IMG/VR virus record: IMGVR_UViG_2718218308_000003
Location: 1-42,271 of that record
Strand: one strand, 5' to 3'
DNA from: a virus
Lineage: Duplodnaviria; Heunggongvirae; Uroviricota; Caudoviricetes
DNA: 42,271 bases
Under the pieces are notes generated by a model. It ran no database searches. It was not told the DNA's origin and worked only from the letters and a program-made list of their open reading frames with translations. Shown here in pieces: positions 1 through 42,271 of the stretch; positions within the stretch are counted from its first letter, which is position 1, and every line of letters starts with the position of its first letter. Made by a program: the position numbers and the translations under genes.

Positions 1-8995: not shown

Positions 8996-10044
8996 GAAAT
9001 CGTCCCCAGTACCGCCAGTTCATTTTTTGCAATGGAGATATTGTCTGCCGGTGCAAACAACTGATGGCTGTATTCCCCGTTCGCACCGGAAATCGCCTCA
9101 CTGATACGCGACACCTTCAGTTCTCCCTGCGGATAACCATCACGCAGCAGGAACGAACGCAACTCGGCGGTGATGGCAGCCCGTATTTCCGGTGTGTCCG
9201 GCGTCACGCGGATATGAAAATCCACTTTATGCGCCACCGGCCTGAAGACATACAAATCAGAGCCTGCCACCGGGGCCAGTGGCCCGATATGTTGTCTTGC
9301 CGCCGTTTCCGTTGATTCTTCCGGAATGGGATTAATCAGGTCACTGCTGGCAATCATCACACCGACAGTTCCCGTTCCCATCCAGTGACGGTATGTCCAT
9401 GCGCGGGTAATGCCGGGCACTTCTTTAGCCCAGACGACATAGTCCCCGTCAGCCCCGCCCTGAGGCGTCCAGTAATACCGCTCAATGACGCGGGCGCGCC
9501 ACGTTTCCAGATCTTCAGTATCGAATCCGCCAGTCAGGGTATCTGCAACACCGGAAGACGGCAGACCATTCACCGGCGTGACCAGGATTAATGCCGTACC
9601 GTCGTCAGCGTTACCGACCGCGCCTGTAGTTGAGCAGGCGATCGGCACACGCAGGACACCACCGGAGCTGGTTGCATCGGCAGTTGCCGTGTACTGAACT
9701 AGGTCATCGCGCTGAATCACGCTCCCGGCGGTCACCTTCAGGCCATCGCTGACACCTTCCCAGCGCATATACCCGCTGGCAGCCGTGGCCCCCTTGCGCG
9801 GACACCGTTTCATCGCAGCATGTCGCGCCAGCCAGGACTCATCGCACAGGTCAGGCAGCATGTTCATTGCCAGATAATCGATGTAACCGTAAACCGTATG
9901 CAGCGCCGCCGCATACACCTTTGCCCGCACGTCTTCATCCATGCGCCGGAGCGTGTCGCTGACGTCCAGCCTGGCGAATAAATCGTTACGGAGCATACTG
10001 ATATTTTCTGCCAGCGTCGGGCGCTGAAATTCACTGTCCGCCAT
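8986..10044 (-). CDS. Baseplate J-like protein (Mu gp47-like)
   Basis: 352-aa protein; size and position in a Mu-like baseplate cluster. Overlapping start and stop with its neighbours. Confidence 0.7.
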
Positions 10045-10459
10045 GCGTTATCGCACTCCACAGATCATCAAAAGAAATCATTACCGGTCCGTCACGACGC
10101 CAGAGGGTGATACTGTTACCCAGCTCATTAATCCCGGTGCGGCGGATATCCAGATCAATACGGGACACCACGCCGTCATCAGTCATCCATTGCAGGCATT
10201 CGCGGATATACCCCCTTACCGTCTGCACCAGCTGATTGGTCAGTTTGCTGCGCTGAAGCAGCCACAGTCGGGAGCCGTAACGGTCATTCTGTACCGCAGG
10301 CCAGGTATCCCCCCACCATCCCATCGGGACGTCGGCATTGTCATCAGGCTCCGCCCGCCGCCAGGTAAACAGGGAAATCACCACGGCGCGGGTCAGCGGA
10401 TCCAGCGGTGCGCTGGCGCAGGTGCGTTTACCGTTCACCGTCAGCCACAGTTCCATCAT
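10031..10459 (-). CDS. Baseplate protein, Mu gp46-like
   Basis: 142 aa. Positional and size match in the Mu-like tail module, translationally coupled to neighbours. Confidence 0.55.
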   Translation of the reverse strand: MMELWLTVNGKRTCASAPLDPLTRAVVISLFTWRRAEPDDNADVPMGWWGDTWPAVQNDRYGSRLWLLQRSKLTNQLVQTVRGYIRECLQWMTDDGVVSRIDLDIRRTGINELGNSITLWRRDGPVMISFDDLWSAITHGGQ

Positions 10460-11004
10460 GCCTCCATCGCTTTATCAGGTTTGTCGGTGTTACTGCCCTG
10501 ACCGTTCTCTCTGTGACGATGCCCGTTATAGGCAAGCCGCATCGCTGACATGGTGGTGCCGCTGGAGTCGCACAGGTCTTTCACCTGTCCAGTCACTTCC
10601 AGGTCCATTTCAAAACGTGCTTTAGGTGAATTGCGAAACGTGATCGTTTTACCTGCACCGTCCACCACGATCCCCTCCCGGGTCAGCGTCACGGACTGCC
10701 CCTGATCGTCATAGACAGCCACCTCACCCGTCTGCAGCCCTTTCAGGCGGTAGCGCCGGTCCGACACCGTAACAACCACCGCATGAGAACGGTCACCATC
10801 CGGAAACAACACCACCGCTTCCGCACCGCTGTTTGCCCTTGCGGTAAAACCGTAGGGTTCAAGATGTTCAACCCCGGCTTTGGGTTCACCGGCAATCAGG
10901 GACACATCCACGGTCTGACATTTCGTGGCGGCACTGATGCTTTTCACCACCGCCCGCCCAATCAGGCCGAGGAGTTGTCGCTGTATGGTTTCAATCGCCT
11001 TCAT
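10456..11004 (-). CDS. Baseplate assembly protein V / spike (Mu gp45-like)
   Basis: 182 aa with an OB-fold-like N-terminal region; sits between the hub and gp46-like genes. Confidence 0.6.
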   Translation of the reverse strand: MKAIETIQRQLLGLIGRAVVKSISAATKCQTVDVSLIAGEPKAGVEHLEPYGFTARANSGAEAVVLFPDGDRSHAVVVTVSDRRYRLKGLQTGEVAVYDDQGQSVTLTREGIVVDGAGKTITFRNSPKARFEMDLEVTGQVKDLCDSSGTTMSAMRLAYNGHRHRENGQGSNTDKPDKAMEA

Positions 11005-12083
11005 CAGAACGGGTCCTCCTGTACTCTGGCTTTTTTCTTTTTCCGCGCGCCGGGGGCTTCGGGTTCAGGCAGATAAGCATCAGGTGGGCCGACACGGATT
11101 TCCGTCAGGGTGCCATTCTGGTCCTGAGTAAACGTGACTTCCGAGACAAGCAGTTCGGTATTGTCGAAACCACAGACCGGATCGAAGACAATCACCCGCT
11201 GGTTGGGCTGCCACAGCGTACCGTTACCCTGTCGCCAGCCCTGCACCACATAGGTGGTTTCATCCGTCCGCGCCGCCCGTTGTCGGGCTTCAAAGTCAGC
11301 ACGCGCAATACAGCCAGCCCCCGTAGCCTGCCCTGTCTGCCTGATATACATCGGACGGTAACGGGCAATAAATGCATCCTCTGTGCGGGCCCGCAGCGCG
11401 GTGGTGGTGGCCTCACCGAAATCATCGTCGTTTCCGGCACGCTGCCCCGCCACCTGGTAAACTGAAAACCGCTCCCGGATACTCTTCTCCGTATCACAGG
11501 AAAGGATGTTTTCCCCAAGTACCAGCGCGGTATGTGCCCGCGTTGAGCCAATACCACCAATCACCAGCCTGCCGTGCGGGTCGTCATAAGCCAGCGCCTG
11601 CTGCTGACCGAGTATTTTGTTGATCACCTCGATCACCGTTTCACCGTGATCAGGCTGGACATCCGGAATAACACCCGACGGCGCATCGCTGTTCACCACC
11701 TCAATGCCGAAAGGCGCAGCAAGCGCCTGCGCAATCTGTACCAGCGATCGTCCGTTAAACTGTGTCGGTTCGGCTGCACAGTCAATCAGGTCAGCAGTCA
11801 GACTACGTCCGGCAATACCGGTGCTGACCGAACGGGCATCGTAACGAACGGGGGTCGCCTCCACCCAGCCGGTGATCACCAGCTCATCACCAATCAGCAC
11901 TTCCACTTTTGAACCATTTTTAATGCGCGGCTGAAGCGTGGTGATACCCTCATCTCCCGGCCACTGGCGGGTGATCTCCACACTGAAATCCCGCGCCAGC
12001 CGTTCAATACCGGCACCGATGCGCACCGATGTCCAGCCATTCCACTTCCGGCCATTTACCCGTAGCGTGACATTGTCGTTCAT
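11004..12083 (-). CDS. Baseplate hub / tail protein (Mu gp44 P-like)
   Basis: 359 aa; position downstream of the DNA-circularisation-like protein in Mu order. Confidence 0.6.
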   Translation of the reverse strand: MNDNVTLRVNGRKWNGWTSVRIGAGIERLARDFSVEITRQWPGDEGITTLQPRIKNGSKVEVLIGDELVITGWVEATPVRYDARSVSTGIAGRSLTADLIDCAAEPTQFNGRSLVQIAQALAAPFGIEVVNSDAPSGVIPDVQPDHGETVIEVINKILGQQQALAYDDPHGRLVIGGIGSTRAHTALVLGENILSCDTEKSIRERFSVYQVAGQRAGNDDDFGEATTTALRARTEDAFIARYRPMYIRQTGQATGAGCIARADFEARQRAARTDETTYVVQGWRQGNGTLWQPNQRVIVFDPVCGFDNTELLVSEVTFTQDQNGTLTEIRVGPPDAYLPEPEAPGARKKKKARVQEDPF

Positions 12084-13450
12084 TGCACTGGCACCTTCAG
12101 AGGGATCACCGGCACAAAGCCGGGATGCGTAATGGCATTACGCCGGATAATGTCCGCGTCACGCGCCGCGTTATCAAACCAGGTCGCCGCCAGCACCAGC
12201 GCGGGTAAAACCTCATCCGGCGTGCGCTGAATGATCCGAGCGGACTGTTCAAGGCGCGTGTTGATATCCGCATTCAGATCTGCTTTCACCCGGCGCAGCG
12301 CCAGAAACAGCGCATCACTGGTTGTACGGGACAACTCCTTATCAATTGCCGTATTCAGTGTGTCGCGAATGTCGGTCAGTTCTTCCCACGTTGGCAGGTC
12401 AACCGTGTTTTTCACCGCCGGTGCATTGTTCAGTGCAGGATGCGTGACGGAAGGCCAGCCGGAGCTCTGCGCGGGTGTTGTTGACTGCCCCACTGCGGCA
12501 TTCTGCATCACCGCAGAAGTTGTTGGCGCAGGCAATCGGGTAACGGCATACGCCGCTTCGCTGATTGCAGTCGTACGAAGGGTGCTGGCAACCACGTTAC
12601 GCTGCTGCGTCGCCGTGGCGGTGGTTTTACTGTCCGTTTTCCAGACGCCGCGCGGTTGCAGATCGCTGCCAAGGCTGACACCAGAAAGCGTTTTGATCAT
12701 GGTGACCAGGTCGCTGGCGTTACCGTAAAGGCGTTTCCCGGTACGCCACATTTTCTGCACCTGCTCAACGAAATTTTTGCCTGACGATGGCGGCGGCAGA
12801 AGTACCGAGATATCCCCCTGCAACAGCCTGGCGGCATCCGATACGGCAGAATCCACCACTTTCATCGCATCAGAAACATACCCAAGCATTGTGCTGGCAT
12901 TACCGACGACGTCGTTCTGCACAAAATCTGCCACGCCATCGATACTGAAACCACTGAAACTGTCACTGATGCAGTCATCCAGTGCAGAACAGGATGACAT
13001 CAGCGTCTGCGCCGTCGCCGCACCTGATGTGGGGTAAGAGAGTTCTCCCGCTTCGACAAACTTCAGGTCAAAGCGGACAATACGCCCTTCACTCTTCGAT
13101 GTGCTGACCCGAACCTCTCCGTCAACACAGACTTTCAGCTCACCGTAAGTCGGATGGACAAGCGTGCCGGGACCGGGTTTATTCAGCGCGTCAATCAGGC
13201 GATCGCGCTGGTCAAAGCAGTCATCTCCCACCACATAAGCCGTGATGGACGGGCGGAAAGTGATTTTCCCCAGGTCTTCGGTATAGGGTTTGTCGCGGTT
13301 CGGGTATTCGTGCGTTTCCACACGACGACCGGTTCCCGCACTTTCTTCTTCAACCTTAAACGGCACACCGCGAAATGACGCGTCCTGAAGTCTGTCTTTC
13401 CACGTCATATAAACTCCGTACATAAAAAATCCCACCGGAGTGGGACTCAT
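12080..13450 (-). CDS. DNA circularisation protein N-like tail protein (Mu gp43-like)
   Basis: 456 aa; immediately downstream of the tape measure gene, as in Mu-like tail modules. Confidence 0.6.
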   Translation of the reverse strand: MSPTPVGFFMYGVYMTWKDRLQDASFRGVPFKVEEESAGTGRRVETHEYPNRDKPYTEDLGKITFRPSITAYVVGDDCFDQRDRLIDALNKPGPGTLVHPTYGELKVCVDGEVRVSTSKSEGRIVRFDLKFVEAGELSYPTSGAATAQTLMSSCSALDDCISDSFSGFSIDGVADFVQNDVVGNASTMLGYVSDAMKVVDSAVSDAARLLQGDISVLLPPPSSGKNFVEQVQKMWRTGKRLYGNASDLVTMIKTLSGVSLGSDLQPRGVWKTDSKTTATATQQRNVVASTLRTTAISEAAYAVTRLPAPTTSAVMQNAAVGQSTTPAQSSGWPSVTHPALNNAPAVKNTVDLPTWEELTDIRDTLNTAIDKELSRTTSDALFLALRRVKADLNADINTRLEQSARIIQRTPDEVLPALVLAATWFDNAARDADIIRRNAITHPGFVPVIPLKVPVQ

Positions 13451-13468
13451 TAACAGATTAATTTTTCA

Positions 13469-15304
13469 TTACCTGCCAAAGCGCGTATAGCCAACATCAT
13501 GGCTGACATCAAAACCGCTGGATCGCGTTTCCATAACCCGCATACCCGGAGGCGAATTCACAAAAGAGACCTTGATCTCACCATCAACTTTTGGCTCAGA
13601 AGCTTTGTTAATCATGAAGGGATTCGGGCCTGTAGCATCGGAGGCGTTGTTTGACTGAGCCGGATCTACCGCCGGATAAGGTGTGTATCCCCGCGCCGGT
13701 ATTCCCGTCCCATAAGCATCATAAGCACCCGCGCCCCACTGCACAGAGTTAATGGCATCGACCGTGTCACCGGAACTGTCGGTAAACCACTCAATAATTG
13801 GCTTCAGCTTGTCCCACATATTCTGAAACCACTTAACAACCGGTCCCCAGTTATTGATGACCATCCCCAGCGGCGACCAGGCAAAAACTTTCTTCAGAAG
13901 TTCCCAGCCAGCCTCAAAATAAGGACCAATGGTTTCCCAGAGTTTCTTAAAATAAGGTCCGACAACATCCCAGTTAGTGATAATTAATCCCGCAGCCAGG
14001 GCTATCGCCGTCGCAATCATGCCAATCGGCGTCATCGACATGATCCTGCTGACAATACTGATGGCACCGCCAACGCCCATCAATCCCAGTTTCAGAATCG
14101 CAAGACCGGCAGCAAGCCCGACGACGCCGCGAATAACCCGGGGATTTTCATCCGCAAACTTCGTGAATTTTTCCCCTAACTCCCCCAGCCATTGCGTGAT
14201 ATTTTTAGCGTCACCAGAAAATGCGCCGCCAATAGCTGCAAGACCGTTAGTTGCGGTCCCCGTCATTGCCTCCCACAGGTTGGACAGCGTACCAAGCTGT
14301 GCCTGAACACGTTTATTCAGGCTGGCCTGTTTATTCATCTTCTGCTGGATCTGATCGTAGCCATCCTTTCCTTTATCGATTAGTGCATTGACCACCTGAA
14401 GGGTTTCGGCATCATCACCAAATATTGCCTTAAGTACACCTGTTCGCTTAACGTCGGTCAGTTTTCGCAGCTTTGCCAGTTGCCTGAACATGTTATCAAG
14501 ACCGCCAAAACTCCCTTTGCCGTCAGTAAAATCGAGCTGCACTCCGAGTTTCTGGCGGGCCATGACTTTATTGACGTCCCTGATTTTCTTAACGCTTAAT
14601 CCGGACTGGATAACTTTTCGCAGGGCATTACCTGCCGACTCCCCGTTCATCCCCATCTGATCCATCATGACGCTGATAGGGGCAAGGCTCTGTGCAGCCT
14701 GAAGACCGTCCTTGTTCACCATCTTCAGAACAGAACTGGTTTTAGTGAAGAAGGACAACATGTTGGTATCGTCAACGCCCAGATAAAACGCCTTCTGGAT
14801 AGTGTCGAACAGCCCCATCATGTCTTCTGACGCCGTTCCGGTAGCATCCTGCATCTTTGCAGCAAACTCAGCAGCCGCTTCCGGTGTTTTTTTCAGTTGT
14901 ACCGCAAGATAAGCTGTCGCTTTACCCACACCACCAAGAATGTTTTCTGCCGGGATCCCCTGACGCACCAGCATCTGCATCATGTTCTGGAAATCAGCCG
15001 TTGTACCGGGTAGCTGGTTACCCAGGCCAATAGCCAGTTTATTGATGTCCTGAAAGCTCTTTCCGACCTCGCCGTTCGCATCCATCATGGCGACTTTCAG
15101 CCCGGTGGCGGCGTTTTCCTGATCGGCATAAGATTTCAGGGAAAGCGTCAGACCCGCTGCCAGTCCGCCACCAAGCGCCAGCCCACCCTGTGATGCTTCT
15201 TCCGCCTGGCGTTTAAATCCCCGGATTTTCTTTTGCATTTTCGACAGCGCGGGAGAAAGTCTGTCGACACCGGTGATCAACGCCTTAAGCTCAAATTCAG
15301 CCAT
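13469..15304 (-). CDS. Tail tape measure protein
   Basis: 611-aa Ala/Gly-rich protein with hydrophobic segments, located between the frameshifted chaperone ORFs and the baseplate genes. Confidence 0.75.
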   Translation of the reverse strand: MAEFELKALITGVDRLSPALSKMQKKIRGFKRQAEEASQGGLALGGGLAAGLTLSLKSYADQENAATGLKVAMMDANGEVGKSFQDINKLAIGLGNQLPGTTADFQNMMQMLVRQGIPAENILGGVGKATAYLAVQLKKTPEAAAEFAAKMQDATGTASEDMMGLFDTIQKAFYLGVDDTNMLSFFTKTSSVLKMVNKDGLQAAQSLAPISVMMDQMGMNGESAGNALRKVIQSGLSVKKIRDVNKVMARQKLGVQLDFTDGKGSFGGLDNMFRQLAKLRKLTDVKRTGVLKAIFGDDAETLQVVNALIDKGKDGYDQIQQKMNKQASLNKRVQAQLGTLSNLWEAMTGTATNGLAAIGGAFSGDAKNITQWLGELGEKFTKFADENPRVIRGVVGLAAGLAILKLGLMGVGGAISIVSRIMSMTPIGMIATAIALAAGLIITNWDVVGPYFKKLWETIGPYFEAGWELLKKVFAWSPLGMVINNWGPVVKWFQNMWDKLKPIIEWFTDSSGDTVDAINSVQWGAGAYDAYGTGIPARGYTPYPAVDPAQSNNASDATGPNPFMINKASEPKVDGEIKVSFVNSPPGMRVMETRSSGFDVSHDVGYTRFGR

Positions 15305-15479
15305 GTGTGCGTTTCTCCTGCTCTATCCTGTTTGCCTGACTGACCAGCAAGGGAATTTCACTGATCGGCATATTCAGCAATTCGAAGGGATTAATGCGCC
15401 AGTAGCTGGCGCAGTCAAAGAAGCGATCAGTGAGGTATTCAGCCGTCAGGCCTGGAGGAAAAAACCAGCCACAAGCCAC
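15297..15479 (-). CDS. Minus-1 frame extension of the tail assembly chaperone, expressed by programmed frameshifting (G/GT-like)
   Basis: Overlaps the upstream ORF in the -1 frame. The T_TTT_TTC slippery site is at 15458-15464 (minus strand). The ORF has no ATG or Shine-Dalgarno of its own and ends overlapping the tape measure start. Confidence 0.45.
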   Translation of the reverse strand: MACGWFFPPGLTAEYLTDRFFDCASYWRINPFELLNMPISEIPLLVSQANRIEQEKRTHG

Positions 15480-15715
15480 GCCGCAGCATTCAGGTCTGCC
15501 GGAGACATCTGGTCGACAGAGTTTTGCGGCACTTTCGCCAGCCGCACAATGTATTTCGATACCACATGCGCCAGAAGTCTGACGGACTCATCCTGATTCA
15601 TCTGGTAGGGATACCCCAGCTCGCGGACATCTTTCCCGGTGGGCTCATCAAACTCCAGTACGGAGAGTGTCTCGCCATGAGCGGTAATCGGTTTCTTTAA
15701 CTCAAGCTCTTTCAT
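15446..15715 (-). CDS. Tail assembly chaperone, upstream frame-0 ORF (Mu gp41-like)
   Basis: 89-aa ORF between the tail tube and tape measure genes. A canonical slippery heptamer lies seven codons before its stop. Confidence 0.55.
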   Translation of the reverse strand: MKELELKKPITAHGETLSVLEFDEPTGKDVRELGYPYQMNQDESVRLLAHVVSKYIVRLAKVPQNSVDQMSPADLNAAAWLVAGFFLQA

Positions 15716-16071
15716 TACTGGTAATCCCCTTCTTCACCGTGGAACTCAAGATCAACCGTCCCTTCTTCGGCATTATGGTTCGCTTCGCCGTGCAGCCAGG
15801 CAGACGACAGTACATAGACCTGACCGTTCGCCAGCTCGGCAGTGATGGTCATCTCATCAGACGAGGTGATTTTGCTCACCGGAAAATTCTTCGGCACCTT
15901 GAAGGTCCCTTTAACATAAGGCGCACGGTGAGTTTCCTTGCGGTCCACTGAACCGTCCAGGCCGATGATGTCATCATTGACCGTCCTGTTCATGGGCACC
16001 TCAATGCCGCCGGTCAGCGATAGCTGCTGACCGTCAATTTTGAAATAACAGGTTCCCCCGATACGGGCCAT
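15715..16071 (-). CDS. Tail tube protein (Mu gp40-like)
   Basis: 118 aa, directly downstream of the sheath gene. Confidence 0.7.
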   Translation of the reverse strand: MARIGGTCYFKIDGQQLSLTGGIEVPMNRTVNDDIIGLDGSVDRKETHRAPYVKGTFKVPKNFPVSKITSSDEMTITAELANGQVYVLSSAWLHGEANHNAEEGTVDLEFHGEEGDYQ

Positions 16072-17567
16072 TATGCAGACTCCTCTGAATACTGAAGACG
16101 GAACTGGTTAACCACGGCAAAGACACGCAACTGGTTAACATAGTCAGGCGGGAACAGCGTGTTCAGGCGGTTCGGATCGCTGGCATCACGCTCCACAACC
16201 AGGTACTGCTTAAACAGTTCGTAGTTTTCCACGATCCCCGCACGCTCAAGCTGACGGTAGGTTGCCAGCAGTTCCCCTTTGATCACCGCCGGGGTGACAA
16301 TCGCCTGACCGGGACCAAAGCGGGTACCGTCGCTGGCAAGCTTGTGACGCCCGTACTTACTGGTAATGACGGATTTCAGTTTGCGCAGTACATACGCACT
16401 GGTATGCAGCGTCTCGCTGTCGAGGTAGCTGTTATCCGCAACCCCGTAAGCGTTTTTCCTGTACGTGGTGACATCACGCTGAATGCGCAGTACCCCGCTT
16501 TCGACATACGCCGTTGCCACGCCATGAGACAGCAGGGTCTGTTGTTCGGTCATCGTGAACCGTTTCCCCTTCGGCGCAGGCAGCATACCCACCAGCTCAC
16601 CGGTCTGCGTGGGACGTGCCGGATCGTTGCGGATAAACATCGCTGCGCGGGCGGTACGGCTTGCCGCCAGCTCGTCGGCAGGCGTCTGGGTGTCTTTTTC
16701 GTACCCCGCTAGGGTAATGTGCTGCTGGTTAAACTGGTCACCTGCGGTCACCAGTTCTGACAGCGTGCCGATCTTTGCCGTATACACATGACCATACAGC
16801 TGACGCGCATAGCTCCAGCGACCGCTGGTATCGTTCATCTCGGTCACCAGCGTGTTAACGGAGGCCGTGTCGTTGAACGGCAGGCCGATATAATCAAACG
16901 GCTCATCCGCCATTGCAGCCACCGCGCCAGTGAGAACAGGAGAGCCCGTTCCGGCGGTCCCCGTCGCCACGGCAATCTGTACGCCCGCAGGCAGCACTTC
17001 GCCCCCACCAAAGCCGTAGTAATTGAGGCTGACAGGAATTTCATTCCCGCAAAGCCCCTTATGACGCGCGGTCAGCGTGACCACACCAGCCGAAGATAAA
17101 GCTGTAAACGGCAGAGTCGGAACGGCATTGATGGCATCCTGGATACTGCTGGCAATCGTCGTGACGTTATCGCCGTTGGTCACCGGAGCCTGCACGCGGG
17201 TACGTCCCACATACACATTCACCGTGCCGGTTTCGGTTGCCTCCCCGGTCACCGTCAGCGTAACCGTTGCCGCCGCGCCTGTGGCTTCCGGAACGGCAAT
17301 CACATACAGCTCGCCAAACGGGTCAGTCTGGCGATAAGCCTCGACCATACGCGCCAGCTGACTTCCCGCACCACAAATCTGGCGTGCATAGTCTGCCGAC
17401 GGCATCAGCACCAGACTGTTGGCAACAATCTCTGCACCGTTATTGGCATGACCAATCAGCAGCGATGCTCCGCTGTCCTGTGCAGTATTCGCCGCCTGGT
17501 TATCCATTTCCGCATAAAAAATCGGAACCAGCGTATTCGACGGAATGGTGTTAAAGCTTATCGTCAT
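16071..17567 (-). CDS. Contractile tail sheath protein (Mu gp39 L-like)
   Basis: 498-aa protein at the head of the tail module; size and composition typical of myovirus sheath proteins. Confidence 0.8.
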   Translation of the reverse strand: MTISFNTIPSNTLVPIFYAEMDNQAANTAQDSGASLLIGHANNGAEIVANSLVLMPSADYARQICGAGSQLARMVEAYRQTDPFGELYVIAVPEATGAAATVTLTVTGEATETGTVNVYVGRTRVQAPVTNGDNVTTIASSIQDAINAVPTLPFTALSSAGVVTLTARHKGLCGNEIPVSLNYYGFGGGEVLPAGVQIAVATGTAGTGSPVLTGAVAAMADEPFDYIGLPFNDTASVNTLVTEMNDTSGRWSYARQLYGHVYTAKIGTLSELVTAGDQFNQQHITLAGYEKDTQTPADELAASRTARAAMFIRNDPARPTQTGELVGMLPAPKGKRFTMTEQQTLLSHGVATAYVESGVLRIQRDVTTYRKNAYGVADNSYLDSETLHTSAYVLRKLKSVITSKYGRHKLASDGTRFGPGQAIVTPAVIKGELLATYRQLERAGIVENYELFKQYLVVERDASDPNRLNTLFPPDYVNQLRVFAVVNQFRLQYSEESA

Positions 17568-17729
17568 CGGTATTCACCTTTTTATTCACGCGCCGGATAT
17601 CACCCGCTGCTTCACGGCGCAGCCAGTAGTTGTTCTCATCAACATTTCGCCCCTCGGCGGGCAAAAGGTCTCCGCGGGCAGGGTCAGGAACTGACCGCCC
17701 TTTAACAGGTTTCACAAACATGAAGATTC

Positions 17730-18290
17730 TCAGGAAGGAAGGGTTATTTCGGTGTGATGTTCGATATCGCCGTCAGGCCCGTTACCGGGATCGAGATAAT
17801 CAACATCAATCGCCAGCGTTCGCAGTTCATCCAGACTGTTCAGGTCATCCTGCTGGCGGGTATCGTCTTCGGTCAGCTCGCTGATGACCGAAAAATCGAA
17901 CTGATAAATCAGCTCATGACGATTCAGATCCAGCAGCGTGCCGCCGTCATAGGTAATCGGGTTACCGCACGCTTCCGGGTTCCAGCCCAGCAGAGCCTTA
18001 AAGAGCATCTGCCGGACATCGTCCACCACATCATACGAGGCAAACTGACCGCGCTCATCACGCCCGTTACTCAGTATGACAACCACGGAGAAGCCCTCTT
18101 TCAGCTCCTGCCAGTAGTCGGTCTGGCTTTTGTTTTCTCCCGGAGAGTCATCACCCGGTACCACATACGCCGCCGGGAGTCTCAGCTTTCCGACCTCCGG
18201 CAGATTTTTGAACTGTGCCGCGCCTGCCACCCGGTTTTCAAAATACGGGCAGCGGGCACGCAGCGCAGCAATAACAGGCGTCAGTTTCAT
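17730..18290 (-). CDS. Virion structural protein, Mu gp37/38-like (DUF1834-like), putative tail completion
   Basis: 186 aa; positional call between the head-tail joining genes and the sheath gene. Confidence 0.4.
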   Translation of the reverse strand: MKLTPVIAALRARCPYFENRVAGAAQFKNLPEVGKLRLPAAYVVPGDDSPGENKSQTDYWQELKEGFSVVVILSNGRDERGQFASYDVVDDVRQMLFKALLGWNPEACGNPITYDGGTLLDLNRHELIYQFDFSVISELTEDDTRQQDDLNSLDELRTLAIDVDYLDPGNGPDGDIEHHTEITLPS

Positions 18291-18793
18291 CTGTGTCGTC
18301 GCTCCGGCTTCAGTGATTTACGCAATTCCCGCGCCAGAAAATAGCGTGTCCAGCTGCGGTTCTTTTCAAGCGTTTCCACCATAAAGTTATTACGTGGAGC
18401 CAGCCGCCAGCCGCTGCCACCGGATGCACCACGATGATGACTACGACGACGTTTTGCTCCTCCCCGGACACCAAAAAACAGAAACGCCGGATAGAAGTCA
18501 CCAGAGATCATCCGGTTCCCCTTCCCGTTGCGCTGGTTAGGGGCAATGCGTGTCATAAAACCGGCTCGCTTTTTACTGGCTCTCGGCACCATGTAACCAA
18601 TCGAACGAGCCAGGCGTCCGGTCTGATAACCGGGGTTTTCACCCGGTGCCGACCGCGCACGGCGCATCACCAGCCGACGGGCATCACGCATATGACGCTG
18701 CCCAATCGTGACAAACGCCCGCCGGACACGGGCGCGGTTAAAGCGCATCTCCGCGGGCTGCTGAACATCAACGTGAAAAAAGGGAGTCGCCAT
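18287..18793 (-). CDS. Head-tail joining / tail completion protein (HK97 gp10-like), putative
   Basis: 168-aa basic protein following the head-tail adaptor gene; overlapping stop and start with the downstream gene. Confidence 0.45.
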   Translation of the reverse strand: MATPFFHVDVQQPAEMRFNRARVRRAFVTIGQRHMRDARRLVMRRARSAPGENPGYQTGRLARSIGYMVPRASKKRAGFMTRIAPNQRNGKGNRMISGDFYPAFLFFGVRGGAKRRRSHHRGASGGSGWRLAPRNNFMVETLEKNRSWTRYFLARELRKSLKPERRHR

Positions 18794-19178
18794 TGCTGCC
18801 TCCGTGACTCTGCGTAAATTCGCCCAGTTCCGTACACTCCAGCAGCAGAAAGCGCCGCGCCCCGTTCAGATCGCGCTGACGTTTCACCCGGTACACACTG
18901 TCATCACAGACCACCTCATAATCAGCAGTGATCCCCCGGCGGTAGCGAATGGTGATGTAATGGGTGATGGCGTCTCCGGTCTGCGCGGTTTCCTGCAAGG
19001 TGGTGGCACTGGTCTGGATAACCTTCGCCCATGCCCGGAACGCAACCGGGTATTGAGGCTCCACGCCAAAGTTATCCGCGGGCATATCCACCCGCTGGCG
19101 GATCAGGACGCGTTTATTCAGTTCGCCGGGGTCCGGCAGAATGTAGGTTGCGCTGGTCTGCGCCTGACGAATTTTCAT
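18768..19178 (-). CDS. Head-tail adaptor / head closure protein (SPP1 gp16-like), putative
   Basis: About 136 aa, positioned after the gp6-like connector gene; start codon uncertain. Confidence 0.45.
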   Translation of the reverse strand: MKIRQAQTSATYILPDPGELNKRVLIRQRVDMPADNFGVEPQYPVAFRAWAKVIQTSATTLQETAQTGDAITHYITIRYRRGITADYEVVCDDSVYRVKRQRDLNGARRFLLLECTELGEFTQSHGGSNGDSLFSR

Positions 19179-19498
19179 AGTGGTATAAGGCGATAAGGAA
19201 CAACCAACCAGTTAAAACTCATTGGCAACTCCATTTTCTCAACGTCTGTAACCGTTGAGCGGTTTTCGTAGAAATGGCTGACAAGTAGCAGAAGCGCCAG
19301 CTTCACATCATCAGATATCACAAGCCCATCAGGATCATCCGCAGGCCTGTCATCTGCGGTTGCATACAACTTACGGTTAAGGAAGTTTTCCGTACGACTC
19401 TGAGCGGCCTTACCAAGCAGTTCAAGCAACTCATCTTCATCAGAGAAATCATCATCCAGACGGAGCTGAAGCTTAATCTCTTCCATTTTTAACAGCAT
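19175..19498 (-). CDS. Head-tail connector protein (gp6-like)
   Basis: Motif-rich acidic N-terminus (MLLKMEEIKLQLRLDDDFSDEDELLELL...). The ATG at 19498 is preceded by AGGAGG; the ORF-track start at 19543 is probably an upstream extension. Confidence 0.55.
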   Translation of the reverse strand: MLLKMEEIKLQLRLDDDFSDEDELLELLGKAAQSRTENFLNRKLYATADDRPADDPDGLVISDDVKLALLLLVSHFYENRSTVTDVEKMELPMSFNWLVVPYRLIPL

Positions 19499-19576
19499 AA
19501 AACCTCCTGTGCCCGCCAGAACGCGGGCACAAAAAAACCGCATTACGCGGCGTGCTGTATTACGTAAAAAGACTAA

Positions 19577-20806
19577 TCAACCACCAACGCTACCTTTCCC
19601 CACCAGCGCTTTAATGGCAGAGGTGTCTTCCAGGATACAGTCAAAACGATGGAAGGCCAGAAAACCGGTCTGATCATATTCCGCGTAACGCTCAACCAGA
19701 CGTTTAAGAATCATGTATCGCACACGACGGATAATGAAGCGATCAAAGTCACCACAGAACATGAATTTTTTACCCGCCCCGATATCATCAATTTCCTGAT
19801 CAATGACATACGGTACATTCAACACTGAAGCAGGTGCCACACCAACAATATCCGGCAACCATAAAGGGCGTCCCTGACCGTCTTCCATCTCACTGATCAG
19901 TTTCAGCGTATTATCGTTAAACGCCAGGCGGAATTTAGGTCCGCGACGATATGCAGGATCAATGCTGTGTTTCAGAGCCAGAATTTCCTGCCACTTCACC
20001 GCATTTGCCGCGGCAGTCTGTGTTGTGCCGGTCACTGATGCTGCCAGCCCTTTGGGTTGTTTAGGCGTACCAGCCCCCGTCCCCTGAATCAGATAACGGG
20101 CTTCACCACGACCAATACGTTCAGCAATGCGACGGGCAAGATAAGCTTCCATATCGATCGCACTGTCCTGCAGCAACTCATTAGACACACGAATTATTTT
20201 CGATGTCATTTTGAGCGCCCCAAGGCTTCCCATACCGAAATCGGTGTCTTCTTCACCGGCTTCTTCATTTTCGCCCAGCAGAACACCAACTTCGGAAGTA
20301 CCATCAGCTGTTGCCCACTCCATAGTGCGACCGTCAGAAGTGGTAAGAATCTGCGCCACACTGGCGATGCCACCGTAGGATTTCATCTTCTCAACAACTT
20401 TCGCCAGGAATGTTTCTGGTACGGTATATCCGCCCTTTTCATCCTGAGCTACGCCCTGGGCACGAAGTTCACGCAACGCCTTTCGTTCTTCTGATGTCAG
20501 CTCACTGGCACCGTGACGCATCCACTTATCAAAAACCTGAGCTCGTTTCTCATCCTGTTGCGGATTGTTTTCCGGATCAAGATTCTGACGCTGCTCTTCC
20601 TCATTGCTTTCAATGTACGCCTGATCCTGACGACGCAGTTCTTCTTCGCGTGCAATTCGTTCATCAAGCGCTTCCAGTTCGGATTTTGCTTTGTTCCACT
20701 CAGTGCGCTGCTCTTCCGTCCATGCGTTATCACCAATTTTTTCATTCAGGGCGCGCATGTCAGTTGCGATAGTATTACGTTTCTGTTTCAGTTCATGCAG
20801 TTTCAT
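19577..20806 (-). CDS. Major capsid protein, HK97 fold
   Basis: 409-aa protein with an N-terminal coiled-coil delta-like region and a C-terminal HK97-type capsid domain; follows the prohead protease gene. Confidence 0.85.
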   Translation of the reverse strand: MKLHELKQKRNTIATDMRALNEKIGDNAWTEEQRTEWNKAKSELEALDERIAREEELRRQDQAYIESNEEEQRQNLDPENNPQQDEKRAQVFDKWMRHGASELTSEERKALRELRAQGVAQDEKGGYTVPETFLAKVVEKMKSYGGIASVAQILTTSDGRTMEWATADGTSEVGVLLGENEEAGEEDTDFGMGSLGALKMTSKIIRVSNELLQDSAIDMEAYLARRIAERIGRGEARYLIQGTGAGTPKQPKGLAASVTGTTQTAAANAVKWQEILALKHSIDPAYRRGPKFRLAFNDNTLKLISEMEDGQGRPLWLPDIVGVAPASVLNVPYVIDQEIDDIGAGKKFMFCGDFDRFIIRRVRYMILKRLVERYAEYDQTGFLAFHRFDCILEDTSAIKALVGKGSVGG

Positions 20807-20816
20807 GATGTTTCCT

Positions 20817-21419
20817 TTACGCGTTAAGAAGGGTCAGGACGCGTTCACGCGCCATACGTTGATTAATGGCTTTCTGTAGCGCGCCGCTGTTGCGCGCCTC
20901 CTGCCATGCTTTCATGGAGCGAACAGCCGAGTCAGCCTCCTGATAGGCAGGATATGTCACAGGACTGACATCCAGCAGACGGGAAAAGCGGGTTATCTCG
21001 CGAATAACAACCCCGTCCTCATCCTGATACCACTCCTCGCCGTCACGGGCGACACGGAAAGCAAAAGATGACTGGTTAATATCTCCACGTTGCATCGGGG
21101 CCAGCACCAGATCACGAATGGTCTGTGTCTCCGGAGCCTGGATGTCATAGCGCAATCCGCGCTCATCAACTGAAAGATTCAGCGTGCCTGCTGCACTACG
21201 CCCAAGAATAAAATTAGGATCGTGGTTAAACAGTGCGCGTACATCATCACCAAGCACATCGTCAAAAGCGCCGGGCCGGATGATTTCGCGGAATGAACCG
21301 AATATCAGCTCAGAACGACAGTCAAACACCGATCCATAACCGATAATGTGCGCCGGGTTATCGTCATGCCACTCAGCACGCACCTCACCGCTGTAACAAC
21401 GGATTTCACGGTCATTCAT
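20817..21419 (-). CDS. Prohead protease (HK97 family, S78)
   Basis: Conserved protease core (HIIGYGSVFD...). The most plausible start is the ATG at 21419, preceded by a GAGGGA Shine-Dalgarno just after the portal stop; the ORF-track start at 21476 overlaps the portal gene. Confidence 0.7.
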   Translation of the reverse strand: MNDREIRCYSGEVRAEWHDDNPAHIIGYGSVFDCRSELIFGSFREIIRPGAFDDVLGDDVRALFNHDPNFILGRSAAGTLNLSVDERGLRYDIQAPETQTIRDLVLAPMQRGDINQSSFAFRVARDGEEWYQDEDGVVIREITRFSRLLDVSPVTYPAYQEADSAVRSMKAWQEARNSGALQKAINQRMARERVLTLLNA

Positions 21420-22686
21420 TGGTTTTTCCCTCATCGTTTTTTGGGGGCTTAAAATCTCCTGCCGGGTTAGCAGCATTCACGCTTACCAGCATCTCGTCCA
21501 GCCCTTCAACCGGATTCATATCCTCGAATGCGCGGGCCTCATTACGGCTCATCCATCCATCGGTAATAGCGAAGTGATAGAATTGCGCGCGCTCCTGCGG
21601 AGTTCCGCGTAAAAGCCCCGTCAGATTGAACCTGACGTAATACCCGGCGGCTAACTCAGCGCGGGTAAACAAGCGACGGTTAAGCTCCTGCTCCCAGTTC
21701 GTCACCCACGGCATCATCGTGTAGCGGACAAACTGAATCGCCTGCGCAGAAATATTGGAGAAGGTGGCTTTTTCGAGGTCATTAATCATGTGCGCAGGAA
21801 TATTGAAAATACCGGCGATCATTGAACGGTTCAGCTTCATCATGTCAATGATCTGAGCGTCAACTGGCGACACAGTCAGTGCCTTGTAATCCAGATCGGC
21901 TGGCAGCAGCATGGTTTTGTTTTCCTGCCGGCGTAACGCCTGCGATGCCTTCTGCCACTGATCTTTAAGCCAGCCCCAGCTTTCCTTATTGAGTCCGCTT
22001 TTAACGGATACTATCCCCGCCGGACGGGCATTACCGCTGAAGAAGCTTTCTGTGTACTTCTGACCGCTCATCCCCATGCCTATTGTTTCGGCATGTTGCA
22101 TAATCGGACTCAGCCCCATCTTCTGATTATTACCCAGCGCACGGATGTGGATCATATCGTCCGGACTGATCGCAAACGCCCCATATTCGTTGTACAAACC
22201 GTAGGTATATCGGCCACCAGTATTCATCAGCGTCGTTTCCCACGGCATACAGCAATCCAGGGATATGACTTCACCGCGACGATTACGTTTCACCCAGGTA
22301 TACCCATTCCCCCAGCCAAGGATGTGACGTTGCTTCAGTTCGCGCCATTTGTAGCTGGTTTGCCAGGTATTGGGCTCATCATGAACCAGATAAAACGCCG
22401 GATGATCGCGTGCGGGTTCAACCTTCCCCTTGTGCCTGCGCATAACATGCAACGGCATCTGGGCAAGGCTGGAAGACAGGACATAGATACAGGAATACAC
22501 CGCAGCCAGTTTCATCGCAGTCTCAGGACTGACATAAACGTCTGCCCGGAACAGCCCATCAGTATCAACGGCATCCCCGGTTATCGGGGTGGAAGGATTC
22601 TCCAGTGATTTACTTCTGAACAGAGCATCAAGCAGCACGCGTCCCCCTTCTGGCCATAGCCAGTGCGCCCACCAGCAGTAAAGCAC
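21412..22686 (-). CDS. Portal protein (HK97 family)
   Basis: 424 aa; located between the terminase large subunit and the protease, in canonical order. Confidence 0.8.
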   Translation of the reverse strand: MLYCWWAHWLWPEGGRVLLDALFRSKSLENPSTPITGDAVDTDGLFRADVYVSPETAMKLAAVYSCIYVLSSSLAQMPLHVMRRHKGKVEPARDHPAFYLVHDEPNTWQTSYKWRELKQRHILGWGNGYTWVKRNRRGEVISLDCCMPWETTLMNTGGRYTYGLYNEYGAFAISPDDMIHIRALGNNQKMGLSPIMQHAETIGMGMSGQKYTESFFSGNARPAGIVSVKSGLNKESWGWLKDQWQKASQALRRQENKTMLLPADLDYKALTVSPVDAQIIDMMKLNRSMIAGIFNIPAHMINDLEKATFSNISAQAIQFVRYTMMPWVTNWEQELNRRLFTRAELAAGYYVRFNLTGLLRGTPQERAQFYHFAITDGWMSRNEARAFEDMNPVEGLDEMLVSVNAANPAGDFKPPKNDEGKTNE

Positions 22687-22785
22687 CGGACAAAATCAGA
22701 GCCGGAGCCATACCAAACTGCAGGTAAACCCCGCACGTAAGCAGGCCAAAACCAGCCAGCCCGATAACATCAGCAATTAGTGATT

Positions 22786-24519
22786 TCATAGAATTAAGAG
22801 ATCATCGTCCGGATCAAGAGATGAGAGGAAATCGTCAGGTTCTTTGAGCATTGCCCGACCGATCGTCATAATCAGTGCAACCGCACCATCGATTTTGTTT
22901 TCCGCCTGCTCCTTGACGGGCTTCACTAAATCATCGTTACCTGGCATGTTTTTGCCGACCACATTGCCGATACACCAGGTCATGATGGGATTGCCGTCAT
23001 GATGAAAGCGTCCCGATTCAATCGCTGCTTCCAGCTCTTTCATCGGATCGGACATATTGGCGAAGTTCTGGACAATAGTGACGGGATTCAGATCTTCATC
23101 AGCAAGGTCATGTGACAGCCCGGTCGCCCCGAAGGGGTCGATGGGTGACTCACTGACCGGGCTGATTTTGTTCGCCGCTTTGGCCTCTTCGAGGATGTAG
23201 CGATAATCCACCTCTGCACCATCGGTAACGGTCAGGACGCCCATTTCCACCCATTTCTGAAAGCGTTCGGCTGTCCGTCTATCTTCATTTTTCTCGACGC
23301 TGTACACCGTGTCATACGGTACCCAGAAGCGCGGGGCCACACTGTAGTAATGCGTTTTACCGTCAATCTCGCGGGTATAAAGTCGCGCCATGCTGTTCAT
23401 ATCCAGCTTACGCGCCAGGTCAAAGGCCAGAATGCACGGCTGCCCCTCGAACTGCTCAAGGGTCAGTGATTTATCCTCGCAGCTCTGCCAGCTCACCAGG
23501 TTGAAATACGCCGAACGTGCCGACACCCAGATATTGAGGTGTTTTGTTTTAAAGACGTTTGCCAGACGGGCGTTATTTTTCGCACGCTGCTGCTGACTTA
23601 ACAAAAATTCGCGATAAACCGACACGCCAATATTTGGATTGGCTTTTTCCAGCACCTGCGGGTCGGTCCAGTCGTCACCTTCATCAACGGTATAGATGAT
23701 CCCGAACAGTTCATCGTTAGGCACCGAGCCGTTGAGCATCTCGATGACTTCCCGCCGCTTGTCGTAGCACGGCCCCTCAATGTTGTACCCGGCGGTGGTG
23801 ATGGCCCACATCAGTGGCTGACGTCGCGCCCCCATCCCGGTAAGCATTGTGGTATAAAGCGCATCGGTGGCATGCTCGTGATATTCATCAACCACGGCAC
23901 AGTGGGGTGATGAACCATCACCGGGGTTGCCGATCAGCGGTTCAAACCGCGCGCCATCCTCCGGACGGTTCATGTTTGAGGCGTTAACCTCAATCCCGAA
24001 CGCTTCCGTCAGCATGGGTGTGCGTTTACACATCAGTCGCGCCGGGCGAAAGACTTCCCACGCCTGTTTCTCTGTCGTGGCACCGGAATACACTTCCGCG
24101 CCAAACTCGTTATCACAGGCAAAACAATACAGGGCAACACCGGCAGAGATTGCTGATTTGCCGTTCTTACGGGGGATTTCGGTATACACCTCCCGGAAGC
24201 GGCGCAACCGGGTGCCTTTATTGACCCAGCCAAACGCACAGCAGATCACAAATAGCTGCCACGGCTCCAGCGTGATGGGCATCCGTTTGAATGCCCACTC
24301 ACCCTTGGTGTGCGGCAACAGCTGAATAAATTTCGCGGCCCGTTCAGCCAGGTCCTTGTCGAAGCGGTAACGAAACGACTTACTTTTTTCCGCCATCAGG
24401 TCATCAAGATGGCGCTGGCAGGCCTGAATCACAAACTGGCAGGCAACAATCTTTCCGCGCACGACATCCCGGGCATACTGATTTGCAGCATTTACGTTGG
24501 GGTAAGATTTCCGGCTCAT
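22786..24519 (-). CDS. Terminase large subunit
   Basis: 577-aa protein with an N-terminal ATPase region and a C-terminal nuclease region (acidic residues, ...VDEYHEH...). Follows the small subunit with a 4-bp overlap. Confidence 0.9.
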
Positions 24520-25019
24520 GATTCGATAATTTTCAGAAACGGGTTAGTGGCTTTCTTCTGCCCCGCCAGGCCAATCAGACGCTGGCGGCTGCTGGGGTCG
24601 AGTCCGAGCATTGCCCCCGTACTGCTCATCTCGGACTCCTGTTCTTTTTTGGCGGTCAGCTCCGGATTTTTGACCATGCCGCCCATTGCACCGGTGATGG
24701 TGTTGCCCTGTCTGGCAATATTTTTCACAGCACGTCGCCAGAACTCATAGGCTACGCACCACCGCTCAAGCACTGCGAGGTCAGTCACGCACAGCAGGCC
24801 CTGACCGCAGAGTTCTTTGGTTGTCAGTTGCCACATGATCGTGGCGAGAGGGAGCTCTTCTTCAGCGAACCACTCCGGTGGCTCAACACCTTTGATGGGC
24901 GTAAAAACGGGTTCATCTTTGTTCAGGGCTCGCTTGCCGGGGTTTCCGGCCAGCGCCTTGCGCGCCGTTGGCTTGGGGCGACGCCCGGAACGCCCCGCCG
25001 TTCCAGCCATATGCGGCAC
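24516..25019 (-). CDS. Terminase small subunit (P27 family)
   Basis: 167 aa with a basic N-terminus; immediately upstream of and overlapping the large subunit gene. Confidence 0.7.
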
Positions 25020-25136
25020 TCCTGGTTAAATTTCATTTTTCGCGGGTATAAAAAAACGATGGGGCGGGCAGTCCGGAAGACGTCAGGTCACAGGGATTTG
25101 ACCCGCCCCTCCCCCACAGACAGTTGAGAATTATTA

Positions 25137-25487
25137 TCACTTTAACCGTTCACGGGCCGTCTTCGCCTTATGACACGGCCAGCACAGACTCTGCAGATTA
25201 CTGTCTGCATCAGTGCCGCCATGCGCTTTAGGGATGATGTGGTCAACGGTTTTCGCCTCACGCACCACACCGGCACGCAGACATAACTGACACAGGCCTT
25301 TGTCACGCTTCAGTACACGTTCACGGATAGCATCCCATTTCGAACCGTAGCCGCGCTGATGACGGGATTGTCCTGGCTTGTATTGCTTCCAGCCTTCGCT
25401 TTTGTGGCTTTCGCAGTAGCCTGACGGGTCTGTGGTGGTATGGCGGCAGCCACGAACACGGCAGGCTTTTGGGATTCGTGATGGCAT
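25137..25487 (-). CDS. HNH endonuclease (terminase-associated, HK97 gp74-like)
   Basis: Cys-rich zinc-finger plus an H-N-H core (DHIIPKAHGGTDADSNLQSLCWPCH). The start is taken as the internal ATG at 25487 (MPSRIPKACRVRGC...); the ORF-track start at 25586 is less likely. Confidence 0.7.
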   Translation of the reverse strand: MPSRIPKACRVRGCRHTTTDPSGYCESHKSEGWKQYKPGQSRHQRGYGSKWDAIRERVLKRDKGLCQLCLRAGVVREAKTVDHIIPKAHGGTDADSNLQSLCWPCHKAKTARERLK

Positions 25488-26012
25488 ATGTACTCCAATG
25501 AAGAAGCCACCGACATAGCCTCCTCCATTCATCGTGAAACTATTTTCATCTACCCAGTAATGAATTCTTTGTAGAGTTGTGATCAATACAACTCACTAAT
25601 GGAGAGGCTTGTCCAACACGTTGGACAAGTTTCCTGTTTGATTTACTGGACACTATAGAAGGACAGAATGCCTTCATCACTCGAATAACATCAATTAAGG
25701 AGGTTCAACATGTTTCATTCCACAAATCATCAGGCTGTAATTATGGCTGCATCAGCTTGTGCCACAGACCTTTTCCGCTTCACTTTAAGCCTGATTCATT
25801 TCTACCTGACCGGCTCGCCTCTATCTTTTTAATCCCCGCTTTATCCAAATTGCATTGCCAGAATGCCGACAACAGACTGACATTCAAATCCTGACTACCT
25901 CCAATAGTCTGACCGTACACCTATATAGTTTTAATTTTCATCAATCCATTTAACTATCGTTTAATTGTTGTCACATAGGATTCTGCCGTTTTTAACAATG
26001 CAGGATAATAAG

Positions 26013-26306
26013 ATGAAAAAAATGTTGTTTTCTGCCGCTCTGGCAATGCTTATTACAGGATGTGCTCAACAGACGTTTACTGTTGGAAACAAACCGACAG
26101 CAGTAACACCAAAGGAAACCATCACCCATCATTTCTTCGTTTCGGGAATTGGACAGGAGAAAACTGTTGATGCAGCCAAAATTTGTGGCGGCGCAGAAAA
26201 TGTGGTTAAAACAGAAACCCAGCAAACATTCGTAAATGGATTGCTCGGTTTTATTACTTTAGGCATTTATACTCCGCTGGAAGCACGTGTGTATTGCTCA
26301 CAATAA
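26013..26306 (+). CDS. bor: Bor-family outer-membrane lipoprotein (lambda Bor / Iss-like serum-resistance protein)
   Basis: 97-aa protein MKKMLFSAALAMLITGCAQQTFTV... with a lipobox (LITGC); it closely matches lambda Bor as I recall it. It sits antisense between the lysis genes and the packaging genes, as in lambda. Confidence 0.85.
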   Translation: MKKMLFSAALAMLITGCAQQTFTVGNKPTAVTPKETITHHFFVSGIGQEKTVDAAKICGGAENVVKTETQQTFVNGLLGFITLGIYTPLEARVYCSQ

Positions 26307-26337
26307 TTGCATGAGTTGCCCATCGATATGGGCAGCT

Positions 26338-26799
26338 CTATCTGCACTGCTCATTAATATACTTCTGGGTTCCTTCCAGTTGTTTTTGCATAGTGATCAG
26401 CCTCTCTCTGAGGGTGAAATAATCCCGTTCAGCGGTGTCTGCCAGTCGGGGGGAGGCTGCATTATCCATGCCGGAGGCGGTGGTGGCTTCACGCACTGAC
26501 TGACAGACTGCTTTGATGTGCAACCGACGACGACCAGCGGCAACATCATCACGCAGAGCATCATTTTCAGCTTTCGCATCAGCTAACTCCTTCGTGTATT
26601 TTGCATCGAGCGCAGCAACATCACGCTGGCGCACCTGCATGTCAGTAATTGTCGAGTTCGCCAGCTTCAGTTCTCTGGCATTTTTGTCGCGCTGGGCTTT
26701 GTAGGTAATGGCGTTATCGCGGTAATGATTAACAGCCCATGACAAGCAGACGATGATGCAGATAACCAGAGCGGAGATAATCGCGGTTACTCTGCTCAT
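26338..26799 (-). CDS. rz: Rz i-spanin (inner-membrane spanin component)
   Basis: 153 aa with an N-terminal transmembrane helix and a coiled-coil periplasmic domain; directly downstream of the endolysin gene. Confidence 0.8.
26397..26579 (-). CDS. rz1: Rz1 o-spanin (outer-membrane lipoprotein) embedded in rz in the +1 frame
   Basis: 60-aa ORF wholly inside rz, with a signal peptide, a lipobox (VVGC) and a proline-rich mature region ([15 protein letters not shown]). Confidence 0.75.
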
Positions 26800-27272
26800 A
26801 CCTCAATCTCTCTGACCGTTCCGCCTGCTTCTTTGAATTTTGCAATCAGGCTGTCAGCCTTATGCTCGAACTGACCATAACCAGCGCCCGGCAGTGAAGC
26901 CCAGATATTGCTGCAACGGTCAATTGCCTGACGAATATCACCGCGATCAATCATCGGTAAAGCGCCACGCTCCTTAATCTGCTGCAATGCCACAGCGTCC
27001 TGGCTTTTCGGAGAGAAGTCTTTCAGAGCAAGCTGCTTACGATAAGCATCCCACCAGCGTGAAAGAAGCTGATAACGTCCGGCGGCTGTTGATTTTAGTT
27101 TTGGGTTTAGTGTGACAAGTTTGCGAGGATGATCGGAGTAATCAGTAAATAGCTCTCCGCCTACAATGACGTCATAACCATGATTTCTGGTTTTCTGCCG
27201 TCCGTTATCCGTTCCTTCTGACCATGCCACCATATCGAGGAAAGCTTTACGCTGGGAATTTAGTGCCTGCAT
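26796..27272 (-). CDS. Endolysin, lambda R-type lytic transglycosylase
   Basis: The 158-aa protein is near-identical in pattern to lambda R as I recall it ([43 protein letters not shown]...). Confidence 0.85.
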
Positions 27273-27275
27273 AAA

Positions 27276-27602
27276 TTACTCCTTCGAGCTACCAAATTTG
27301 TTACCGATTACTCGCATTGCAGCCCCACGAATTGCATCGACACCAATCAGCCCAACACCGCCACCAATGGCAACAGAAAGAGATTTAGGCCATCCGACAT
27401 ACTCAAGAGCGGATGCAAAAGTCAGCGTCAGAGCACCACAGAGCAAAATCTCGAGCGTTTTTCGCTTCCACCCACCACCACCGCCAAAATAGGCAATGCG
27501 CAATCCAGCCATAACAATCGACATAATCACTGCGCCCAGTGGTGTGTCTCCACGCCACCAGCTCTGGACCAACTCCAGCCAGGTATTTGGGTTATGAGGC
27601 AT
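27276..27602 (-). CDS. Holin (lambda S-like, class I)
   Basis: 108-aa protein with three predicted transmembrane segments and a charged C-terminus, immediately upstream of the endolysin gene. Confidence 0.7.
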   Translation of the reverse strand: MPHNPNTWLELVQSWWRGDTPLGAVIMSIVMAGLRIAYFGGGGGWKRKTLEILLCGALTLTFASALEYVGWPKSLSVAIGGGVGLIGVDAIRGAAMRVIGNKFGSSKE

Positions 27603-27744
27603 TTGTAGTTATCTCTCACCTCGCTGAAACAGCAGGTGCAAATTGAGGGAACATCATGTACCGCAAATCAGAAGCGGAAACGTCAAAGAAGCCGAACCAA
27701 TGGATAACTGCGGAATAGGCCTAGACCAACGAATCCCCAGCCCC

Positions 27745-27776
27745 AGAAACGACAAAACCCGCTCGATGGCGGGTTT
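27745..27776 (-). terminator. Rho-independent terminator on the late-transcript strand upstream of the holin gene (candidate tR'-like attenuator)
   Basis: Hairpin AAACCCGC/GCGGGTTT (27755-27776); on the minus strand it is followed by TTTTGTCGTTTC. Confidence 0.45.
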
Positions 27777-27895
27777 AAGCTGTGTGGCGAAGTAACCACT
27801 CTTAACACGATACAATTTTTTTTGCGTACGCGTTAGTTTTTTATTACTTTACTTTTTGATACTATCGGCGTGGTTACAAACAAGGAGAACAGCAA

Positions 27896-28158
27896 TGAGT
27901 AACTACTTGGAAGTTAAGAGAAAAATTGGTCAATATGCATGTGTTACTCGGTGGGGTTTTCCCTGTGCCGAGCGTGAAATCACTTTGATACAAAATGACA
28001 TTAACTCCGCGATTCAAAGTGGTAAAGTTATAAGTCGTAGCATGCTCCAAGGCATTATCAGCCGTCATGTTCCCAATACCCATTTCTTAATCACCGACAG
28101 TGTGGACAACTCTGATCTTAACACTGCATTAAGAATGCTGGCGCCAAAACAAAAATGA
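27896..28158 (+). CDS. Hypothetical small soluble protein (87 aa), first gene of an antisense cargo cassette
   Basis: The ATG at 27896 is preceded by AAGGAGAA. AT-rich. Its stop overlaps the start of the next ORF (28155), which suggests translational coupling. Confidence 0.45.
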
Positions 28159-28895
28159 ATAATGATGTGTTTCAGATCAGCCCCGACGAAGTAACGTCGG
28201 AGCTGATTTCTGCAAAGGAAAGATTTTTACGTGGTATTCAGCCATACTTGTGTAATGGTATATCAAACCTTGCTGACCTACATGAAATTCAGCAGCATGC
28301 TTCAAAATATTTTAATACCGCTGTTAAATTAGTTCAAAAAGTAGATTTATGTAAACTGGATGACAATAAGACATTTGCCATTTCCTTAGTTGGAGACTGT
28401 CGAGCGGTTCTGGAAACTTATTTAGAATACTACGACATGATGGTGTCAAACATTAAATGCCTAGAAATTGATCCAAACAATATTGTACTGTATAGCAAAG
28501 ATGGTCTATCAAACCTCCAAAGAATCATTAAAAAGTATTCATCAAAAGATATTTACACACCTATTATTGCTGAATTTGAGTCTCGAAATTTGCCAATCGA
28601 TGGATTTACTATAGGCACACCAATGAATTGGAAATTAATTGTCACTGCCATTATTGGATTTTTAAGTTTTTGTATTTTTTTATCAATTACGCTGCTAATA
28701 CCAGATTTGAATGAATTTCAAAAGAAAATGATTTTCTCTTTATATTTCATGAGTGCGGCCGTTGGAATCTCGCCATTCATTGCAAATAATATAAAGGTCA
28801 ATGGGAAGATGGCATTTCGTGGTTCGGAATTCAAAGTATCTGCTGTTGGTGGTTTAGCAGCATTGATTGTTTCTTTCATCATCCAAGTAATTTAG
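28155..28895 (+). CDS. Hypothetical protein (246 aa) with a soluble N-terminal domain and two or three C-terminal transmembrane helices; candidate effector or superinfection-exclusion protein
   Basis: Hydrophobic segments LIVTAIIGFLSFCIFLSITLLIP, MIFSLYFMSAAVGISPFIA and AVGGLAALIVSFIIQVI in the C-terminal third. AT-rich codon usage. Antisense to the phage late operon. Confidence 0.55.
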   Translation: MNNDVFQISPDEVTSELISAKERFLRGIQPYLCNGISNLADLHEIQQHASKYFNTAVKLVQKVDLCKLDDNKTFAISLVGDCRAVLETYLEYYDMMVSNIKCLEIDPNNIVLYSKDGLSNLQRIIKKYSSKDIYTPIIAEFESRNLPIDGFTIGTPMNWKLIVTAIIGFLSFCIFLSITLLIPDLNEFQKKMIFSLYFMSAAVGISPFIANNIKVNGKMAFRGSEFKVSAVGGLAALIVSFIIQVI

Positions 28896-28897
28896 CA

Positions 28898-28917
28898 AAG
28901 AGGCCCTAAGGCCTCTT
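28898..28917. terminator. Stem-loop in the 26-bp gap between the convergent cassette and Q genes (possible bidirectional terminator)
   Basis: AAGAGGCC-CTAA-GGCCTCTT, a perfect 8-bp stem; weak T tracts on both sides. Confidence 0.4.
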
Positions 28918-28921
28918 ATAA

Positions 28922-29278
28922 TCATAGCATTGATAGCACACCACTAACAAAACCTAATGCTGTTTGCATATCTTTTCTAATTGTCCCATCAGAACACTTA
29001 CGCTTCTTCGCAATGGTGCGTAATGAAATACCAATAACAAAGTGGGCAATAACTAACTCATATTCTTCTTGTTTATATTTACGTAACCGTGCGACACAAC
29101 CGTCTATCATGATCCCTTCATCATCATCACACTGGAGGCGAGACTTTTTGCCATGAGGTAAAAGCCCCTTGAAGCCTGCAGCTATCGGTTGCCAGTCCAC
29201 ACCACTGTTATCTGCTGCCGCCCATGCTCCCCAGCGGTCCAAAACTTCATACATATCACGCATCAACCTTCTCCACAA
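28922..29278 (-). CDS. Late-gene antiterminator Q
   Basis: 118-aa protein with motifs I associate with the phage antitermination Q family (LDRWGAWAA, IAAGFKGLL, QCDDDEG); located upstream of the lysis genes. Confidence 0.65.
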   Translation of the reverse strand: MWRRLMRDMYEVLDRWGAWAAADNSGVDWQPIAAGFKGLLPHGKKSRLQCDDDEGIMIDGCVARLRKYKQEEYELVIAHFVIGISLRTIAKKRKCSDGTIRKDMQTALGFVSGVLSML

Positions 29279-29280
29279 AA

Positions 29281-42271: not shown

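What the first reader, a model, noticed from the sequence alone, without database searches (positions are those of the whole stretch)
15446..15479. Canonical -1 programmed frameshift site joining the two tail-chaperone ORFs
On the minus strand the upstream chaperone ORF contains GGT TTT TTC (plus-strand coordinates 15458-15464), a textbook X_XXY_YYZ slippery heptamer, seven codons before its stop. A -1 slip enters the overlapping ORF 15297..15479, which has no ATG or Shine-Dalgarno of its own and ends overlapping the tape measure start. This would yield a fusion of roughly 135-140 aa, the G/GT-type arrangement conserved in long-tailed phages, here in a Mu-like tail module.
Basis: partly seen in the sequence, partly recalled or inferred. 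Interest (0 to 1): 0.45.

Follow-up and report, generated by a model that had tools for sequence, protein, structure and literature searches.

The report
P2-type tail-chaperone −1 frameshift site
This is the ordinary, widely conserved ribosomal −1 frameshift that lets a long-tailed phage make a short and a long tail-assembly chaperone from one gene start; it sits in an SfV-like prophage, where public annotation omits it.

Summary
On the minus strand an in-phase T_TTT_TTC heptamer (15464..15458) lies near the 3' end of an 89-aa tail assembly chaperone gene (15715..15446, Pfam PF10109). It sits between the tail tube and tape-measure genes of an SfV/SfI-like prophage. A −1 slip gives a 139-aa fusion, and its stop overlaps the tape-measure ATG by 8 nt. 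One detail is wrong: three sense codons, not seven, follow the slip site.

One genome alone is weak evidence, because about 0.2 in-phase heptamers are expected by chance in the overlap. Comparison decides it. Of 30 homologous loci (32–99% identity), 27 keep an in-phase T_TTT_TTN at the same x-Phe-Phe. In each, a −1 extension of 49–74 aa ends at the tape-measure start.

The synonymous choices that create the T-run are fixed in 17 of 17 lineages (joint P about 1e-17). The trans-frame peptide is conserved and resembles P2 E'. It has no conserved start codon or Shine-Dalgarno.

The closest proven analogue is P2 E/E+E' (T_TTT_TTG, codon 84, 91/142 aa). Mu itself uses −2. I found no stimulatory structure at canonical spacing.

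Verdict: real, a new member of a known kind, low novelty. GenBank and RefSeq records do not annotate it.

The parts
15446..15715 (-). Zero-frame tail assembly chaperone gene (G / P2-E equivalent), 89 aa, stop TGA at 15448..15446.
   Evidence: ORF list. Pfam PF10109 Phage_TAC_7 E=3.6e-16. phrog_166 tail protein E=2e-23. AlphaFold2 model pLDDT 97; its best BFVD fold matches are tape-measure or tail assembly chaperones, and Mu FS-gp41 ranks 9th with a weak score.
15458..15464 (-). Slippery heptamer T_TTT_TTC. The P-site codon TTT is Phe85 and the A-site codon TTC is Phe86.
   Evidence: Sequence and phase. The same in-phase T_TTT_TTN is found in 27 of 30 homologous loci. Synonymous positions are fixed in 17 of 17 lineages.
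15297..15458 (-). −1 frame extension (T / P2-E' equivalent): 53 codons, PPGLTAEYLTDRFFDCASYWRINPFELLNMPISEIPLLVSQANRIEQEKRTHG, plus stop TGA at 15299..15297. The fusion CDS is join(15715..15458, 15458..15297) and encodes 139 aa.
   Evidence: Translation. phrog_32181 E=2e-41. The peptide is conserved across lineages. hhalign to P2 E' gives E=5e-5, probability 67%. There is no conserved start codon or SD.
13469..15304 (-). Tape measure protein gene (611 aa). Its ATG at 15304 overlaps the −1 ORF stop by 8 nt (ATGGCTGA).
   Evidence: Pfam PF10145 and phrog_28/17727. The same 8-nt overlap is seen in P2 and most homologous loci.
15715..16071 (-). Tail tube gene immediately upstream. Its stop overlaps the chaperone ATG (TAATG).
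   Evidence: Pfam PF10618 Tail_tube E=2e-33 and phrog_185.
15395..15413 (-). Hairpin UGCGCCAG-CUA-CUGGCGCA inside the T segment, 44 nt 3' of the heptamer. It is conserved at synonymous sites in the SfV-like clade. Its role is unknown and it is probably not a canonical frameshift stimulator.
   Evidence: Fold. The stem is invariant in 11 sequences. All 4 stem codons that could vary synonymously are codon-invariant, against 8 of 67 such codons elsewhere. Its stability is unexceptional for the locus.

Best explanation
This is a programmed −1 ribosomal frameshift in the tail assembly chaperone gene of an SfV-like temperate myophage with a Mu-like tail.

Most ribosomes translate the 89-aa chaperone and stop at TGA (15448..15446). 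A minority hold tRNA-Phe on TTT in the P site and on TTC in the A site of U_UUU_UUC (15464..15458). These slip one base 5', with both tRNAs re-pairing with UUU. They then read 53 further codons in the −1 frame and terminate 8 nt inside the tape-measure gene, giving a 139-aa fusion.

By analogy with lambda G/GT and P2 E/E+E', the shared N-terminal domain coats the tape measure protein. The rare C-terminal T/E'-like domain recruits the tail tube protein. The fixed short:long ratio is needed for tail assembly, and neither protein ends up in the virion.

Shown here: the site, its phase, the frames, the deep conservation of the heptamer and of the trans-frame peptide, and the lack of independent initiation signals. 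Inferred: that slippage is ribosomal, its efficiency, and the chaperone roles.
For: (1) Anatomy. The order sheath, tube, PF10109 chaperone, −1 ORF, tape measure is present, with an in-phase T_TTT_TTC and an 8-nt stop/start overlap.

(2) Conservation. I examined 30 homologous loci at 32–99% chaperone identity, from phage records, GTDB genomes and metagenomes.
- 27 have an in-phase T_TTT_TT(C/T/G) at the same x-F-F.
- In these, the −1 extension is 49–74 aa. It ends within a few nt of the tape-measure start wherever that start is visible.
- The zero-frame tail after the site varies from 2 to 25 unconserved codons.

(3) Synonymous choice. Given the amino acids, the codon choice that makes the T-run (NNT TTT) is found in 17 of 17 lineages, including hosts at 62–66% GC where TTT is 12–24% of Phe codons. 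The joint probability is about 1e-17.

(4) Linkage of slipperiness and frame.
- L112 has lost F-F and instead carries A_AAA_AAG at the last two sense codons.
- Phage IPK encodes F-F as the non-slippery GGC TTC TTC. There the −1 frame is closed by two stops until 4 codons before the stop.

(5) The −1 peptide is conserved, with W and R at 90% or more and a (F/Y)W(R/K)xxPxE…QxxRI motif. It aligns with P2 E' and the Mu −2-frame peptide.

(6) P2, whose record annotates a −1 translational frameshift, has GTC GGT TTT TTG at codon 84, products of 91 and 142 aa, and the same 8-nt overlap (PMC3091744).

(7) H_HH.U_UU.Y motifs are listed among the most efficient −1 heptamers in E. coli, in reporters carrying the IS3 pseudoknot stimulator (PMC4066793).

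(8) The T-run is always in ribosomal X_XXY_YYZ phase. The preceding-codon T is kept even when both Phe codons are TTT. RNA-polymerase slippage would not require this.
Against: - There is no experimental evidence for the fusion protein in this phage group, and public records annotate only the 89-aa product.
- The bare UUUUUUC gave only 0.12% frameshifting in an E. coli reporter without a stimulator (PMC4066793 Table S3). I found no stimulatory structure or SD-like element at canonical spacing, so the efficiency is unexplained.
- The T segment does not reach any Pfam model, including PF06528. BLASTP against P2 E+E' is not significant, E=0.54.
- The lineages are related, so 1e-17 overstates independence.
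- All sites are homopolymer runs, so transcriptional slippage giving an identical protein is not excluded.
Confidence: 0.86

Rival explanations
1. Transcriptional slippage. RNA polymerase occasionally inserts one extra U in the U6 run, and standard translation of that mRNA gives the same G-F-F-P-P… fusion.
For: Every site found is a homopolymer: T6, T7, or A6 in L112. The insertion product would be identical in sequence to the −1 frameshift product (inference). The bare heptamer is a weak ribosomal shifter at 0.12%.
Against: The run is always in X_XXY_YYZ phase, with the preceding-codon T conserved in 17 of 17 lineages even where TTT TTT already gives T6. Polymerase slippage does not require this. 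Six residues is short for efficient E. coli RNAP slippage (my own knowledge of the slippage literature, not tested here). The homologous P2 site is annotated and cited as a translational frameshift (PMC3091744, PMC5009743).
Confidence: 0.07
2. The −1 ORF (15479..15297) is an independent small gene, initiated at its GTG and giving a 60-aa protein. No recoding is involved.
For: ORF finders and RAST list it as a separate 60-aa ORF. A PHROG family, phrog_32181, consists of such calls.
Against: There is no SD-like motif upstream of the GTG. Of 18 lineages, 9 have no ATG/GTG/TTG anywhere between the upstream −1-frame stop and 15 codons past the heptamer, and none has an SD. The conserved part of the peptide begins only after the heptamer.
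Confidence: 0.02
3. Coincidence. The T-run is a by-product of a conserved Phe-Phe in the chaperone, and the downstream stretch is a non-coding spacer before the tape-measure gene.
For: F85 and F86 are 90% or more conserved at protein level. One in-phase heptamer in the overlap is not improbable, with about 0.19 expected.
Against: The synonymous choices are fixed. The −1 frame stays open for 49–74 codons, ends at the tape-measure start wherever that start is visible, and encodes a conserved peptide. Where F-F is encoded non-slippery, or is lost, the frame arrangement changes accordingly.
Confidence: 0.03
4. A Mu-type −2 (or +1) frameshift rather than −1.
For: Mu, whose tail module this resembles, is reported to use −2 (PMC2628397, PMC5009743). 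The Mu T-like peptide lies in the +1/−2 frame. One metagenomic relative, L116, has its T domain in the +1/−2 frame.
Against: In the window the +1/−2 frame closes just past the chaperone stop (open stretch of 16 codons ending 7 nt beyond it). Only the −1 frame runs to the tape-measure start.
Confidence: 0.01

Closest known systems
Phage P2 E / E+E' −1 translational frameshift (Christie et al. 2002; annotated in NC_001895)
   Same: - Both short proteins hit PF10109.
- The slippery T6 run is in the same phase and at the same position (P2 GGT TTT TTG, codon 84; here GGT TTT TTC, codon 85), following a conserved V/A-G-F.
- Product sizes match: 91/142 aa against 89/139 aa.
- The −1 ORF ends with an 8-nt overlap of the tape-measure start.
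- The extension shares the hW..P.EL…M.h.E…A.R pattern.

   Different: - The last base of the heptamer differs (C here, G in P2).
- The zero-frame tail is 3 codons here and 6 in P2.
- The E' Pfam model PF06528 does not detect this extension, and pairwise BLASTP is not significant.
- The surrounding tail genes are Mu-like (gp38/DUF2635, L, M, N), not P2-like.
Phage lambda G / GT −1 frameshift (Levin, Hendrix and Casjens 1993; Xu, Hendrix and Duda 2004, 2013, 2014)
   Same: It has the same genomic logic: two overlapping ORFs between the major tail gene and the tape-measure gene, a −1 slip near the end of the first, and a low-abundance fusion. The chaperone roles inferred here come from lambda (PMC5009743).
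   Different: Lambda uses G_GGA_AAG and belongs to a different chaperone sequence family. It is a siphovirus, so T binds gpV rather than a contractile-tail tube protein. I did not detect sequence homology to it here.
Phage Mu gp41 / FS-gp41 (−2 frameshift)
   Same: The tail module is homologous: sheath L, tube M, gp38 and N equivalents. The chaperone fold matches the BFVD model of Mu FS-gp41 only weakly (rank 9, E=0.047). The Mu trans-frame peptide aligns with this T segment.
   Different: Mu gp41 is 144 aa. Its T-like peptide lies in the +1/−2 frame, and no T-run lies near the Mu gp41 stop; a G-run there is my candidate for the reported −2 shift site (PMC2628397, PMC5009743). Here the shift is −1 at a T-run.
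E. coli dnaX and IS3/IS911-type −1 frameshift signals
   Same: They use an X_XXY_YYZ heptamer with tandem tRNA slippage.
   Different: Those depend on an upstream SD-like element and/or a hairpin or pseudoknot 5–9 nt downstream. None is present or conserved here at that spacing.

Membership tests
G/GT-type programmed frameshift of tailed-phage tail assembly chaperones (Xu, Hendrix and Duda 2004) | The gene pair lies between the major tail (tube) gene and the tape-measure gene. | tested here: met
   Tube 15715–16071, chaperone 15446–15715 and tape measure 13469–15304, all on the minus strand.
G/GT-type programmed frameshift of tailed-phage tail assembly chaperones (Xu, Hendrix and Duda 2004) | A second ORF overlaps the 3' end of the first in another frame and lacks its own initiation signals. 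| tested here: met
   The −1 ORF is 15479..15297, with no ATG and no SD. Start codons are absent in 9 of 18 related lineages.
G/GT-type programmed frameshift of tailed-phage tail assembly chaperones (Xu, Hendrix and Duda 2004) | A slippery sequence lies in the correct phase within the overlap. | tested here: met
   T_TTT_TTC at 15464..15458, P-site codon 85.
G/GT-type programmed frameshift of tailed-phage tail assembly chaperones (Xu, Hendrix and Duda 2004) | The shift site and the trans-frame peptide are conserved among homologues. | tested here: met
   27 of 30 loci are canonical. The 3 exceptions have a relocated site or a changed frame. Synonymous fixation is 17 of 17.
G/GT-type programmed frameshift of tailed-phage tail assembly chaperones (Xu, Hendrix and Duda 2004) | Two protein products are demonstrated, and the frameshift is required for tail assembly. 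| not testable with these tools
   This needs proteomics or genetics. The database 'fusions' P0001–P0006 are indel-ridden singleton contigs, not evidence.
P2 E / E+E' family (Pfam PF10109 + PF06528) | The N-terminal domain matches PF10109 Phage_TAC_7. | tested here: met
   E=3.6e-16, 59 bits against a 25-bit cutoff. P2 E gives 1.4e-12.
P2 E / E+E' family (Pfam PF10109 + PF06528) | The frameshift extension matches PF06528 Phage_P2_GpE. | tested here: not met
   There is no hit at E≤10 for the window peptide, and none at E≤1 for any of the 18 related peptides. Only a weak profile–sequence match to P2 E' exists over exactly that region: hhalign E=5e-5, probability 67%.
P2 E / E+E' family (Pfam PF10109 + PF06528) | A T6 slippery run follows the conserved G-F at about codon 84–85, and the −1 stop overlaps the tape-measure start. 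| tested here: met
Mu gp41 −2 frameshift | The extension is encoded in the +1/−2 frame. | tested here: not met
   In the window the +1/−2 frame closes just past the chaperone stop, after an open stretch of 16 codons.
Stimulator-dependent bacterial −1 PRF (dnaX / IS3 type) | A conserved hairpin or pseudoknot 5–9 nt downstream, or an SD-like element 6–17 nt upstream. | tested here: not met
   The immediate downstream 41-nt windows give dG −6.4 kcal/mol, the 69th percentile of the locus. The 4-bp hairpin at a 5-nt spacer is broken in relatives. I saw no SD-like motif upstream by inspection. Rfam found nothing relevant.

The most novel reading that the evidence does not exclude
The synonymously frozen 8-bp hairpin 44 nt downstream of the heptamer (15413..15395) could be a distal frameshift modulator. 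Other lineages carry strong hairpins at variable distances of 20–90 nt (PG1, L113, L114). Such a hairpin might act by pausing a leading ribosome so that a queued ribosome dwells on the weak U_UUU_UUC. That would explain how a motif giving about 0.1% on its own reaches a useful G:GT ratio without a canonical stimulator.
Probability: 0.08. Interest if true: 0.5.

Novelty: new member of a known kind. Interest (0 to 1): 0.15.

Why it matters
The main value is to annotation. A 511-nt segment spanning this site matches at least one place in 1,062 of 5,426 complete E. coli genomes, and it is also present in the Shigella serotype-converting phages SfV, SfI and SfII. In the SfV, SfI and RefSeq E. coli records I inspected, only the 89-aa protein is annotated. 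A 141-nt 'gap' is left, or in one record a spurious 60-aa ORF, where an essential 139-aa tail assembly protein is probably encoded.

The comparative set gives a clean illustration that the shift site, not only the Phe-Phe motif, is under selection. It also shows that the site can relocate (A_AAA_AAG in L112) or possibly change direction (L116). None of this changes the understanding of phage tail assembly or recoding.

Tried and rejected
- The search for related loci with diverse chaperone alignments failed for lack of a conserved 7–10-residue stretch. The single-protein scans gave near-identical viral loci and only 12 genome loci. I obtained diversity instead from tblastn of phage records and from contig look-ups of 50%-cluster representatives.
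- The primary papers, Xu et al. 2004 and Christie et al. 2002, are not held. I therefore could not check whether SfV is already listed there. Three of the literature searches targeted this phage group and found no paper noting the site.
- The 137–139-aa 'fused' database proteins P0001–P0003, and P0004–P0006, are noisy singleton contigs that join frames at different places. I rejected them as evidence.
- A downstream stimulatory structure is not supported.
  - The 133-nt fold has z = −3.4, but its long-range stems are only weakly supported and are broken in relatives.
  - The window's best hairpin is no more stable than those of random 150-nt segments of the locus, rank p=0.47.
  - Across 16 lineages the signal (Fisher p=0.0035) comes from three loci only.
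- Rfam gave nothing relevant. PDB sequence and fold searches found no solved homologue. Pfam found nothing for the T segment.
- L105 (Omnitrophota) is a spurious pattern match.

Full report
**What is in the sequence.** Read on the minus strand, the region is ...GCG TGG CTT GTG GCT GGT TTT TTC CTC CAG GCC TGA CGG CTG AAT.... The ORF 15715..15446 encodes 89 aa ending ...WLVAGFFLQA*. TTTTTTC occupies 15464..15458 in X_XXY_YYZ phase, with TTT as codon 85 and TTC as codon 86. Three sense codons, not seven, separate the A-site codon from TGA. The −1 frame is open from 41 codons upstream of the heptamer to a TGA at 15299..15297, inside the sequence ATGGCTGA whose ATG (15304) starts the next gene. A −1 slip gives a 139-aa protein: residues 1–86 of the short product plus PPGLTAEYLTDRFFDCASYWRINPFELLNMPISEIPLLVSQANRIEQEKRTHG. 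The +1/−2 frame closes just past the chaperone stop.

**Context.** The window is an SfV/SfI/SfII-like temperate myophage of Shigella/E. coli, 98% nucleotide identity over 4.2 kb. The minus-strand genes are:
- tail sheath, 16071–17567 (PF04984/PF17482);
- tail tube, 15715–16071 (PF10618);
- the 89-aa protein (PF10109 'Phage tail assembly chaperone proteins, E, or 41 or 14', E=3.6e-16; phrog_166);
- the −1 ORF (no Pfam hit; phrog_32181, E=2e-41);
- the 611-aa tape measure protein (PF10145; phrog_28).

An AlphaFold2 model of the 89-aa protein is confident (pLDDT 97). It has no solved homologue. It does match predicted tape-measure and tail assembly chaperones in BFVD; UniProt 'FS-gp41' of Mu appears among them only weakly, at rank 9 with E=0.047.

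**Chance.** TTTTTTC occurs 17 times in the window against about 11 expected. In-phase XXXYYYZ heptamers occur at 0.0042 per codon in the window's ORFs, the random expectation. About 0.19 would therefore fall by chance in the 46 codons where both frames are open. The single-genome observation is only suggestive.

**Comparative test.** I assembled 30 homologous loci:
- the window;
- nine phage or plasmid-prophage records at 32–78% chaperone identity: AH07, EPP-1, BgVeeders33, SfIV, ST64B, phiP27, DVM-2008, PG1 and a Haematospirillum element;
- phage IPK;
- nine species-representative genomes;
- ten metagenomic or genomic contigs encoding 36–55%-identical cluster representatives.

In 27 of the 30, an in-phase T_TTT_TT(C/T/G) sits at the same x-Phe-Phe, P-site codon 81–91. 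From it the −1 frame runs 49–74 codons. It stops within a few nucleotides of the tape-measure start wherever that start is visible, most often with the same 8-nt ATGnnTGA overlap. The zero-frame tail after the site is 2–25 codons long and unconserved.

The three exceptions are informative.
- L112 has lost Phe-Phe (…GMFGQKK*) and carries A_AAA_AAG as its last two sense codons. This leads into the same conserved −1 peptide.
- Phage IPK encodes Gly-Phe-Phe as the non-slippery GGC TTC TTC. There the −1 frame contains two stops and opens only four codons before the chaperone stop. The record is flagged UNVERIFIED.
- L116 keeps T_TTT_TTC, but its T-like peptide lies in the +1/−2 frame. This is either a Mu-like −2 arrangement or an assembly indel.

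So slipperiness and frame openness co-vary, which protein-level conservation of Phe-Phe alone would not produce.

**Synonymous-site test.** Conditioning on the amino acids, I asked how often local codon usage would give NNT before the first Phe and TTT for it. The per-lineage probabilities are 0.013–0.38, lowest in hosts at 62–66% GC where TTT is only 12–24% of Phe codons. All 17 lineages have the slippery choice, for a joint probability of about 1e-17. This overstates significance to the extent that the lineages are not independent. However, at 36–55% protein identity synonymous sites are saturated. The preceding-codon T is retained even where both Phe codons are TTT (SfIV, ST64B, L110). The requirement is therefore the X_XXY_YYZ phase rather than mere run length. 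That favours ribosomal over RNA-polymerase slippage.

**The trans-frame peptide.** The −1 peptides align with W and R at 90% or more conserved and a shared pattern …hhDhhhxhAx(F/Y)W(R/K)hxPxEhxxhxhxxhxhhxxQxxRI…. P2 E' and the Mu −2-frame peptide fit the same alignment. A profile of 18 of these peptides matches P2 E' over exactly the 36 residues covered by Pfam PF06528: hhalign E=5e-5, probability 67%. PF06528 itself does not detect any of them, and BLASTP of the two fusions is not significant although collinear across the junction.

**Independent initiation.** Of 18 lineages, 9 have no ATG/GTG/TTG anywhere between the upstream −1-frame stop and 15 codons past the heptamer. None has an SD-like motif. 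The nominal GTG at 15479 is therefore not a conserved start.

**Closest proven analogue.** The P2 record annotates E (91 aa), E+E' (142 aa, 'shares amino terminus with gpE; −1 frameshift') and the shift site. The P2 sequence is GTC GGT TTT TTG with P-site codon 84, and the E+E' stop overlaps gene T by 8 nt (ATGAGTAA). The TTTTTTG site and both products are described in PMC3091744. The window has the same architecture: GCT GGT TTT TTC, codon 85, products of 89 and 139 aa, and ATGGCTGA.

Mu, whose sheath, tube, gp38 and N genes this module resembles, is reported to use a −2 shift (PMC2628397, PMC5009743). Its T-like peptide is indeed in the +1/−2 frame, and there is no T-run near the gp41 stop, only a G-run. 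'Mu-like tail module' is correct, but the recoding site is of the P2 type.

**Stimulators.** Nothing in Rfam is relevant. The windows immediately downstream, at spacers of 0–7 nt, fold to only −6.4 kcal/mol, the 69th percentile of the locus. A 4-bp hairpin at a 5-nt spacer is broken in close relatives. The long-range stems of the 133-nt fold (z = −3.4) show little covariation and several breaks.

One element stands out: UGCGCCAG-NUA-CUGGCGCA at 15413..15395, 44 nt after the heptamer. Its stem is invariant in 11 SfV-like sequences. All four stem codons that could vary synonymously are frozen, against 8 of 67 elsewhere in the two reading frames (hypergeometric P about 5e-4, my arithmetic). There is no covariation, however. 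Its stability is ordinary for the locus, rank p=0.47, and 44 nt is far outside the spacing at which known stimulators act.

Across 16 lineages, strong downstream hairpins occur in some (PG1, L113, L114; each p<0.01) but not most. Bare UUUUUUC gave 0.12% frameshifting in an E. coli reporter, rising to 0.9% and 7.6% with IS911 and IS3 stimulators (PMC4066793 Table S3). How this class of sites reaches a useful level therefore remains open. The review PMC5009743 states that P2-type efficiency is 2–3 times that of lambda.

**Status in databases and literature.** The SfV, SfI and RefSeq E. coli records I inspected annotate only the 89-aa 'phage tail assembly protein' and leave 141 nt unannotated before the tape-measure gene. 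One phage record calls the −1 ORF a separate hypothetical protein. A 511-nt segment spanning the site matches at least one place in 1,062 of 5,426 complete E. coli genomes. The site is identical in SfV, SfI and SfII-type records and in at least 78 of 80 IMG/VR relatives. Three of the literature searches targeted this phage group and found no paper noting the site. Xu et al. 2004, which may list it, could not be read.

**Mechanism and function.** Shown here are the in-phase slippery heptamer, the frames, the deep conservation of site and trans-frame peptide, and the absence of independent initiation. Inferred from lambda and P2 (PMC5009743) are three points. tRNA-Phe pairs slip −1 in tandem on U_UUU_UUC. 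A minority of ribosomes thereby make the 139-aa fusion. The shared domain coats the tape measure protein while the extension recruits tube subunits, and both leave before the virion is complete.

My confidence that this is a functional programmed −1 ribosomal frameshift is about 0.86. The main residual alternative is transcriptional slippage yielding the same protein.

**Verdict.** It is a textbook feature: a new, unannotated member of the P2 E/E+E' branch of the G/GT frameshift class. Interest is low.

Noticed in passing
window 15395-15413 (minus strand): An 8-bp GC-rich hairpin, UGCGCCAG-CUA-CUGGCGCA, lies inside the T segment 44 nt 3' of the heptamer. Its stem is invariant in 11 SfV-like sequences. 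All 4 synonymously variable stem codons are frozen, against 8 of 67 elsewhere. There is no covariation, its stability is ordinary for the locus, and its role is unknown.
   Followed up: partly
L112 (JGI 3300047544 contig) 838-874: In this relative the conserved Phe-Phe is lost (…GMFGQKK*). An in-phase A_AAA_AAG at the last two sense codons replaces the T-run and leads into the same conserved −1 peptide. The shift site has apparently relocated.
   Followed up: partly
L116 (ENA ERZ27253056 k141_1703408) 1455-1630: T_TTT_TTC is kept, but the −1 frame stops after 6 codons and the conserved T-like peptide lies in the +1/−2 frame. This is either a Mu-like −2 arrangement or a 1-nt assembly error.
   Followed up: partly
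L091 (Paraburkholderia phage IPK, PV588664, UNVERIFIED) 1416-1500: Gly-Phe-Phe is encoded by the non-slippery GGC TTC TTC. The −1 frame has two stops and opens only 4 codons before the chaperone stop (…GAG GGC GCG TAA). The shift site, if any, must be elsewhere, possibly G_GGC. Alternatively the record has errors.
   Followed up: partly
L107 ~1525-1550 and L114 ~1310-1340: Two related metagenomic lineages carry a strong hairpin over the G-W-A-W-R-M-x-P-A codons of the T segment. By eye, one pair changes U-A to G-C between them (compensatory) and one changes G-U to G-C.
   Followed up: no
window 6716-6722 (+ strand), end of ORF 5580-6728: An in-phase A_AAA_AAC lies one codon before the stop of an Acyl_transf_3 gene (PF01757, probably an O-antigen acetyltransferase cargo gene), with a 36-codon −1 extension. 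It is the only other heptamer in the window whose −1 frame outruns the zero frame by more than 20 codons. The region is AT-rich, so this is probably chance.
   Followed up: partly
window 4376-5407 (+ strand): A DDE_3/HTH transposase ORF, which looks IS630-like, lies next to the acyltransferase gene within the prophage's cargo region.
   Followed up: no
proteins P0131, P0133, P0146, P0150, P0185, P0196, P0208: Some PF10109 cluster representatives are 174–221 aa with two matched stretches, which suggests tandemly duplicated or fused chaperone domains in some lineages.
   Followed up: no
proteins P0001-P0006: Database 'full-length fusion' proteins of 107–139 aa come from singleton Logan/ENA contigs with several indels that join the two frames at different points. 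They are assembly noise that mimics the frameshift product.
   Followed up: yes

What the first reader, a model, noticed from the sequence alone, without database searches (positions are those of the whole stretch)
25020..25136. GC-rich inverted repeat between the HNH endonuclease and terminase small subunit genes: candidate cos or packaging site
GGGGCGGG (25061-25068) and CCCGCCCC (25102-25109) flank a 33-bp spacer in the 117-bp gap between the HNH and terminase small subunit genes. In HK97-type phages the HNH protein assists cos cleavage and cos lies in this position.
Basis: inference. Interest (0 to 1): 0.4.

Follow-up and report, generated by a model that had tools for sequence, protein, structure and literature searches.

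The report
Known cos site of SfV-like prophage
The gap between the HNH and small-terminase genes does hold the phage's DNA-cutting (cos) site, already mapped in the near-identical Shigella phage SfI; the flagged inverted repeat is a by-product of two separate cos elements, so the finding is correct but ordinary.

Summary
It is not unusual: 9% of shuffles of the gap contain one. It is also not conserved as a pair.

The window is an SfV-like prophage with HK97-type packaging genes on the minus strand. Minus-strand TGCCCGCCCC (25070->25061) is the 10 nt found missing from both run-off reads of SfI virion DNA. It lines up with the annotated cos-site of phiP27, and without gaps with the 10-nt 3' ends of HK97 and Burkholderia phiE125/phi644-2.

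The left arm of the repeat is 8 of the 10 cohesive-end bases. The right arm belongs to a G-rich box plus TCAAATC, 35-55 bp upstream of the cut. That box sits at a fixed distance in about 30 prophages from Enterobacterales to Burkholderia, and in HK97.

Downstream, a T-run/ACCCGCGAAA/A-tract block tracks the small-terminase family and matches the HK97 TerS site in position and type.

Verdict: already known, low interest. The only possible novelty is the apparently undescribed upstream box.

The parts
25137..25487 (-). HNH endonuclease gene (HK97 gp74-like packaging accessory nuclease)
   Evidence: Pfam HNH, E 2e-16. 36% identical to HK97 gp74 over 69 aa, E 1e-10. Annotated 'HNH endonuclease' in E. 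coli genomes.
25102..25115 (-).
   Evidence: Conserved as a G-rich tract (74% G, 1.0 bit per position) at a fixed distance in 28 diverse relatives, HK97 included. The single copy in the window.
25095..25101 (-). TCAAATC motif (-41..-35)
   Evidence: Identical, and in the same register, in HK97, phiP27, Klebsiella phages and many prophages.
25074..25094 (-). 21-nt spacer, variable in sequence and invariant in length (-34..-14)
   Evidence: 0.5 bit per position, with no length change in 31 anchored sequences.
25071..25073 (-). GAC (-13..-11), left half of the dyad GAC-N10-(G/A)TC; inferred nick in the window plus strand between 25070 and 25071
   Evidence: A and C are invariant and G is present in 23 of 28. 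The nick position is inferred from the mapped ends of relatives.
25061..25070 (-).
   Evidence: Identical to the 10 nt missing from both run-off reads of SfI virion DNA and to the last 10 nt of the SfI record. Aligned with the phiP27 'cos-site' CGCCCGCCCC, the HK97 end CGCCGCCAAA and the phiE125/phi644-2 end CGCCCGCTTC.
25058..25060 (-). ATC (+1..+3), right half of the dyad; inferred nick in the minus strand between 25061 and 25060
   Evidence: +2 is T in 27 of 28, +3 is C in 24 of 28, and +1 is G in 18 or A in 8. The SfI record starts GTCG at this point.
25027..25056 (-). Downstream block TTTTTTTATACCCGCGAAAAATGAAATTTA (+5..+34): presumed small-terminase binding site (cosB equivalent)
   Evidence: The most conserved part of the region: ACCCGCGAAA scores 1.59 bits per position. 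It is present upstream of every P27-family TerS gene examined. HK97-gp1-type phages have TAACCCGATTTTTTT there instead, and that is the mapped HK97 TerS site at +15..+29. Binding in this phage is inferred, not shown.
25019..25023 (-). AGGAG ribosome-binding site of the small-terminase gene
   Evidence: Read directly from the sequence; 8 nt upstream of the ATG at 25010.
24516..25010 (-). Terminase small subunit, P27 family (164 aa)
22786..24519 (-). Terminase large subunit (ATPase plus nuclease)
   Evidence: Pfam TerL_ATPase and TerL_nuclease. 26% identical to HK97 gp2 over the full length, E 7e-31.
21412..22686 (-). Portal protein
   Evidence: Pfam Phage_portal, E 3e-98. 26% identical to HK97 gp3, E 2e-43.

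Best explanation
The gap is the cos site of an SfV-like temperate myovirus whose packaging genes (HNH, TerS, TerL, portal) are of the HK97 type and lie on the window's minus strand.

During packaging of concatemeric DNA the steps are as follows:
- The P27-family small terminase binds the conserved T-run/ACCCGCG/A-tract block just upstream of its own gene (+5..+34; window 25056-25027).
- The large terminase, stimulated by the HNH protein, nicks both strands 10 bp apart at GAC|TGCCCGCCCC|ATC. This leaves 10-nt 3' cohesive ends (window 25061-25070).
- Packaging runs from the TerS gene through the head and tail genes and round to the HNH gene, and ends at the next cos.

The flagged inverted repeat is not a unit. 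Its left arm is 8 of the 10 cohesive-end bases. Its right arm belongs to a separately conserved G-rich box plus TCAAATC, 35-55 bp upstream of the cut. Because of its position at the genome end that is packaged last, I take this box to be a third cos subsite used at cleavage or termination, in the way lambda uses cosQ.

Shown: the sequence identity with mapped ends in relatives, the gene homologies and the conservation pattern. Inferred: the nick positions and 3' polarity in this element, TerS binding to the downstream block, and any role for the G-box.
For: 1. Identity with mapped ends. SfI run-off sequencing gave a 10-nt gap, 5'-TGCCCGCCCC-3' (PMC3636060). This equals the reverse complement of window 25061-25070, and the SfI record ends and starts exactly there. 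SfV and SfIV are 100% identical to the window across 24900-25077.

2. phiP27 annotates a 'cos-site', CGCCCGCCCC, at the aligned position.

3. An ungapped alignment anchored on the cut puts three further experimentally known ends in the same 10 columns. These are the HK97 end CGCCGCCAAA (10-nt 3' overhang; PMC9410871 and PMC11331095) and the Burkholderia phiE125/phi644-2 3' extension CGCCCGCTTC (PMC2920897), which is found verbatim in locus L114. VarioGold also has 10-nt 3' ends, CGATCGGTTC.

4. TerL, portal and HNH are homologous to HK97 gp2, gp3 and gp74.

5. The same architecture is kept in 31 anchored sequences from Enterobacterales, Burkholderiales, Pseudomonas and Roseomonas, with no length change: G-box, TCAAATC, 21-nt spacer, GAC, N10, (G/A)TC, T-run, ACCCGCGAAA.

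6. The downstream block follows the TerS family (P27 type, HK97-gp1 type), whereas the upstream half is shared. In HK97 the TerS site is +15..+29, CTAACCCGATTTTTT, with a critical C:G pair and an A-tract. The window has ACCCGCG followed by AAAAA at +14..+25.

7. The predicted TerS fold has HK97 TerS as its best meaningful PDB match.

8. All three sub-elements occur once in the window.
Against: - No virion DNA of this particular prophage was examined, and it could be defective.
- The 3' polarity for the SfV group is my inference, drawn from the fact that the 10 nt were missing from both run-off reads rather than duplicated. The SfI paper does not state it.
- The CCCG motif sits 4 nt closer to the cut than in HK97.
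- Nothing here tests what the G-box binds.
Confidence: 0.9

Rival explanations
1. The 8-bp inverted repeat is itself a functional element: a palindromic protein-binding site, or a DNA hairpin or cruciform that terminase or the HNH protein recognises.
For: The repeat is perfect (8 of 8) in the window, SfV, SfI, SfIV, phiP27 and most close relatives. Both arms lie in conserved cos elements.
Against: - Pairing across 34 sequences is 74.6%, against 73.6% in column shuffles, and 99 of 500 shuffles do as well. The central pairs are broken in 17-20 of the 34 sequences.
- Prophages with a TerS at least 99% identical and the same cohesive end carry GGGGGAGG or GGGCAGG in the upstream arm, with no compensating change.
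- The longest complementary match is 3-5 nt in HK97, the Klebsiella phages and Enterobacter soli.
- 9% of shuffles of the gap contain such a repeat.
- The repeat's centre of symmetry is about 20 bp away from the cuts.
Confidence: 0.05
2. The repeat is an RNA stem-loop in the late transcript: an intrinsic terminator or attenuator between the HNH and TerS genes. On the minus strand the second arm is followed by AUCG and then seven U.
For: The minimum-free-energy fold of the minus-strand gap pairs the two arms, and a U7 run starts 4 nt after the stem.
Against: - The terminator scan finds nothing in the gap.
- The loop is 33 nt.
- The folding energy is ordinary: z = -1.15, and 27 of 200 shuffles fold as well.
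- There is no covariation.
- There is no Rfam match above noise.
- The T-run is conserved in relatives that lack the stem, as part of the DNA block next to the cut.
Confidence: 0.03
3. The site is a relic. The prophage packages by headful, or not at all, so the sequence has no current function.
For: No direct evidence. This prophage's inducibility was not tested.
Against: - The cos block, HNH, TerS, TerL and portal genes are all intact.
- The cos block is 100% identical to that of the viable phages SfV and SfIV.
- SfI, with the same module, has fixed ends.
- The TerL is of the HK97 (3' cos) type.
Confidence: 0.02

Closest known systems
cos site of Shigella serotype-converting phages SfI, SfV, SfIV and SfII (and E. 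coli Stx2e phage phiP27)
   Same: The same phage type: 97.9% DNA identity to SfV over the structural genes. The gene order HNH-cos-TerS is the same, the 10-nt cohesive-end sequence TGCCCGCCCC is identical, and the flanks are identical or nearly so. phiP27 has CGCCCGCCCC annotated as cos-site.
   Different: Nothing of substance. The window differs from SfI at +1 (A instead of G) and at a few spacer positions. The SfV and SfIV GenBank records begin 17 nt upstream of the physical end mapped in SfI.
HK97 cos (10-nt 3' overhang; TerS site at +15..+29; cleavage stimulated by HNH gp74)
   Same: HNH, TerL and portal are homologous. The upstream architecture is in the same register: G-run, TCAAATC, 21 nt, GAC, N10. 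Downstream there is a CCCG plus A/T-tract motif. The predicted TerS fold is closest to HK97 TerS.
   Different: TerS has no detectable sequence similarity and belongs to the Pfam Terminase_4/P27 family, whereas HK97 gp1 hits no Pfam family. The cohesive-end sequence differs in 6 of 10 positions. The CCCG motif is at +15..+18 rather than +19..+22. HK97 has no inverted repeat.
cos of Burkholderia phages phiE125, phi1026b and phi644-2
   Same: A ten-base 3' extension (CGCCCGCTTC) occupies the same alignment columns, flanked by GAC and GTC, with the same G-box and ACCCGCGAAA block in a B. anthina prophage that carries a P27-family TerS.
   Different: Different host and virion type (siphovirus). 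The TerS is only 53% identical in the alignment. 4 of the 10 overhang positions differ.
Lambda cos (cosQ - cosN - cosB)
   Same: The three-part logic is the same: an upstream element at the genome end that is packaged last, a nicking site with partial two-fold symmetry, and a downstream TerS-binding region next to the TerS gene (background).
   Different: Lambda makes 12-nt 5' overhangs, uses a winged-helix Nu1 and IHF, and has no HNH partner. There is no sequence relationship. The cosQ-like role of the G-box is only an analogy from position.

Membership tests
HK97-type (HNH-assisted, 3'-cohesive-end) cos site | The site lies between an HNH endonuclease gene and the small-terminase gene in the circular or prophage map | tested here: met
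   HNH at 25137-25487 (-) and TerS at 24516-25010 (-), with TerL and portal downstream.
HK97-type (HNH-assisted, 3'-cohesive-end) cos site | TerL, portal and HNH are homologous to HK97 gp2, gp3 and gp74 | tested here: met
   BLASTP E-values of 7e-31, 2e-43 and 1e-10.
HK97-type (HNH-assisted, 3'-cohesive-end) cos site | The sequence at the site matches experimentally mapped cohesive ends of relatives | tested here: met
   Identical to the SfI 10-mer. Occupies the same columns as the ends of HK97, phiP27 and phiE125 in an ungapped alignment.
HK97-type (HNH-assisted, 3'-cohesive-end) cos site | Virion DNA of this element carries 10-nt 3' single-stranded ends at this site | not testable with these tools
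   Needs virion DNA. The polarity is inferred from the SfI run-off gap and from the stated 3' ends of HK97, phi644-2 and VarioGold.
HK97-type (HNH-assisted, 3'-cohesive-end) cos site | Small terminase related to HK97 gp1 | tested here: inconclusive
HK97-type (HNH-assisted, 3'-cohesive-end) cos site | TerS recognition element downstream of the cut: a C:G pair next to an A-tract, at about +15..+29 | tested here: inconclusive
   ACCCGCG followed by AAAAA lies at +14..+25. It is the most conserved block and tracks the TerS family. Binding was not tested, and the register is shifted 4 nt relative to HK97.
Functional inverted repeat or structured RNA | Pairing is maintained across relatives, with compensatory changes | tested here: not met
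   74.6% of cells are paired against 73.6% in shuffles (99 of 500 shuffles reach this). The covariation score is reached by 62 of 500 shuffles. Natural variants break the pairing.
Intrinsic (Rho-independent) terminator | A short G+C-rich hairpin with a 3-8 nt loop, immediately followed by a U-run | tested here: not met
   No site was called in the gap. The loop is 33 nt and 4 nt separate the stem from the U-run. Fold z-score is -1.15.
Lambda-type cos | 12-nt 5' cohesive ends, a Nu1-type TerS with R sites, and an IHF site | tested here: not met
   The TerS is of the P27 family, not Nu1, and relatives have 10-nt 3' ends. An IHF site was not tested.

The most novel reading that the evidence does not exclude
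The G-rich box plus TCAAATC at -55..-35 (window 25095-25115) may be a so far undescribed third subsite of HK97-type cos sites.

It is shared by phages whose small terminases have no detectable sequence similarity (HK97 gp1 type and P27 type). It is conserved from Enterobacterales to Burkholderiales at a fixed 21-nt distance from GAC. It sits on the genome end that enters the capsid last.

It could be the docking or braking signal read by TerL, HNH or the portal at termination, making it a functional counterpart of lambda cosQ. The HK97 literature I could read defines only the cut site and the TerS site at +15..+29.
Probability: 0.4. Interest if true: 0.45.

Novelty: already known. Interest (0 to 1): 0.15.

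Why it matters
For this window it matters little. The cos site of SfV-like phages was mapped in SfI in 2013 and annotated in phiP27 in 2002. The same HNH-cos-TerS segment occurs in 1183 of 5426 complete E. coli genomes.

The practical value is exact coordinates for the expected virion ends (25060/25061 and 25070/25071). These help prophage annotation and the interpretation of terminal reads.

The comparative by-product may be useful to people working on the HK97 packaging model. It is a 90-bp cos architecture conserved across Proteobacteria. Its upstream half is shared between TerS families, and its downstream half tracks the TerS family. This points to a testable upstream element that current HK97 work has not addressed.

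Tried and rejected
- RNA hairpin or terminator reading. The scan found none in the gap, the folding energy is ordinary, and the only Rfam hit is a noise-level snoRNA match.
- Covariation of the two arms. There is none.
- A whole-collection scan for the upstream half of cos. It returned nothing because I wrote the spacer as 24 N before GAC when it should be 21. The result is uninformative and I did not repeat the scan.
- Sequence links between the P27-family TerS and HK97 gp1: BLASTP, hhalign of a 21-sequence profile, and PDB searches with one sequence and with a profile. All were negative.
- Single-sequence AlphaFold of TerS. pLDDT was 39, so the model is unusable.
- The first related-loci scan returned only TerS at least 99% identical. 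It was useful for natural variants but not for diversity.
- The original papers on SfV (PMC134923) and on HNH packaging proteins (PMC4000778) are not held. What I say about them comes from papers that cite them.
- I considered an IHF site and a G-quadruplex in the G-box. I ran no test for either and make no claim.

Full report
**Observation.** The window reads ...cga tggggcgggc agtccggaag acgtcaggtc acagggattt gacccgcccc tccccc... from 25057. The repeat finder reports arms at 25061-25068 and 25102-25109, 8 nt long, 100% complementary, with 33 nt between them. The flanking genes are on the minus strand. The HNH endonuclease is at 25137-25487 (Pfam HNH, E 2e-16). The small terminase is at 24516-25010/25019 (Pfam Terminase_4, the P27 family). 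TerL (22786-24519) and portal (21412-22686) follow. The 117-bp gap assumes the mechanical GTG start. The annotated homologues in SfV, SfIV and SfI start at the ATG that corresponds to 25010, which is preceded by AGGAG, so the real gap is 126 bp.

By itself the repeat is weak evidence. 9.0% of dinucleotide shuffles of the gap contain a perfect 8-nt inverted repeat, and so do 7.2% of 117-nt tiles of the window.

**What the window is.** Positions 3751-25000 are 97.9% identical to Shigella phage SfV, with SfII, SfI and several E. coli phages close behind. The 351 bp around the gap occur in 1183 of 5426 complete E. coli genomes, annotated 'HNH endonuclease | phage terminase small subunit P27 family'. 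This is a very common SfV-like myovirus prophage.

**Where the ends are.** The megablast hits show that several phage records break inside the gap. The SfI paper reports direct sequencing of the virion DNA termini. [quoted passage not shown] The SfI record ends ...GGACTGCCCGCCCC and begins GTCGTTTTTTTATACCCGCG.

The reverse complement of window 25061-25070 is TGCCCGCCCC. It is preceded by GGAC (25074-25071) and followed by ATCGTTTTTTTATACCCGCG. phiP27 carries a misc_feature 'cos-site', CGCCCGCCCC, at the aligned position.

Template-directed run-off reads stop at the 5' end of the template strand. A stretch missing from both reads therefore implies a 3' extension, whereas a 5' extension would appear in both reads. 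This polarity is my inference. It agrees with three statements in the literature: the 10-nt 3' overhangs of HK97 (PMC9410871 Fig. 1 legend; PMC11331095), the ten-base 3' extensions of phi644-2/phiE125 (PMC2920897), and the 10-nt 3' ends of VarioGold (PMC9658991).

**Anatomy from comparison.** I read everything in phage orientation (the window's minus strand) and numbered from the top-strand cut, so that +1 is window 25060.

Joining the two ends of the HK97 record gives ...GGGGGGGGATCAAATC-21 nt-GAC-CGCCGCCAAA|GTTTGAATTTAACGCTAACCCGATTTTTTT. The window gives GGGGCGGGTCAAATC-21 nt-GAC-TGCCCGCCCC|ATCGTTTTTTTATACCCGCGAAAAATGAAA. The two align without gaps, and TCAAATC falls in the same register.

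A scan of one genome per species with a TerS alignment gave 35 loci, with TerS identity from 99% down to about 30%. Hosts include Edwardsiella, Serratia, Morganella, Yersinia, Aeromonas, Pseudomonas, Burkholderia, Caballeronia, Pandoraea and Roseomonas. Thirty-one sequences could be anchored with no length change. Over 28 diverse sequences the mean information per position is as follows:

| Element | Positions | Bits per position | Note |
|---|---|---|---|
| G-box | -55..-42 | 1.02 | 74% G |
| TCAAATC | -41..-35 | 0.89 | |
| Spacer | -34..-14 | 0.50 | |
| GAC | -13..-11 | 1.77 | |
| Overhang | -10..-1 | 1.09 | 56% C |
| +1..+3 | +1..+3 | 1.33 | G/A, T, C |
| T-run | +4..+13 | 1.35 | |
| ACCCGCGAAA | +14..+23 | 1.59 | |

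The Burkholderia anthina locus L114 has CGCCCGCTTC in the overhang columns. That is exactly the published phiE125/phi644-2 3' extension. The overhang column assignment is therefore validated experimentally in three clades. The real dyad is GAC-N10-(G/A)TC, with each strand cut 5' of (G/A)TC. The pair counts are A-T in 33 of 34 sequences, G-C in 26 of 34 and C-G in 18 of 34. Each of the three sub-elements occurs once in the window.

**The inverted repeat is not a unit.** Four results show this:
- Across the 31 anchored sequences, the longest complement between the G-box region and the cut region is 8 only in the window, phiP27 and two near-identical loci. It is 3-7 elsewhere, 3 in HK97 and 5 in the Klebsiella phages and Enterobacter soli.
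- Among 80 viral contigs whose TerS is at least 99% identical, the cohesive end is constant. The upstream arm, however, occurs as GGGGGAGG or GGGCAGG with no compensating change.
- On a 34-sequence alignment the proposed helix is paired in 74.6% of cells, against 73.6% in column shuffles (99 of 500 reach it). The two central pairs are broken in 17 and 20 of the 34 sequences.
- Independent draws from the family's column frequencies give a perfect repeat of 8 or more in 3% of cases.

The repeat follows from a G-rich element and a C-rich element that happen to lie on the same strand.

**RNA readings.** On the minus strand the second arm is followed by AUCG and U7. The terminator scan calls nothing in the gap. 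The fold is ordinary (z = -1.15). Rfam gives only a noise-level hit. The T-run is conserved in relatives that lack the stem.

**Which protein reads what.** TerL, portal and HNH are homologous to HK97 gp2, gp3 and gp74 (26%, E 7e-31; 26%, E 2e-43; 36%, E 1e-10). gp74 stimulates terminase cleavage at cos and is required in vivo (review PMC13595911 citing Kala et al. 2014; PMC9410871).

In HK97 the minimal TerS site is +15..+29, CTAACCCGATTTTTT. The C:G pair at +21 is read by Arg128, Arg7 lies in the minor groove, and an A-tract is essential but its orientation does not matter (PMC11331095). The window has ACCCGCG followed by AAAAA at +14..+25. This downstream block is present upstream of every P27-type TerS gene. 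It is replaced by the HK97 version upstream of every gp1-type TerS gene. The upstream half is common to both.

The two most conserved segments of P27-family TerS are a basic N-terminal arm (GRxPKPTxx[14 protein letters not shown]) and a C-terminal [10 protein letters not shown]. These are the same kinds of segments that form the HK97 arginine clamp. TerS binding to +5..+34 is therefore the most likely arrangement, but it remains an inference.

**The upstream box.** The G-box plus TCAAATC keeps its distance from the cut while its distance from the flanking genes varies. It lies 22 nt after the HNH stop here but about 270 nt after it in HK97. The TerS start is about 60 nt further away in the Providencia and Morganella loci. 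The box therefore belongs to cos and not to either gene.

It lies on the end that is packaged last, as lambda's cosQ does. The HK97 papers I could read define only the cut and the TerS site, and use -312..+472 or -80..+150 fragments. A role in termination or cleavage, read by TerL, HNH or the portal, is my best guess and is untested.

**Verdict.**
- The interpretation (cos in this gap, HK97-type) is supported and already known for this phage group.
- The inverted repeat is incidental.
- Interest is low.
- The only part that may be new is the conserved upstream box shared between TerS families.

Noticed in passing
window 25095-25115, with loci L094-L126 and HK97 (L009/L008): A roughly 90-bp cos architecture is conserved without length change from Enterobacterales to Burkholderiales, Pseudomonas and Roseomonas. 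It consists of a G-box, TCAAATC, a 21-nt spacer, GAC-N10-(G/A)TC, a T-run and ACCCGCGAAA. The upstream half is also present in HK97, whose small terminase has no detectable sequence similarity to the P27 type.
   Followed up: partly
window 27856-28895 (+): A two-ORF cassette (100 aa and 246 aa, the latter with a hydrophobic C-terminal half) with low G+C (32-40%, against about 52% in the flanks). It lies antisense between the holin gene and the Q antiterminator gene. There is no Pfam hit and only a noise-level PADLOC hit (DndH, E 0.003). It looks like a moron of unknown function.
   Followed up: partly
window 29281-30276 (-): A 331-aa DUF968 protein (E 5e-80) with a weak HNHc_6 match lies next to the Q gene. 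This makes it a second HNH-like protein in the late region, separate from the packaging HNH.
   Followed up: no
SfV U82619.2 and SfIV KC814930.1, record position 1 (= window 25077): These GenBank records start at TCCGGACTGCCCGCCCC. That is 17 nt upstream of the physical end mapped in SfI, so the cohesive-end sequence sits inside the left end of the record. Record ends in this phage group should not be read as virion ends.
   Followed up: yes
L095 (JAEWTL010000102.1, 'MAG: Bacillota bacterium') and protein P0112 ('Leptospira interrogans'): A 5.6-kb contig binned as Bacillota carries a TerS 98% identical to the window's and an identical cos block. A partial P27 TerS, 82% identical, is labelled Leptospira. 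Both look like enterobacterial prophage contamination or mis-binning.
   Followed up: no
PMC9410871 (HK97 packaging paper), Discussion versus Fig. 1 legend: The Discussion says lambda makes 10-nt 5' overhangs and HK97 makes 12-nt 3' overhangs. The Fig. 1 legend of the same paper, and PMC11331095, give 10-nt 3' overhangs for HK97. The numbers in the Discussion appear to be swapped.
   Followed up: yes
window 25965-26306 (+): A Bor lipoprotein gene (Pfam Lambda_Bor, E 1e-30) lies on the opposite strand between the HNH gene and the Rz/Rz1 lysis genes. The region around it is also low in G+C, about 40%.
   Followed up: no

Follow-up and report, generated by a model that had tools for sequence, protein, structure and literature searches.

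The window analysed here, that is, the whole 42,271-nucleotide stretch of the virus record IMGVR_UViG_2718218308_000003, reads as a lambda-like E. coli prophage with its late genes on the minus strand. Pfam bears out the gene calls for bor, Rz/Rz1, R, holin and Q made in an initial annotation from the letters alone, and the lysis genes are identified by Pfam Phage_lysis and Phage_holin_3_1, by a PHROG holin match and by the RefSeq names in identical genomes. The genome of E. coli D217-5 (NZ_CP076268) matches positions 27200-29400 at 100% identity. The bor gene is cargo, antisense to the late operon. The mechanical Q open reading frame, which begins at a TTG, extends to 29278. The features of the region are the following:

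26013-26306, plus strand: bor lipoprotein gene (Pfam Lambda_Bor, E = 6e-31; GC 0.415)
26313-26338, plus strand: bor 3' stem-loop of 11 pairs including one G.U, loop CGAU, beginning 7 nt past the bor stop
26338-27602, minus strand: lysis genes Rz (26338-26799), Rz1 (26397-26579), endolysin R (26796-27272) and holin S (27276-27602)
27745-27776, minus strand: predicted tR', intrinsic terminator of the short late-promoter transcript (terminator scan, fold, relatives)
27796-27807, minus strand: TGTTAAGAGTGG, proposed sigma-dependent pause element, invariant in 40 of 40 module variants
27807-27817, minus strand: two overlapping -10-like hexamers of the proposed pR', AATTGT (27817-27812) and TATCGT (27812-27807)
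27824-27845, minus strand: candidate Q-binding element and UP-like tract, made of an A-tract (27845-27837) and CTAACGCGTACGC (27836-27824)
27857-27894, plus strand: putative cassette expression signals read by eye, extended -10-like TGaTACTAT (27857-27865) and Shine-Dalgarno AAGGAG (27882-27887)
27895-28895, plus strand: two-gene cargo cassette, orfA (27895-28158, 87 aa) and orfB (28155-28895, 246 aa), GC 0.364
28898-28917, no strand assigned: Q/cassette hairpin, perfect 8 bp, in the 26-nt gap between the converging orfB and Q stops
28922-29263, minus strand: antiterminator Q of the QuuD type, 113 aa from ATG (Pfam Phage_antitermQ, E = 2e-45)

Inspection of the window found hairpins at all three places where the initial annotation had described them, and comparison with dinucleotide shuffles puts them far from chance: perfect hairpins of 8 bp or more number 13 in the window, at 9 distinct sites, whereas the shuffles give 4.3 +/- 2.1, and the probability of a perfect hairpin is about 0.002 in a random 31-nt interval (at least 7 bp) and about 0.0003 in a random 26-nt interval (at least 8 bp). 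Their folding z-scores range from -2.3 to -3.5, and all three have a GC-rich stem of at least five pairs closed by a short loop (11 pairs with one G.U, 8 and 8), with at least five G-C pairs each. Only the hairpin at 27755-27776 passes the terminator scan, which the bor and Q/cassette hairpins fail. The U-tract that follows the stem is clear at 27755-27776 on the minus strand, is weak at 28898-28917, with roughly 4 U per 8 nt whichever strand is read, and is poor after the bor hairpin, whose tail is UAUCUGCA. An Rfam search of 26250-29000 returned no family match, even at E = 1. We consider it likely, with a probability of about 0.8, that this is a lambda-like prophage in which the three hairpins have different and ordinary jobs, namely the 3' stem-loop of bor, the terminator of the cassette, and tR' with the late promoter pR' adjoining it.

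The proposed late promoter module

The hairpin upstream of the holin gene, AAACCCGC-N6-GCGGGTTT at 27755-27776, is followed on the minus strand by TGTCGTTTCT down to 27745; its stem pairs 27776-27769 with 27762-27755 around the loop CAUCGA, and the tail of the RNA is UGUCGUUUCU. It is retained in relatives with different loops and sometimes with different stems, nearly always followed by a T-run, and it occupies the position of the annotated tR' of phage 21, some 30-60 nt from the predicted transcription start. From these features it is read as tR', the terminator overridden by Q. Its earlier description as a terminator thus holds, and since tR' is what Q exists to override, it is not an insulator of cargo. 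The Adams 2021 supplement lists no 3' end near 5772xx, the site of tR' in the K-12 prophage DLP12.

tR' is the last element of a module of about 90 bp (27745-27836, minus strand) that consists of a repeat, the -10-like hexamers, the invariant TGnTAAGAGTGG and the terminator itself. We compared 40 variants of this module. The downstream hexamer keeps its A2 and T6 in all 40, the remaining positions being variable, and the upstream one is mostly TATTGT, TATTAT or TATCGT. None shows a match to a -35 element, an A-tract being found upstream instead, and a promoter scan made no call at this place. The existence of two -10 candidates makes the start site of the proposed pR' uncertain by about 5 nt. 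The invariant TGnTAAGAGTGG reads TAAGAG or AAGAGT followed by GG; TAAGAG does not have the usual T at position 6 unless the register is AAGAGT. We propose that TGTTAAGAGTGG, which is similar to TAAGCTG of phage 21 and to AACGAT-GGG of lambda, is the pause element and that transcription starts at about 27806-27800. Two other assignments were rejected: TGnTAAGAG as an extended -10 promoter would leave no space for a pause element ahead of the terminator, and TTACTT or TCACTT as pause elements do not conserve A2 and T6.

The sequence CTAACGCGTACGC contains the repeat ACGC-GT-ACGC and the palindrome GCGTACGC, and we infer that it is a candidate Q-binding element. Its core GC-GT.CGCAAAA is conserved in every cassette type and becomes GCGCGGTCCGC or ACGTACGT where Q has clearly diverged, as in phage 1720a-02, whose Q of 126 aa has a different C-terminal part, and in the QuuD of DLP12. 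The repeat lies in the interval between -35 and -10, an arrangement shared with phage 21 and with lambda.

The distribution of the module bears on the position of the promoter. The cassette is missing from phage 1720a-02, and there the block GTTAAGAGTGG starts 38 nt past the Q stop, such that the module abuts Q. Unrelated cassettes put the module 654 to 2998 nt past Q in several genomes and in 80 IMG/VR loci; in this window it is the orfA/orfB cassette that separates them. The module accompanies Q whatever follows, be it a lambda-type holin, essD, or a methylase and then stx2, and in every locus examined it stands ahead of the holin or of other late genes. Among complete E. coli genomes about 19% have it, including that of K-12, whose prophage DLP12 has the order quuD, antisense nmpC, module and essD. 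Literature searches for the module sequence found nothing relevant. Because the module abuts Q in the cassette-free relative and the layout matches that of phage 21, pR' most probably adjoins the cassette, which would then be outside the late transcription unit. The initial annotation, which could not place the late promoter with confidence, had suggested that it may lie inside or beside the cassette, and it is the second of these options that agrees with the conserved module.

Alternatively, pR' might lie at the 3' end of Q or within the cassette, the module being merely a leader followed by tR', in which case late transcripts would cross the cassette antisense and silence it on induction. 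A promoter-like TTGTTA-18-TATGAT with an upstream TG does overlap the Q stop (28950-28921, minus strand), and the module has no -35 match. However, chance alone would give 7.8 promoter-like sites and the scan gave 8, the 3' end of Q varies between cassette types so that the 28950-28921 site is not conserved, and every cassette would need to bring its own late promoter. In addition, the module has invariant -10-like and pause-like elements with a spacing like that of phage 21, and abuts Q where the slot is empty. We consequently regard this alternative as improbable.

With the promoter in the module, pR' would occupy about 27798-27845, immediately upstream of tR' and between it and the cassette. 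In lysogens of lambda, 21, 82, phi80, P22 and Stx phages, pR' is constitutive and its transcript is terminated at tR' (PMC7547250). By the mechanism that we propose, pR' in a lysogen would make an RNA of about 50-60 nt ending at tR'; after induction, Q would bind the repeat upstream of the -10 and load onto polymerase paused at TAAGAG(T)GG, and the Q-loaded polymerase would pass tR' into S, R, Rz and beyond.

Cargo units and their hairpins

Relatives have either the whole cassette or none of it, and the stretch 27857-27894 ahead of orfA is specific to it, being common to loci L006 and L008-L014 and absent from other cassettes. The hairpin at its other end, AAGAGGCC-CTAA-GGCCTCTT with 8 of 8 pairs, is read as its terminator, probably usable in both directions since a modest U-tract flanks it on both sides. 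Of 24 unrelated cassettes, 15 have a perfect GC-rich hairpin of another sequence within about 40 nt of the Q stop, and the analogous hairpin of DLP12, between quuD and nmpC, has a cargo-sense RNA 3' end mapped to it in K-12 (574367; Term-seq, PMC7815308 supplement). The whole unit 27857-28917 would bring its own promoter, ribosome-binding site and terminator; the hairpin would keep cassette transcripts from entering Q antisense and may also halt unmodified polymerase leaving Q.

The bor/Rz hairpin has the core TGCCCAT-CGAT-ATGGGCA (26317-26334), and its arms extend to 11 nt (26313-26323 and 26328-26338) with a single mismatch, which is a G.U pair in the bor-sense RNA only; the fold is predicted to be more stable in the bor sense (-20.6 kcal/mol) than in the late sense (-16.9 kcal/mol). 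The junction at 26200-26450, comprising the 3' end of bor, the gap and the 3' end of Rz, shares at least 98% identity with phages lambda and 21, and lambda has a perfect 11-bp form of the hairpin. In 80 viral-contig bor loci the protein is 100% identical throughout and the gap nearly identical. One locus (L098) has a compensating C-G in the stem, and covariation in the stem is without statistical significance in this set of 7 distinct sequences of low diversity (92 of 500 shuffles reach the observed score). Of the more diverged homologues, 7 of 8 have an unrelated hairpin at the equivalent site, with a clear U-run after at least three of them, and the bor of E. albertii retains the core with a different outer stem. 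Because diverged bor genes of other genera bear unrelated hairpins at the same site, the structure belongs most likely to the 3' end of bor, as a leaky terminator or a stabiliser of its mRNA. In K-12, where the DLP12 copy of the stem is mutated, the main bor-sense RNA 3' end lies about 125 nt past the hairpin, within rzpD; a second site, possibly Rho-dependent, lies further into rzpD (578204, supplementary file 2). The bor gene would be a self-contained cargo expressed in the lysogen, its mRNA ended or stabilised just after the stop codon. A further hairpin is found upstream of bor at 25604-25633.

A third convergent junction is found at the far end of the late operon, between an acyltransferase gene (5580-6728) and a tail-fibre assembly gene (7008-7619). 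The initial annotation had ascribed a short perfect palindrome to each convergent junction of the late region, which is right for bor/Rz and cassette/Q; this third one has none, and contains instead a hairpin of 12 pairs, G.U pairs among them, with a tail that is rich in U when read in the cargo sense (6773-6803, z = -5.0). The cargo units have a GC content of 0.33-0.42 against 0.50 for the window and are for this reason regarded as insertions. That the cargo genes form separate units bounded by hairpins, as initially suggested, is upheld.

It could be thought that the junction hairpins act as DNA, as recombination joints or protein-binding palindromes for cassette exchange, and not as RNA terminators. 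Two breaks in homology to other prophages do coincide with hairpins at module boundaries, one being at the tR' hairpin (27754) and the other at the stop codon of Q, and the last residues of Q co-vary with the cassette. Nevertheless, the hairpin sequence differs between cassettes, so that they share no recombination site. Many cassette hairpins are followed by a clear T-run in at least one sense, and the one in DLP12 coincides with the mapped RNA 3' end. As for the bor stem, only RNA can accommodate its variant, by forming a G.U pair. A role at the DNA level is therefore slightly less probable still than a promoter within Q or the cassette.

The palindromes had initially been viewed as barriers that insulate antisense bor and the cassette from Q-antiterminated late transcription, and this we find very hard to sustain. 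They do lie exactly in the gaps between converging genes, and the cargo units are bracketed by hairpins if the one at 25604-25633 is included. Yet Q-loaded RNA polymerase resists intrinsic terminators by construction (Shi 2019, PMC6606751). The bor/Rz hairpin cannot block Q-modified polymerase, because the HNH, terminase, head and tail genes lie beyond it on the same strand and would be silenced; the polymerase would rather cross it in antisense toward the packaging and structural genes. The sequence of this junction is the same in lambda, whose late transcript passes bor, and late transcription from the conserved pR' module would never reach the cassette, which is upstream of that module. It is more likely that the hairpins end the cargo genes' own transcripts, which reverses the direction of insulation.

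Least probable of all is that the palindromes are functionless products of chance, since, although the bor hairpin is conserved only inside a block at least 98% identical and conservation among close relatives says little, the probabilities for the two gaps (about 0.002 and 0.0003) are low, and diverged bor loci, like unrelated cassettes, have unrelated hairpins of their own at the corresponding positions.

The slot between Q and the proposed pR'

The slot occupied by the cassette is empty in 1720a-02 and filled elsewhere by 24 alternative cassette types, in which 50 of 51 open reading frames are antisense to Q. They fall in our sample into about 16 protein-level families, most of them uncharacterised, orfA/orfB included, and known systems among them include Kiwa, PD-Lambda-5, an NsnA/PD-T4-2-like system, TIR+caspase and PDC-M53A. 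The cassette of this window has no Pfam domain match, and in PHROGs it matches families of unknown function only. orfA has no PADLOC match, and the marginal partial match of orfB to DndH (E = 0.003, 12.8 bits) is not credible. orfB has an N-terminal helical bundle and three transmembrane helices; Foldseek with the AlphaFold model (mean pLDDT 71) gave no match in the PDB with E < 0.9, and a search for homologues of the cassette found only 7 clusters, all named hypothetical.

More tentatively, the joint of about 10 nt between the stop of a QuuD-type Q and the late promoter might be an unreported hotspot at which self-contained anti-phage cassettes are swapped, nearly all antisense to Q and expressed only from their own promoter in the lysogen, where converging early transcription could shut them off on induction. 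We rate this as possible rather than probable. If true, it would be a built-in way to stop an abortive-infection cassette from killing its own phage. Literature searches for a defence hotspot between Q and the holin found nothing relevant. The slot would be a practical place to seek new anti-phage systems, the hairpins themselves being ordinary. For this common type of Q, the late promoter and terminator are here given a predicted place, in a module that has never been annotated though it is present in DLP12 of K-12 and in some Stx2 phages. Cargo downstream of Q would not automatically be within the late, Q-dependent transcript, which bears on whether a prophage toxin, porin or defence system is activated by induction or expressed in the lysogen.

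Comparison with known systems

The closest layout is that of phage 21, annotated in record OL657228 in the order Q stop, -35, QBE, -10, TSS, pause element TAAGCTG at +2 and terminator from +3 to +50. The module shares this order and compactness, with the repeat between -35 and -10, a TAAG pause-like start and the terminator within about 50-60 nt, and Q is a distant relative of the phage 21 Q seen in PDB structures 6p18 and 6jnx. By contrast, this match has an E value of just 0.003, the repeat is ACGC-GT-ACGC here and TGAGCA twice in phage 21, there is no TTGACA -35, the pause-like sequence is TAAGAG(T) instead of TAAGCT, and a 1.1-kb cassette lies between Q and the promoter.

With lambda, the window shares the bor/Rz stretch, hairpin included, and AAGAGT-GG-TTACTTCGC here is similar to AACGAT-GGG-TTAATTCGC, with which the late transcript of lambda begins. 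The Q of lambda, however, belongs to a different protein family, and no cassette separates it from pR'. The lambda 6S RNA is 194 nt long, against about 55 nt predicted here.

DLP12 has the same slot with antisense cargo, the pR'-tR' module upstream of the holin and a 31-nt Rz/bor gap, and RNA 3' ends map to hairpins between its quuD and nmpC; it differs in that its cargo is a porin gene disrupted by IS5 and that its bor hairpin and Q-binding-like repeat are mutated. The lc porin of PA-2 has an arrangement like that of quuD, nmpC and essD in DLP12.

The slot also resembles the defence hotspots of P2 and P4 (Rousset 2022, PMC9122126), which have a fixed position and many alternative small anti-phage systems. 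It belongs to another phage family and to another position, between Q and pR'; its strict antisense orientation is not a known feature of the P2/P4 slots, and the window's own cassette matches no known defence family.

Finally, morons are reportedly, after Hendrix and colleagues, autonomous promoter-gene-terminator units inserted between phage genes. The promoter of the cassette is here only predicted and the U-tracts are weak, but bor, the orfA/orfB cassette and the acyltransferase are all low-GC units with a hairpin after each, and the cassette, with a GC content of 0.364 against 0.50, is found in some relatives and missing from others, in which the genes that flank it are neighbours.

Gene order of the prophage and hairpins in its late region

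The window is a lambda-like E. coli prophage whose late genes occupy the minus strand. Read in the late sense, the arrangement is as follows.

28922-29263, minus strand: Q (Pfam Phage_antitermQ, E = 2e-45)
28155-28895, plus strand: orfB, gene 2 of a two-gene cassette
27895-28158, plus strand: orfA, gene 1 of the same cassette
27276-27602, minus strand: holin gene S
26796-27272, minus strand: endolysin gene R
26338-26799 and 26397-26579, minus strand: Rz and Rz1
26013-26306, plus strand: bor (Pfam Lambda_Bor)
beyond bor in the late sense, to about 7008, minus strand: HNH, terminase and structural genes

The phage 21 Q of solved structure is a distant relative of the Q found here (E = 0.003), and two human E. 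coli isolates have chromosomes that match the stretch tested (27200-29400) at 100% identity. The integrase gene (39650-40813) adjoins a tRNA-Thr(CGU) gene (both within 39650-40903), thrW, which Shigella serotype-converting phages use as their attachment site. Positions 1-6728 carry an O-antigen-type acyltransferase gene (GC 0.33), a DDE transposase and a second integrase, the latter accompanied by an RNA match to int-alpA, and the early-left region contains an Rfam match to the STnc100 sRNA (36491-36713, plus strand; 49.1 bits for a gathering score of 47).

All three inverted repeats reported in the initial annotation, in the bor/Rz gap, in the cassette/Q gap and upstream of the holin gene, are present at the positions given there. 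Compared with its dinucleotide shuffles, the window is about threefold enriched in perfect hairpins of 8 bp or longer (13 versus 4.3 +/- 2.1). A random interval of the size of the bor/Rz gap has a chance of about 0.002 of containing a perfect hairpin of 7 bp or longer, and one of the size of the cassette/Q gap a chance of about 0.0003 for 8 bp or longer; the folding-energy z-scores of the hairpins are between -2.3 and -3.5. Of the three, only 27755-27776, on the minus strand, passes a terminator scan, being the sole one with the needed T-run. We read the three as known kinds of element, probably terminators of cargo genes and a late-gene terminator. The window has four other perfect hairpins of 8-9 bp that are not within long ORFs or are at the edge of one (15395-15413, 19508-19531, 35096-35116 and 38114-38135). 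Two are in the late operon; a third is in a region of divergent ORFs near 35100, which may be the immunity region; and the fourth, in the block of plus-strand ORFs at 36531-40813, has A- and T-runs on its flanks.

The bor hairpin

The bor/Rz hairpin is lambda's own sequence and no speciality of this prophage, since the junction including the gap (26200-26450) matches phage lambda, phage 21 and some 190 further phage records at 98% identity or more, and lambda carries the stem as a perfect 11 bp, GAGTTGCCCAT-CGAT-ATGGGCAACTC. Because the whole block is conserved, close relatives say little about this hairpin. An A-to-G change in the window's stem gives a G.U pair in the bor-sense RNA and an A.C mismatch in the late-sense RNA (-20.6 versus -16.9 kcal/mol), and one locus has a compensating C-G; these two hints fall short of statistical significance. 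Bor genes that have diverged further (61-71% identity; from Salmonella, Buttiauxella, Pectobacterium, Enterobacter, Izhakiella and Photobacterium) have an unrelated strong hairpin after the bor stop in seven of eight cases, with a clear U-run in at least three of these seven, and in E. albertii the stem core is kept with a different outer stem and downstream DNA, so that the hairpin belongs to bor and not to Rz. Most simply, it would be the terminator or 3' stabiliser of bor. We rate it as a leaky terminator because its U-tract is poor and because in the K-12 prophage DLP12 (locus L088), where the stem is mutated, Term-seq places the main bor-sense 3' end about 125 nt past the hairpin, inside rzpD/rzoD (genome 578444, minus strand), with a second, possibly Rho-dependent site listed deeper in rzpD (PMC7815308).

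A further terminator-like hairpin (25604-25633) has a perfect stem of 10 bp, or 13 pairs when G.U is counted, and separates the HNH gene start from the bor promoter region. The plus strand gives the stronger fold (-19.7 kcal/mol, z = -4.8), and a T-rich tail follows there. No plus-strand gene was seen upstream of this hairpin, which may insulate bor on its upstream side. Assemblies of unrelated taxa such as Cohnella, Pedobacter, Flavobacterium and Kitasatospora also contain bor genes with 92% identity to that of the window (loci L173-L197), several on low-coverage contigs of about 48.4-48.5 kb, which looks like contamination by lambda control DNA.

A cassette slot between Q and the proposed late promoter

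The joint between Q and the late promoter is a hotspot. Among close Q relatives (loci L002-L087), the slot corresponding to window 27850-28921 holds at least 24 alternative cassettes by k-mer clustering, or about 16 protein-level families by eye, all of low GC, and 50 of 51 slot ORFs run antisense to Q. These cassettes include the known or candidate defence systems Kiwa, PD-Lambda-5 and PDC-M53A, together with an NsnA/PD-T4-2-like system with a cytosine methylase and a caspase with a ThsB-like TIR protein; most slot cassettes have no match to a known defence family, nor has that of the window. The latter is one unit (GC 0.364 versus 0.50), with its own putative extended -10-like TGaTACTAT, Shine-Dalgarno, two genes and hairpin, and is unchanged in prophages with different lysis genes; OrfB is predicted to be a helical bundle with three transmembrane helices, without a fold match. 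The last ~10 Q residues (window 28922-28960) differ between cassette types and are the same among loci sharing a cassette (Q of L001-L007), so the left edge of exchange seems to lie inside the Q 3' end.

In fifteen of the 24 cassette types, a perfect GC-rich hairpin, different in each, is found no more than about 40 nt from the Q stop; further types have imperfect ones by eye. T-runs follow some of these hairpins in the Q sense, others in the cassette sense and others in both; in the window the U-tracts are modest on both strands. This recurrence of structure without sequence in unrelated cassettes argues for a terminator function at the convergent junction. In DLP12, Term-seq 3' ends fall at both hairpins of the quuD/nmpC gap (genome 574367 and 574476, minus strand), the cargo-sense end 574367 being at the equivalent of the window's cassette/Q hairpin (PMC7815308). 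No description of the slot or of the late control sequence was found in the literature, of which our coverage is incomplete; the quuD-nmpC-essD arrangement has long been part of the K-12 annotation. A promoter-like site overlapping the Q stop (28921-28950, minus strand), TTGTTA-18-TATGAT with TG upstream, faces the cassette in antisense orientation and is not conserved among relatives.

The late control region

In the Stx2 phage 1720a-02, Q is directly followed by ...GCGCGGTCCGCAAAAAGTATGTCAGTATGTTAAGAGTGGTTACTTCGCCACACAGCTTAAACCCGCC-loop-GCGGGTTTTTTT, and the window has this block, which extends from CTAACGCGTACGC through the hairpin and T-run, at 27836-27745 on its minus strand. The block is present in every related locus, separated from the Q stop by 654 to 2998 nt of unrelated DNA, and stays with Q irrespective of the DNA that follows. 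It occurs in DLP12 between nmpC and essD; of 5426 complete E. coli genomes, 1008 have it, annotated in none. GC-GT.CGCAAAA and TGnTAAGAGTGG are invariant among its 40 distinct variants. The proposed pR' has two overlapping -10 candidates, 27812-27807, with A2 and T6 kept in all 40, and 27817-27812, TATTGT-like in most; it has no -35 match. We place this putative promoter at about 27798-27845, with a start near 27800-27806, and the hairpin 27755-27776 as the probable tR', because the block abuts Q in 1720a-02, recurs in relatives, contains conserved elements, and has a phage-21-like layout and a lambda-like start. The proposal of a terminator-like hairpin upstream of the holin gene stands; pR', which had been suggested to lie inside or beside the cassette, would be beside it, between cassette and tR'. 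The predicted leader RNA can fold a small hairpin, GUGGU...GCCAC (27781-27799, minus strand).

The hairpins had been thought to insulate antisense cargo from late transcription, a mechanism wrong in direction and target: Q-loaded polymerase resists hairpin terminators (Shi 2019, PMC6606751), late transcription must cross the bor hairpin to reach the structural genes, which share its strand and come after bor, and the cassette, upstream of pR', is outside the late unit. A plausible role of the hairpins is to terminate the transcripts of the cargo genes themselves and to halt unmodified polymerase as it comes out of Q. A third cargo gene, the acyltransferase (5580-6728), also ends in a hairpin with a U-rich tail.

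The analysis is useful in that it places pR' and tR' for this Q type and recognises the cassette slot. The block layout mirrors the late control region of phage 21 (curated record; Shi 2019, PMC6606751), recorded as Q stop, -35, two-repeat QBE, -10, TSS and pause element TAAGCTG at +2, with a terminator feature at +3 to +50; CTTAA, kept just before tR' in most block variants, also precedes the phage 21 tR'. The predicted transcript start, AAGAGT-GG-TTACTTCGC, resembles that of lambda, AACGAT-GGG-TTAATTCGC. In a lysogen, the late promoter would yield an RNA of about 50-60 nt, analogous to lambda 6S RNA and StxS (PMC7547250).

Follow-up and report, generated by a model that had tools for sequence, protein, structure and literature searches.

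The A-B cassette

Between the antiterminator gene Q and the lysis genes of the window, i.e. the whole 42,271-nt stretch of viral DNA analyzed here, two ORFs are located on the plus strand, antisense to both neighbors: gene A (27895..28158) and gene B (28155..28895). These flanks and the orientation opposite to the late operon agree with the first-pass annotation of this DNA: Q (28922..29278, minus strand), which is convergent with the cassette, matches PF06530, and gene S (27276..27602, minus strand), the first gene of the lysis cassette, encodes a lambda-family holin (PF05106, 5.7e-25). The RefSeq start of Q is an ATG yielding 113 aa, and the protein is related to Q21 distantly and no closer (PDB sequence search, E 0.003). 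The coordinates given earlier for gene B were borne out, whereas the start of gene A, previously set at 27896, was off by one; its ATG is at 27895, and the RefSeq CDS is likewise 264 nt long. The stop codon of A and the start codon of B overlap as ATGA, in line with the proposed translational coupling of the two genes. The window derives from an E. coli prophage, and its thrW gene (tRNA-Thr CGT) occupies positions 40828-40903.

Gene A encodes an 87-aa basic protein (pI 9.4), small and soluble as initially described, with no hydrophobic segment. Two motifs are conserved in it: W-x-PT and, at the C-terminus, G[VIA]DN[ST]DL-x-[TA]LL, which includes D71-N-S-D-L75. A search of A for a recognizable DNA-binding fold returned none.

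Gene B encodes a 246-aa inner-membrane protein. The architecture first read from its sequence, a soluble N-terminus followed by two or three transmembrane (TM) helices, was recovered with three: a helical domain of ~155-160 aa, predicted to be cytoplasmic, precedes hydrophobic segments at approximately 161-183, 192-210, and 228-246. The positive-inside rule indicates an N-in topology. Residues F53, Q122, and G150 are invariant in the B family, and K21, C82, L86, L146, P147, F151, G168, and G232 are near-invariant; an enzymatic motif is absent. The N-terminal domain also occurs in other contexts, being joined to an alpha/beta-hydrolase after the TM region in P0090 and found without TM segments, with other C-terminal parts, in P0082 and P0088. 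Such swapping of C-termini is a modular pattern common in conflict systems. The TM-less C-termini of P0082 and P0088 were considered by eye as an Aravind-type effector-associated domain (EAD) and rejected, matching no Pfam family at E <= 0.1.

The GC content of the cassette (0.362) is markedly lower than that of the window (0.50) and of the flanking genes Q (0.44) and S (0.51), as originally noted, and this AT-rich composition suggests a recent horizontal origin. A further AT-rich antisense moron, the serum-survival lipoprotein gene iss/bor, lies in the same prophage at 25965-26306. Together with the rarity of the cassette in E. coli, where it was found in 21 of 5426 complete genomes, the composition would also fit decaying foreign DNA of no current function. 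This explanation is hardly credible, however, given that (i) both frames are intact and under purifying selection (comparison with an E. coli allele of 93% identity gives dN/dS values of 0.45 in gene A and 0.24 in gene B), (ii) synteny and gene overlap persist across genera (56-58% protein identity) and phyla (~20%), and (iii) the promoter-like box and Shine-Dalgarno sequence (SD) are conserved. In comparison with Klebsiella and Citrobacter, pN is far lower than pS for both genes, and the chance of a 246-codon open frame at the cassette composition, calculated from base frequencies, is ~2e-8.

The cassette-specific upstream region (27843..27894, plus strand) contains a T-run, a promoter-like extended -10 box, and an SD. 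The box comprises TG at 27857-27858 and the hexamer TACTAT at 27860-27865, with a predicted transcription start near 27872, and the strong SD AAGGAG (27882-27887) lies 7 nt before the start of A. In E. coli, Klebsiella, and Citrobacter, the TGnTAnnnT box after the T-run keeps a constant distance to the ATG of A despite divergent surroundings; from sequence conservation, we infer that the box would act as a promoter. The stop codons of the convergent genes B and Q are separated by a GC hairpin, AAGAGGCC-CTAA-GGCCTCTT (28898..28917, dG -13.4/-14, z -3.0/-2.3), which has a weak T-run on each strand and is a probable two-way terminator.

The Q-proximal slot and the 89-bp element

Both hairpins said to flank the cassette are real, yet the description is half right, since the left one (27755-27776, dG -13 to -15, z -1.8/-2.3) belongs to the phage backbone and is kept whatever the cassette. 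It is part of a conserved 89-bp element (27754..27842, minus strand) that bounds the slot, lies outside the cassette, and is present, irrespective of the cassette type, in ~1100 of the 5426 E. coli genomes. The element is laid out as CTAACGCGTACGCAAAAA..TAnnGT..TGTTAAGAGTGG..CACACAG, followed by an intrinsic terminator (27776-27755), and it begins abruptly, at the identical base, beside all 13 cassette types found in the slot. Its core is retained in Klebsiella and Citrobacter, where the terminator hairpin differs. We infer that the element comprises a Q-dependent late promoter, a Q-loading site, and tR'; the late leader would start near 27805-27810 on the minus strand and end at 27755. A consensus promoter scan did not flag it, and an Rfam scan of 27200-29400 gave a sole chance match, rliI, far under threshold. 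Another late promoter candidate in the 3' end of Q (TTGTTA-18-TGcTATGAT, 28950..28921) was not accepted as the conserved PR': the homology of Q is lost at nt 330-351, and the stretch in question varies between cassette types.

The contents of the slot were surveyed in 80 viral contigs with close relatives of Q, of which 79 could be scored. The interval from Q to the 89-bp element is occupied in all 79 (618-2960 bp, never empty) by 13 unrelated cassette types with GC contents of 0.31-0.39 and main ORFs antisense nearly throughout. Homology of Q alleles ends at ~nt 330-351 of 357, which places the right-hand junction of the slot within the 3' end of Q, and in most of the other cassette types a GC hairpin of another sequence, particular to the type, is present at the Q junction, as read from the junction sequences. 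Thus, the cassette does occupy a variable site, as had been supposed, but it is not a one-off insertion, since the slot is filled in every scorable related phage. A search for a described Q-proximal hotspot, for the accessions, and for the PDC names found none in the literature searched.

Co-occupants of the slot include (i) the SfII_50/49 pair, corresponding to the PADLOC candidate PDC-M53A/B (2e-32, 3e-54), (ii) a RelA_SpoT protein corresponding to PDC-S33 (1.9e-114), (iii) a GmrSD_N protein, encoded in a cassette that by eye also has a putative cytosine methyltransferase ORF, (iv) an MBL protein with a weak resemblance to DRT and Lamassu accessory proteins, and (v) an ion-channel-like protein. 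The pairs of a soluble and a TM protein in the other cassettes showed no homology to one another or to A and B. PDC-M53 (SfII_50/SfII_49), found in Shigella phage SfII and 11 of the 80 related contigs, resembles A-B in its Q-proximal slot, antisense orientation, and two genes, one with TM helices. It differs in that a soluble protein of ~340 aa comes first, followed by a TM protein of ~190 aa, and is itself an unvalidated candidate; A and B have no similarity to it (phmmer E > 1 against the cluster-2 proteins; no PADLOC match).

The first-pass annotation equated the interval with the slot of toxin genes in Stx phages. This does not hold: in Stx2a_1447, an equivalent antisense cassette is situated between Q and the 89-bp element, and stx2, together with a methylase and tRNAs, lies on the other side of the element. 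Late-operon cargo of the Stx type, expressed from PR' under Q control, would be expected downstream of PR'/tR' on the late strand; A-B is encoded on the other strand and lies between the element and Q. Given this layout and the backbone nature of the left hairpin, A-B is assigned to a separate Q-proximal sub-slot upstream of the Stx slot and probably does not belong to the late transcription unit.

The position between Q and holin, which is the same in all enterobacterial lambdoid examples, and the membrane nature of B, shared with holins and antiholins, would agree with an accessory role in the late or lysis program of the phage itself (lysis timing, an antiholin, or a modulator of Q). We consider such a role very improbable, as transcription of A-B points away from the late operon, unrelated genes fill the same slot in sister phages, and the lysis module that accompanies A-B is of three different kinds (S/R/Rz; essD/rrrD; and holin_3_3 with GH108). 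In addition, homologues exist in non-phage chromosomes and at tail- and replication-gene junctions of P2-like phages.

Relatives of A and B

Pfam-A and NCBIfam scans of A and B, a PDB sequence search with B, and searches for a distinctive fold in both proteins gave no match, in agreement with the initial report that neither sequence was recognized; no homology or fold match backing a specific role of A or B was found. Matches in PHROGs are limited to families of unknown function, phrog_31842 (5.6e-7) and phrog_5814 (2.7e-14). A Pfam scan of 57 B relatives produced scattered sub-threshold TM noise and nothing else, and a scan of the A paralogues A1 and A2 and the domain-swapped B variants identified no family. 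With PADLOC-DB v2.0, A of the window had no match, and B matched only DndH, at 12.8 bits over 60 residues; for 21 distant B and 7 distant A proteins, any given family was shared by at most 2 of the 150 proteins in the scan, and no score at all was obtained for the first B member among the distant relatives. JukB (PDB 9jht_B) was rejected as a relative of B: it ranks 16 among generic helical bundles, with designed proteins higher, at 8% identity, and the match is non-specific. The text of the Juk preprint contains neither 'membrane' nor 'transmembrane'.

While the profile, structure, and PADLOC searches proposed at the outset matched no known family, the two proteins are not orphans. A profile search revealed 79 clusters of B relatives, to which a further search with a 57-sequence B profile added almost none. 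An A-like gene is directly upstream of B in 31 of 32 distant genomes, usually as two paralogues, and the A/B pairing is observed across phyla with 4-nt overlaps and duplication of the A paralogue. A single instance each of an A-A fusion and of tandem duplication of the entire system was also found. The distant hosts include Pseudomonas, Vibrio, Methylobacter, and Ignavibacteriales, and comprise free-living marine, soil, and sediment bacteria. Most other bacteria having A1-A2-B, the enterobacterial prophage form may have lost one A paralogue.

Besides the Q-proximal slot, relatives of the cassette were found in two other phage locations. In the P2-like phage OU784750, the place of fun(Z) between genes G and FI is taken by homologues of A and B (A-HMM 8e-24; B hhalign 100%, 1e-55; GC 0.36 vs 0.50-0.56), antisense to the tail operons. 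The annotation of fun(Z) in P2 describes a lysogenic-conversion gene blocking T5, and the Z region of P2 is a known locus of horizontal gene transfer (PMC3091744). In a Vibrio-type P2-like contig, A1-A2-B is located between gpA/ogr and portal- and terminase-like genes; the gpA-portal locus was shown by Rousset et al. to be a defense hotspot in E. coli P2-like phages (PMC9122126). One chromosomal A1-A2-B is preceded, ~100 bp upstream, by a Gabija-like pair of a class-2 OLD nuclease and a UvrD helicase, and a PADLOC analysis of 122 ORFs neighboring the relatives detected GajA, PDC-S20, and PifA, with two members each. Thus, A-B is a conserved unnamed operon family present in three phage accessory-gene hotspots, which makes it a good, though unproven, candidate for a new anti-phage system.

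The same distribution bears on two other explanations. According to the first, A-B is an addiction system of the toxin-antitoxin type, in which B is a membrane toxin and A its labile neutralizer, stabilizing the prophage or island without phage sensing. A small soluble protein encoded just before a membrane protein and coupled to it, the occurrence on mobile elements and in variable regions, and the tandem duplicate with variable flanks are all reminiscent of toxin-antitoxin loci. We nevertheless find this explanation quite unlikely: B, with 246 aa and a conserved soluble domain of ~155 aa, is unlike the known small membrane toxins, two distinct conserved A paralogues, as in most systems, are unusual for antitoxins, and A lacks a recognizable DNA-binding fold for autoregulation. 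Toxin-antitoxin and abortive infection functions can coexist.

The second explanation, lysogenic conversion with a host benefit unrelated to phages (envelope stress, colicins or contact-dependent toxins, or colonization), is also unlikely, if marginally less so. It would be consistent with the presence of iss/bor as another AT-rich antisense moron of the prophage and with B being a membrane protein devoid of an enzymatic motif. However, members of the family occur in free-living bacteria of marine, soil, and sediment habitats, which disfavors an animal-host-specific role, and the repeated occurrence in phage exclusion or defense slots, as well as the Gabija-like neighbor, fits genetic conflict better.

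Proposed function and comparison with known systems

We consider it reasonably probable, judging from sequence comparisons, that A-B is a lysogen-expressed accessory ('moron') operon and a candidate membrane-acting defense or exclusion module. The comparative evidence, namely the hotspot, its co-occupants, the P2 slots, and the Gabija-like neighbor, points towards defense or exclusion. A defense or exclusion module was also the proposal of the first-pass annotation, of which the discrete two-gene unit, its architecture, and the variable slot stand, and the parts concerning the Stx slot and the left hairpin fall; the roles that it suggested for A (sensor, regulator, or antitoxin) and for B (abortive infection effector) are putative.

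In the proposed mechanism, a dedicated sigma-70 promoter of the extended -10 type would drive transcription of A-B in the prophage, uncoupled from that of the late operon, and translational coupling would fix the proportion of A to B. A may bind the cytoplasmic helical domain of B and either keep B inactive or perceive the incoming phage; upon infection, B would change its state in the inner membrane. By analogy with lambda RexB, B could then dissipate the membrane potential, resulting in abortive infection, or, by analogy with P2 Fun(Z) or Sie proteins, it could block genome entry or another early step, resulting in exclusion.

The likeness to lambda RexA/RexB consists in a two-gene lysogen-expressed prophage module of a soluble and an inner-membrane protein, and the outcome proposed there, membrane depolarization on superinfection, may serve as a working model for A-B. 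RexB is a 144-aa protein with four TM segments and no soluble domain, whereas B has three TM helices following a helical domain of ~155 aa; RexA has 279 aa, compared with 87 aa in A, and RexAB is located in the immunity region and A-B in the Q-proximal slot. No homology of B to RexB or RexA was detected by hhalign (probability 0.2% and 0.3%). P2 Fun(Z) shares the slot between G and FI and the antisense orientation with the AT-rich OU784750 pair; this comparison does not extend to the copy in the window, which belongs to a lambdoid phage. It is a single 528-aa protein that has only slot and orientation in common with the A-B homologues, and BLASTP revealed no sequence relation (best E 5.7).

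A cytoplasmic partner or domain combined with a membrane effector is characteristic of Kiwa KwaA/B, Rst_Hydrolase-3Tm, retron and CBASS 2TM effectors, and SLATT. A-B resembles these systems in general architecture; the PADLOC and Pfam models for Kiwa, Rst_Hydrolase-3Tm, retron/CBASS 2TM, and SLATT had no match to A, B, or 28 distant relatives.

A broader joint reading, to which we give slightly less than even chances, is that A(1)-A(2)-B would represent an unnamed immune system widespread from Proteobacteria to Ignavibacteriales, its small sensor or regulator protein having a new fold and its membrane effector being new as well, and that phages with this Q family would have an undescribed lambdoid defense hotspot between Q and the late promoter. 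This hotspot would hold 13 or more cassette types, largely uncharacterized, of which one directly precedes the late unit of stx2 in Stx2a phages. If confirmed, A-B would be a new anti-phage family, portable and, at ~1 kb, compact. Since neither protein has homology to known sensors or effectors, both the trigger and the mechanism at the membrane would then be novel. The lambdoid hotspot is precisely bounded, with the 3' end of Q and the 89-bp element as its two limits, and can be mined systematically, as with the P2/P4 hotspots; the majority of its 13 cassette types are absent from current databases. Resident defense cargo in the cassette of Stx2a phages could shape phage co-infection of STEC strains. 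The 89-bp element itself is a candidate late promoter, Q-loading site, and terminator for a biochemically unstudied Q family.

A selected and translationally coupled gene pair

Two plus-strand ORFs, A and B, lie between the minus-strand genes for a holin (27276-27602; PF05106) and antiterminator Q (28922-29278; PF06530) in the window and, as the first-pass annotation had it, run opposite to the late operon. Gene A (27895-28158; 87 aa) follows a plus-strand AAGGAG box (27882-27887) located 7 nt before its ATG; it starts one base earlier than originally placed, and the same 264-nt CDS is annotated by RefSeq at an identical E. coli locus. Gene B (28155-28895; 246 aa) has no Shine-Dalgarno sequence of its own and its ATG overlaps the TGA of gene A (ATGA), which fits translational coupling. 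The GC content of the cassette (27843-28921) is 0.362, compared with 0.50 in the window, 0.44 in Q and 0.51 in the holin gene, and a 246-codon open frame at this composition has a calculated chance probability of ~2e-8. Comparison with a 93%-identical E. coli allele gave dN/dS values of 0.24 for B and 0.45 for A, and pN is well below pS for both genes in comparison with the Klebsiella and Citrobacter copies. Both hairpins described as flanking the cassette, at 27755-27776 and at the cassette/Q junction, show good predicted folding, but the former is within an 89-bp segment of the phage backbone. Together, the ORFs, composition, hairpin folding, and dN/dS and pN/pS ratios demonstrate that A-B is a real, selected, coupled operon; that it has no current function is extremely improbable.

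Protein B has the expected architecture, with a soluble N-terminal part followed by hydrophobic segments at residues ~161-183, 192-210, and 228-246, whereas protein A contains no hydrophobic segment. A KxxKxxR-rich loop separates TM2 and TM3 of protein B, and the charge distribution suggests an N-in, C-out topology. The region upstream of the cassette contains a T-run and a TGnTAnnnT extended -10 box (window 27857-27865) that is kept in the E. coli, Klebsiella, and Citrobacter copies. A second antisense moron of this prophage, the iss/bor lipoprotein gene (window 25965-26306, plus strand; GC 0.39-0.42), is found just downstream of the Rz genes.

Families and chromosomal relatives of A and B

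Neither protein had been recognized at first sight, and neither has a match in Pfam, NCBIfam, PDB sequences, or PADLOC (the last proposed at the outset as a check); PHROGs returned only families of unknown function. Close homologues of A-B are confined to prophages of E. coli, Citrobacter, and Klebsiella. In every case a PF06530 Q gene converges on the A-B pair, whereas the lysis module that follows the pair is one of three different ones. An exhaustive profile search identified 79 clusters of B relatives at E < 1e-3, 34 of them at E < 1e-10. Most of these proteins are 245-270 aa long, resemble B in architecture, and share the motifs YFN, LLGAH, FAEDC, ANMQRMV, LPxxGF, PNPTxFQ, and AGGAxAxF. 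In a few relatives, the TM part is replaced by, or extended with, another C-terminal part: the B-type N-terminal helical domain is joined to a TM segment and an alpha/beta-hydrolase (PGAP1/DUF676-like) in P0090 and to TM-less soluble tails in P0082 and P0088. The C-terminal parts of these domain-swapped relatives, among which P0070 is also listed, include DUF3298; an EAD reading of the P0082 and P0088 tails was not supported.

A genome scan with the main-clade B profile detected 32 loci, including those in Pseudomonas, Paraburkholderia, Parazoarcus, Methylobacter, Nitrosomonas, Vibrio, Photobacterium, Marinobacter, Marinomonas, Sulfurovum, Mariprofundaceae, Desulfobulbus, and Ignavibacteriales. 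A small ORF (~83-90 aa) directly upstream of B matched an HMM built from enterobacterial A proteins in 30 loci, and in 31 of the 32 after one iteration. Two tandem A paralogues (A1, 'KIKFGTAPNEPT' type; A2, 'W-x-PT' type) are present in 25 of the 31 A-positive loci; one locus has three paralogues, and one has an A-A fusion together with a second complete tandem system. In this last locus, L095 of Pseudomonas inefficax, the two tandem complete copies are at 741-2304 and 3459-4711, and in the second both A paralogues are fused into one 175-aa protein. The last A gene repeatedly overlaps B by 4 nt. Judging from the paralogue counts across these loci, A1-A2-B is the common form and A-B the enterobacterial prophage form of an ancient pairing. 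B is a membrane protein whose soluble domain is large and conserved, and it is paired with one or two small partners that are likewise conserved; none of the relatives at these loci matched a PADLOC or Pfam model. Such a pair might constitute a TA-like addiction module, which we consider quite unlikely.

The chromosomal neighbors of A-B include possible defense genes. In Pseudomonas sp. PSB18, a Gabija-like pair, comprising a class-2 OLD nuclease and a UvrD-family helicase, lies ~100 bp upstream of the operon. When 122 neighboring ORFs from 31 loci were scanned with PADLOC, GajA, the candidate defense family PDC-S20, and PifA were each represented by two members, and related ATPase models also matched; these raw counts are suggestive only. 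A patatin-like protein, a KAP-type NTPase, integrase and transposase genes, and a KilA-N protein were noted by eye. In two loci from Pseudomonas (L096, 4760-6334; L120, 4235-5848), the A-B operon faces a convergent gene for a 524-537-aa protein with no Pfam match; this protein is probably the source of both PDC-S20 matches (4.8e-154). By eye, neighbors in Photobacterium (L105) and Motilimonas (L114) resemble a transposase, an integrase of the integron type, and the reverse transcriptase of a group II intron; some A-B copies may be integron cassettes.

Accessory slots of temperate phages

The slot holding A-B extends from the Q stop codon to the 89-bp backbone element (window 27754-27842). Among 80 surveyed IMG/VR loci with close Q relatives, this conserved element was not found in one; in the other 79 the slot is filled with 618-2960 bp. 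The contents fall into at least 13 clusters unrelated in sequence, with GC of 0.31-0.39 throughout. The main slot ORFs are antisense to Q, except one plus-strand ORF in cluster 10. The cassette type of the window occurs in 8 of the 80 loci and in 21 of 5426 complete E. coli genomes. Other occupants are (i) a 308-aa protein with a 182-aa TM protein (25/80), (ii) a 407-aa protein with an NA37-like 395-aa protein (15/80), (iii) the candidate defense family PDC-M53 (11/80), (iv) a three-gene set with an MBL-fold protein (weak RTasMBL/LmuA matches), (v) a single 427-aa protein, (vi) a single 294-aa Ion_trans_2 protein with a K-channel-like TTTTFGD filter, (vii) a GmrSD_N protein with an ORF resembling, by eye, a cytosine C5-methyltransferase, and (viii) a RelA_SpoT protein assigned to the candidate defense family PDC-S33 (1.9e-114). 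Shigella phage SfII has at the same place a different antisense two-gene cassette encoding PDC-M53A and PDC-M53B. Four of the occupants are 'soluble + TM' pairs mutually unrelated in sequence, and most cassettes have no database match. A-B shares its slot with defense candidates, and the general type is a familiar one, in which a hotspot of a prophage holds an AT-rich cassette encoding a membrane effector.

Each cassette type is accompanied by its own Q allele, and most types, as judged by eye, also carry their own GC hairpin in the gap separating the last cassette stop codon from that of Q. The Q alleles cease to be homologous at nt 330-351 of 357, which places the right-hand junction of the slot inside the Q end. 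As far as the literature searched shows, this hotspot, the A and B proteins, and the A1-A2-B organization are undescribed; the slot definition is a useful by-product.

A tblastn search of sequenced phages with B identified a second location, in the P2-like phage OU784750. Its antisense pair encodes an 85-aa A-like protein (HMM, 8e-24) and a 233-aa B-like protein with 3 TM (hhalign, 100%, 1e-55), has a GC of 0.356 (flanks, 0.50-0.56), and is flanked by the tail-fibre genes on one side and sheath gene FI on the other, the position of fun(Z) in P2. The P2 Z region is a recurrent site of foreign genes (PMC3091744). Fun(Z) and B are unrelated proteins. The annotation of fun(Z) in P2 reads 'blocks growth of T5; lysogenic conversion'. 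Lysogenic conversion unrelated to phage is an unlikely role for A-B. The P2 version is rare (1/5426 complete E. coli genomes). A viral-contig scan with the main-clade profile yielded a single contig, L128, with the order replication gene A-like protein (52% identity with an annotated 'replication gene A protein'), Ogr-like zinc-finger ORF, A1, A2, B, portal-like, and terminase-like, the Ogr-, portal-, and terminase-like names being assigned by position and eye. This is the gpA-gpQ locus, a defense hotspot with old and tin in E. coli P2-like phages (Rousset et al., PMC9122126). The A-B family occupies three different accessory slots of temperate phages, and the literature connects two of these with exclusion or defense.

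We conclude that A-B probably serves anti-phage defense or exclusion; any specific mechanism is less than half as probable. A-B would be expressed in the lysogen from its own promoter, A may interact with the N-domain of B, and an incoming phage could trigger a membrane-level block, either depolarising abortive infection or exclusion. The closest functional analogue, RexAB, is not homologous. On sequence grounds, A-B is a well-supported anti-phage candidate that is cheap to test, although such candidates are numerous.

The 89-bp element beside the slot

The 113-118-aa Q family of this prophage is, to our knowledge, unstudied. The 89-bp element (27754-27842, minus strand) starts at the same base beside every cassette type. 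It reads CTAACGCGTACGCAAAAA..TAnnGT..TGTTAAGAGTGGTTACTTCGCCACACAG, then a terminator hairpin and T-run on the late strand; in another abbreviation, it is CTAACGCGTACGCAAAAA...TGTTAAGAGTGG...CACACAG and an intrinsic terminator. It was found in L002, L003, L005, L009, and L011, besides the surveyed loci L012-L091 with their single exception. A sequence search matched ~1100 of 5426 E. coli genomes, most of them through this element. Klebsiella and Citrobacter keep its core but have a different terminator hairpin sequence.

Known Q cassettes comprise a promoter, a Q-binding element, a sigma-dependent pause element, and a terminator (bioRxiv 10.1101/651190). By analogy, the element may be the late promoter PR' with a TAnnGT -10 box, the spacer palindrome ACGCGTACGC a candidate Q-binding element, TTAAGAGT a pause-like element, and 27776-27755 the terminator tR', the whole being a candidate late control region of this Q family. 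A consensus promoter scan did not call this PR' candidate. A better-looking sigma-70 match with an extended -10, TTGTTA-18-TGcTATGAT (28921-28950, minus strand), overlaps the last Q codons and points into the cassette, antisense to A-B; it was rejected as the conserved late promoter, not being conserved across cassette types, and could drive a cassette-specific antisense RNA or be a chance match.

If the PR' assignment is right, the hairpin at 27755-27776 would be a late-leader terminator rather than a cassette insulator, and the cassette would lie between Q and PR', would not belong to the late unit, and would precede the Stx position. That A-B serves lysis or the late programme of its own phage is very unlikely. 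The first-pass annotation had equated the slot with that of Stx toxin genes. In the Stx2a-converting phage Stx2a_1447 (L011), the order is instead Q, antisense cassette, short conserved segment, hypothetical gene, methylase, tRNAs, and stx2AB. The cassette, an uncharacterised pair (3130-4693; 343 aa and a TM-rich 179-aa protein) with no PADLOC match, is on the Q side of the conserved segment, immediately upstream of the methylase-tRNA-stx2AB late unit, and stx2AB lies beyond.
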